Assembly: GCA_030324005.1 (NCBI GenBank)
Contig: JARDVH010000132.1
Span: forward strand, 67,323,479-67,386,199
Source of the DNA: Negaprion brevirostris
Lineage: Eukaryota
DNA length: 62,721 nucleotides
Direction: 5' to 3'
Both the position numbers and the translations under genes were made by a program. A model generated the notes under the pieces. That model saw only the letters and a program-made list of their open reading frames with translations, was not told the origin of the DNA and ran no database searches. Every line of letters starts with the position of its first letter. The stretch's first letter is position 1. This document shows, piece after piece, positions 1 through 62,721 of this stretch.

Positions 1-204
1 ACAGGGGTGGAGGGATTGCCACTGCTGGGGGCATGGCCTGGATATTGGGGTGCTCTGAAAAGAATGGTCCAGAAGGATGGTTGGTAAAATCGGGCCCCAT
101 ATGTGCATCAATCTCACTACTTTTATGAACACTCCCAACCTCAAATGAAAAAATCTCAGGATAGTCGAACACAACTTAACTTTAAGAAACCCATTTTTTT
201 TAAA

Positions 205-333
205 ATGTATTTATTGGTCACAGGTAGGCTTACATTTGCAATAAAATGAAGTTACTGTGAGAATTCCCTAGTCGTTACATTCCGGCACCTGTTCAGGTAC
301 ACTGAGGGAGAATTTAGCGTGGCTAATGCACCC
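205..333 (-). mobile_element. HE1/V-SINE tail-type-B fragment
   Basis: Matches the 3' end of the full copy at 55990-56272. Confidence 0.75.
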
Positions 334-420
334 TTTCAAAAAACCTCAGAGTAGTCCAACACAAGTTAACTTTAATAAACCCATGTTGGCTGTCATTTAA
401 TAGCCTACATTTTTTTTAAG

Positions 421-690
421 TGACAATTTTCTTTCAGTTTATTGTCTAAACTTCTGTTCATTACTGACGACAGCCTGACTGGCTTTTTGTCTTTTTTTAA
501 GAAACAGGTTATTGTCTTTTTGATAAACAGGTTTTTCCGTTTAGTATCAGTCCCATGTCCAAGCAGGATTAAAAGATTGTGGGCAGATATCTCCACCTTT
601 GCTTCCCTCAGCAATCTAGGATGTATCTTATCTGGATTTGGGCAGTACTAACTTTAATTAACTCCTGAATCTAATCCAATTTCTCTAGTA
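421..690 (-). mobile_element. Old CR1 LINE ORF2 fragment
   Basis: Translates to PNPDKIHPRLLREAKVEI (CR1 PGPDGIHPR.L.E motif). Confidence 0.6.
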
Positions 691-940
691 TTTCCTTTCT
701 TTACAGAAACAGTGACACCATTCACTACTCAAGATAAGCAAAATGTGTTCACTTTGCTACGCCCTTTCGCCACAAGACCACCTTTGTTTGCTCTCTAATC
801 AGCCCCACCCACCTTTTATTATGTCGTTTGCTAACTTATTCCCGTACATGGCCTTTGCTCCTTTATTTTCCACTGTGTCCTATTATCTGACAGATGCTGC
901 TCAGGAACAGTCTTTTCAAAACAGTTATTGCTACATTTGC

Positions 941-968
941 ATATATGTATATATATATATATATATAT
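941..968. repeat. (TA)n microsatellite
   Basis: atatatgtatatatatatatatatatat. Confidence 0.9.
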
Positions 969-1074
969 GAGACCCTTGAAGCCAAATCTTGACACAATCT
1001 GTGTTTGATCTTTTATCTTTCAATTTTCACAAATTCTTTTTTTACAGCTGGAAGTAAATATTAGAAGTACATAC

Positions 1075-1145
1075 CAATTCCTTTGATCAGATGGCAATTG
1101 CCAGGCTGAACTGCAACAAGTTCTCTGAATACACCCAACCTGTTG
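1075..1145 (-). CDS. PON2: Paraoxonase (PON2-like) exon 2: NRLGVFRELVAVQPGNCHLIKGI(E)
   Basis: tttgcag|C...ATT G|gtatgt; 71 nt; matches PON2 [24 protein letters not shown]. Spliced to exon 1, the Cys falls at residue 42, the conserved PON disulfide Cys. Later exons were not found in 1-1074 and presumably lie left of the window. Confidence 0.9.
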
Positions 1146-1192
1146 CTGCAAAGCAATGAAAACCAACATCAATTTAACAGTCTGTTATCACC

Positions 1193-1289
1193 TATAGAAA
1201 GACCATAGAACTCTACAGTGCAGAAAGAGGCCCTTCGGCCCATCGAGTCTGCATTGAACACAATCCCACCCAGGCCCTACCCCCATATC
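1193..1289 (-). mobile_element. HE1/V-SINE tail-type-A 3' end, cut by gap
   Basis: ctacagtgcagaaagaggcccttcggcccatcgagtctgc, shared with 28146-28456 and 28729-29072. Confidence 0.75.
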
Positions 1290-1405
1290 NNNNNNNNNNN
1301 NNNNNNNNNNNNNNNNNNNNNNNNNNNNNNNNNNNNNNNNNNNNNNNNNNNNNNNNNNNNNNNNNNNNNNNNNNNNNNNNNNNNNNNNNCATATCTGTAA
1401 CTTAC

Positions 1406-1560
1406 CAGGAGTGCCAAACTGAATGCAGTTTTCCAAAGTTCTCACAAAGTCAGAGTCACTGAGCTTAATCACATGAAGGCTATTGGCTTTTTCCATATTT
1501 TTTACCCATTTATTTGCCTGACCTTGAGGATCTATCATTAGTGGCCATCTTCGAGCATTC
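1406..1560 (-). CDS. DNAH7: Isolated axonemal dynein heavy chain exon (DNAH7-like, AAA5 region): [51 protein letters not shown]
   Basis: cctgcag|G AAT...CCT G|gtaag; 155 nt, open. [13 protein letters not shown] is a hallmark dynein motif, and [13 protein letters not shown] fits DNAH7 better than DNAH3/12 by recall. No neighbouring dynein exon was found in the window; functional status unknown. Confidence 0.8.
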
Positions 1561-3249
1561 CTGCAGGAAGCCAAACATTTTATTCAACATTAAAGCTGTG
1601 ACTTGTATGATTTTCTATTACATTTGAATGTAATTGGAAGAAATGGGAATAGAACTGTAACTGACAACAATACAATGGTGTCAAATAGTTGGATGTTTTG
1701 ACCATATAACATACTTTTAAAAATAGGGCAGAATCCAATCTTCATATTTCGTGAGGAAAATTGCAAAGCCATTTTATCTTAAGGGACACATCTAACAAAG
1801 TTAACAGTAAAAACAGAGCGATATAACAAAATGGAAAAAATATATCAATGCAAAGGTAGATTACACAATCATATGTAGATGTGCTGATTATTTGAAAGAA
1901 GGCATAGTTTCTACTGTTTGACAGACAAACAAAATGTTGCTTTCTTAACCCCTCTTCCTTATTCCCTCCATCCATAACTTCAACAAGTCTGAGAAATCCA
2001 TGGACTTAGTTGGCTTAAGATTGAGACCATTTAATTAGCTGCTTTTGCTGCTTTCTTCCTCCTTCCCTTAACTCAAAAATCCCCTTAGCTTTTCCCCTGC
2101 TCTAGTTTTGGAATCACCAGTGAGATTTTACGGCCTTGCTTATCCTGAAACCATCAAATCCCACCCAAGATCAATGGACCTTTCCATTGTCCACCCCTCG
2201 CACACTCCAATTCCCATGGTGGGCAGGTGGTAAAATTCCAGCCCACATCTTTCATTTGTCTTCTATTTCATTTCATGTTCTTCCCAAGCTCAGCTCCACT
2301 AATCCTCTTCCACCAAATTGCTGATTACCTAACTGCCCCTCCTGGCCCTCATGCTCACTGATATTGTTAATGGCTTCAATTCCTTAAGTAGTGTTCCCTC
2401 AAATATTTCATCATTACCCTCCTTTTAAAAACCTACCCTACTCGCACCCCCAGCCCCATCGCTTACTTGTCAAAACTCACAAACCTTTGATCCCCTTTTT
2501 TGCAATTCCATGTTTGAACTTCTTCAATCAGGTTTTTAACCTACCAGAGCACTGCAACAACCCTTATTAAATTAGAAATGACATTCTATGTGTCAATAGT
2601 TAACTATGAGCACTCCAAGACCGGAAATTCCTGCCAGAGATCAAGGGACCTTTAAATGGTCCACCAAATAGTCCCACCAGAAAATATACGCCTATATCTC
2701 TGACTGGGATTTAATGAGGAAGTATTAGCCCTGCACAAAACCCCTTCCTCATTTCGAAAGCAGAGGTCAAGCCCATTTCTGCCAGTCCTGGACGCCACAA
2801 AACCATTTTTCAGGCTCAGGCAATTAGATGCCTCAAATTGTGGCTTTCACCTCTCGGAGGCAGATTTGCCACTTGCAAGAGTTAGACAGCCAACATCTCT
2901 TCAGTTGTAGCTGTGCCATCAGGAGCAATCATCATTACTGGGACTACAGTATTTCCCAGAATAAGCTGACATTACAGGCTAGAAAAGGAGACTGAAATCC
3001 CAGCAGGGATCTATCAGTAGGGGCAGCCTTTTTGGCTGAGAGGATCATCTGCAATGCAGAGTGTGCTAATCCAGCTCCCATGAGCCAGCAAGCAAGTTGA
3101 CAACCACACTGAGTGGCATGAGCACCACAACCTAAGTGATAGAAAGAGGCTCTTAGGTAGCCTCCACTGGGAATAATGCAGCAAAGGTGGGTAGATGACA
3201 GGCACACTGCTCCCATCATTTCACACCTCCCTCAAATGTCAGCAGAACA

Positions 3250-3529
3250 GTGTAGAAAGAGGCCCTTTGGCCCATGGAGTCTGCACCAAACACAAGCCCA
3301 CCCAGGCCCTATCCCCATACCCACTAATCCACGCATCCCTGGATTCTAAGGGGCGATTTCAACCTAACCCGCACATCTTTGGACTGTGGGAGGAAACCAG
3401 AGTACCCGAAGGAAACCCACGCAGACACGAGGAGAATGTGCAAACTCCACACAGAGTGTGACCCAAGCCAGGAATCGAACCCAGGACCTTGGAGCTGTGC
3501 AGTGCTAACCACTGCTACCGCGCCACCCC
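3250..3529 (-). mobile_element. HE1/V-SINE (tail A)
   Basis: tRNA-like head (reverse B box GGAATCGAAC) and V-domain ggaaacccacgcagacacgaggagaatgtgcaaactccacacag. Confidence 0.85.
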
Positions 3530-4869
3530 AATTGGAGTGGATTTTCAAGTTACTGCATTGGCATAAAACTAGCATTGCAGATCAGCTGCTCACTATGAAA
3601 CAGCCAGCTTTTTAAAAGTTTTGAATGAAAGTAAGTTTTTTGCAGCACATTGAAAATCTTCCCCCTTAGATAGAACAACTACGTTTCTAGTCAAGTCTTT
3701 CAGACACTAAATATATTTGTCTACAATAGCTAACTGGATATGAGTCCCGGGTGATTCATGTCACCATGATGATGAGGTTAGAGGTGGAAACATTTTCTTC
3801 CATCACCAAAGTTTAACCAGGGTCTTTCAGGAACACAGCACAGATTCTAAACATCAGGATCAAATAATATTATGAGTTCTGCATCAGGATAAAAAAGAGA
3901 ATTTAAAAGATGAGGAGCACCAGAACTCACGAAAATGCAGCCACTTATGTGCTTACGTCACGGGACACTCCTTGAATTTTTTTTAAAGCTATTGGTCTCT
4001 ACAGGGATTGTAACAGAGTGCATGGTATAGATCAAATAAGCCAGATTACATTTTATGTGCCTTTCCTTGACAATAGTGCCTATCAATCCACCTTCCATGA
4101 AAGATGATTGCATGTGACAGTTTTAGTATTGTATATGGTGGTTATCGTATATGGTGGTTCTTGGTTATGATCCCTCGACTAAACCCTTAATTATTAAGGG
4201 GTAACTTTAATCGGTGACTTTAGAAGACATGAAATGAGTGTATAATGCAAAAACCTAAAAGGTGTAACTTTATGTCTCATTCACTAATAATATATGGAAT
4301 ATACAAATTACTTAACTGATACTGGTCAGGTGGAAGCAGCTGAGATTAAGGTATTTAATGTTAGTAATTCTCTCTCCTAATACTTCCATTTACAATATAG
4401 CAGCTGAACTAATAGAATTTGTACCCAAGAGCAAATAAGAACACTACATGGTTGCCAAATGCAGGTCATGTTTTAGATTCTATCCATGCAACAGTCACTT
4501 GTTTTCCCAAAGTTTAAACAAGATAGAGCAAATATTGAGTATATTACTAAACAAGTCAACGTGCAAACTCATGCTCTTTTTGTTATAACCAATGTAGCTC
4601 AAGTATATAGGCAGAGTACAGACTGTACTCAAACCAGCCCACACTTGGAAAACCCGAAGCAAAACACCTCCTATTGGATGTGATTCTGAACAATCTTGCG
4701 TGTGCTGGTAGCTATGCTAAAGAACAATTCAAGATAATCAGTTGAGCAATAACATAGCTCATTTATACTTGTTAGAAGTGACATCAATTCATATACAGGA
4801 CCCGTTATCTGCAAACAAACGTTCAAGCCTTGTGGCATTTCAATTATCCAGGAACTTGGGAAACCTATA

Positions 4870-5447
4870 GTTTCCCCCTGGCAACACCTCAGCTAATCAG
4901 AGTCAACTTACCAATCAGTGCCACTTTCTCATGTAGTTTAAATTAAAGTTAAAGTTTATTTATTAGCCGCAAATAAGGTTTACATTAACACTGCAATGAA
5001 GTTACTGTGAAATTCCCCTAGTCACCACACTTCAGTGCCTGTTCAGGTCAATGCATCTAACCAGCACATCATTCAGGCTGCGGGNNNNNNNNNNNNNNNN
5101 NNNNNNNNNNNNNNNNNNNNNNNNNNNNNNNNNNNNNNNNNNNNNNNNNNNNNNNNNNNNNNNNNNNNNNNNNNNNNNNNNNNNCCAGCACATCTTTCAG
5201 GCTGCGGGGGGAAACAGGTGCACCAGAAGGAAACCCACACAGACGCAGGGAGAATGTGCAGACTCCACGCAGACAGTGACCCAAGTCAGGAATCAAATCC
5301 GGGTCCCTGGCAGTGTAAGGCAGCAGTGCTAACCACTGTGCCACTGTGCTGCCCAGTTTTGTGATTGTTTGAAATTTGGCATTCTTGCATTTGTCCTGAT
5401 GAGTTCAGATGTAAAGCTTTGACAACATGTCTCTCTGTTCAGCAATA
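4870..5447 (+). mobile_element. Second Penelope-like family terminal remnant, split by an HE1 SINE, with a degenerate hammerhead motif at 5391-5425
   Basis: 4870-4944 and 5356-5447 read as one continuous element around the SINE; ttgtc-CTGATGA-...-aaagcttt-gacaa. Confidence 0.55.
4945..5354 (-). mobile_element. HE1/V-SINE (tail B) spanning a gap whose flanks overlap
   Basis: V-domain plus tail B; 5061-5084 and 5185-5208 are 23/24 identical. Confidence 0.85.
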
Positions 5448-5469
5448 TTTTGATGTTAATTTATTCTAA

Positions 5470-5778
5470 TTTTTTTTGCTTTTATTCCAATTCAATCCAA
5501 TCAAGTCCATTCCAGAGTCTCAACAAGTTGAGACATTCCTGATCCAAGCTGACAAGACAGGGTTCTCACCACCTGTTTTGTGCTTGATCGACATGATCCA
5601 AGCTGATTGGAGTAGACATAGTTCTACCTCCAAGGCTTGATTTCATTTGCATCTTAGCCAAAAGGCCCAGATGCCTCTTTTAAAAATTGCTTCAAATAAA
5701 GCTGAAATGTAACCTAATGAGTTCAACCAAGTACAGCATGTCGACACTACACTTGATCTTAGCCAAAAGGCCGAGAAG
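5470..5778 (-). mobile_element. U2 snRNA-headed, poly(A)-tailed non-autonomous retroelement (Keno/Utopia-derived or SINEU-like)
   Basis: 5746-5778 is a perfect reverse complement of U2 nt 5-37; second U2-like segment at 5651-5674; AATAAA (5481-5486) then A8 tail (5470-5477); internal hairpins. Confidence 0.7.
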
Positions 5779-6119
5779 ACCATTTATTTCAAATAAACAT
5801 CTCACTTACAAACCCATTAGCTTCCACTCATTCCAAAACCTGCCTTACTCATCTCACCTCCTGCTCATCCCACCTCTCTTAATAAATATCGTTATTCATT
5901 GGCTTTTGTTTCAAATCTCTTTTTTAAAAAAAGTTTGCACTTGAAACCTATCTTCATCAAAAATGTTCACACGCTTCCCACATTTGCAGCATATTTGTTT
6001 GTATTACTGGGGAAATGATTCCAGCTGTGATACATTTTCTACAGCTTCATCGGGTGCTGTGAACAATCATCAGCAGAATTGCATTTAACTATCATCTGTA
6101 ATCTCAGCATATCCTAAAC

Positions 6120-7810
6120 TTTACTAGGATCACCAGGCCAGTGGACCGATCTTGGTTCAATGAAGAGTGCAGGAGGGCATGCCAGGCATAGCAGACGTAC
6201 TTAAAAGTGAGATATCAACCTGGTGGAGTTACAACACAGTTAACATGCATGTTAAACAACTGACTTTTGCGGGCTTCTTCTACTAAGTGATCTCACAACC
6301 AACAAATCAATGTTCTTCAGTTCTATCACGTCCAGTCATTAATGGTGGTGGGCAATTAAACAACTAATCAAAGGAGAGGCTCTGCAAACACCTTCATCCT
6401 CAATGGTGGCAGACCCCAACATGTCAGTGCAAAAGACAGGCTGAAACATTTGTAATCATCTTCAACCAGAGGTTCCAAACGGATGATCCATCTCAGCTTC
6501 TTCCTGAAATCCCTACTATTATAGACGCCAGTTTTTGGCAATGCTCCTAGTCAAGTACAGCTGCAACACTGGCATCCACTGAAAAAGATTGGAAAATTGC
6601 CCAGTTGTGCCACGTCCACAAAAAACAGGACAAATCCAATCCAGTCAATTACCATCTCAACAGTATACTCTTAAGCAAAGTGATAGATGACATAATTTAC
6701 AATGCTATCAAGTGACACTTGTGCAACAATAACCTGCTCAATGGAGATATTTGCTGATGATTATGAAATGTTCAGTCTCATTTGTGACTGCTCAGATACA
6801 CTTTGTGTCCACATGCAGCAAGACTTAGACAACATTCAGGCTGGGGCTGATTGTTGGACCGTGAATGGTACTTGCTACAAAGAGAGAATCTGATCATCTC
6901 TTCTTGATGTTCAATGGCATTACCATTGCTGAATCCCCCAATATCAACATGCTAGGGGCTGCAATTGACTGAAATTTAACTGAACCATAAATACATAAAT
7001 ACAGCAGCTACAAGAGCAGGTTAAATGTTGGGAATTCTATAGCGAATAGTTCATCTGACTTCCCAAATCGTGTCCACTATCTAGAAGGCACATGTTATGG
7101 AAGTGTAATGGAATACTCCTCATTTTCCATTATGAATGCAGCTCCAAGAACACTCAAGAGGTGTGACCTCATGCTGGACAAAGCAGCCTATTTGATTGGC
7201 ACCCCTTCAACATTCACTCCTTCTACCACTGATACACAGTGGCAGCATTGCACAACAAACCTCCTCTGACAGTATCTTTTGGAACAGGAATAGGCCATTC
7301 AGCAAGTCAATCCTGCCCTGCAACTCAATTAGCTCAAGGATGATCATCTACCTCAATACCACTTTTCCACACTTCCCTTGATGTCATTAATATCAGGAAT
7401 CTATCGATTTCTGTCTTGAACATGCTCAATGATTGAGCTTCCAAAGCCCTCTGGGGTAGACAATTTCAAAGATTCACTGGGCCCTGAGTGAATAAATAAC
7501 TCCTCATCTCAGTCCTAAATGGCCGTGACCTCTTACCACCTAGAAGGAAAAGGAAGCAGATTCAATCTGCATGAGAATGCCAAGACCTGCAGGTTCCTTT
7601 CCAAGATACTTACTATTCTGACTTGGAACTTATATCGCCATTCCTTCACTGTCACTGGGCCAAATTCTGGAATTCCTTTCTAACAGCTATGTGGGTGTAC
7701 CTACATCACATGGACTACAGCTATTTAAGTAAGTGCTCATCACCATCTTTTAGGGATGGGCAACAAATGCTGGCCCAGCCAGCAATGTTCACATCCCATG
7801 AAAGAATATT
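6120..7810 (+). mobile_element. Degenerate CR1-group LINE (second family) with a nested minus-strand CR1 3' end (about 7280-7530)
   Basis: Remnants WKIAQLC.VHKKQDKSNPVNY and IFADD; similar fragments at about 21470-22920 (-) and 61300-61950 (+). Confidence 0.65.
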
Positions 7811-8419
7811 TTTTAAAAGCCCTAGGTATACATATAGTTATTGTGACACTCATTGTGACAATGCTGTCACATTTATGTCATAGTTAAGACTTAGAGTTAT
7901 TTCAGTTTCCACTGATTCCTCATTGTTTATCTGTCTCCAGCTTTCTGCACAGTCGTACCGACCTTGGGAGTTTCAGGAGTCAGGCCTGTTCCCCTCACTA
8001 CTTCAACGTACTCACCTGGATCTTAAAACACTCAATACACTTGGGCTTTAAGCTGATCTCCAGCAACAGATAGGATGCAGCTTTTAATTGTTACCACCCT
8101 GCAATCTTTGGGACAGGGCCTCCCAGACCACGATTCACAATGTGGGATGCTGAATTAAAGCCAGCGAGACCCGAGGCAGCAATGGCTGCCAAAGAGCTCT
8201 ATCTGAGTGTTAATGCTGTAAGACCCCTTGATATCCTTGTGTTTCGAATGGTGGAGATACCCTAATGACTGGTTCTCGAGGCCCGATACCTGTACCAAGG
8301 AAGAATGAAAGAAGCTCTGTGCTTTCTATTTAAAAGTCCTGTAGTTCAAACAACACCTTGTTCTCATGGCTCTCATACCCACCCTCTCTGAGCACTTAAA
8401 TCCCTACTCTCGGAATCAA

Positions 8420-10800
8420 AGAATTGTTACGGCGCAGAAATAGGCCATTTGGCCCATTGTGTCTGTGCCGGCTCTACAGATGAGCATCATGATTTAGTGC
8501 CATTCTCCTGATTTCTTTCTATTCCTGCACATTGTTTCAATTCAAATAATAATCTAATGCCCTTTTTGAATGCCTCAGTGGAATCTGCCCCCACCAGAAT
8601 TTCAGGCAGTGCATTCCAAACATGAACTACCCACTGTGTGAAGTTTTTTCTCACATCACATTTGCTCCTTTTGCAAATCACTTTAAATTTGTGCCCTCTG
8701 GTTCTTGATCCTTTTATGAGTTTCTCTCTTATCTGCTCTGTCCAGCCACCTTGTTATTTTGAAAATCTCTATCAAATATTCATTTAGTCTTTTTCTCTCC
8801 AAAGGGAACAGCCCCAGGCTCTCTGATCTATCCTCTTAACTGAAGTTTTTCATCCCTTGAACCATTCTTTACTATCTTCTGCACACTCTACTTGTGTTCA
8901 GATCTTTTGGATTGTGTGCTGCCCAGAACTGTACACGATATAGCAGCTGGGTGAGGGAGAGATGAAAACAGAAGCCTACTCACTACCCGGAAGTGAGTTG
9001 ATTGCAATTTCAGACGTAAGTTTTAAAGTACAATTGGAACAATAAATTGCACAACATTTTTGAATCATGAGTCATGTTTCTCATTTAAAAAAAAAGTCCC
9101 CACTGGTTGCCTCTGAGCTGAACATTGTGGGAACGTGAAAAAAAAAGCCATTTCCCTGTCTTCCCTTCTACTTGTTTCCACTCGTGTCTAACGCTGTAAA
9201 GGATGCAAAACTCACCATAAGTCCCAGAATTGGTACGTGACCACAGACAGAAGTCCTGTACAAACAGCAAGTAGCAATAGCTTCCCCATGGCCAGGCTAT
9301 ATGTCCCTCAGCAACAGTGAGGAGCTCCAGTGGTTGATTACAACACTGACAGCACAAAGACCGCCTCAAGCACCTGATAACCTGAACATGGAAGATAATT
9401 TTTAAAAGGGGGCGTTGACTACTCTTGGTTGTGTTTCATGTGTACATTGGTTTACTGCCTTGAGGAAAAACAAATTTGCTTTTCCTCTGAAAATGCAACA
9501 AAGTGGCAAGGAAACTTCCAATCCTCACAAACTCCCACCGGTCAACTTGAACATCCAAACTTCAGTTTCAGTTGGCCATTCTCAATTTTGTGATTGGTTG
9601 GATAGGAATATAGTAGCAGGCCATTCAGCCCGTCAAGGCTCCTTGGTCATTTAATATNNNNNNNNNNNNNNCCCACTTCAGTGTATTTTCACAAGCCTCT
9701 GAGAATTTTTTTCTCCTTATCTTGGTCCTAAGTACTTCCTCTTATTTTGAAATTTTGTTCCATAGTTCAAGACTCCCTCACATTATTTCCATATTATATT
9801 TCATCTGCCGTGTTCTTACTTGGGCCTTGCTTGCCCCAAAACCGTAAAATCCCACCCAAGGTCAACAGATCTTTCCATGTTCTGGCCCTCACCTACTGCA
9901 ATTCCCATGGAGGGCAGGGCAGTATAACTCCAGCCATTAAGTCTGTCTAAGTCCTCCTGTAGCTGCTTTACATATTCAAATTATTTATTGATATTATGAA
10001 CAGTTGGAGCCTGACTATGGATCTTCGCAATACCCCACTAGGCACACCCTGTCTACAAGAGTATGACTCATTTCCAATCCTTTATTTTGTTACTGTCAGC
10101 CAATCCTTATCCCACGCCAATATATTACCGCCTATCTAATTTTGCTAACAAACCTCCTATGGGGGATTTTGTCAAAAGCCTTACGAAAACCCAACTTTAC
10201 TGTATCTATCTCTTTAACAATTCTGGCAGTAACATTCTCAAATAACTCCAATAGGTTCGTCAAACATGACTTCTCATTCATAAATCCATGTTGATTATGC
10301 TTACTCAGATCATTATTATCCAAATGTCCAGTCATCACATCCTTTATAATAGATTCTAGCATTTCCCCACTTCTGAAGTAAGGCTAACAGATCTGTAGTT
10401 TCCTGTCACCCCCTCCCTCCAACTTCTTAAATAGAGGAGTCGACATTTGCAACATTCTAACCGTTCATAATTTTGGAAGATGACCACCACTGCATCCACT
10501 ATTTACATAACTACATCTTTCAACAATCATTTGGTCCTGGGGACTGATTAACCTCCAGTGTCTAATTTCACCAGTACAAGTTTCTTACTAATATTAACTT
10601 CTTTCAGTTCCTCATTCTCCCTAATCCTTGGGTCTCTAGTTCTGGGAGATTTCTTGTACCTTCCTCAATGGAGGCAGACACAAGGGAATCATTTACTTTT
10701 CTGCCGTTTCCCTATTCCACAATATAAGCTGTCCTGAGCTTGCCAGGAATGGCATTGGTTTGTCTTAGTTGCATGTATCTTTTTTACATACTATAGATGC
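8420..10800 (-). mobile_element. CR1 LINE fragments on both sides of PON exon 1 (8420-8950 and 9605-10800)
   Basis: FTQWVVHVWNALP 3' motif; NQHGFM.EKSCLTNLLELFE...FRKAFDKIPH RT motif. Confidence 0.8.
9216..9289 (-). CDS. PON2: Paraoxonase (PON2-like) coding exon 1, hydrophobic N-terminal anchor MGKLLLLAVCTGLLSVVTYQFWDL(C)
   Basis: Strong Kozak ggccATGG; 74-nt coding exon ending TG|gtgagt, the same length and phase as mammalian PON exon 1. Joins in frame to the exon at 1075-1145 and lies head-to-head with ASB4 like human PON2. Which PON paralog is inferred from position only. Confidence 0.85.
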
Positions 10801-12320
10801 TTTTACAGTAAGGAATGTTATTTTGCTTTTTCAAGTTCTTGTTAATTTTTGATACTGTATATAGTGGTTCTCCTTTCCAATGGGGCACTTAGTTCATCTT
10901 GACTGACAATCCAAATGGGTGGTTCAAAAGAACTGGACCGTTGGAAAATTACATTTCAATTAGGGATCTGCATCTTTTACAGAAGCAGGAATGAGATTGT
11001 CAATATTCCCAATGCAGGATTTGTCAATTCTACTCATTAGTTAATTATCAGCATTCCCACTGCCCGCAGTTAAGGTGCATCGACATTCCCATTCCTCATA
11101 GAAAGTGTCAGAGCAAAAAAACGGGACACATCCCTTCTCCGTCCACCACCAAAATCTCGTAACCCATCACTATCTACTCACTCTCAATGCTGTCATATCA
11201 ATTTAATGCCAGCCCAAGTCCCTTACTCACTTTCATGGACACTTATATCCTCTCAAGAGTCCAACTATTCATTGTTCACAATGCAATCGTCTTTGCACCA
11301 GGGATGGCAGATGTGTAAAAATCTCCATATCATAACCTATTAACAGTGTATCCATTAATTCTCATGGCTCCTGCTATGTTTGCAACAGCTGTACCCTAAT
11401 GTGCCTGAGATCCTTCTTTTTCCTGATACCAACCAATAGAAAATCTAAGACCGCTGCTCCAAAGACCTTTAATGAACTTTACAATGAGATCAACAATCAG
11501 TTAATTGGGCTTCTCCTTTTTTGACAATTGCATCATGATCCAGTGACGCCAACCAAGAATGCTATTTCCAATTTACTCCTCTACCTGACTCATTTCTTGG
11601 ACGACTGAAAATCCATCCCTGCACAAACAAGTGAAGATTTATCAATCTTATTGGTAGAAGAGTCACATTATTGATTTCCCTGCTCACTTATGCCATGACC
11701 CTTTGTAAAGGGCACTGAAAAGAATCTTTTGTATTCATAGGTTACCACTCAAAAGGTCACAATAAATCCTGAGAAGTTGTAAATGTAGTAAACAGTGAGT
11801 GCCATTCCTTTGCCATTTTGTTCAAACTCTCATACTGGACAAGAGTCATTTCTGTTACTGCAAAAATGGCAAAAACATTTCTTTTCGCAAAATAGTTTGA
11901 GTCATTTAGTTGATTCATCAACAAATGGAAAAGACAGAATAACATGAAGTGAGCACCATATGCAACATTTTAAAATATGTGCCAAAGAAGGTCCCAAGGT
12001 ATTTTGGGACAGCAGTTGTGTAACTGTAGAGAAATTACTGATCACGAGGTTACCCCAAGTGTCTTAGAAAAGTAGAAAATCCAAAGTTCATACCTAGTCA
12101 ATTTCTGAGTGAACTAATATCAGTCAAGATCTGGGGTTGGGAGGAAGGGAGGGCAGAGTTGGGAAGAGATTGTGTTGACAAGGGTACCATAAATAGATTC
12201 AGCAGGACTGGTTTAGAAGATGGAAATCATCAGAGTTGCTGTTGATTGCTTTCCAGTGGTCCCCGCTGGAAGCCTGAATGTGTCTGTTTTTATTTGTGTA
12301 TATTAGTAAGATCAAATGAG

Positions 12321-12390
12321 GGCAAGGTCATAAAATTTGAGAAAGCCAATAAGCTCTGATAACCTTTACGGAAGTCATAACTATAAATAG
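12321..12390 (+). promoter_or_regulatory. Putative ASB4 proximal promoter: CAAGGTCA, CCAAT, GATA, ETS and MEF2/TATA motifs
   Basis: CAAGGTCA 12323-12330, CCAAT 12346-12350, TGATAA 12357-12362, CGGAAGT 12369-12375, CTATAAATAG 12381-12390; about 130-190 nt upstream of the ATG. Confidence 0.55.
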
Positions 12391-12516
12391 CAAGCTCCAC
12401 ATGACTGAGTGATAAAATTACACCTACAGTGCAAGTTTCTCATAGTGTTTGTGTACTTTAAGCCCACTTTCACATTAGGACTACTACGAACAAGTTGATT
12501 TGTCCTGCTTTTGAAA

Positions 12517-12694
12517 ATGGAAGTCGAAAGTTCCCGGGCCTGTGCTGACAGAATACTTAAAGCAACGTTTTTACAAGCCCTGCAAAATAATGATTGTAAA
12601 ACCCTGAAGGAAATCTTGAGGAAGAAGAAAATTGATGTTGATACCATTTTTGAAGTGGAAGATGAAACCATGATTCTGGCATCTTATAAACAAG
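12517..12694 (+). CDS. ASB4: ASB4 exon 1 (MEVESSRAC...[22 protein letters not shown])
   Basis: aaaATGG Kozak; matches human ASB4 [22 protein letters not shown]; donor CAAG|gtacat. Confidence 0.95.
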
Positions 12695-13282
12695 GTACAT
12701 TTGCTCAGACTAAAACCATGGAAAAGGACAGATTAACCAGCTGAGTGTAATATAAATGAAATTCCATCAGGTTACAAACCAAGACTGAACATCTCCAATG
12801 AGAAATTGATAGTAAATATTATAAAATTTAGCTTGAAATGTTTGGAACAACATGTTACTAGTCATTGTTAATTATGACATGTATTTAAATATTCAAAACA
12901 AATGACCTATTTATCTAACAGATTCTTTTTTAAAATCAGTTCAGTCAATTATTTTTTCCTTTGCTGTGTTGTCTGCCATCTGTTTACAGCCTATCATAAA
13001 ATATGACAGCAACTCTACATGAACTGAAACTTCACGCAGTTAATTTAAAAGCTGCAACCCTTTTCTCACAATTACTTACATTTTAGTTGACACATGTGTT
13101 ACTGGAGACTAGACCAGCCAAATCTGTAGTATCCCAAAACCTCTTGCATACAATGTCCATTTGAAATGAAAGCAGGATTAGTGCCTCCTGCTTCTAGTAG
13201 TCAAGAATAAGTACGAGCAGAGTGTTGTGGAGACACCAGTGACTTCCTGCATGGCTGTTTCCAGCTAACATGTTTCCTACAT

Positions 13283-13432
13283 GACACAGTAAGAAGTCTC
13301 ACGACACCAGGTGAAAGTCCACTCACCTGAAAGTTTGTGACTTCAAATAAACCTGTTGGACTTTAACCTAGTGTTGTGAGACTTCTTACTGTGACTGCGC
13401 CGACCCCAGTCCAACGCAAGTATTTCCACATC
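13283..13432. mobile_element. Miniature inverted Penelope pLTR fragment inserted in an old SINE
   Basis: cacagtaagaagtctcacgacaccaggtgaaagtcc is inverted relative to ggactttaacctagtgttgtgagacttcttactgtg; flanked by a tacatgac duplication. Confidence 0.7.
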
Positions 13433-13728
13433 ACCTTACATGACAACAGTGACTAGATTTCTGACATGCTAAAATGGGGGTGAAGTGATTTGAGACTGCC
13501 TCAGGTTGTGAAAGGCACTTTTTCAATGCAAGCTAATTCTTTCACATTCAGAACTTGCATACGTTAAGTGATCAGGACTTGTTTGTGCTGCAGGCTACCT
13601 GTAAGGGGCATTTCCGATAGCTAACAGGGGTTTGGAGGGTAGGTTGAAAACTAAGAGCAATTTTGTAGAGAGTTGAGGTACTTTCCCAGCCATCTCCAGC
13701 TCCTGCTGATCTCAGAATGCAGCCGTGC

Positions 13729-13774
13729 ACCCCCCCCCCCACCCATCCACCCATCCACCCATCCACCCATCCAT
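13729..13774. repeat. Poly-C plus (CCAT/CCAC)n simple repeat
   Basis: cccccccccc acccatccacccatccacccatccacccatccat. Confidence 0.85.
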
Positions 13775-14029
13775 CTCCTTTAAGAGGTGCAGGATGATTG
13801 AGTTATGTTAGTTTACTTTATGTGGTGCTAGCTTTGCATGGACCCTCATGATTTTGAATACCTCAATCAAATTTCCTCTCAGCCTTCTTTTCTCTAAGGA
13901 AAACAGTCCCAACTTTTCCAATCTGTCTTCATGACTGAAGTTCCTCATTCATGGAACCATTCTTGCAATCTTTTTTGCAATCTCTCAAATACCATCAGTG
14001 GCAAGTTAGGTGTTGCTTTTAATGGTCAC

Positions 14030-15800
14030 CTATGAACATATGAATAGGGGAAGAAGTAGTCCCCTCAAGCCTGCTCCTCCATTCACAGCTGATCTGATAG
14101 TAATCTCAGCTCTACATTCCTGCCTACCCCCAATAACCTTTCACCCCTTTGTTAATCAAGAGTCAATCCTACTCTGCCTCAAAGATATTCAAAACTTATG
14201 CTTCCACTGCCATTTGAGGAAGAAAAGGAGACTTATGACCCTTTAAGAGAAAAAATTCCTCTAATCTATGCCTTAAATGAGTGATAATATGGAGATGCCG
14301 GCTTTGGAATAGGGTAAGCATAGTAAGAAGTCTCTCAACACCAAGTTAAAGTCCAACAGGTTTATTTGGTAGCACAAGCTTTCAGAGTGTCACTCCTTCA
14401 GGTGAGTGAGGAGTTATGTTCACATACAGGGCATTCAGCCTCTAACCTTTGGGTAAGCATTCTTCTAAGTGCTCTTCACGACAATTGACAATGTAGAATC
14501 GGTGAGCAGAAGCTGATAGCCAAGTTCTGCACACAAGGACGGCCTCAACTGGGATCTTGGGTTTATGTCGCACTATCTGTAACCTCCATGACTTGTCTGA
14601 GCTTGCAAAATCTCACTAACTGTCCTGGCTGGAGACAGTACACGCTTCTTTAACCTGTGCTTGGCCCTCTCTCNNNNNNNNNNTGTGTCTGTATATGCCC
14701 TGTTTGTGAACACAACTCCTCACTCACCTGATGAAGGAACAAGACTCTTAAAGCTAGTGCTGCCAAATAAACCTGTTGGACTTTAACCTGATGATGTGAG
14801 ATTTCTTAAATGATCCCTCAAGAAAATATTTCACCTTATCTCATTTTTAAATGGGTAGCCCCTTATTTTTAACGGTGATCACCTGGTTCTAGATTCTCCC
14901 ACTAGAGGAAGCATTTTCTCCATAACTACCCTATCAATACCCCTCAGGATTTAAAAGGTTTTGATTAAGTTGCCTTTTACTCTTCTAAATTTTAGTGGAT
15001 ACAAGCCTAACCTATTCAACCTTTCCCTGTAAGACAACCTGCCCAATCCTAGTACTGGTCTAGTAAAGCTTCTCTGAACTGTGTCTAATGCAATTACTCC
15101 CTTAAGTAAGGAAACCGATACTGTATGCAATACCCCAGATGGGGTCTCACCAATGCCCTGTAAAATTGAAGCAAAACCTCTCTACTTTTGTAAACAAGTC
15201 TCCTCACAATAAATGATAACATTATTATTAACTTTCCTAATTACTTGCTGTACCTGTATATTAATCTTTTGTGATCCATATACTTGGACACACAGATCCC
15301 ACTGCACCTCAGAGCTCTGAAATCTCTTATCATTTAGATATTTTTTATTCTTTCAGCCAAAATGAACAATTCACATTTTCTCACTTTTTATTCCATTTAC
15401 CAGATCTCTGCCCACTCACTTAACCTATGTCATTTTGTGCCCCTCCTTACGTCCTCTTCAAATTTACTTTCCTATCTATCTTTGTGTCGTCAGCAAATTT
15501 AGCAACTATATCTTTACTCCCTTCATCCAAGTCATATAAATTGCAAAAAGTTGAGGCCCCAGCATTGATCCACCACTCATCTTATCCTGCCAACTGGAAA
15601 AAGACCCATTTATGCCAATTCTCTCTGTTTTCAGTTAGCTAGCCAATCTTCTATCCATGCCAATATGTTATCCCATATACAATGAGCTTTTATTTTCCAC
15701 AATAACCTTTGACATGGCACCTTTTCAAATGCCTTCTGGAAATCTAAGTACATCCACAGGACATGTGACTCCTTCAAAGAACTCCAACTAGTTAAACATT
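14030..15800 (-). mobile_element. CR1 LINE 3' portion, interrupted by a Penelope insertion
   Basis: Reverse of the CR1 RT motifs (gtgtcgtcagcaaattt = KFADDT; aaatgccttctggaaatc = DFQKAF). Confidence 0.8.
14290..14808. mobile_element. Penelope-like element with inverted pLTRs, inserted into a CR1 fossil in ASB4 intron 1
   Basis: 14320-14430 is the reverse complement of 14695-14808; the middle contains the end of the GIY-YIG region (gagcagaagctgatagccaagttc). Confidence 0.8.
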
Positions 15801-15853
15801 TTTATATCCTATTTTAAAAATCTATGTGATTAATATTCTTTCCTTTTTCCCAG

Positions 15854-16153
15854 GTTACTGGCTGCCAAGTTACAAGTTAGGCTCATCCTGGACAACAGGC
15901 CTGCATTTATCAGTGATGCTTGGTAACCTAGAGAGTGTTGCAGTGTTATTAGATAATCAGGCTAATATAAACTATCAGCCAAATGGGAAAGCACCTTTAC
16001 ATGTTGCCATCGATGTGACAAACAGGGACTGTGTTAGTATGTTAATACATCATGGAGCTAAAGTCAACGCTTTTTCACTGAGTGGACACACACCATTACA
16101 TCTATGCAGAACTAAGGAGTCAATTTCCTGTGCAAAACTACTAATCTGGAATG
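15854..16153 (+). CDS. ASB4: ASB4 exon 2 ([21 protein letters not shown]...AKLLIWNG), ankyrin repeats
   Basis: tttttcccag|GT...AAT G|gtgagc; 300 nt; ankyrin motifs GKAPLH and GHTPLH. Confidence 0.96.
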
Positions 16154-16806
16154 GTGAGCTGCATGTGCAGGATATAAGATTTTTCTCCTCAAAATGTTTC
16201 TAATTCTACTAATAACATTAAAAAAACTATGCAAATATACATCCAGTAATAACAAAAGAATGCATAATACTGGAGTTTTATGAGCTCTTTATAAAACATA
16301 TTTTGAACTTCCCTTTAGATACCACTGTTCAAACAGGCTTCCTTCTAGTCCTCCTCCTAGGCCTCAACTAGTGATACTTTTGAATTAGTCAGTGAGTGAT
16401 ATATGACATTGACCAGGGTGGGGAGCTTGCCTATTAATAAATCTTTTCTGTCTTCTCATTTATGCCATGCAATTAGGAACTTGCACAAAAAGTGTTGGGG
16501 GGATTAGCAGGGTAAATACTTGGGGTTACGGGGATAAGGCCTGGGTAGGATTGTTGTTGGTGCAGACTCGATGGGCTCAATGGCCTCCTTCTGTACTGAA
16601 TAGATTCGATGATTCTACCCAAAACCCTCTCATTTGACTTCATAAATGCTGGTTGAACGGCTGTGCATTTCCAGCTGTTTATTTTCATTCCAGTCATTAA
16701 ATCCATTTCATAAGACTCAATTTTAATAGTTAACTATCAAAATATGAGTGCTTTTAGGAGTTATTTTGAAGAAACATGGTTATGTCTCATGCTTGATTTT
16801 TAACAG

Positions 16807-17297
16807 GTGCAAACCTGAATCTCCAGGCTAATCATGATTATAAAGATACACCAATGCACATAGCTACACGATTTGGTGTACCTGAACTTGTGGCACTTTA
16901 TGTCAACCATGGAGCAGATATTGACAGTGTTAATGTCTTTATGGAAACACCACTTATTACAGCAATTTACTGGGCCTTAAACATGAAGGAGCAGCAATAC
17001 AGCACAGACCATCATCTAATCTGTCGAATGCTCATAGACTATGGAGCTTCTGTAAATGCTCGAGATCGGGATTACAAAACTCCACTTCATAAAGCTGCGT
17101 GGAATTGTGACCACTTGCTTCTACAAATGTTGCTAGAAGCGGGTGCTCGGGCTGATTCAATGGACGTCAATGGCTGTGCCTCTCTACAGTATCTTCTGAA
17201 AGTTACACCTGTACGTCCTGCAGCAGAACCAGAGAAATGTTATCAATTGTTGCTAAACTATGGAGCTGCAAGGGTTTACCCTCCACATTTTCATAAG
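16807..17297 (+). CDS. ASB4: ASB4 exon 3 (GANLNLQAN...[13 protein letters not shown]), ankyrin repeats
   Basis: ttttaacag|GT...AAG|gtagga; 491 nt; [13 protein letters not shown] and [14 protein letters not shown] match ASB4. Confidence 0.96.
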
Positions 17298-17619
17298 GTA
17301 GGAATACAAAATAATGATTAAACATAAATATATCAACCATGTTATTATAGATACTAATTGCATGATTATTGAGTACTATCGCCAGAAATTACCTCTTATA
17401 TTTACATACAAAGCGCAACATATTTGTATGATCACCTTTTGTCTCCCATTTAATAATTTGAATACCCCATCTATTTTAAACAGGCTAACACTTTATTAAA
17501 ATAGCTAATCAATGAATCTCAGTCAGTGTCGAGCAATCATTTTTCTGTCATTGCTAATGATTTTCCCTGTTTCCATTTTGATTTTTCTTCAATATCACAA
17601 AGAGATTTGGGGAAACAAG

Positions 17620-19450
17620 TTGTTGACTTTTTCAATAAATTCCAGGAAGGTACCGGAAGATTGGAAAACAGCTAATGTGATCCCTTGTTCAAAAAGGGAG
17701 AAAGGCAGAGGGTAGGGAACTATAGGACAGTTAGTTTTACATCTATTATTGGCAAGAATCTGGAGTCTATAATCAAAGAGGAAACAGCTAATCATTTAGG
17801 AAAGCTGAATATAATCAAACCTAGGTTTTATGGAAGTTAAATCACGTTCAACAAATTTGATCGAATATATTGAGAATATAACAGGGAGAGTAGATCGAGA
17901 TGAACCTGCTGATGTAGTATATTAAAATTTGCAAAAGGCCTTTGACAATAAGAACATAAGAGATAGGAGCAGGAGTAGGCCATCTAGCCCTTCGAGCCTG
18001 CCCCGCCATNNNNNNNNNNNNNNNNNNNNNNNNNNNNNNNNNNNNNNNNNNNNNNNNNNNNNNNNNNNNNNNNNNNNNNNNNNNNNNNNNNNNNNNNNNN
18101 NNNNNNNNNGCATTAAGGACCTCATCTCCTACCATCCTTCTATCTTTAATATTCGGCAAGCTATTTGTGTCCTCCTCCATGAAGACAGACACAAAAAACT
18201 TATTTAAAGCCTCAGCCATTTCCTCATTACCCACCGTTAAATCCCCCCTCTCATCCTCCAAGGGTCCAACATTCACTCTAGCCAGTCTCCTCTTCTTTAT
18301 ATATTTGTAAAAACTTTTACTGCCACTTTTTATATTTTTACAAGGTGCCACATTACAGGCTGCTGCATAAAGTAAAAGTTCATGGATTTAAAGAAAGTGT
18401 GATAGCATGGATTGTATCTGATAGAAAACAGAGAGTTGGAATAACTGGGTCCTTTTCAGGGGGGAAAGATGTAATTAGTAGAATACCTCAGGGATGAGTC
18501 CTTGGCCCACAAGTGTTCACTATTTACATTAATGACCTGGAGGAAGGAACAGAATGTGAGGTTTCCAAATTTGTGATGATATAGAGATAGGTGGAAGGGC
18601 ATGTTGTGATGAGAATATTGTAATTCTGCAATGGGATTTAAATAGACTGGGTGACGGGGTGGAAACCTTGTAAATGGAGTTTAATGTGGGGAAGTGTGAG
18701 GTCATGCACTTTGAAAGGAGAAATCAGAAGGCAGATTGTTATCTAATTGATGCAGGTGAGTGAAGTGCAGAGGGATCTGGGTATTCTAGTGCATAAATCA
18801 CAAAAAGCTAGCAGGCAGCTCCAACAAGAACTTAAGAGGACAAATGGCTTTTTGGCCTTTATTACAAAGAGGTTGGAGTTTAAAAATAAAGAGGTTTTGT
18901 TGTAATTGTACAGTGGTGGTGAGACCTCACCTGGAATACTGTATACTGTTTTGGTCCCCTTACCTAAAAAAGGATATGGCAGAATTGGAAGCAGTGCAAA
19001 GGAGATTCTTGGGATGAAAGGTTGTCCTATCGAGATTAAATAGCCTGGGTTTATCTTCTATGGAGTTTAGAAAAGTGAGGGGTGATCTTCTTCAAACATA
19101 TAAGATCCTGAGGAGCCTTGACAGGTTAACTGTTGAGATGTTTTCACCAGTGGGAGAGTCTCAAACAAGGAGATATTATACAAGTTAAAGGGCCGGTTAT
19201 TTAAAACTGATGTGCATAGAAATTTCTTCTTGCAGAGGGTGGTGAATCTCTGGAATTTGCTGCCACAAAGTGTGATGAAAGCTGGACCTTTAGAAGTAGT
19301 TAAAGTGGAGCTGAACAAATATTTGATAGATCGAGGAATAGAAGGTGATAGGTGAATGTCATAGATCAACCATGATTATATTGAATGGCGGGGCAGGCTT
19401 GAAGGGCCTGGTGGCCTACTCCTGCTTCTATTTTCTGTGTTCTTGTGTTT
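17620..19450 (+). mobile_element. CR1 LINE 3' ~1.4 kb with a younger inverted CR1 nested at 17949-18343
   Basis: KVPEDWKTANV motif; the host reads aaggcctttgacaa|ggtgccaca across the insert, with a tttgacaa/ttttacaa duplication; CR1 3' UTR tail at about 19380-19450. Confidence 0.85.
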
Positions 19451-20463
19451 TTAAAATTGAAATTTTACAATAAACGAAAAAGAATGGTAGAAATTGTGCC
19501 CATTTTGACTGCTTCCTAATGGCGAATACAAGTATCAATTTTAAATAAACAATTCCCTCCTTGGTCATTTTGGCTAAGATAGCCTTACTTTGATAGAGGG
19601 GTAAAGTCCTGAAGTGCTGTTGGGCAGGGTTCCATATTGGGAGAATATTTTCATAAAATGATCACTAGTATAGCAAACTAAATCCATTGGTCTCTACATA
19701 TTCTGCTGTCGTTGTTATAATGACACAATTTCCACACCTACAAATTTCCATGGTCCTTTAAGCATTCTGACCCTGCTGAAGTATTGAGGGTGGGGCGTAT
19801 GTTTCCTAATTTAGAAAGGAATAGACATGCTAGTATTGCTATTGCCATATTTTGAATGTGTGCTGTTTACAGATAGAAAGATCAGGTGTGGGGTGGCACT
19901 GGCCATCCACTTACCACATCACCAGCATCACTTGGTTGGGAATTGTACTAGTAGCTATATAGCAATGCTGAGAGTTGGCTGATTGTTCCAGATGCCCGGA
20001 AGAGGACAAAGCTGAGCTTATGTCACCCACTTCAAAATGTGGCACAAAAATTGTCAAACCCTTGAGAGTTTGGTCTCTATCCCTGATCTTGTGGACATAA
20101 TTTCAGATTGGGTAATATACCTGTTCTCACTTCTTCAAGCAGTCTGTAAATGGAAACTAAATATCAAAGACAGCTATTCGCCTGACAACCCTCTTCTTAC
20201 CTGACTATGCTTATTACTGAACCTGAAGTGGGTGGTTTGAAGGTCACAGGCTTCTAACCTGTTTCCCAGACTCTCTGTGACAATTCTAGAAGGGGTACAC
20301 TGGATGGCCTGTGGAACTTTGAGATCCAGGTCTTCAAATTATGAGAACAATAAACTGCACCTTGGAAAATGTTGCACATTTATTCAATCAATCATGCAAG
20401 TCAGATTCATTCCTCGTGAAACCAAACAAAAAGGGTTAACGTTTACTTTTTGTCTACGTTTAG

Positions 20464-20493
20464 GTACTGCAATCATGCTGCACCTGTCCAAAG
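20464..20493 (+). CDS. ASB4: ASB4 exon 4, visible 5' part only (VLQSCCTCPK); remainder in the N gap
   Basis: tgtctacgtttag|GTA CTG CAA TCA TGC TGC ACC TGT CCA AAG then N-run; matches human VIQACHSCPK; phase 0 fits the exon 3 donor. Confidence 0.85.
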
Positions 20494-20593
20494 NNNNNNN
20501 NNNNNNNNNNNNNNNNNNNNNNNNNNNNNNNNNNNNNNNNNNNNNNNNNNNNNNNNNNNNNNNNNNNNNNNNNNNNNNNNNNNNNNNNNNNNN

Positions 20594-20900
20594 TATAATC
20601 ATTGCTGCGGTGTAGAGAAAGATCAACTTCATGCGAGGTGCGTCCTTTCAATGGTCTGATGGCAGCCGGGAAGGAGCTATTCTTGAGTTGGTTGGTACGT
20701 GGTCAGACTTTTGTATCTTTTTCCCGATGGAAGAAGGTGGAAGAGTGATTGTCCATGGTGGGTGTGGTCCTTGATTATGCTTTTCTGAAGCAGCAGGAAA
20801 TGTAGACAGAGTCAATGGATGAGAGGTTGGTTTGCATGGTGGACTGGGCTTTGTTCATGATCCTTTGTAATTTCTTGTGGTCTTGGACAGAGAGCCATCA
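20594..20900 (-). mobile_element. LINE 3' fragment (Rex1/Babar-like, tentative); related tail at 25225-25370
   Basis: Recalled shark repeat pattern; not verified by a search. Confidence 0.4.
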
Positions 20901-23900
20901 GAGGTGCCAAGAGTCACTACCAAGCTAGGGTCCTACTGAATATGGCAAGTTCTGCAAGACATAACGGGCTACAGTCTGTGTCCTGACATCTCCGACTATC
21001 TTCATTACTTGTTACAATCTTTCCGAGTTTTGCATCATCTGCACATTTTGTAATATTGCCTCCTATACCCATGTTTGTGTCATTAATATATATCAAAATG
21101 AGCAGTAAAAGCAATACTGAGGATACACCATTGTATACATCTCTCCATTTTCAGTCAAGATTTGCATGCAAGTTATCACTTCGATAGATGGTGTTAATCT
21201 TTCAAGGTGTAAATCTTACTCTACTTTTATTGTCCAAATTATGCATGGTTGAGAGAACCTTTCACCAACTTGTAAGATTTAAATCTCCCCTTTGAGCCAT
21301 AACTCAATTGTAGAAGCCCTGTAGTATAGGCTTAGATGTGCTGAGTGGGTTTTTTTTTCATGTCCCTTGACAGGAAGTTCAAGCCAGTAGATCCAGTACC
21401 AAATTTGATGCTGGGTGCATCTCTAGGAAGGCCAGATTGAAACAAGATACTCTCAGGATTTGGCTGTTACTACAAAAGCAAGCATTTTATGGCCCATTCC
21501 TAGTTTCCACCGAGAAAGCAGGTGTGGGCCAACCCCTTGAACCTTTGCAGTCTGTATGGTGAAAGTGCACCCAAAGTGTTGTTTGCTGGGAAGGTCTAGG
21601 ACTTTTTTCAGCATCAAGAAGGAATGCTGATATATGGCCAGGCCAGAATGGCAAGTGACTTGAGATGTTGGTCTTCCTGTGTATCTACTTCTCTTGTCCT
21701 TCCAGAGCTGTTTGTGAATTGTATCAAAGAAGCCTTGGTGACTTTCTGTTGTAGATCCTGTAGATTGTGCATGTTGTAGCTGTGGTATGCTCTTTTAAGA
21801 AGTTCCTTCAAGGGATATGGCTGTCACTGGCCAGGCTGGCATTTACTAGCCATTCCTAATTGCCCTTAAGAAGGTGATGGTGAGCTACCTTCTTGAACTG
21901 ATGTCATCCATATATTGTAGGAAGTTTCAAAGTGCTGTTAGGGAAGGAACTCCAAGATTTTGACCAAGTAACAGTGAAGGTACAGCAATATATTTCCAAA
22001 TCAGATGCTGTGTAATGAAAAGAAGACCTTGCAGGTGGGGTGTTCCCATCCAACTATTCTCCTTGCCTTTCCAGGTGGTAGAGGTTGCGGGTTTGGAAGG
22101 TGCTGTTGAAGGAGCCTTGGTGAGCTGCTGCAGTTCATCTTGCAGATGGTACTCCCTGCTGCTACTGTGTGTAGTGGCAAAGGGAGGGGATCCTAAAGGT
22201 GGTGTATAGGGTGCTAGTCAACTAGGTTTTGTCCTGGATGGTCTGCTTTAGAAGCTATGGTATTTTTACAGCTGGTTCCAGTTGAATTTTTGATCAATGG
22301 TGACACCCAGGCTGTAAATGGTGGGGGATTCAATTGTGGTAATACTAGCGAATGTCAAAGGGTACTAAGGCTCTGGCATTTTGGAGATGGTTAATGCCTA
22401 GCAGTTCTGTGACATGAATATTACTTGTCACCTCTCACCTGAAGTCTGGATGCCCATTAGTTCTTGCTTTGCTGGGCATAGACTGTTACAGTACCAATGG
22501 AAATCATCAATGAACAGCCTCAACATTAGCCTTATGCGAGAGAGAAGGTCATTGAAGCAGCTCAAGATTATTGGAGCTTGCATGCATCCCGGTGGAAATT
22601 CTACAGTGATGTCTTGGGGCTAAGATGTTTGGTATTTAGCAACACGATTCATCTTAGTTTGAGTCTGGTATGAGTCCAATCAGTGGATGGGTTTTCTTTG
22701 TTCTTCAACTATTTTTTATCAGGGGTCTTTGATATCATATTTGGTTGAAATATCCTTGATGTGAATTGCAACCTCACCTATAGAATTAAGCTCCTTTGTT
22801 AACATTTGGACCAAAACCTTAATGAGGCATGGTGCTGCGTGAACTTGGTGGAACCTAAACTGAGCATCAATGATTGGGTTCTTCCTATGTGCAAATTCAC
22901 ACTGTTGCAAACCCCACCCATTACTTTGGTGAAGAAAATTCCAGTAATACCGGTATCAGTTCAATCCAGGACTGAATGGGGAAATGGAAAACAGTTCTGA
23001 ACTGATATTCCAGTCAGAAGTGCCAGTCATGGTGCCAGCAATACAGGACATGCTGCCAGCAAATCTGTTCATGCTGCCTACAAATCTGATTATGGTGCCA
23101 GTAATACTGATGATATTACAGGTAATGATCTGAACTGGTTATTTTTCCAGTTTACCCAGTGGTCTTTATTGCTGCCGCAATTACATGTATTGCTTCTGTG
23201 CTTATTACATTTATTGCTGGCAGAGGCTGAAGTGAACATCAACTGATGTCAATAACTGGGAATACACAGTCCCCATTCAATGTGTGTTTGTGTGGATGGA
23301 GGCCCTCAAGATTAATGTCTGCGATTCTGCAGATTTGGAAGTTCCAGGCAAGATATTCAGAATAAAAGTTTCTGTAAAAGCTGTGCAAATTTTAATGTGG
23401 AAAATAACAACCATAAAACACTGAAATTCATATTGATCCCAGGCAGAATAAGTTGGAATAAAAGCTTCAGTAAAAGCTGCATGAGCAAACACAAATAACT
23501 GCACCTTATCATTGCACTGCACTGATTGATTCCAGGCTAATGTTGGATTTCTGTTCAGATCTATAATTTTTTCACATTGTAATTGTTCAGTCTGCCTTGC
23601 TCCTTTGAAACCTCCTCCTCGTTCAACCCCTTTGTCTTCGACTGATAGGCCAGACATACTGCAGACGGGGAAGGAAGAGGAGAAACACAAACATTGACTC
23701 ATTGAAACTATGAGTCACAATTGAGAGAGGAGTGAAGTTTATTGCAGGAAGAGATAGGACGTTTAATCAGAAGAAGATTGGAAACATGGGCATCTACGTG
23801 GAATGCAATTGAAGAAAAATTAATTTTGGGGACCGAAGGCTACAGTTCTCATGGGCGAGAGAAGGTGTTTTATTATATGCTGACTGCCAGTGTTAATGAA

Positions 23901-24199
23901 GTGTGGATATGCAACCATACATGGAGCTGAATCTATGCACTTTGGTACCCCATACAGCAATGACCAGGGACTGAACAAATAAGGAGTTTATCCTCTCGCC
24001 TGTGACATTTGCTCACTGCTGCTCTCTGATCTCCAAAATGGCCTGCAATTGAATGTGTAGGAGAAAAAATGTACTTATCAATAGCTTGTGTGCAAGATCT
24101 GTAAATACAGACTAATTTACCGTACGTTAACACATGCTGTATGAATGCAGGTTATGTACGCCATCAGCTATGATATCTATCACTTTAAATGTGAACCAG

Positions 24200-24523
24200 G
24201 ATTGCACAGTAGTGCAGTGGTTAGCACTGCTGCTTCACAAGTCCAGGGATCCAGGCTTGATTCTGGCCATGGATGTCTATCTGTGCGGAGTTTGCACATT
24301 CTCCCCATGTCTGCATGGGTTTCCACCCACAATCCAAAGATGTGCAGGCTAGGTGGACTGGCCATGCTAAATTGCCACTTAGTGTCCCAGGATGTGAAAG
24401 TTAGATGGATAATCCATGGGAAATGTGTGGGATTAGGGGGGTAGGGTGGGCAAAAGGGTCCGTCAGAGAGTCGGTACATACTCAGTTGACCATATGGCCT
24501 CTTCTGCAATATACGGATTCTAT
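24200..24523 (+). mobile_element. HE1/V-SINE (tail A)
   Basis: gcacagtagtgcagtggttagcactgctgcttcaca head; V-domain; ...gattctatg tail. Confidence 0.85.
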
Positions 24524-25534
24524 GAGAAACTTCTGCCACCCTCTGCTGGAGGGCTGCCTTCTCTGCCACCAGCTTCTGACAGGTAACCATCTCTTCCTGG
24601 GTTGAGGTGCATTCTGCAACAACCTCCAGCTGCATTGGGGCCTGGAAAGTTCTAGCTTATTATGTCATCAGCACTGACTGCTGGTGCATAAAGCTCCTCA
24701 GCTACTTGCGTTGGGCAGCATCCATTCCAGTAATCTTATCTTTCTATCTTTCTAGATGTTGATAAGGTTGTTGTCAGTTTCGACATGAGCAGGCATCCAA
24801 ATTCCATACTCTATTTGCATGTGGGCACATAGTTGTCCATGCAGGTCTGTATGAATACAATATTAACCAACACAGTGAAAAGGGACATATAGATATCTGC
24901 TGGAGTACATATACCCTGACCGTAGTAGCATCTTCCAATGCACTCTGCACTTGAATATAGTCGTGAGGGAAACATGGTCAGCACTGCGCGCGAAATGGTC
25001 TGTGTCTTAAAAAATACATCATCCTGTTTCAAGTTCTCCTTCCCTGAAGTGCAGTTGATACGCTTGGCTGAATCCACCTCATGTTGTACATCTTGGATTC
25101 ATGGTAGGCTTGGAGGTCAAACTTTTTAACGACTTTTGCAATTGACACAATTCAGTGAACCTTTTTGTCATCCAATAAGTGAACATTGCAACACTAGTTA
25201 TTTTCAGGTCTGAGGGTAACTGATTTGATTTGATTTATTATTGTTACATGTATTAACATACACTTAAAAGTATTGTTTTTGCACGCTATACAGACAAAAC
25301 ATACCATATATACGGAAGGAAAGGACAGAGTGCAAAATGTAGTTTCACAGTCATAACTAGGGTGTAACAAGAGTAAAAGATAGAATTAGAAGGTATGCAG
25401 GGCACAGCCTGCAAAAAGTCGTCTCACTCCAGCACCATAATGATTGGATTGATTTCAGAAATCAGCGTCAAAAAATAACTCTCAACTCCCCAGTTGCGTC
25501 TGGCCTGATTTTTAAATTCTCGTTACTGTAATGT

Positions 25535-26338
25535 GTCCCAAAGGTGTGTTGGTTGGTGCATTGGCCATGCTAAATTCTCCCTCAGTGTACCTGAACAGGT
25601 GCTGAAATGTGGCAACTAGGGGATTTTCACAGTAACTTCATTGCAGTGTTAATGTAAGTCTGCTTGTGATACTAATAAATAAACTTAAACTTAACCAATC
25701 ATCCAGCAGCATTGGGGCAGCTACCAGCCAAATGATTTCTAAGTAGGATGGAACATGCAAGGAGATGAATGGAGACCTTGAAATCAGCACCAAAAAAGAA
25801 CAGCAATTAACCAAATGGTGCCACCTTGGAACTCACGTTTATAAATCCAGGTGTTCAATATTTTTGAAACTTTCACCTGGCTGCTAGTAAGCTTAGCGCT
25901 TTTAGGTGTAATTGTTTAAGGAACATTGTTTAAGTTCATGAAGTTTACTTATTAGTGTCGCACATAGGATCACATTAAACAATGCAATGAATTTTACTGT
26001 AAAAATCCTCTAGTCACCACAGTCCAATGCCTGTTCATACACTGAGAGAGAATTTAGCATGGCCAATGCACCTAACCAGCATGGTTTTCAGACTGTGGGA
26101 GGAAACCGGAGCACCCGAGGAAACCCATGCAGATATAGGGAGAGAGTGCAGACTCCGCATAGACAGTGACCCAAGCTGGGAATCAAACCTGGGTCCCTAG
26201 CACTGTGAGGCAGCAGTGCTAACCACTGTGCCGCTCTGTAGGGTGTATAAGTAGGGTTATGGGGAGAGGGCTTGGTTGGGATTGTGTTCAGTGCAGCCTT
26301 GATGGGCCGAATGGCCTCCTGGATTGTAAGGATTCCAT
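25535..26338. mobile_element. V-SINE cluster: tail-B fragment (+, 25535-25693), tail-B copy (-, 25942-26233), tail-A fragment (+, 26240-26338)
   Basis: Direct similarity to the other HE1 copies in the window. Confidence 0.8.
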
Positions 26339-26782
26339 AATTTACTCAAAATATTGAGTAGGAAGAGAGACTTCTCCTATCAGGGATCGTTTGTTCATTT
26401 TATTGCTTACTTGATTATTTAATTACCAAAAGAGTTCAAAGGAGACATCTGGGGCACTGAGTTGGTCAGGAAGGAGGCAGACATCTGTAATGTTGCATTC
26501 TGTAATTAATCTAGTGTTAAGTAAAGGATCGATGTCTGGATTCCTGCTTCACCATCTGGCTTTTGAATGAATTAATAAAGGTTTCCCAGTAGCTTGGTTT
26601 GATGTTTTCAGACAGGTTAGACAACTGGCTGACTCATAAAAATGTTTTTAAGTGAACATACAATCTAGGAAGGAAATGTTACTCATGACCAATGGTTATT
26701 TGCTGTTTGGAATTTTTATTTGTTGATTTGGGTTATTGTGGAAACTACAGCATACTGATAATGTTACTGAATTAAAGTAAAT

Positions 26783-27089
26783 GTTAAAGTTTATTTATTT
26801 ATTAGTGTCACAAGTAGCCTTACATCAACACTGCAATAAAGTTACTGTGAGAATCCCCTAGTCGCCACACTCCGGCGCCTGCTCGGTACTCTGAGGGAGA
26901 ACTTAGCAAGGCCAATGCACCTAACCTGCACATCTTTGGACTGTGGGAGGCAACTGGAGCACCAGGAGGAAACCTACACAGACACTGGGAAGAACGTACA
27001 AACTTCACACGCACAGTGACTCACGCCTGGAATTGAACCTGGGTATCTGGTGCTGTGAGGCTCAGTGCTATTCACTGTGCCACTGTGCC
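26783..27089 (-). mobile_element. HE1/V-SINE (tail B)
   Basis: Near-full reverse complement of 55990-56272. Confidence 0.88.
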
Positions 27090-27899
27090 GATGTGTTCTC
27101 TGGTGAACCCAAACTTTGTGGAAAAATATTGCCAAAAATGTGTGATTGACTCACAGTATGTTAGTCAATCACACATTTAGTCAAATGTGTGTTAGTCTGT
27201 CACAAAGGGATGAATGAGTTATTGTGAAAATTAAAAAGAGAGGGAAATTATTCCTTCAAGGAAGCAGCACCAAGCATACTTAAAAATGAGGTGTCAACCA
27301 GGTGAAACTACAACACGGGATGACTTGCATACCCCTACAGGCATCGGGGCACTCCCCCTTCCCAGAGGCACCCGGGCAACCCCTCCTACCCACAGGCATT
27401 GCAGCAACCCTCCACCCACAGGCGTCAGGGCACCTCCAAACACTGGGGCAAAACCTCCCCACCCGTCCTGCAAGCATCAGGGCCACCTCCCTCTCCCCAA
27501 CACACATAAGGACACTGTCTAGGCATGCCCCTCTCCCCCTGAGGGCTATCTATACCTTTGTGCCCCCAGTGGGTTCCGCTCGATAGCTTCCCATTTCCCA
27601 AAAACTGTTGCACGGCAGTGGAAAATGTGAAACGTCGACCAAAGAAGCTCTGGTGCACATTTCACTGCTTCAAACCAAACTAAATGAAGAAAAAATAATA
27701 ATTATGATAGAGTGCTTTGTACCTCAAGGATTTCAGTATAATTACTTCTGTTACTAGTGTAAGCAGGGCACACAATTTGTTCCACAAACAGCAAACTAGT
27801 TTCATGGAGTGTTAGTTGAAGAAGAAATATTGGTTGGTACTAAGAAAACTCTGCTTTTTGAATTGTATAATGAGATACTTTATGTTCACTCAAACAGAT

Positions 27900-28456
27900 G
27901 GGTGGCACAGTGTCACATTGGTTCGCATTGCTGCTTCACAGCACCAGGGACCCAGGTTTAATTCTGGCCCTGGGTCACTGCCTGTATGGGATTTGCAGGT
28001 TCTCCCCTTGTCTGCGTGGGTTTCCTCAGGGTGCTCCTGTTTCCTCCCACAATCCAACAATGCACAGCATTGGCCACGCCAAATTGCCCATTAATATCCC
28101 AAGATGTGTAGGTTTGGCAGATTAGCCGTAGTAAATGTTCACAGGATCATAGAATAGAATCAGAGAATCCCTACAGCGCAGAAGGAGGCCATTCGGTCCA
28201 TTGAGTCTGCATCGACCACAATCCCACCCAAGCCCTATCCCCATAACCCCATGCATTTACCCTAACTAGTCCCCCTGACACTAAGGATCAATTTAGCGTG
28301 CCAGTTCACCTAACCCACACATCTTTGAGGTGTGGGTGGAAATTGGAGCACCTGGAGGAAACCCAAGCAGACATGGGTAGAATGTGAAAACTCCACACAA
28401 TGACCAAAACAGGAATTGAACCTGGATCCTTGGCGCTAACCACTGCCACCGTGCCA
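27900..28456. mobile_element. Tail-to-tail inverted pair of HE1/V-SINEs (+ 27900-28140; - 28146-28456)
   Basis: Both halves carry head and V-domain in opposite orientation. Confidence 0.85.
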
Positions 28457-28728
28457 ACCAGTGACAACTGCCTTTCTGCTGGGAGATTGAAAAGCTGTAG
28501 TCTGTGTGGAGGTTGGGACTAATTTTAACCTTCATCATCTATGTCTGGGAAGCAAATTATTCACAGATTTCAATGAACTGAAAATCAAACAGGTGAGAAA
28601 GGCACCCTGCCCTTGCAGAATACTGCCAAATCCTGAAGATTAAAATTATCCTGGACTTCTTTGCAAATGTTCATTTCTATTCATAGCCATGAATAGACAA
28701 TGCCGATGAATGTATGTTTTTGTGAATA

Positions 28729-29072
28729 TAGAATCATAGAAACCCTACAGTGAAGAGGCCATTCGACCCTTCGAGTCTGCACCGACCACAACCCCACCCA
28801 GGCCCTTCCCTCATATCCCTACATATTTACCCACTAATCCCTCTAACCTACACATCTCAGGACACTAAGGGCAATTTTAGCATGACCAATCAACCTAATC
28901 TATACATCTTCGGACTGTGGGAGGAAACCGGAGCACCCGGAGGAAACTCAAACACGGGGACAATGTGCAAACTCCACACTGACAGTGACCCAAGCCAGGA
29001 ATCGAAGCCAAGTCGCTGGAGCTGTGAAGCAACAGTGCTAACCATTGTGCTACCGTGCCGCCCCAACAATTC
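28729..29072 (-). mobile_element. Full-length HE1/V-SINE (tail A)
   Basis: tagaatcataga tail through to the gtgccgccc head. Confidence 0.9.
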
Positions 29073-29099
29073 TTAGACAAACAGATTCATGGGAATAGC

Positions 29100-30545
29100 A
29101 TGATGTATTCATACAGGGAAATGAGGGAGTTATGCAAGGGTGGTTTAGTTATCCAAATATTGTAACGCTATAATGGATACTATTTAAAGAAGAAATATTA
29201 CATGGGGAGGTTAGGTACAGTCCAACAAAAGGGTAAGACAGGAGGATTTAGTCAGCAGTATTTAACCAGGCAATGGAGTTAGATGAAACAAAAAAAGCAG
29301 TATGAGGCATGTCAGGTGAATTCTTAAAGTGAGAATCAAACCAAATACAAGAGAGAAAATGAAACTAGAATTGCTGTTAACATAAAAGGTAACCAAAAAG
29401 ATCTTCTACATAAATAATAAGCAAGGTGTTAGAGGCGTGATGGACCCTATTAGGAACAAAAAAGGTAAAATACATTTAGAGATGCAGAACAAAGCTAGAA
29501 ATATTGAATGCAATTTGATTTCAGTGTTTACCAAGGAAGTGAATGCTGACAAAATATTGATAAAAGCGGAGGTAGTTTGGGAATTAATGAGATAAAAATT
29601 GATAGGCAGGTTATACTGGAAAGGCTAGTTATGCTTAGAGTGGATAAGATACCTGGGCTGGATGACTCCAACACACTTTGCTAAAGGAAGTGAGACTCGA
29701 GACAGTGAAAAGGCTTGACATGATCTTCTTATTTTCTCTAGATACAGGACAGGTGCCAAAGGGTTAGAAAATGATAAATGTGACACCCTTATTCAAAAAA
29801 GGGTGTAAAGACATTTAGCTTAACATCAGAGATGGATAAGGCTTTATAAACAGTGATCAGTTGAAAAATTAACCGGCATTAAAAAATTTGAGTTAACCAA
29901 GGAGAACCAGCACAGATTTGAACAAGGCAGCCTAACTTTTGATGAAGTAAGAGATAATGTTGATGAATGCATTGGATGTTATCGGTATGGATTTTAAAAA
30001 AGTATTTGGCAAATTATCAGACAAAAAGCATGTTAACAAAATGAAGGTTCAAGGAATAGGACAGTCAGTGTTAGCTTGGATTTTTAAAGATGGCTTAAGG
30101 ACAGAAAACTGTCATCCTTCTAATCTAAACTCTGGAGAATATAGCCCCAGTCAGCTCAATTTCTCCTCAAAGGACAATTTCACCATCTCAGGAATTGATC
30201 TGGCGAACCTTCACTGCACTCCATCTCTGGCAACTATATTCCTGCTTAGGTTAGGGGGATAATACTTCAGGTGTGGTCTCACCAAGGTCTACACAATTAC
30301 TGCAAAATAACTTTACATCAAAACCCAAATTGTTTTGCAATAAAGACAAATATACAATTTGCCTTGCTAATTGTTTGCTGCATCTGTGTGTTAGCTTTCA
30401 GTGAGTCACGAACAAGAACACTCAGATTCCTTTGGACATCAATACTTCTCAACCTCTTATCATTTAAGGAATACTCTGTATTTCTTCACTTAACCTATCT
30501 AATCTCCTTTGCATCCTCCTCACAACTCACATGCCCACCTAGAAA
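29100..30545. mobile_element. CR1 fossils (+ 29100-30110; - 30110-30545)
   Basis: MDFKKVFGKL / GIGQSVLAWI RT motifs; reverse CR1 3' region. Confidence 0.75.
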
Positions 30546-30727
30546 ATGAAGTGGTTAAAAAAAAGGCTCCAAAGAAAATGAATTGAACAAAGGAAATTTA
30601 AAGCTAAAATCACACTAAGTTCCCACACACACACTCCTGGATAATCCTGTCACATCAAATCCCTTATTTGGGATCTTCTAGTTTAGAAAGTCAACCTGTG
30701 ATCTATAATATTTTCTTGACTTTGCAG

Positions 30728-30916
30728 CAACACTGGACATTTTATAAATCTCTGTTTGATGTCTGTGGAGGAACTGCCCGCTCTCTGATGCACCTGGCCA
30801 GATGTACTATTCGAGCAGTGTTACAGAAACGATGTCACAAAGCAGTGCCAAAACTTAACCTCCCACCTCGACTTAAAAAATATCTTCTATTAGAACCAGA
30901 AGGTGTGTTCTACTGA
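30728..30916 (+). CDS. ASB4: ASB4 exon 5, SOCS box ([10 protein letters not shown]...[15 protein letters not shown]...[20 protein letters not shown])
   Basis: tttgcag|CAA; 189 nt to TGA; BC box SLMHLARC and Cul5 box LPPRLKKYL; C-terminus matches human [14 protein letters not shown]. Confidence 0.96.
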
Positions 30917-30998
30917 GTATCAAAGTTGGTAAATGAATTCTGCACAGACCATATGATTGTATTCTTTTGAATTGTATCAACCATTGCACAAAGTTAAT

Positions 30999-32132
30999 GG
31001 CCTGGATTTTGTGGTCAGTGGTAAAGGAACAGCACTCTCTATTCATTATGCTTGTAGCTACCATAGACTTATTGTGGACTTCTGACCAGAAACTTACAGT
31101 TAGTTACTAGGGACTTTTTTTTCAGCAAAGTACCCTCATCAGGAGGTCAGTGGCACGTGTCAGCAGGAAAAACAAAGCATAACTTTTAAGATGCTCAGAT
31201 AAATGAATCCTCACATGTGCGCGCAGAGTCCAAATCAGGAGTGTAAATTACAATATTTTATTCAATGTAAAATAATGTACAGAAAGCAAAGTAAAGTGAG
31301 GGGCAAAAAAAAACACTTGTATTTATATAGTGCTCTTCACAACCACTTGGCATCTCAAAGTGCTTTATCTTTCGAAGTGTAGTCACTGTTGTAATGTAGG
31401 AAATATGGCAGTCAATATGCAAACTCCTGCAAACAACAATGTGATAACGAACAGATTTTTTATGACATCGATGGAGGGTTGAATATTGGCCAGGACATCA
31501 AATGTAACTCCACTGCTCTTCTTTGAAATATTGCCATTGTGATCTTTTACATCCACCAAACCAGGCAGAAGGGCCCTTGGTTTAATGTCTCATGCAAAAT
31601 GCTCTGCCTCAGCTCTGCCTTCAAGTGTCAGCTTGATTGTTATCCCCAAACCCTGGAGTGGGAATTGAACCTGGAACCTTGTGTTTTGGAGGTGAGGTAA
31701 AGGAAGATGGTGATCAAGAGTTAAAAGAAACAGAAAAAGCAAATTACAAAAACATTATTTTTTAACTTCAAATCTCCAACAATAATTAAAATCTGAAAGA
31801 AATGTGACTCCACATTGATGAAATTAAAATCTCAATACCAGAGAAGGTGGGCTATAATTAAAATTTTCATGCCATTTAAAATTCATTTACACCCAAGTAC
31901 TTTTCCAACATGTTAAATATCACAATTTCACGGCCTTTGTGTATGTTCATGCTGTATAGGTGTGGAGATATCAGTATAGCAAAAACTGTGGAAGAGAAGG
32001 GTAACTAAGACAGCAATTTCTGGATTTTTACATTTAACTGCACATTTTGGAACTAAATCGCAATTTGATTTTCTCCAAAATAACTGTGAGCACTGATTTC
32101 CTCCCCTTTATGTTTAATCCAAAATCTGGGCC
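30999..32132. mobile_element. PIF/Harbinger-like non-autonomous DNA element with a nested Deu-SINE
   Basis: TIRs GGCCTGGATTTTG / CAAAATCTGGGCC (11/13, differences consistent with CpG decay). Superfamily is inferred. Confidence 0.5.
31313..31697 (-). mobile_element. Deu-domain SINE (SacSINE1/AmnSINE-like) downstream of the ASB4 stop
   Basis: Reverse L2-type tail cttgtatttatatagtgc, Deu-like core (ctgctcttctttgaaatattgccat...atcttttacatccacc), reverse tRNA B box gggaattgaacc. Family name from recall. Confidence 0.65.
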
Positions 32133-32569
32133 ATTGGAATTCTTTTCGAGCTTTTCTGTGTACAAACTGCACCTGTCTATATATTTTAAAGTATTTTTTA
32201 AAAAACAATGAACAAGTGTGATAGAATATGAAGTACACAAATGTATAGTAAATTTTACAGACTTACATTATTACATTTGTCAAGAAAATTATTATTTCAA
32301 AAATGATTGCGTAGTGTTAAAGTGTTTAACAACAAAGCTCATTTGATCATTTAAGTGCACACTTTACTAACAGTACGTTAGTAATGTTCTTTGACATGGG
32401 ATCTATCTATTTTTCTAATTTCCTGAGGGAATCAGAGCACCAATTAGGGTAAAGCTTTCAGGATGTTACACTCACATCATAGAATTATGATAATCTCACA
32501 TTCAAATTAAGAAGGTATCAGATATTTTATGACAATTTCCACATGAAGTCCAACATGAGACTATTTGAA

Positions 32570-33565
32570 TTTATATTCGCCTTGTGATCACAGATTTATC
32601 CCTTAATCTGTCCTGTCTAAACCTCTACAAATCTAATAATTTGATGTCATCGTCAAAACACTCCTTAGTCTCAACACCTACTTCTTTATTAACGTCACCT
32701 CCTTCCAGATCTACCCCATATTACTCCATCTACATGTTTCTTCTTTAAAATCTGCCTTGTTTACTGCCTCCACATCCCTGTCCCCTCCCTCCACCAAGTT
32801 CAACCAGATGTTTTTTCTTTCCTCCCACAGACTCTGCACTTAAGTATTCATCAGCCTGGGCAATTTCAATTGTATTCCACAATACCTTTACTCCTTTGAT
32901 TATGTACTCCTGACCTCTCTTAATCTCCACCTACATATAATTCACTGCCATTTCCTTAACATTGGTTGAATGGTCTTTGTACTCGCCCATGTTCTTGATC
33001 ACAATCAAGACCATCTCCTGGCATTCCACACCACCAATATTCCCCTTCCAACCCAACTTCCTTCTGCATCCACTCTTGGAAAAATTTCCAGGGCCACTTA
33101 CTTTCAAACTTCCAACATGGCTTGTCAATTTATTTCTCTTATTTGTTGCCTTTCAATCCTTACTTTTTCCAACAAGTCTTTCCTCCTGGCCTGGTTAAAA
33201 TGAGCCAAACTGGCATGCAGTCCCAAAACATCAAACTTTGTATTCTCACGGCCAGCCTTTTCTTTACTCCTCCAACCCAACAACTCTCAAAATAGAGTTC
33301 TGCGTTCATTTGACACTGACCCTTTTATGCTTCCCACCTTCCTTTCACCTCACCATTTGCAACTGTGTCCTCAATTGTCTACATTCCACACATTGGAACT
33401 CCCTTTCCATTTCTCTCTTCTCCTTCCTTAAAACAGATTTGTTCCTTCCTAATATCTCAATCCTTGGCTCAATATCAAACTTTATCCAATTAAACTTCAC
33501 AGAAGCACTTTGGCACATTTTGCGAAATTAAATCAAAGTATATGAATGCAAGTATTTGCTGTTGC
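32570..33565 (+). mobile_element. Ancient L2-like LINE 3' fragment
   Basis: Pyrimidine-rich L2-type decay, ending aagcactttggcac...tatatgaatgcaagtatttgctgttg (L2 tail). Confidence 0.5.
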
Positions 33566-33743
33566 TTTGATCACAATTTAGCTACTGGTAGCTGGAGAGA
33601 ATTCTATTCTCCCTAGCCATTCCCTTTCAGCACATGCACTTATAAGAAATTAAAGTCATGAAATGTTTGTTGTAATGCTTCTGGATTCCATGTGTATCTT
33701 TATTGTTGTAACATTAAGGAAATATATACTTTAAACATTTCTA

Positions 33744-33749
33744 AATAAA
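33744..33749 (+). terminator. Candidate ASB4 polyadenylation signal
   Basis: AATAAA followed about 25 nt later by a T/GT-rich tract (atttttttctgttttctttc); 2.8 kb after the stop. No transcript evidence. Confidence 0.35.
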
Positions 33750-36700
33750 ATTATACCGAATACTCACGTCATTTTTTTCTGTTTTCTTTCTAAATGTTGG
33801 TTTATATTATTTTCTGGCATACTACATATTTCACGTTACATTAAATGTTACTTTTCTTTTCATTCAATCAAATGTATATATTTTACTAGCGTGATTCTGT
33901 AACTGTGATTCACATGACTGAAATTCCTATTCTGGCTGATGGAGTAGTGATTTCCTAGCCATTTGAGAGCACTTATCATTAATACTTGACATGATCATAT
34001 CATTGGAGTGAGCAGATCAGACTTTAACTAACAATGGGCTGCCTTTATGTTTAACAACTCATCAATACCTTAATGGTGTAGGACACCCACTGGGTTATCT
34101 TCATTCAATCCCCAAAAACTACATTTTAAAAATCCTTGCTTACACTTCTGTTATCTATCCATTAATTAAAGGCCAGTAGCATCTTAATCTTTTCTTCACT
34201 TCTGTGAACTGAATGACTTCAGTTTATGCTCATAAATTAATGTATTTTGTCCACTAACTTCTTTAAACTCTCCATCATACCCATGTATTTTTAAAAGGTC
34301 AGGAGGGGTAGTTATTTATATTTGGTGTACAATTCTTTGGCAGTTATGTAGCAGCAAACAGCTGGATATGCTGCCCAATCAGAACATCTATATTCCAGCA
34401 TTGATAAATTGTAACTAATGAGGTGCTGTAAGGGACTTCAAATATTTGGATCGGATCGTTGGCAGCTCGGTAATTCCAGCAATGGGGCGACGGGGACAGG
34501 GGTTGACAGTGTATAAGGGCATGATCAAGTCAAGCCTGCCACTGTCAAGCCTGTTCACAGGCAACCACTCAGGTGGGTGAGTGCCGAGATTGGCTGGTTT
34601 GAAGGCCTGCCTTTGTTTGCTGAGCCTTTAGCCCAATTTTATAAAAGGCTGTTAGACCCTCTAGCCTTCAGCCTGTCCACCCCCCCACCCAACCCCCATA
34701 CCCATTTCTGTGCCACCTTATATGTCCATGCCAGCTCCATAATCACCAACCCAGTATCCACAATGGGCAAACCTCAGGAATCATGGGGAGATGAAAAACA
34801 ATTCTTACAATCAAGGAACAAAGGACTCCAGAGCAGGAATAGGCCACACAGCCCCTTGATTCTGATCTGCTATTCAGTAAGATCATAGGTGATCTGGTTG
34901 TAGTCATAACTCAACTTTGCCATCTGCCCACATAACCCTTGGATAATTATAAAATCAATAATAACAAACTGAGAGAGATCCAACTCACATTCGCTTGATA
35001 CAGGAAAAAAAACTCAGTTCATGAAATCCATTCAAAGATTTTAAATCCCTTCAATTAGTCAACCTGTTATAAAAGCAAATAAACTTCTATTCAGTAATGC
35101 ACATATTTTATCAACATCCTATAATGTCAATAAAGTTGTGAATGCACACACACTTCTGAAATAAGTGGTTCTAGAGCTTTTAAAACTGAGCCAAGCAACT
35201 GCCCCTAGGAAACCTCAAAAATGAAAACCATTAAAACTGCATAAATAGACAGTATTTTTTTCCCTAAGCTATACCAGATGGACTGTCAATCAATGCACTA
35301 CTCCAGCAGCAGGTGCTTCATTTAGCTGATTTTCTTTCAGTTTTTAAAAAGCTGCTGATTTAAGTAACTGCAGAAGGATGTTTAAACAGACTTTATTCAT
35401 CCTTAAGGAGTATTTACACATTCTTCATAAATTTGTGACTTCCAGGTCATTGGTTAAGATCCTTGGAGCAGTGAAAATGGGATCTGTTTAAACTCAGCAC
35501 TAATGTCAATTGCCCTTGCTGAGTTTGAGTTTGTTGCCTGTATNNNNNNNNNNNNNNNNNNNNNNNNNNNNNNNNNNNNNNNNNNNNNNNNNNNNNNNNN
35601 NNNNNNNNNNNNNNNNNNNNNNNNNNNNNNNNNNNNNNNNNNNCCTGTATGATTCATGCCATGACCTTTTCTCCCCTCCAGAAACAATGGGATCTGTCAG
35701 AAACGGAAGCGGACTTCCACATCTGGGTCTCACCTGCAATTTTTAGAGGCCTTCAGAGTCAGCCCAACTCTGTAAAAATCTAACCAAAAATCTCAAGATA
35801 TGGTTAACCTTAGGAATGAGATGAGAAGGAAATTCTTCGCTCAATGGGTTGTGAATCTTTGGAATCTTCTAGCTCAGAGGTCTGTGAAAGTCCTCATTGT
35901 TGTAATTCAAGGTTGAGATAGACAGAGTTTTGGACTCTACGAGAACTTGAGGATACGTGGGTCAGGCAGGAAAATTGAATTGAGATCAAGGATCAGCCAT
36001 GATGTTGTCGAATGTCGGACATAGTAGGGTTGAGGCAGGTATGGCTAATCCTTGATCCTATTTTTCATGTTCATACGTTTAATTAAATGGACTAAACTGC
36101 ATTACCTTATGATTAAAAGTTTATGTGAGTTACAACTCCCAAATGACTCCTTGAGAAAAAAATGTTCTTCATAGTGTGGCATCCAAATTTAAATGATTCT
36201 GTATTTCGTTGAAATTGCATAGCTAATCTTAATGCTTCCTTTGCACTTTCATTTGCTGGATTTTCCAATCTGTCTGCAGGGGGCAGCAAATCTCTATCAA
36301 ATGCTTGATTCACACTTCAATTTGAACATATTTAAATTGTGGTACTCAGATGCTTATGAGAAAGTTCGGAAAATATATTGATGAATTGGAATAAAGATAT
36401 ATTTACCAGATACCATAAAAATCATTGCAATGACTCATACATTTAAATGAGGCAGAATTATGTCAATAACTTGACTGATGTGTCAATAGAAAAGATGTCT
36501 GATTTGTTTATGGTTGGAAACTGGGACTTTATTCCTTCTCACACGAGGGTTCAGTCTGTCTGCATTACACTTTCCTTAAAACTATTCATGCTTTTTGCAT
36601 ATTATAGCTAAGCCAATGTAACATATCTAAATGATTCTACTTTTCTCAAGATCACGATAACCACATTACAGAACTAAGTCAAGCAATTCTGATCTAATCT

Positions 36701-36764
36701 GCCTCACCAGTTAGATTCTAATAGTGGGATGACAAGAATGTTACTTTGCTTTACAAAATTTGAT

Positions 36765-37072
36765 GTGAAGTTGCTGGCATTGGACTGGGGTAGGCACAGT
36801 AAGTACTCTCACAATACCAGGTTAAAGTCCAACAGGTTTATTTGATAGCAAGAGCTTTTGGACCGCTGCTTCTTCATCAGGTGAGTGCAGGAATTGTTTC
36901 ACAAACAGGGCATATATGGACAAAATCAATTACAAGGTAATGGTTGGAATGTGAGTCTTAACAGGTAATCAAGTTTTAAAGGTACAGACAATGTAAGTGG
37001 AGAGAGGGTTAAGCACAGGTTAATGAGATGTGTATTATCTCCAGCCAGGACAGTTAGTGAGATTTTGCAAGC
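36765..37072 (-). mobile_element. Penelope-like pLTR/3' end copy, truncated by gap
   Basis: Near-identical to 38255-38570. Confidence 0.8.
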
Positions 37073-38252
37073 NNNNNNNNNNNNNNNNNNNNNNNNNNNN
37101 NNNNNNNNNNNNNNNNNNNNNNNNNNNNNNNNNNNNNNNNNNNNNNNNNNNNNNNNNNNNNNNNNNNNNNNNCAGAGGCAAAGAATCCAACAGGATTCCC
37201 CATGCAGCTTTTACGCTGTTGGGATTTCCTGTTCTGTCTCCCCGCTCCCTGCCACGCACCTTACCTCCCCCCGCCATGAAAGGTTGGGAACATCATTACT
37301 GCACAATCATTAGTGAACTTCCCCACTCTATTATCCTCACACATTAGGATTTCCCCCCTCAGGAGGAGGTGTGCCTTCCAATGGGGAACAGGGTAAATAT
37401 GTGTTCCAGGAATAGAGCCTGAGTGGGATTGTGTTCGTTGAGTCGAAAGGTCTCCTTCTGCATAGCACGGATTTTATGATTCTATTCTATGATTTTATAT
37501 TGTTATAGATTTATTTATCACAGTCGGTGGGGGAGGGGGGATTCCCCATGTTTATAAGGGAAAGCCTTTACTTTTATTTTTTAGATCGGGGCCCTATTTA
37601 AATAGCACCTCTGTCTCTTCAAGGCTGACATCACTGGCAGAGCATCATGGGAGCAGCTTTCTGAACTTCTTTACGTCAAGTATCAAAAAGTATGGTGGGA
37701 AAAGCCCAAAGTGGAGCCGATGGGCTACACACCACTTTTTCTGCTAAGTTGACGCTTGGTCAACAAAAAACAGAAAATGCCACCCAATAACTCTTATTTT
37801 CTTTTCCCAGACCTGCTGTCAGAACAGCTGAGTTCTTCCCACATTTTCTATTTCTCTTTCTAATTCCAACATCCGCAGTATTTTGCTATTAGTTTACAGT
37901 TTATTTACGTGTGTCGCAAGTAGGCTTAACACTGGAATGAAGTTACTATGAAAATTCCCCAGTCGCCACACTCCAGTGCCTGTTCTGGTGGAGAATTTAG
38001 CACGGCCAATGCACTTAATTCACTGCTATTTCTATTCCAGCAGTGTTTCCCTTGAAGAAATATTGCTCTCCTCTCTGATGGGATTTCCAGTCTTTCTCTG
38101 ATACCAGAGACAGAAAGTTGTTCTGTAAACTCTCCTACGGAGAAACAAAAGGAGAGAGAGAGCAGAACTCTGGCCGGAGAACTCCTCTTCTTTAGGGCAA
38201 CTGCTGTTCTTTCCGTCCTCCTACCTGTGGCGTTGACATGCTGAGTCACCAG

Positions 38253-39265
38253 AGGTGGAGATGCCAGTGTTGGACTAGGGCAAGCACAGTAAGAAGTCAC
38301 ACAACACCAGGATAAAGTCCAACAGGATTATTTGATAGCACAAGCTTTCGGAGTGTCTCTCCTTCTTCAGATGAGTGAAGATTTGTGTTCACAAACAGGG
38401 CATGTATAAACAAAAACTCAATTTACAAGATGATGGTTGGAATGTGAGTCTTTACAGGTGATCAAGTCTTTACAGGTACAGACAATGTGAGTGGAGAGAG
38501 GGTTAAGCACAGGTTAAAGAGGTGTGAATTGTCTCCAGCCAGGACAATTAGTGAGATTTTGCAAGCCCAGGCAAGTCATGGGGGTTACAGATAGTGTGAC
38601 ATGAATCCAAGATCCTGGTTGAGGCCTTCCTCATGTGTGCAAAATTTGGCTATCAGTTTCTGCTCAGCGATTCCATGTTGTCGTGTGTCGTGAAGGCTGC
38701 CTTGGAGGATACTTACCTGAAGATCAGAGGCTGAATGCCCATGACTGCTGAAGTGTTCCCCGACAGGAAGGGAAAACTCCTGCCTGGTGATTGTCAAGCA
38801 GTGTTGTAGCGTCTGCGTGGTCTTGCCAATGTACCATGCCCAAGGACATCCTTTCTTGCAGAGTATCAGGTAGACAATGTTGGCCGAGTCCCAAGAGTAT
38901 GTACTGTGTACCTGGTGGATGGCGTTCTCACGCGAGATGATGGCATCTGTGTCAATGATCTGGCACGTCTTGCAGAGGTTGCTGTGCCAGGGTTGTGTGG
39001 TGTGATGATCACAGTTCTCTTGAAGGCTAAGTAGTTTGCTGCATATAATGGTCTGTTTGAGTTTGTGCAGTTGTTTGAAGGGAAGTAGTGGGGCTGTGGG
39101 GATGGTCTTGGCAAGATGTTTGGCTTCATTGATGACATGTTGAAGGCTCCAGAGTAAGTGTCGTAGCTTCTCCGCTCTGGGGAAGTAGTGGACAACTAAT
39201 GGTACTCTGTCCACCATGTCCTGTGTTTGTCTTCTGAGGCGGTCGGTGCGGTTTTTCACTGTGGT
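38253..39265 (-). mobile_element. Penelope-like element 3' part: GIY-YIG endonuclease remnant plus pLTR with hammerhead motif
   Basis: The ORF at 38585-39331 encodes RVPLVVHY...CKTCQ...NIVYLILC..GC..AWYIGKT...VGEHF..HGH...EQKLIAKF..HEEGLN, a typical PLE GIY-YIG domain; the pLTR is shared with other copies in the window. Confidence 0.88.
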
Positions 39266-40212
39266 GAATTTGTGATAATTTGATGAAGGAAACTTAACAT
39301 ATATGCAATAAGACCAATGATATTTGCACACATTTCTTTATCACAGAAAAATATCTAATACAATTGCATTAATGTTGGATTCCAACCATGGCATTTAATA
39401 TAGATGACATGTTTTACCTAATAGCTAGGGCTTAATGCCAGCAAAATTACATTTGTACATGGTACAGGATTCTGGACTAAAGTCTGTTGAGTGAGAAAGT
39501 AACCAACCAGTAGGTGTTATGTTACAAATCTCCAAATGTTCATGAGCACTGCCAAAAACTATAGCAAGGAAAGTCAAAATTAAAAGGAACTGTATCCTCA
39601 TTAGGCCTCATCTAAAATTATGAGTCTTGTTTTGAATCCNNNNNNNNNNGATGGATGATGTATGGGGCCTTGAAAATATTCAGAAGAGGGATATTGCATT
39701 GAAGCCAAGTTGAAAATCCCTTTTCAACAATAGATTTGTCGCTTTATTAGTCAAAGAACAGATTTTGGGGAAATTTATGTATATAAAATGATGAAGAGAC
39801 CAGATCATGTTCATATGTTTAGAATCAATGAACTGGATAAGTTAGAAATAATCAAGAGACATACTTACAAGTTAGAAGAAGATCTAGGTTAAATGAGTGA
39901 GCTATTGATATTTGGAAAACTTTGCCACCCCACAGAGGTCATCAAAAGGGTTCAGAAGAAATTGGAAGAATTCCTGGCTGCGGCTGAAATTATGGTGTAC
40001 AAATGTAGATATTTGTTGATGTCTCTCTACTCCCCAAAGCTCTGCAATCTAGGCCCAAACACCCAGATGCACCCTATTTCTGTTTGGTGTCAGGGAGGTA
40101 TACTTAGTGAAATTAAATCACGGCCAACACAACACAAGGTCCCATCTGAGGGTGAAATGTGGGAACCTCTGACAGTGAATCCTTTCCATCATCTTTCCAT
40201 CAACTCTTAGAT

Positions 40213-40505
40213 TAGGGTTGCCAAATGTGATTAATTGTATTACTGGAGGTTTCATCACATGCCTTTTCCCCCATACTCCATCTAACACATCCATCTACCG
40301 TCTTCCATGCCAATTAAAAAGCAAAAAGATTCATGACCTAATTAGATGGTGCTTTACTGTCCACCAACAGGCCTTCTTCAATCAGATAGAAAAGTATTGA
40401 AAATGGGAAAGAGGGAACGTTCCATGATTTTTCTCCAGGGCTCCACACAGATTGATCTTCAATTCCTGTTGACTCTAGACAGGTCCTGGAGAGTTAGCAA
40501 CCCTA
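40213..40505. mobile_element. hAT-like MITE
   Basis: TIRs TAGGGTTGCCAA / TTAGCAACCCTA (11/12); no clear 8-bp TSD left. Confidence 0.55.
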
Positions 40506-41129
40506 ACACACATTGATGTGTTTATAGCCATTGGCAGAGGCTTTGTCTCTACAAAGCCTGAATAGAAATCCCCAACATGAGGTGACATTAGGTATCCAAA
40601 TTCTGGTTGTGTTTGTGGCTATTACCTGCCAATGTTATGGTAGTATTCTGCTGGAGTGGCCTGGATCATTGAGCAAACTGTAACTAAACAAATGTTGTGA
40701 AAATTATTTCAAGCATCAGCTTCAGATATGCTGCCCAGGTAAATCTTCCTTGGTTAGACCAAGAAATTGTTGTTATGCAGATAGTTGAAATACCATTACA
40801 ATTTCCAAATAGTTTCCTCTCACTTATCATAAATGAGCTTCTGCAAAGTCTTCCTCAGAAGTCAGAGCCTCAAGACATATGCAGTTTGAAGCTATCAGCT
40901 GTTGGATTTTAAAATAATGTGCCCTCTTTTTGCTTTAAGAAGCAAGAAGACATTTAGTATTTAACTCTTCTTTGTGCATATTTCCTCCTCATTGCAGTCT
41001 CACTGCACTTAATTCAAAAAACATCCTCAAAATCCAAGATGTCAAAACTATGGAATCCTTTATTCAGTGCTTTATACTGTTTAAATTTCAAGCTTTTCTT
41101 GTGGCTAAACTCTTCAGGGAGGGCGTTCC

Positions 41130-41132
<3 letters not shown>

Positions 41133-41164
<32 letters not shown>
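41133..41164. repeat. (CA)16 microsatellite
   Basis: Perfect CA run. Confidence 0.95.
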
Positions 41165-41165
<1 letters not shown>

Positions 41166-41734
41166 TATGCCAGTTTTTTTTATGCACCTCTGGCTGGGTC
41201 TGAAAATTGGGTGGGGACCTATCCTGTTTTGGGCATCTGCGGGATGCCAGAAGCATTGGTCCAAAATGCAGCCAGTCTGTCCAGATAAAGCAGGATTGAC
41301 AGAATGATGCCCCATGCCATGATTGCCAAGCAATAGATAAAAGGATTATCTGTATGCAGCAGACATTGCTTGGGCTGATGAAGGCCTTTTGAAAATTAAA
41401 ATGGTCACTTCATGAACATTGGAATTCTCTCATACCAGTACTTCTTACAAAATCCAACAGAAATTAGACACTTTTAACTGGTATACAGGATGTTTTAATT
41501 TGCTTAAGTCTTTTAGCAGCAGGGATTTCCCACACTTTGGTATTCTAGATTAACAACAAGGATCTCTCTGAAAAAAAGTCAGCATTGTGCAGCTGAGTTT
41601 AATGTTTCTTGCTTTAGTACTTACCCTGGACTGTGAATTAATGAGACAGAACATGGCTGTGTTCAGTCCATACTTTGTTTAGTAGCCAACCTTCAACAAT
41701 TTATTGCCTGCCCAAGGCAAAGTTCAAATCAGCT

Positions 41735-44700
41735 GTATGAACATAAGAAATAGGATCTGGAGTTTTGTCCTTTGAGCCTACTCTACCATTCAACCAAATT
41801 ATGGCTGATCTACCAGCACATATTCTATCTTCTACTACTATCTCCATATCCCTTAAATCATTTTGTGCCTTCATCTTGAAGTTATGCAACAGTTGAGCAT
41901 TCACAGTTCTCTGGTAATCCAAGAATTCACATCACTTTGAGCGATGAAATTACACTTCATTCCAGGCTTAATAAGGACAACCCTTATTCTGAGACAGTGG
42001 TCCCGTGTTCATGATTTTTGATCAGGGAAACATTTTCTCAGCATCTACCCTATCAAGTGCCTTAAGAATTTTATAGATCTGTTCAACAAAAGAAGGCACA
42101 GGTTTACGGTGAGAAAAGGTAAGTTTAAGGGAGATGTGCGAGGAAAGATTTTCACATAGAGAGTTCCTTGAACGTACTGCCAATGGAGACGATGGAAGCA
42201 GGCATGTTAATCTTAATAGATACATAAACAGAAGGTGAACAAAGGGATAGAAACCATGCATTGGTGCAAGTTTGGTGGGCCAAAGGGCCTGTTTCTGTGC
42301 TGTATTGGTCTTCGTTCTTAAATTAGATCACCAAATAAGGCTTCTAAAACTCCAGGGAATAAGGTCCTGGTCTACTCAATTTCTCTTCATGTGACAATCT
42401 CCTCACCTCAGGAACCAGTCTATTGAACCATCTTTGCACACCCCCTTGGGCATGCATAGCCTTCCTTATGTAAAGTGACCACACAGTATTTGCGGTATGG
42501 CCTTACCAATACCTTGTATAATTACAATAAGGCTTCTTTACTATAATATTCCAACGCCTTTGTAACAAAAGCAAGCATACTGTGCCTCCCCAGTTCTTTG
42601 CAGTACCTGCATGTTAACTTAGTGTGATTCATGTGCAAGGACACTCAGGATTTTCTGTGTGAAACATTGCACAGTTTCTTGCTAATTAAGAAGAATATTT
42701 TTCTTCCCACCAAAGTGGATAACTTCATAACATTATACTCAATTTATCATGTTCTTGCCCATTCACCTAGCCTGTCTATATTTTTCAGTAGATTCTTTGC
42801 TTTCATTTCATCACTTACTTTCTAACTGAACTTCAAATTGCTAGCAAACTTGGATATGTTACAGTTTCCTCATGTAAGTCATTAATACAGGTTGTAAATA
42901 GCTGAAGCCCAAGTACTGATCCTTACTGCACCCACTGGTTACTGCCCGCTAACCTAAAATTTCCCATTTATTCCTATTATTCATTCCTATTATCATTAAA
43001 CAATGCTAAATCCATGCTAATGCATTACCCCCAATCCCATGAGTCCTAATTATGCAATATAATCTAATGTGGCACTTTTCTGATTGTTTTTTGAAAATTT
43101 AAATATTCTACATCTATTGGTTCACTCTTATCCATTTTGCTAGTTATGTTTTCAGAAAACTAATAGATTTGCCAAACATGATATTTCTTTCGTCAATCCA
43201 TTTTGACTACTTCAATGCTATGCTAGCTAATAAAAGATCCTAGCATTTTTCCTATGAAAAAATTAAGCTAACTGTCCACAGCTTCCTGTTTTCTATCTTC
43301 CTCCTGCCTTAAATGCATTATGTCTGCTACCTTCTAATCCTTGGGAATTGCTCAACAGTCTAAGGAATCCCGGGAGTTCTGATGATATAAATTTATGTGG
43401 GAATGCAAGCTGAGGAGGATACAGAGAGGCTGCAAAGATTTATAAAGTGATTATGTGAGTAGACAACAAATGTGAGGGTATTCACTTTGTTAACAAGAGT
43501 ATTAAAACAGAATATTATTTACATGGAGAATGATTATGTAATGCTGCAGTACAAAGGGAACTTCAAGGCCTTGTAAATGAGTCACAAAATGTTAACTTTC
43601 AGGTACAATAAGTAATTGTGAAGACAAATGGAATGATGGCCTTTATTGCAAGTGGGGTGGAATATAGAAGTAGAATATTTTTTAAAAGGCTTAAAACTTG
43701 TAAATGTTGATTTTCAGAAGGACTTGGGCCTACATGAAAAAGGAATACAGTTAGCACACAGAAATAGCAGGTAATTAGGGATGTTGCCCTTTATTGCTGG
43801 GGATTGGCGTTCAGGAATAAATAAATCTTGTTATTATTGGTGAGATGACACTTAGAGTAGTGTGTAGTTTTGGGTCTCCATACTTCAGTAAGAATATACT
43901 GGTGATGAAGGCAATACAGCAAAGGTTCACTCGATTGGTCCCTGGGATGAGAGGCTTGTCCTGTGAAAGGAAAAAAAATTGGGCCTATACCTTTGTTCTC
44001 ACTGGAACGATGGAGGTTGAGGGGTGACCAGATAAAAGTCTACAAGATTTTGAGGGATATGATCAGAGTGGATAGTCAAGAGCATTTTTCCAAGGTGGAA
44101 GAGGCAATTACTACAGGGCATATGTTTAAGGAGTGAGAGACAATGTTTAAAGGAGATGTACGAGGCAGACTTTTTACACAGAGGGTGGTGGGTGCCTGGA
44201 ACTAGCTGCCGGTGGAGGAAGTGGGAGTGGATATGGTAGTGGCTTTTAAGGAGCATCTTGACAAATACATGAATAGGATAGATCTATAGCGCTATGGTCC
44301 CTGAAAGGGTAGGGGATTTTAGTTAAATCAGGCAGCATGGTTGGTGCAGGCTTGGTGGAGGGGGGGTGCTGAAGGGCCTGCTCCTGTGCTGTAATGTTCT
44401 TTGTTTCTTGTTCCTACTGGAGTTTAGAAGAATGAGATCTTGAACTTGCAGAAACATTGTCAAGGTAAGGGCAATCATTAAGGATGGAGTTAACAGAAAT
44501 TTCTTCAGGAAGCTGGGGTGGTTCAAAGGGCAGTTTGTCTGTATCTAAACTAAAAGGGCCTGATTCAAGTCCCACTCTCGGGCCTTATGCCATGGAAGAA
44601 TCCAGCCATTGATGCAGGCAAGCCAATGAGTATCAGTGCTGGTTCCAAGTCCAGAAAAACAGGGAGGTTAGTGACAGGAAGGGCAGCCAATGTGATGGCT

Positions 44701-46900
44701 GATAGAAGAGTGATTAAGCAGCATTGTGATGGCAAAAGTTCATATAAATAGGAAGGATGAAGAGAAATATCTTCAGTCAAAGGGTGAGAGCCTTTAGGAT
44801 TCTCTACTCTGAACAGTGATGGATGGTTCATTGTTGAATATATTTAGGGCTCAAATAGAGTTTTTTGGTCTCTCAGGGAGTGGGTAAGGAAGTGGAGAAG
44901 GCTCGGCAGGCTATATGGTCTATTCCTGCACTATTTCTTCTGCTCAGTATCTCTGCAGCTCCCCTTTTATAACCTGAGGGTCTGGATCATCAGAACCGGG
45001 CTATTTGTCACCACTTAGTCTCAATAAATTCTTCAGTACTATTTATTTACTGACTCCAATTTTTTTAAGTTCCTCATTCTCACAAGATCCTTTCCCATTA
45101 TTTCTGGAATAGTTCCTGTGCCTTCATCCATTAAGACAGACACAATGGGTGGGATTTTCCATTTAAGCCTCCCCGAGACTGGAAATTCCTGTCCAAAGTC
45201 AACGGACCTTAAAACCCAGAAAGTTTATCCCAATGTATGTTTAACATCTTCAGCATTTCCTTATTCTCAATTATAATTTTACTTGTTTCTGCCTCCAAAG
45301 GATCCACATTCATCTGCACTCATCTCTTCCAGTTTACATACTGACAGAAATTTACAATCAGTTTTTATGTCTCTTTCTTGTCTATTCTCACATTCTCATC
45401 CATTCCCTTAAACAATTCTTTGACATTATGGGGGTGATTTTCCTATCCTGCACTGCCCAAGGAGCAAAATGCCCAGGCCCATGGGTCACCTTGGCACTGC
45501 CCATCAAGCACAGGCTGCGCCACTGTGCAGGCGCAGAGTTCCAGAGCTGTCAGACTTCGNNNNNNNNNNNNNNNNNNNNNNNNNNNNNCTAGTATTTAAT
45601 TATATTCATGCTTGTGACCTTTGCATTGCACAGAGTGTGGGAGATTTGGGTGTGAAGTTGCACTGAATAAACTGGAATGATTTGCCCCAGTTTTTTAGGA
45701 GAATTGCGCCCTATGTTGCTGAATTCTAAACACTTCCCAATCCTCAGACTTGCTAACCTTTTTAGTAATAGTATAAGCCCCTTCCTTTGATGTAATACTA
45801 TCTTTAACTCTCATTAACCATGGTTGGACTATGTTTTCTGTGGCATTTATGTGGCAGAGTCTAGGGGATGAACCATGGGGTAGGGGGTCCTACTGCCATT
45901 CTGCACGGGGATTGATCAGGGCTGGAGGGAGGCCAGTGATTGGGGTGAGCGTCACTGCTGGGCGGGGGGGGGGTTGAAATCTAGACATTGGGGCACTCGG
46001 GATGGGGGCATGGGGCAGTTGGGGCTGGCTCAGGAACAGTCGTAGGGGCCATGACCTGGGGGGAGGGGTGGAGGGGCAGCACTGTGAGGGTCCCGGGCTG
46101 GCGAGTAAATTGTAGGTTGATAGTTCGGGGGCCACTGTACAGGCATAGAGTTCCAAAGCTGTCAGAGTCTGGCGCAAATGGACACGCCCCAACCCCTGCC
46201 CCAGTATTTAATTATATTTATGTTTGTGACCGCTGCATTGCACAGAGTGTGGGAGATCTGAATGTGAAGTTGCACTGAATAAACCGGCATGATTTGCCCC
46301 AGTTTTTCCACAAATTCAACACTTGGAACTTTTTTTAGGAGAAAGTTGCTAAATTCTAAATTTTTCTCAATCCTCAAACTTGCTAATCTTTTTAGTAACA
46401 TTATAAGCCTTTTCCTTTGATCTAACACTATCTTTAATTCTCATTAGCCATGGTTGGACCATGTATTCTGTGGTGTTTATGTGGTTGAACTGAATTACAT
46501 TTATTGTAATTATATATTAATACTTTAAAAGCTAGTCATTGCTCACCTCCCACCATATCTTTTAATATAGATTGCCAATCTACGTTAGCCATTTCGCATC
46601 TCATACAGACATCATTTGTTTAGTTTTCATTTAAGACTCCAGTTTTGAGCTTAAATTAGGTTCAAATTAAATATAAAATTCAATTATGTTCTGTTCATTC
46701 TTCTTTTGGGACCCCTTCACCTCAAGGTTATTAACTAAGGCTTTCCCATTGCACAACAGGGATCCAAAATAGCCTATTTTTTAATTGGTTCTTCGACAAA
46801 CTGTTCAAGAAAACTATAATACTGTGTACATTCCATGAATTCATCCTCCACACTCTAACTGCAAATCTGTTTTTTTCTGGTCTATACGGTTATTATTATA
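41735..46900. mobile_element. Nested CR1 LINE fossil block in both orientations with MITE insertions
   Basis: Multiple CR1 3' ends (gaacataagaaatagg; tttttacacagagggtggtgggtgcctggaac) and RT remnants (QRFTRLVPGMRGLS). Confidence 0.75.
45430..45711. mobile_element. PIF/Harbinger-like MITE with TAT target duplication
   Basis: tat-GGGGGTGATTTTCC ... GGAGAATTGCGCCC-tat; inserted in a CR1 fossil. Confidence 0.65.
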
Positions 46901-48446
46901 GGCACCTATAATTACTGTTCCATTCTCCTTGGCACCAACACCAAACTGTCTTCATGCAGTTGCCTAACTATGTGGGAAAGGAGGCAGTCAGACACACACG
47001 TGAGTGCGGGGACCTTCAGATGTACCCTAGGGAAGAGTCTGATTCTCAGCAATTTTTTAAAAAACTAATAAAAATAAAATAACAATCTGGTGTGAGAATT
47101 ATTCTACTGACAAAAGAATGAAAGCAAAGGAGAATGATAGATTATGATTTTAAGACTCATTGCTTCCAGCCCATGACAGGACTGGATGTCAAGATTTTAA
47201 ACTGGGAGTTCAGCAGGCCCCCACACAAGTTTCTGTACATTAATTTTTGATGCGTTCCCCTCTAGGCCTGAATTTCGAAGTGCCAGGAATTATGATTCAT
47301 AAAATCTATGCCATGTACAGATGGCAAGAGGTTGGTTTAGAGAGGTGGGAGATGGTGTAATCCTCCGTGAGCAGAATTTATAAAAAGGACCAATGTGCCT
47401 TGGTGATTTTTCACCTTCTCTTGGAGCAAAGATGATAAATTAATCAGTAGCCCAACTTTCTTGTATTTGTAATTAGGTACTTGCATTATTCTGCAATTTG
47501 TTTTTCATGAAGGTAAAACTATTTTGATGCTTTTTGATATTAAAAGTCCTTTTTTCAAGAAATTACGCAGCAAAATATTGAAAAAATATCAAGCATCAAA
47601 GAAGTTGTAACGGAACATTTTGAATTAAAATGCTGCTTCTTGACAACAGGGTGGTTCATTTTATCTGCCAGGGTATATTCCATTAGTGGAGGGGAGCAGT
47701 GACATTCATCTAGGAAAGATAAAAACACTTTTATCAAGCTCTTCAGCTCAATTTACATTTTGTAGATAACAAGCTACTCTGTTAGGCTTCTTGCCAAGAA
47801 TCAATTCGAATAGCACGGAATCAGATGCTGGTAACCAGGAATATAAAAGCAGGTGCTGGAAAGGTCAGGGAAATTACAGCCACTACCAAAGGCAGTAGCA
47901 CTGATGTAAAAGCCCATTAGTAACAGCTCTGTTTTCCATTTCCTTTTCAAGCCTTTAACATGAATCCATTTTCTGTTCACATCTGTATCTCCTCACTATT
48001 AATTTTATGCACTTGTGGGCTAAAGTAAAGAGATGTAAGTTAGTTAGCACACTTTTGGTGAGAAATTTATAATCACAAATTGTAACTGACAAAACACAAT
48101 GGCTACACATTGTCTTAAAAAGTGTAGAACTTAATTTGAAAAAAATTGAAATGCTCTTNNNNNNNNNNAATTCTATATCAATTGCTGTCATTCTGAAATA
48201 AATTCAATTGTGTAATCAAATCATGGTGTAGGCGGGCATAGTATTTGTAATAAAAGAAATCCACACAGCTTAATTAGAGATCAATGGTTGCTGTTGGATT
48301 GTATGGCTCTTCTCTTCACAGTAACTTAAATCAATGTGAAATGTTAGCATTGCTAAACACAGAAATACTTGGAGATAGCTATCAGTAGTTTTCCAACCGA
48401 AAACGATAACTGTCATGTTGCAATAGGCTACAAAAGTTTAGATTCA

Positions 48447-48470
48447 TTTATTCAAAAGAAAATTTTTATT
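48447..48470 (-). terminator. Candidate PDK4 polyadenylation signals (two AATAAA)
   Basis: TTTATT on + at 48447-48452 and 48465-48470, about 1.4 kb downstream of the PDK4 stop. Confidence 0.4.
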
Positions 48471-49142
48471 TCAGCACTAAAAAGCACCTCATTCTGAAAG
48501 GCTGTTGTTCATATTGTTGTGGCCTCAATAATCACAATTCAATAATTATGTACCAAGTCATTATAAAACTATTTTGTATATTAAGGCAAGCACTTTGATT
48601 TCACAAATTCAGCAATGGTATGATAAATAGGCTTCAATTGTTATTTCCACAGAACGTCTGCATTCTCCATTCTAGTACACTGACAGATTTACAGACAGTT
48701 GTTCAATCTTTCATAGATCATTTAACAGTAAAACTTAACGTACTTTTATAACTAATTGCAAGGCACACCAGTAATCAGTAACTAGCAGAATCACAAAAAT
48801 GCATATGTGCATTCTTTGCATGGTGTCCAAAGAGTGGGATGAAGGTGAAAGCTGAATTCAACAGCAGCTAAAAAAAATCAAAAGCTGAGAATTTTCCCAG
48901 TTCTATCTTTTACCAATGCCATCCCAATCCATGCCCAAACTAAAATGATACACTGCTTCTTTTCTGAGACTCCTGCTGTGCCGGAAGTCACTGTTTTCTC
49001 CCCTTCAATTACTGTTCTTTTACATGAAACCTTGAAGGATCTTTCGTCCCTCACCAAAAAAGAGGGCATATCTGTTGAAACGCTTGCCAAGGGTGATACA
49101 ACGCAATGTGCTGCACAGCACTGACTGGCATCATAGAAGTGA

Positions 49143-49530
49143 AAGAACTTATATAAAGGATTTATATTGCATCCTTCAGAACCTCAAGACGTCCCAAAAT
49201 GAGTGTGCTTTTTGAAGAGCAGTCACTCTGTAGCTAACTTGTTCATGGTAAAGTTCTATGACCACCTGTTTGATAAATGACCAAATTTTCTTCTGGTGAT
49301 CGTGGTTCAGGCCTTTATATTTGGACCATTAGAGAGAACATCCCTGCTCTTCTCCTGAAAATATGTTTGAATTTCTGATGCTCAGTGATGAGGGCACAGC
49401 CTGATCACACAACAAATGATATCCTAGTCCTGTATTTACCCTCAGAGAAAGAGCATTGCCATCTGTGAAATCGATTAGTTGTAGCCCAGACACTGGAGTA
49501 ACAGGATACTGGTTCAACCCTGTAATTCCC
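49143..49530 (-). mobile_element. Degenerate Deu-domain SINE in the putative PDK4 3' UTR
   Basis: Aligns by eye to 31313-31697 (tttttgaag.g.agtcact, ccctgctcttct). Confidence 0.5.
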
Positions 49531-49900
49531 ACAATGCCAAGTTTCTAGTTCAGTCAAGCAGATGAAAGAAAACACAGCCACAGGATTAAATAACTGCAAG
49601 TCTACATACGTTGGCCTTATTTCTCCCTCCCCATTCTCATTCTGTAAATGAAGCATTCAATTCACACATTGCTGTTCCCTTTTGTCTGATGAACACTGGC
49701 CAATTCATTACTCAAATGCAATTTTGCCGTACTTGGTAATAACTATATGTATGTTTGAATGCTTTATACAAGGCTACATGATCCATAGCTCACCACCAAT
49801 TCATTTCCACACCAGGAGTAATTTTCTTTGGTAGTTTTATCCTGAAAGGTCACACTCTGATTGTGAACATTACTTGAACTTTCTACCTCAATGTTTTCCT

Positions 49901-50044
49901 TCAAATATGATGATCAAACTTGGCGAGGTTCTTGGGCTCACTGCTGGGAATACACCAGTCATCTGCTTCAGTCCTACTTTTGTAATGTTTCCAAGCAGAC
50001 TTATTGAAAACAGGCAATCTCTCCACTGAATCTGTAGATAAAGC
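49901..50044 (-). CDS. PDK4: PDK4 last coding exon 11 ([47 protein letters not shown])
   Basis: ttttcatag|GCT...TGA; 144 nt; C-terminal DW motif; [15 protein letters not shown] is PDK4-like; position tail-to-tail with ASB4. Confidence 0.95.
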
Positions 50045-52167
50045 CTATGAAAATAGTTACAAACATGATTATTTGGGAAGATTTTTTTCAAATGTATAAC
50101 ATTTAAATATTTTCAAATTAGCCACTGCAGTTCTTCAGTACCCACAATAAATAATTTAAAAATTAACAAGAGTTTGTTCTGCTGATTGAGCAAAGCAAAA
50201 AGTGACACTATCTGGTATCTTTTAAAGTGATCTCTAAATGAAAATACTATTTTGTCAGTGCACAGAATGGTTGACATTGTGCCTGAACACTAGAAATGCT
50301 TGTCACATTACAGTGGAACGTAACTTACAAATAATATACTTCTCCAAGTTTCAAAATAAAACATATTTTAATTTTTTTCTCCAAATAGCTTAATTGAATT
50401 CAGACATGTCATCAATTTGCATCTTTTTTGGGACATAGGAGATCTGTATATTAACCTTCTACACTCTGATCTAAATCTGTTCTACATTTTTTAGTGATTA
50501 TCAAAAAAAAACTTGGAAACAATTTTTTTGCTCTAATAGCATATGTCGTCACCCATGGCAACATCAAGCATTACCAGCTAAATGTAGAGTTAAACACCCA
50601 TACTTTGCCCCAACCCCAAAACTGTTTTAGATCTTAGAACTGTACAATGCAGAAGGAGGCCATTCAATCCATTGAACCTGTATGAGCAGTGAGCCATGGT
50701 TGCTGATTTAACTATTCTTGGACATACTAAAATCAGCAACCTTATTGGTTAGTGCAGGAATTACAGACAGTTTTGTGCTGAAAGACAATACAAATCAAGA
50801 TTGAGAATACTAAAATTTAATTCACAAAAAAACCCTTCTGGTCAATGAAAGAACATAGCATCTCTTGTTAAACCTGAATGAATTCTACACAGAACCCTCT
50901 AATGATTTTCAGAAGTTTCTGTATTTACACACTAAACTCACCACATAAAGTCTAGTAATTAATAGTTTAAGTATGCTATAATGATGTGATAAGTATTAAA
51001 GCCTATTCATGTCTTTTGCACAGAAAGTAAACAGGTTGTGAATGGTTTTAAATGGTTTATAAAAATGTTTTATTTTTAAAACCTTGCTTTTCTGTTCTCT
51101 TTTTGCTTTATCTTACGCCAATCTTTCTTACCCTATCATTTTTCTTTCTGTATCTGATTTGATGTTGAATTTACCCACTCTCATTCACCCTCTTTGCTTA
51201 TTTCTGAATCTTTTAAGCTCTCTGGTTGAGGTAGTCTGTTTGTTGAGTTATTCACCAAAGTTAGAGGTATCTTGGTATCTGAATAAAAGTCATATGGGCT
51301 TGAAATATTAACTCTGTTTCTTTCGCCACAGATGCTGCCAGCCCTGCTAAGTTTACCCAGCATTTTCTGTTCTTATTCCAGGTAGCCTGTTGATCTCACT
51401 GCACTGTTACCAGCTCACACTGCCAGCAATTTTGTGGGCATTTTATTTGAAATGTACATGTGCAATTGTAAGTCTATCCAATATTTTACACCCTCCACAA
51501 AATCAGGCCAATATATTTGTGATTTAAAGTGGTCACTTATTTGCAGTCTGGAAGAACTGTATGAAAAGTTCATTTGTTCAATATTGTACTGACCAGCTTT
51601 ACACACAATATCTCCTACTTCTTTAATTAACTGTATCCCTGCTTAGGCAATCATTTTCAGTGCCTTTACAAATTCCTGCAGGAAATTTAAAGGAAAGGTT
51701 ATATCTTCTTGTTTGGGTACATGGATAGAATTAGTAAAAGCGGAGTTGGAGCTAAAACTCCTGCATAAGAGTAAAATATCATGCTAGTCAAATTCTTACA
51801 TTCTGAACAAACTTTACACACATTCAAGGACCTGAGATCAGCGAGAACCCTCCAGCAATACCCTGGTTGCTTACATCACCGGAAATAGTCTCTGATTAGG
51901 AGGAGATAGTCTTGTTTTTTTAATAATGCAAGATTGGAAACTAAACAATGTTCTGTGTCTTGTAATGAAGAGCGTATATCTGTCACTTGGAGGGAGAGAG
52001 CTGCCTCAGGGGTTTCTCTAGGGTAGTGCCCCCTATGTTTGAATCATGAATAAATGATCGTAACCTGCCTTAGAAACTCCGGTGGTTTGTTGGAAGAAGT
52101 CCACCACAACACCTCTTTATCTGCACACGGTTTTTAAGTAATTAAAATTCCATGACCTTTAAATTAC

Positions 52168-52281
52168 CTTTAAATAAATAATAGCATCTGTACCATGTCC
52201 TTCCATAGAATACAGGTTAAGGTCCCCTTGAAAATACTTAGCATAGAGGCGAGAAATAGGGAGTCCATATCCAAAACCAGC
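52168..52281 (-). CDS. PDK4: PDK4 exon 10 ([38 protein letters not shown]), G2 box
   Basis: gttaacag|GCT...AAG|gtaatt; 114 nt; [14 protein letters not shown] and DAIIYLK match human PDK4. Confidence 0.96.
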
Positions 52282-52519
52282 CTGTTAACGAAGTGAAGGA
52301 ATTAATTATTTTGGCAGCCAATGCAAGGTAGCTCCAATACTCAAAATGGCTAAGTATAAATTTTCTGTAATAATAAAAAAGTCAACCTTCCTGGAGTTAT
52401 GTATCATGGTCACATTGGCATGTAAAGGCCCTTCAAACACTTCACTGCTGTGAAGGCACATATTTAACGTTCAATTTGCTTTAGTAACTGAAACAGATTG
52501 CTGATTAGTCAAAATTCAC

Positions 52520-53232
52520 TCAGCCAGTTCATGGGATGAAGGGACTATGCTACGAGGAAGGATTGAGTGGGTTGGGCCTGTACTCACTGGAGTTAAGGAG
52601 AATGAGAGGTGACCTTGTTNNNNNNNNNNAAAGATTCTGAGGGGGGGTGTTTGATTGGGTAGATGTTGAGAGGGTGTTTCCCCTTGTAAGGGAATCTAGA
52701 ACTAAGGGGTACAGTTTAAAGATAAGAGGTCTCCCATTTAGGACTACAGGGCAGAAGGTTTAGAGGGGAAGTGGGGAAAAATGTATTCACCTAAAGGGTG
52801 GTGGTGGGAGTCTGGAACTCGCCACCAAGAAGCATTTAGATGTGCACTTGTGATGCAGGTATATAATGTTATGAACCAAGTGCTGGAAATGGGAATAAAA
52901 TAGTCTGGTGGTTTGTCTTTGACCAGTGCAGTCTCAATGGGCCAAATGGCCTGGTCCTATGCTGTATTTATCTATGACTCTATGAAGAGGAATTTCTTCT
53001 TTCAGAGAGTCATTATTCTTTGAAATTCTCATCGCCAGACAGCAGTGGAGGTTGCATTATTGAATATAGGCATGGCTGAGTTGGACAGATTTTTGATCAA
53101 CAAGTGAGTCAAGGGTTATGTGGACAGGCAGGAAAGTGGAGTTATGGCCACAATCAGATCAACCATAATCTAATGGAAAGGCAGAGCAGGATCAAGGTGC
53201 TGAATGGCCGAATACTGCTCCTAGTTCTTAGG
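52520..53232 (+). mobile_element. CR1 LINE 3' end(s)
   Basis: gggatgaagggact...tactcactggagtt...agaatgagaggtgacct; CR1 tail gaatggccgaatactgctcctagttctta. A similar 3' end lies at about 35780-36070. Confidence 0.75.
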
Positions 53233-54109
53233 ACATTGGGTCATAACTTCTGGATTACCAGTNNNNNNNNNNNNNNNNNNNNNNNNNNNNNNNNNNNNNN
53301 NNNNNNNTCAGAAATTCACAGGTAAGGAATTGCTTGGCAACTACCCACAAGTGCCAACTTCACCTGAACAATTGCATTGTGTTATTAACTATTCAGTAAA
53401 ACATTTAAATTGCTAACTTCAGATGGCTTCACCAGGGTCACGCTAATAGTTACTCAGAAAAGGTCAGAAGAATAAAACCTCTTAACTTCTACATAACCAT
53501 TTTAAACACCCAGACCGATCCCAGCACAGGATTCCCTCCATTCCCACAATCCACCTGGACCCCCACCCTCAGCATCCAGCACCAGTGTCCATTACACCTC
53601 GACCCCCTTAATCTCCAACCCCTTGCCACCCCCACCCCTAACATCCAAACATACACCAAGGAGCAAGTTTGAGTATAGATGTGCTACTAGTTATGTTAAA
53701 CTGTAGATCATGTTATCTTTTCTTTAATTCCCCAGTATAAAAGCAACATCACTTCTAACAGAAGACAACTGAAAGGCTTGAGCCAATACAGGTTAGCAAT
53801 TTCCAAAGTGTTAAATACAAAGAAGTGTAGAAAAATATCAGCAGTTTGTAAGTGCCTGAAAATAATGTAGCACATTAGTTCCAGAAGAATATTTTCAAAT
53901 TAACAAAACTAAAGGATATAAAACATACTTAGTCAAGAAAAAATATGGCAGCAAAGCACTTCAATTTTCTGGACTGTACAGCAGATCTTAACTTTTCTAA
54001 GTGCAACTGATAAGGCACCTTACATCTTGCTAGACTCAGTATTGAGTTCAACAATTTCAGACTGTGAATTCTGTCCCCCATTTTGTAATTTTTCCCCAGT
54101 GCCAGTCTA

Positions 54110-54233
54110 TGGGCGGGATTCTACAACCTTGCTCATCTTGAAACTGTAAAATCCCATCCGAAGTCGATGGGCCTTTTGAACGCCCCTCACCCACTCCGAT
54201 TTTCATGGCAGGCAGGATGGTAAAATTTCAATC
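54110..54233. mobile_element. ~125 bp MITE family; related copies at about 2119-2245, 9810-9935, 2620-2720 and 45147-45210
   Basis: Shared core aaaatccca.cc.a.gtcaa.ggacc; GGGCGGGATT...-type ends; flanked by tat...tat. Confidence 0.55.
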
Positions 54234-55175
54234 TATCTCTTCTCATGTTTTTCTTTTAAAACTGCAATGAACTTTATTCCGCTATTAAAACTCTCTGCTA
54301 CTTTGTTTTCAGACAGTGTTGACTTTTATTCTGCTATTAACACCTACTTTGAATCAATGCTTTGTTCCTCTACTACTACCATTCCCACTCTCTTTGACTT
54401 TTGTTCCAAGATATATTTGTAATTTAATTTCCACATCCTCTTAACCTATTCCTCACCTTCCCATTTTGCTCCACCTGACCCTTTCCCTTTGTAACAGGAT
54501 AAAACCCATCACACTTCTGCCTCTATTCAGTGTCAAGGGGGAGTCATAATGGACTCAAAATGTCAACTCTGTGCCTCTCTCCAAAGATACGGCCAGGCCT
54601 GCTGAATTTCTTCAGCACGTTTTTTTATTTCAGATCTCCAGTATCCACAGTATTTTCCTTTCATCAACTTCTCAATTAATTTTTTTAACTAATTCGCCAA
54701 TAAAAAATGCCCTTCCTGGCTTTTCGTGAACTCTTCGCAGAACAAAACTATCAAGAATAATCAGATGTGGAATGACTCATCTTTATACTAGTTTCAGTGC
54801 ACAAATTACATAAATTTTTGTTTCTTCGTCTTTGTTAAGCAGTAAACACATCTGTAGTTCACAATTGACAAATAAAAAAAGGTTCATTCATAACTTCACA
54901 TCGCATGCCTTCACCCAATTTCTTAGATTCATGCGTAGTAACCGTTATGATCAGAGAGAATAAAAGCACTTTAACAAGGAACAAGCAGCACTTATTGAAC
55001 CAGCTCTTCACACTGTGCTGCTAGTGGCAGCAAGACTCTGCATCTCACTGAATTCTTCTGGAATGCAGCTACAAACATACGGTCCATAACGCACCAGCCA
55101 CAGAAAGGATGCATTGGCCTATTATAGTTCTGATGTAAACTGAGTGCGCCTTTTTAAGCACTGTTTGTGATCAGA

Positions 55176-55278
55176 ACACCCCACTCACCTGATGAAGGGG
55201 CAAAGGCCCGAAAACTAGTGGCATTTGCTACCAGATCAAGCTGTTGGACTTTCACCTGGTGTTGCGAGACTTCTTACT
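55176..55278 (+). mobile_element. Penelope pLTR fragment with hammerhead-like core
   Basis: cacCTGATGAagggg...cccGAAAactagtg...ctgttggactttcacctggtgttgcgagacttcttact. Confidence 0.7.
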
Positions 55279-55989
55279 ACTTTTATAGTCCACCATACAT
55301 CTCTAGAATACACAGGTTGCCTGTAAAAGGCCAGTACATTGCTTCAACGGCACCTTAAAAATGCTAGTGATCAGCGTAACAACATCCAGATGCACTCAGT
55401 AGGAGAACATGCAGTTATGTAGTTTAATTAAATACCTATTTGTGAACACATTGACTTGTGCTTAACACAAGGGCGTGAAACCAACTTGTCCCCTTCCTAC
55501 AGCTTCAAATGCTGCTTTTCAATGGCACTGCAAGTTATTTAAAGCCCTAAGCATGAGCATTCTTGAGCTAGTTCAAATTCTTCAGTGGCTGAGGTATCCT
55601 TCCCACTTATCGATTAAGATAATTAATGTATAAAGGATTCTTAGAGGGGCTTCACAGCTATTATCCTTGAATTTGATTTGATGATGTTAAAATATACGTT
55701 AATGAAACTTTTTGTTATTATTCTATAACTTAGTGCATATATTTTCCAGTAGTGAACTGAACAGTTTTAGCACTGCAAACCTTAAGTATTTTCTGCTGTT
55801 TTACTTATAAACTATAACGAGGTAAAAGGACAAGCGCTAATGAAAAAAGGGAATGGGGCTAATTGGATAATTATTTCAAAGAGCTGGCATCTGCATGCAT
55901 GTTGGGCTAAATGGCCTCCTCCTTTGCTGTCCAATTCTACAATAATTCTACAGAGGTAAATGTATGTTTCATATCTTTGATACTTCTAT

Positions 55990-56272
55990 GGGGCAACATG
56001 GTAGCTCAGTGGTTAGCACTGCTTCTTCACAGCGCCAGGGACCTGCGTTCGATTCCCGGCTTGGGTATCTGTCTGTGTGGAATTTACACGTTTTCCCCGT
56101 GTCTGCATGGGTTTTTCCTCTGGGTGCTCTGGTCTGCTCCCACATTCTGAAAGACATGCTGGTTAGGTGCATTGACCAGAACAGGTGCCAGACTGAAGTG
56201 ACTAGGGGATTTTCACAATAACTTCATTGCAGTGTTAATGTAAGCCTTACTTGTGACTAATAAATAAACTTT
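55990..56272 (+). mobile_element. Full-length V-SINE (tail B) with intact Pol III A and B boxes
   Basis: A box TAGCTCAGTGG 56002-56012; B box GTTCGATTCCC 56047-56057; ends ctaataaataaacttt. Confidence 0.9.
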
Positions 56273-57229
56273 TATATTTCCTTAATTAAAACTACTTCGT
56301 TTCCTTTTCCTTAATGCTATTTTTCAAACTGTATTCAAACACTTTTAGCATTGACCTGTTCATTTTCCTGAATGTACATGATTCACTTTCTCAGACTGCA
56401 ATCCAAAAGTCCTGATTCACACTTTTTGCCAATGACTTTCCATCTCAGAGCACTAGACTGCAGAATCCCTACAAGGCTTTGTCGTTCCTGAGCTGCTTGA
56501 ATTATATCTGGTACAATAATTATTTCCTGGTCAGATAAACAGGTTTTGCTGTCATGACTCCAAGTTTACATGGCTGCACCACATTTAGCTTGCACTGTGA
56601 CCGATACAGGAAAGACAAATTTGAAGCCCATGGATTAAAAGTAGCTCTGATCCTGACAATCCTCAAAGCACAAGTAACTCAATTTTACTTCATATTTGGT
56701 GTTTGAAGTTTGTAAGTCTGGGGATTTGGAAGTGACTGGTGAAGGTGCCTAACAGTGGAGAAAATTCTAAATCCAAACATGTATACCTGTTAATTTGAAC
56801 AATTCAAAATGTATGTAAATTAATGGAACATTGAGTTAAATCTTAAGCATTACCCAGATGGCTCTATGCCAATGCAGCTGACAAAAAACAAAGGCTTGAA
56901 TACACCTGGTATTCCACTATACAAAACAGAAGAGAAAGTGAATACTCAATGACCCTATGGGAAGTGGAAAACAAAATAATAGCGGTTATTGGGAAAAGAA
57001 GAGAATGTGCAGAATCAGATGACAATAAAATTGGGTCTGCCACAATTGAAATCTGGCCACAAAATCCTGGGTAAAGAATAGACAAGCGGCACAAGAACTC
57101 TGAGATCTGTGCAGTTAGACTTGAGCAAACATTTTAAAAAGATGGGAGGAAAAATCTATGGGATGGGAGTGGTGGAAAGAACAAAGCAAAAGGCACATTC
57201 ATATGCAATTATATACGTGGATTCCTTAC

Positions 57230-57340
57230 CAGAGGAGCTGTATGGAAATTCTGAACTACTGGATTAGGAGCTGTGGAATACATGTAACTGAATAATCGAT
57301 CAATTTTACGGAGAGGGACGCCACCACCTCTGTCAGAAAT
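57230..57340 (-). CDS. PDK4: PDK4 exon 9 ([37 protein letters not shown]), G1 box
   Basis: cttttag|ATT...CTG|gtaagg; 111 nt; DRGGG motif. Confidence 0.95.
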
Positions 57341-59003
57341 CTAAAAGTAAACGTAATTTTGATCATCATCAGTGCTGGTTTCAGAGAACTCAAAGGAATA
57401 AATAAAACTTAGTGAGAAAAATCTATTCAACTCAAATCAATTATATATTATGTATACATTCACAAATTAATGATAGGAATGAGAAAGGTCATTTGGCCTA
57501 TTTGATTTGACAATGCAGAAATCCAAAGGCCTCCCCTCTCAAAACATCCAAATTCTTCATAAATGGTTCATGACTAGTTTATCTTGATGTGTATTCCATT
57601 TGTTGATCACTACATGTGGGTAAAACAAGTTTCAGGTACTCGTTCTTCTCCACTTTGAACCTGCATCGGCTAGCTCTACTCCTGTCAATTAAAGTTACAT
57701 CCAGGTTAATATTTTCTTTACTGTATCTAACATTGCAAAGGATAACGATCTGCTGCTCGCAGGGGATTATGTTCCCATGAAACCTCACAAATGGCAGAAT
57801 CGCAAATTAGAAACATGCTTTTGAACGGGATGCACTTAGCTAAGTTCCAGACATTTGAGGGCAGCACTGGTTAGGGCAGATACTCTACAGAAACTTGTTC
57901 TCATTATATGTATTTGCATGCACTTTTACCAAAGTTACCAGGTGCTGGTGTGGCGCAGGAAAGCTGATTTCTAAGGCCAAACATTATTGCCCAAGCTGAG
58001 ATCAGCTAGCCCAGTACAGATCCACAGACCCTCCTGCTCTGTACAGTTCAGTAACTTACTGAATAAACTTGCAAAGATGTCAGTGAGCGTAACTGATCCC
58101 AACAATTACTTGCTGAATCCTCCATTTTAGCATAGCATTCCAATCCATCAGAGTCCCTTACTGATGACTCAATACTCTGGAAATCATGTCTAACAGTGTT
58201 AAATTTGCCAGAGTATATCTGTCTCGGCTTTCAAAAATCTTCTGAAAAATTAATGATGAAGCTGATATCTTAAGGTAAATTAACCGATCCCACATTTGAG
58301 TGGTGCTCAAAGGATGTACTTATCAAGGAGCCAGTGCATTTTCAGGTTTATTCCTTTATTCTAGCTGCACTTCTGTTGCAATCATTTCAGTCCCTACTCT
58401 GACATGGCTGCCACCTGACTCCAGAGAAAGAGAAGAGAGAGAAGAAAATGCAGATTGTCTTGGATAAATGAAAACACGAACAAGGAAGTTGAAAAAGGTG
58501 GGACTTTACTGTACCTGTGCCCAATTACTTCTCAAACACCACCACTCACATTTCTTTGTCTTAAACTTCACTGCAATTGTTCTGTCCAGTTGAATACCTT
58601 TCCCAACTAATTTTGTAGCTCATTGGTTGCCCCGAACAAATGCAATACCTCATCCCTCTTATCTGAAAGTTTCTAAATCTTGGGTTGATAATGTAAGTTA
58701 GAGGCACCCTTGATCCCTGACTGTATCCTCAGATATCCCAGTCAGTACTTGAACCTTCCCATTTTTTAAGATGGAATAGTAGACTAATGGCTCAGTAGTT
58801 GTCATTTATTGTGTAGAACAACTGCTCCATAATTATTTTCAGTGCTTCACAAATCTGTTCCATAGGTCCTTTCAGCACTCTGTGACTAATAAACTATTCA
58901 TCCCTAGGGACTTTTTTTGAATCAGTCCACGACTTTGATCTCTTTTATAACAATGTCAATCAAGTCTCCTTGACAGTGTCCAAACTGAATTCATTAAACT
59001 TAC

Positions 59004-59102
59004 TTTAACGGTAAGGTCTTCATTTCCTAAAGCAACCATTACTTTAATAGGAGGGAGAGTGGTTTTGGATTTGTTATTCTCTACTGTAGCTCGCATTGCA
59101 TT
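59004..59102 (-). CDS. PDK4: PDK4 exon 8 ([33 protein letters not shown]), N-box
   Basis: tatttcag|AAT...AAA|gtaagt; 99 nt; KNAMRAT N-box of the GHKL kinase fold. Confidence 0.95.
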
Positions 59103-59708
59103 CTGAAATAGAACAGAAGTCCAGAGACACAGTTTATATAAGGATTATGATATTTATGGGGTATTTTTCTGATACCATATTTCCAGAAGCTGTACTTATT
59201 AATATGTGCTATTATTGTCTGAGATTCCCAGTCTCACTGTTGAAATGAAACCTAGTTTAGGTGAAAAAAAAATACCCTATACTATCTACAATCTATAAAA
59301 GTTAATCTATAAACCCATCTCTGGGTTCTGTAGTTCTGTTCCAGCCACATTAATTTGTTCCCACGTACAATTCTCACAGCTGACATGAAATTAATTCCAA
59401 ACAAAAATAGAAATCTGGTACAAAAACAAATAATTATCCCAATACTACTGGGAGCTGTGTATAAATCATGGAATGCTTTTGACTGCTTTACCAGAATTGT
59501 AGTGAATTTCAAATTACAGAATTCAGGGGAGTTTCCCCATTCCCACTCTGCCCAGGCTCTATGATTTACAATTGTGACCCAGCATTAAGTTTCACTGGAT
59601 TTAACCAGTCAAACCAGTTGCTAAAGAGCTTTACTCACATAACCTGTTGCCATGCTACTCCACTTCATAATTACAGTTGACAGTCAGCAAAGGGTTGTTG
59701 ATCCTTAC

Positions 59709-59785
59709 CTTAAAAAGTTCAAACAACATGTGGTATAAATGGGAAGGAACATAGACAATTTGAATAGGATGACCCGAGGCTTTTC
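59709..59785 (-). CDS. PDK4: PDK4 exon 7 (GKASGHPIQIVYVPSHLYHMLFELFK)
   Basis: ctcccaaag|GA...AAG|gtaagg; 77 nt; conserved YVPSHL-HMLFELFK. Exons 1-6 were not found and presumably lie right of the window. Confidence 0.95.
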
Positions 59786-60289
59786 CTTTGGGAGAGAAGG
59801 GAAGAAAATACATGCATGTAGATACTGGCAATTGTTCTGCTGTAATTAAAAGATTATGAAGTTCAGTTTCTAGCTTTTTTTACTTTCAGTTAGTGCTGTC
59901 ATATAAAACTAAATAAACGTTAGTATTAGTTGGGCTGTCAATTTGGCCACAAGTTTAATAACTTCAGTACTTAAAGACTGCAGTTTTCAAATACCATATA
60001 TCACATTTAAACAACAAATTGGCTTTGGTAGATCTCTTAATTATGGAGCAGAATTAAGGAATATGTACAATACTTAGTTCATGATTTACAGGAGTGCAAA
60101 AACAAATCAATCATTAATTTGAAGTAATGTCTCAGCATTCCATCCAGATTTGGTTTTGAGGAGGATATTTCTAAAGCATAACCATATTTTAAACATATTT
60201 TTCCTATATTTGTATGAATCTCAAAATTGAGAGTTTGAGGCTATACTCCAAACAGATATTTTAATGCAATAGTTAAAGGATGTGTTAAC

Positions 60290-60570
60290 ATTTTTGAAAA
60301 CACCACATCCTTTTGTTGGAGACATTAAACAGTTGCCCTAACCTTTGTTCAGTTGGATGTAAAAGACCACTTGGCATATTTTCAAAGGAAAACAGAGTTC
60401 TCCCCATAGTTCAACAAACATTCATCCTTCAACACAACGCCAACAGATTTGGATGGCCATTTACCTTACATTCCTTGAAGTAAATTAGCTTGTGTTTGCC
60501 TGCATTTATTGACTACAAATATAGTTATTGGCTGCAAAGCACTTGAGGTTATCAAGAAGTTGCAAAAGGC
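60290..60570 (+). mobile_element. Degenerate Deu-domain SINE
   Basis: ggatgtaaaaga...ggca.atttt.aaagga...gagttctccc is the reverse complement of the core at 31490-31560. Confidence 0.55.
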
Positions 60571-60639
60571 AAAATAACACATTCACTTTAATTCCATTAT
60601 CCAATAATTAACACTAAATTCCAATTCTGCTTTTTAGCA

Positions 60640-62600
60640 CAGGTTCTCCAAATGATAAATTCACCTACTCGTCATTTCCCAATTTCCCCCATAACCCTGC
60701 ACATTCTTCTTTTTCAAATAACAGCCTAACTCCTTTTGAGTGGCTCCACTGAACGTGCCTCCATCACACTCCGATGATGCATTCCAGACCTTAAATGCAT
60801 GAAAACGTTTTTCCTCAAATCACCTTAACCAATTAATTTGAATCTGTGCCATCTCATTCTCAATCCTTTCATAAGTGAGAACAGTTTCTCCATATCTATT
60901 CTGTCCTGACCCCCTCATGATTCTGAATACCTGGAGCAAATATCTTTTAAATTTCCCTTCTCAAAGAGGAAACAATCACAACTTCTCCAAATCAATGTCA
61001 TAACATCATCTTTCCTAAAGTGTGGCTCTTAGAAGTGGATGTAATACTCCAGCAGAAGCTGAACTAGTGTCTTATGCAAGTTCTCCATAACCTTTTGGCG
61101 CTTGTACACTATGTCCCTCTTAATAAAGCCTAGAATACTGTATGTTTTACACTGAAGAACTCTAAGTCCACATGCAACAAGACCCTCAATCAACCTTTCC
61201 TGCCACCTTCAATAACTTACATACATATACACCCTGGCCCTTCTGCTCCTGCACTCCATTTGGAGTTATACCCTTTTTTTGTACTATCTACAACAGTGTC
61301 TACAAAGATCTATAGCAAAGTGATAGAAGGTGTTGTTAACAGTAGCACTACTCAGCGACACCCTGCTCACTGATGCTCAGTTTGGGTTCTCCTAGGGACA
61401 CTTAGCTTCAGGCTTCATTGCAGCCTCAGATCAAACATGGACAGAGGAGCTGAATTCCAGTGGTGGGGTGAGAATGACTGCCCGTGGCATCAAGGCCAGT
61501 TGGAAGCCAGTCATTTCACCCCCAGGTCATCACTGTACAAGTTCCTCAGGACAGTGTCCTAAGCCCAACTATTTTCAGCTGCTTCAGTGGAGCTTGCTGA
61601 TGGCTGCAGTGTTCAGTAACATTCCCAACTTAGAACTGAAGAACTCTAAGTCCACATGCAGCAAGACCTGGACAACATTCAGGGCTGGCAGATAGCAACA
61701 AGGAATAGTTGTGCCACACGTGCCAGGCAATGACCATCTCCAACAAGAGAATCTAACCTTGATGTTTAAGGGCATCACCACAGTGGAATTCCCCACTAAC
61801 ACATTTTGGAGTTCCATGGATCAGGAACCTAACTGGATCAGCCATGTAAATACTGTGGCTACAAGAGCAGGTAAGAAACTGGAACTTCGACAGCAAGTAA
61901 CTTACCTCTTGACATGCCAAAACTGCACTCCTCCATCCACAAAGCCTTTCTACCAATTTCAAATTGTGAACAAACTGTGTAGCAGGATAACTTCGAGATG
62001 AACAAAGAATGAAGAAAAATACAATACAGGAACAGGCCTTTTGGCCCTCCAAGCCTGTGCTGATCATGATGCCCTAACTAAACTACAAAAAAACCTTCTA
62101 CCCTTACACGGTCTGTACCCTCCCTAATCATGTTCCCTCCAGATGCCTTTTAAATGTTGCTAATGTGCCTGCTTCCACCATATCCTCTGGCAGCGTGTTC
62201 CAGGCACCCACTACACTCTGCGTGAAAAACTTCCTCCACACATTTCCCTTAAACTTTCCCCCTTTCATCTTGAACCTGTGCCCTCTTATAACTGACACTT
62301 ACAACCTTGGAAAAAGCCTCTTGGCTATCCACCCTGTCTATACCTTTCATAATTCTTTTAGACCTCTATCAGATCTCCCCTCAACCTCTGTCTTTCCAAC
62401 GAAAACAATCCTAGTTTATTCAACCTCTCTTCGTGGTCAATAGCCTCGAGACCAGGCAATATCCTGGTGAATCTTCTTTGCGCCAGGACTATACATAATA
62501 CTCCAAATGCAGCCTAACCAAGGTTTTACATAACAAAGAACAAAGAACAACACAACACAGGAAACAGGCCCTTCGGCCCTACACGCCTGCGCCGCCCATT
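60640..62600. mobile_element. CR1 3' ends (-, 60640-61290 and 62000-62545) flanking a + strand CR1-group fragment
   Basis: Reverse CR1 tails (gaacaaagaa...acaggaacaggccct) and FLHTFPLNF-type reverse motifs. Confidence 0.7.
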
Positions 62601-62721
62601 TTAACACTCAGTGAGTGCCTCATTCCAATCCTTCTCCTACCTATGACTTTTGTCTACATCTCATGGACTCCACAATAAAGGGGTGCAAATTTAGAGAATT
62701 ATATGTGCGCCAGATTAAGGG

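Follow-up and report, generated by a model that had tools for sequence, protein, structure and literature searches.

A U2 snRNA-headed putative retroposon in the first PON intron of the shark Negaprion brevirostris

Introduction

Retroposons that begin with pieces of U1 or U2 snRNA have been described as SINEU elements. According to the sections of the original description available to us, they are defined by U1- or U2-derived heads, by the repeated acquisition of such pieces and by poly(A) tails along with oligo-T runs, and no family of this kind was found outside crocodilians (Kojima, 2015; PMC4494074). The same sections tie SINEU to the Tx1-Mar LINEs, a group that clusters with Keno and whose members can have U1 or U2 heads themselves, and they leave open how SINEU elements are transcribed without an internal promoter. 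As for the LINEs that target U2, the accessible text on Keno gives 37 nt of U2 (PMC6136364), and that on Utopia has the downstream U2 sequence starting at nt 39, with 3' flanks equal to those of Keno (PMC4640811). In sharks, the portion of a whale shark study at our disposal reports Tx1 elements and no full LINE1 (PMC8455134).

The word 'shark' is absent from the main text of the Utopia paper (PMC4640811), neither 'snRNA' nor 'SINEU' appears in a paper about the SINEs of sharks (PMC5499810), and a further paper mentions SINEU once (PMC5786205). No U2 breakpoint data appear in the available parts of PMC5322556 and bioRxiv 2025.02.02.635956, and those of PMC6887750 have no bearing on the element. 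Among the literature matches listed in our search, outside of which lay Repbase, Dfam and most subscription journals, none describes a U2-headed element from a shark; in print, we found this kind of element only for crocodilians.

Here, we follow up an earlier note, made from the bare sequence, which had proposed a dispersed, U2-headed and poly(A)-tailed short retroelement in an intron of the PON gene of Negaprion brevirostris. In the following, we describe its anatomy and predicted fold, compare it with the closest described systems and weigh the explanations for its origin. Throughout, 'the window' denotes the whole 62.7-kb stretch of DNA that was analyzed, and the Sm site, the proximal sequence element (PSE) and the 3' box were judged by general consensus motifs.

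Anatomy of the element

The element occupies positions 5470-5778 of the window on the minus strand (~310 nt; 309 bp), and the features that had been listed for it are all found in their places; its parts, as described below, likewise belong to the minus strand. It starts with a U2 snRNA head (5746-5778), in which the proposed perfect copy of U2 nt 5-37 is borne out by 33 consecutive matches in 33 positions of the Rfam U2 consensus. The head comprises stem-loop I and five of the six branch-point-reading bases, whereas nt 1-4 are absent. The switch to other sequence at nt 37, which had been described as abrupt, is not clearly so: Only nt 38 mismatches, nt 39-40 match again, and the head may thus extend to nt 40 (5743), placing the junction at either 37 or 40. 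With a broader span (5591-5782), the Rfam U2 model (RF00004) reaches 48.8 bits against a gathering score of 46 (E 1.1e-6), and this is the sole Rfam match at gathering score within the window.

A second, diverged U2 5' segment had been placed about 70 nt further on, and it is indeed found there, starting 71 nt after the head. It matches model positions 7-26 at 19 of 20 positions (5652-5671; 16.8 bits, E 0.33 when taken alone), is 83% alike to the head over 30 nt, and belongs to what repeat comparison, Rfam and the predicted fold indicate to be an older copy of stem-loop I (5649-5674). The repeated motif reported for the body corresponds to an exact 13-mer at 5540-5552 and 5594-5606. Internal U runs (U4, U5 and U4) are present, and the element is non-coding, its longest minus-strand open frame having 40 codons. 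As noted before, it ends in an AATAAA polyadenylation signal (5481-5486) and, three bases later, an A8 tail (5470-5477); AATAAA with an A8 no more than 8 nt behind it occurs at two places in the window, namely in the element and at position 215. The window contains a single copy of the element.

The flanks offer a candidate target-site duplication, whose 3' copy (5459-5469, minus strand) agrees at nine of 11 positions with a 5' copy (5782-5792, minus strand) that is separated from the head by three non-U2 bases. This agreement has a p-value of 0.0105 against random flanks and 0.05 against the shuffled flank, both uncorrected and for the best of six lengths, and a duplication as worn as this fits poorly beside a head with 33 of 33 matches. 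No U2 match was found in the 3' flank (Rfam to E 10 on 5340-5741); over the same span and to the same threshold, hammerhead, HDV and SECIS matches were likewise missing, and a snoR116 match (E 3.8) was rejected. A 33-nt likeness between the 3' part of the element and 6633-6662 (E 0.12) was rejected as chance, and no tRNA gene was found. Separately, an identical 10-mer precedes both U2-derived segments, once inside the element (5691-5700) and once in the flank (5788-5797); it could be chance in A/T-rich DNA or the trace of a tandem insertion at one target.

Predicted fold

On the minus strand, the whole element folds with a z-score of -3.94 (none of 100 shuffles as low), and the part from 5470 to 5741 with one of -4.55 (none of 200). 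By comparison, among 65 equally long background windows none reached -4 or lower and one reached -3 or lower (12 shuffles each), while the flanks are unstructured (+0.9 and +0.7). By these predictions, the fold is exceptional and the structure is confined to the element.

The body is predicted to form three hairpins, A (5593-5646; 20 pairs, probability 0.92), which includes the 13-mer copy at 5594-5606, B (5541-5589; 18 pairs, probability 0.89) and C (5517-5534; 7 pairs, probability 0.93). The last had been described as an inverted repeat (5517-5524/5527-5534), which is present, but its two-nucleotide loop does not hold in the predicted fold, where seven pairs enclose a loop of four. Hairpins A and B have their base, the 13-mer, loop-side motifs and a 54-nt spacing in common, and their upper stems differ yet pair in both. 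None of 5000 shuffles gave as good an alignment between them; when the 13-mer is left out, 499 of 5000 did, and the remaining likeness is not significant. The two hairpins thus look like diverged duplicates, B likely being the duplicate of A, and the fact that they are alike and yet paired via different upper stems points to a history under structural selection, which would be unexpected for one chance insertion. Both left arms begin with a hexamer that also occurs at U2 nt 24-29. The second copy of stem-loop I appears re-paired with a longer base (10 pairs, mean probability 0.98). Finally, a closing helix is predicted between a 5' arm at 5702-5730 and a 3' arm at 5487-5515 (26 pairs, nine of them G-U; mean pair probability 0.86), with -17.6 kcal/mol on the minus and -4.0 kcal/mol on the plus strand; it is not significant alone, as an equally good partner for the arm was obtained in 181 of 1398 random stretches.

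The plus strand of the element also folds well (z -4.08), so that most hairpins alone do not say which strand matters. In a strand-symmetric count, 12 G-U stand against 15 A-C, and as many G-U occur in 45 of 195 background windows. Given these results and that for the closing arm, the case for selection at the RNA level rests mainly on another structure, a fold-back directly behind the head.

In this predicted hairpin (5725-5758), U2 nt 25-39 (5758-5744) face positions 5739-5725 across a 4-nt loop. All 15 positions can pair (nine Watson-Crick, six G-U), and a 12-bp core is part of both the MFE and the centroid fold. The probability of such a fold-back arising by chance is ~5e-4 after allowing for 300 registers, and 7e-3 for the core (post hoc). 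Furthermore, all six departures from a perfect complement are G-U-compatible, for which neutral decay gives 0.0007-0.04 (post hoc), and for the core, with G-U-compatible departures at four of 12 positions, 0.009-0.14; both ranges depend on the assumed transition share. Opposite nt 38, the partner arm carries the base that would form a Watson-Crick pair with the A of U2. Since the U2 arm is intact and the drift of its partner is limited to changes that preserve the pairing, we infer that the arm evolved against an invariant U2 head. Folded in this way, the element would lock its branch-point-reading bases in a predicted fold-back of 12-15 bp.

This bears on the earlier hint that the element, by retaining most of the branch-point recognition sequence, might act on the PON pre-mRNA. 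Five of the six bases are kept (GTAGT of GUAGUA), but the proposed action is not favored, the bases being predicted to be paired, and an effect on PON splicing appears unlikely from the modeled fold. As a side observation, the fold-back loop (5737-5744) and the linker that separates hairpins A and B (5588-5595) are connected by an 8-nt inverted repeat; pairing between the two is a conceivable alternative, by which the head would be unmasked.

Relation to U2 genes

Despite its match to the family model, the element is not a U2 gene, because it has neither a PSE, a 3' box or a strict Sm site nor similarity to the 3' part of U2. By consensus motifs, no PSE lies near its upstream side (16 matches in the window, with 17 expected by chance), no 3' box follows downstream, and the strict Sm motif does not occur in the element; in an Rfam search without the head, the 3' half of U2 was not found up to E 10. 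Like U2 snRNA (RF00004), the element has nt 5-37 in identical form, passes the gathering score and carries an Sm-like run near the expected place. Unlike it, it also lacks nt 1-4 and stem II and has no stem-loops III and IV of U2 sequence.

The Sm-like site (5682-5688) consists of a purine, A and U5, followed by A where the consensus has G. Counted from U2 nt 1, it lies at about nt 95-101 and, by Rfam alignment count, no more than 5 nt from the model Sm site. A purine-A-U5 run this close would be expected for 0.46% of minus-strand positions, and A-U4 for 3.4%; the fold prediction places the U run in a weak A-U hairpin (pairing probability 0.71).

Comparison with described elements

Judged by published descriptions rather than by sequence, the closest known counterparts in construction are the SINEU families. 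The elements SINEU-1 to SINEU-3 share with the element described here a U2-derived 5' end, more than one U2 piece, a poly(A) tail and a length of <500 bp, as well as internal U runs that exclude polymerase III, the absence of an internal promoter and a presumed partner of the Tx1 clade (available sections of PMC4494074). SINEU-1 in particular, with repeated U2 pieces plus poly(A) in <500 bp, follows the plan seen here (same sections of PMC4494074). Several features by which a SINEU-type element can be recognized are present at this locus: U2 head, poly(A) tail, <500 bp, non-coding sequence, oligo-U runs and no promoter of its own.

The two differ in their hosts, which are crocodilians for SINEU and a shark for the element. 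The crocodilian families are also marked by a common SINEU-1 3' region and by a preference for Mariner-N4_AMi as a target, and no Mariner-N4 target is apparent at the element. Only 32 bp from the U2 5' end remain in SINEU-3, where the ~50 bp behind them are deleted (PMC4494074, as far as its text was available), whereas the element keeps five of the six branch-point-reading bases in a predicted masked state. Likewise, the element has duplicated long hairpins, which the available text of PMC4494074 does not mention for SINEU. The element would work like a SINEU but is no member of the crocodilian families.

With regard to the U2-targeting LINEs, the U2 head stops no more than 1-2 nt away from the insertion site of Keno and Utopia, as given in the accessible parts of PMC4640811 and PMC6136364. 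Keno, however, carries ORFs for an APE endonuclease and a reverse transcriptase and sits in the U2 gene, where it is followed by U2 nt 39 onward, while the element has no ORF in its 310 bp, lies outside a U2 gene and has no such flank. Utopia, a U2-specific element with a restriction-like endonuclease, shares the U2 insertion site of Keno (PMC4640811, accessible text), whereas the flanks of the element hold no U2-like target. Some Tx1-Mar families, by contrast, bear U1 or U2 heads as the element does (PMC4494074, available sections). Truncated U2 retrocopies and snRNA-LINE chimeras also resemble it, in that a U2 5' piece was reverse-transcribed by LINE machinery (available parts of PMC4494074 and PMC5322556); tailless U2 retrocopies, though, come without body or tail, whereas here complementarity and a second U2 piece link the head with the body.

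Origin of the element

Considering these features together, we regard the element as likely to be one copy of a non-autonomous retroposon of the SINEU type, mobilized by a Tx1/Keno-like LINE, with a probability of about one half. The idea of an snRNA-headed SINE put forward in the earlier note is, to this extent, partly supported by the end point of the head, the second U2 piece, the poly(A) signal and tail, the absence of a promoter at this site and a structured body that ends with the element. The presence of Tx1 and the absence of full L1 in sharks point to a partner of the Tx1 clade.

Such an element could have arisen as follows. Its source copy would reside in or behind a U2 gene and be transcribed from the U2 promoter by RNA polymerase II, given that the internal U runs would stop polymerase III. 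The source RNA would start with U2 nt 1-37 or 1-40 and be polyadenylated at its own AATAAA, a signal that is seen in the copy. U2 5' modules that were repeatedly added or duplicated may have made up its body, yielding the head, a second stem-loop I and the two hairpins A and B. If paired as predicted, the arm that follows the head would lock the branch-point-reading bases and possibly serve to keep the chimeric RNA out of splicing. The ORF2 protein of the LINE would then have taken the A tail and started priming at a nick in A/T-rich sequence of the PON intron, and reverse transcription would have stopped 4 nt short of the cap. The resulting copy in the PON intron, having no promoter, is presumably dead. 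From a head that stops at the Keno site, followed by bases that are fitted to it, one would expect a source copy within a U2 gene.

The same mode of action would apply if the element were an internally deleted or shortened Keno/Tx1 LINE, with LINE UTRs as hairpins, a head acquired through co-transcription of an insert in the U2 gene and a fold-back between the 5' UTR and the upstream target; it would then be a non-autonomous LINE and not a SINE-like composite. The junction at the Keno site, the AATAAA with its A tail and the existence of U2-headed Tx1 families (PMC4494074, in the sections available) agree with this explanation, the main rival, which we consider rather unlikely: The second U2 stem-loop in mid-element and the predicted helix that links the 5' with the 3' part are in keeping with a composite unit, and among open frames of at most 40 codons on the minus strand no ORF remnant is evident. 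Less probable still is a one-off chimera without a family, in which template switching or chance linked a 3'-truncated U2 fragment with an unrelated, structured and A-tailed sequence. While the single copy in the window and the weak candidate target-site duplication (9/11) would suit such an event, and truncated U2 retrocopies and snRNA-headed chimeras are known LINE by-products (PMC4494074 and PMC5322556, available parts), the body is connected with its head in two independent ways, by the second U2 piece it contains and by an arm that is complementary at 15 of 15 positions with departures of the G-U type only. Moreover, a fold-back created afresh by the insertion would be a perfect complement decaying on both arms, yet the U2 arm is intact.

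The Rfam alignment suggests a different origin, as it runs end to end from model position 1 to 192 over 5782-5591, with a purine-A-U5 run near the model Sm position and hairpins where stem-loops III and IV would be. The element could hence be the retrocopy of a divergent U2-like snRNA variant, having the layout of U2 in new sequence, whose read-through transcript was polyadenylated and inserted. We deem this very unlikely, since without the head only positions 7-26 match and the apparent 'stem-loop III' is a copy of stem-loop I; the strict Sm motif is missing, the U run is predicted to be paired, the stem II region is lacking and no 3' box is found, and 120 further structured bases and a poly(A) signal follow behind. 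Finally, the sense orientation in intron 1, the intact head and the strong fold might be taken to indicate an intronic RNA element adopted by the host, affecting PON splicing or acting as a U2 decoy. This is the least probable of these explanations and hardly credible, given that the branch-point-reading bases are predicted to be paired, that a cap, stem II and a promoter are lacking, and that tail and signal are of the kind that a retrocopy has.

Returning to the SINEU-type reading, its confirmation would extend this class from crocodilians to sharks, whereas a deleted Keno or a single chimera would amount to a minor annotation. It also suggests a rule, by which U2-headed elements either delete the branch-point-reading bases, as in SINEU-3, or mask them, as predicted for the shark element; such a rule would be expected if an armed U2 head harms splicing. 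In a far more speculative version, which we think has only a slim chance of being correct, the element would represent a shark retroposon that mimics an snRNA and evolved independently of the crocodilian elements. It would combine a U2 promoter, stem-loop I, an Sm-type site with a stem-loop and a co-evolved fold-back that disarms the branch-point-reading bases, and would use the snRNP route of export, Sm loading and re-import to meet the LINE protein and return to the nucleus.

Occurrence in other sequence data

Viral contigs gave no match to a pattern spanning the junction and none to the twin 13-mer pattern. Seven pattern matches in metagenome contigs were all limited to the pattern itself and dismissed as chance. 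Searched without the head, a part of the body is present in 21 of the 22 sequencing runs among the matches listed, and none of them holds half of it. Seven of these 22 runs, from three studies (two labelled organisms and one unlabelled set), contain 6-8 of 28 body words, a weak signal that may come from a family of dispersed copies or, alternatively, from close relatives with the orthologous intron. We left 14 runs with shares below 0.2 out as evidence, and one came without a share; the matches listed include no RNA run.

Host locus and neighboring sequences

The element lies in sense orientation in intron 1 of PON, as had been proposed, between two exons on the same minus strand: the coding part of exon 1 (9216-9289; 74 nt from ATG to GT, read by eye) and exon 2 (1075-1145; 71 nt), for which all eight PDB hits are paraoxonases, albeit with weak E-values (0.95-1.5 for 23 aa). 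A caveat to this placement is that intron 1 also contains two 100-N gaps and an exon of a dynein heavy chain (1406-1560, minus strand; 155 nt with AG/GT ends; Pfam AAA_9, E 2.8e-11 for the tested part). This exon is 16 nt from a 100-N gap and is possibly a mis-join, a duplicated fragment or a nested pseudo-exon. Elsewhere in the window, an ASB4 exon (16809-17300) has its best hits in sharks; it is 93% identical to its catshark counterpart, 88-89% to those of three more sharks, 80-83% to six additional shark, ray or unnamed entries, and 69% to those of crocodilians.

Adjoining the A tail, the plus strand carries at 5356-5440 a sequence that resembles a worn, hammerhead-bearing shark repeat of the Penelope type, with a CTGATGA core at 5396. 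This Penelope-type-like repeat is interrupted by a tRNA-type SINE (~4935-5355). If the U2-headed element prefers such repeats as targets, other copies would show it. A 250-codon open stretch further along (38585-39337, minus strand) may encode the C-terminal GIY-YIG part of a Penelope-like element, although it has no Pfam match at E 0.01. The window also contains a local pair of sequences (45591-45854 and 46203-46484) that are 80% identical over ~270 bp and have no further copy within it.
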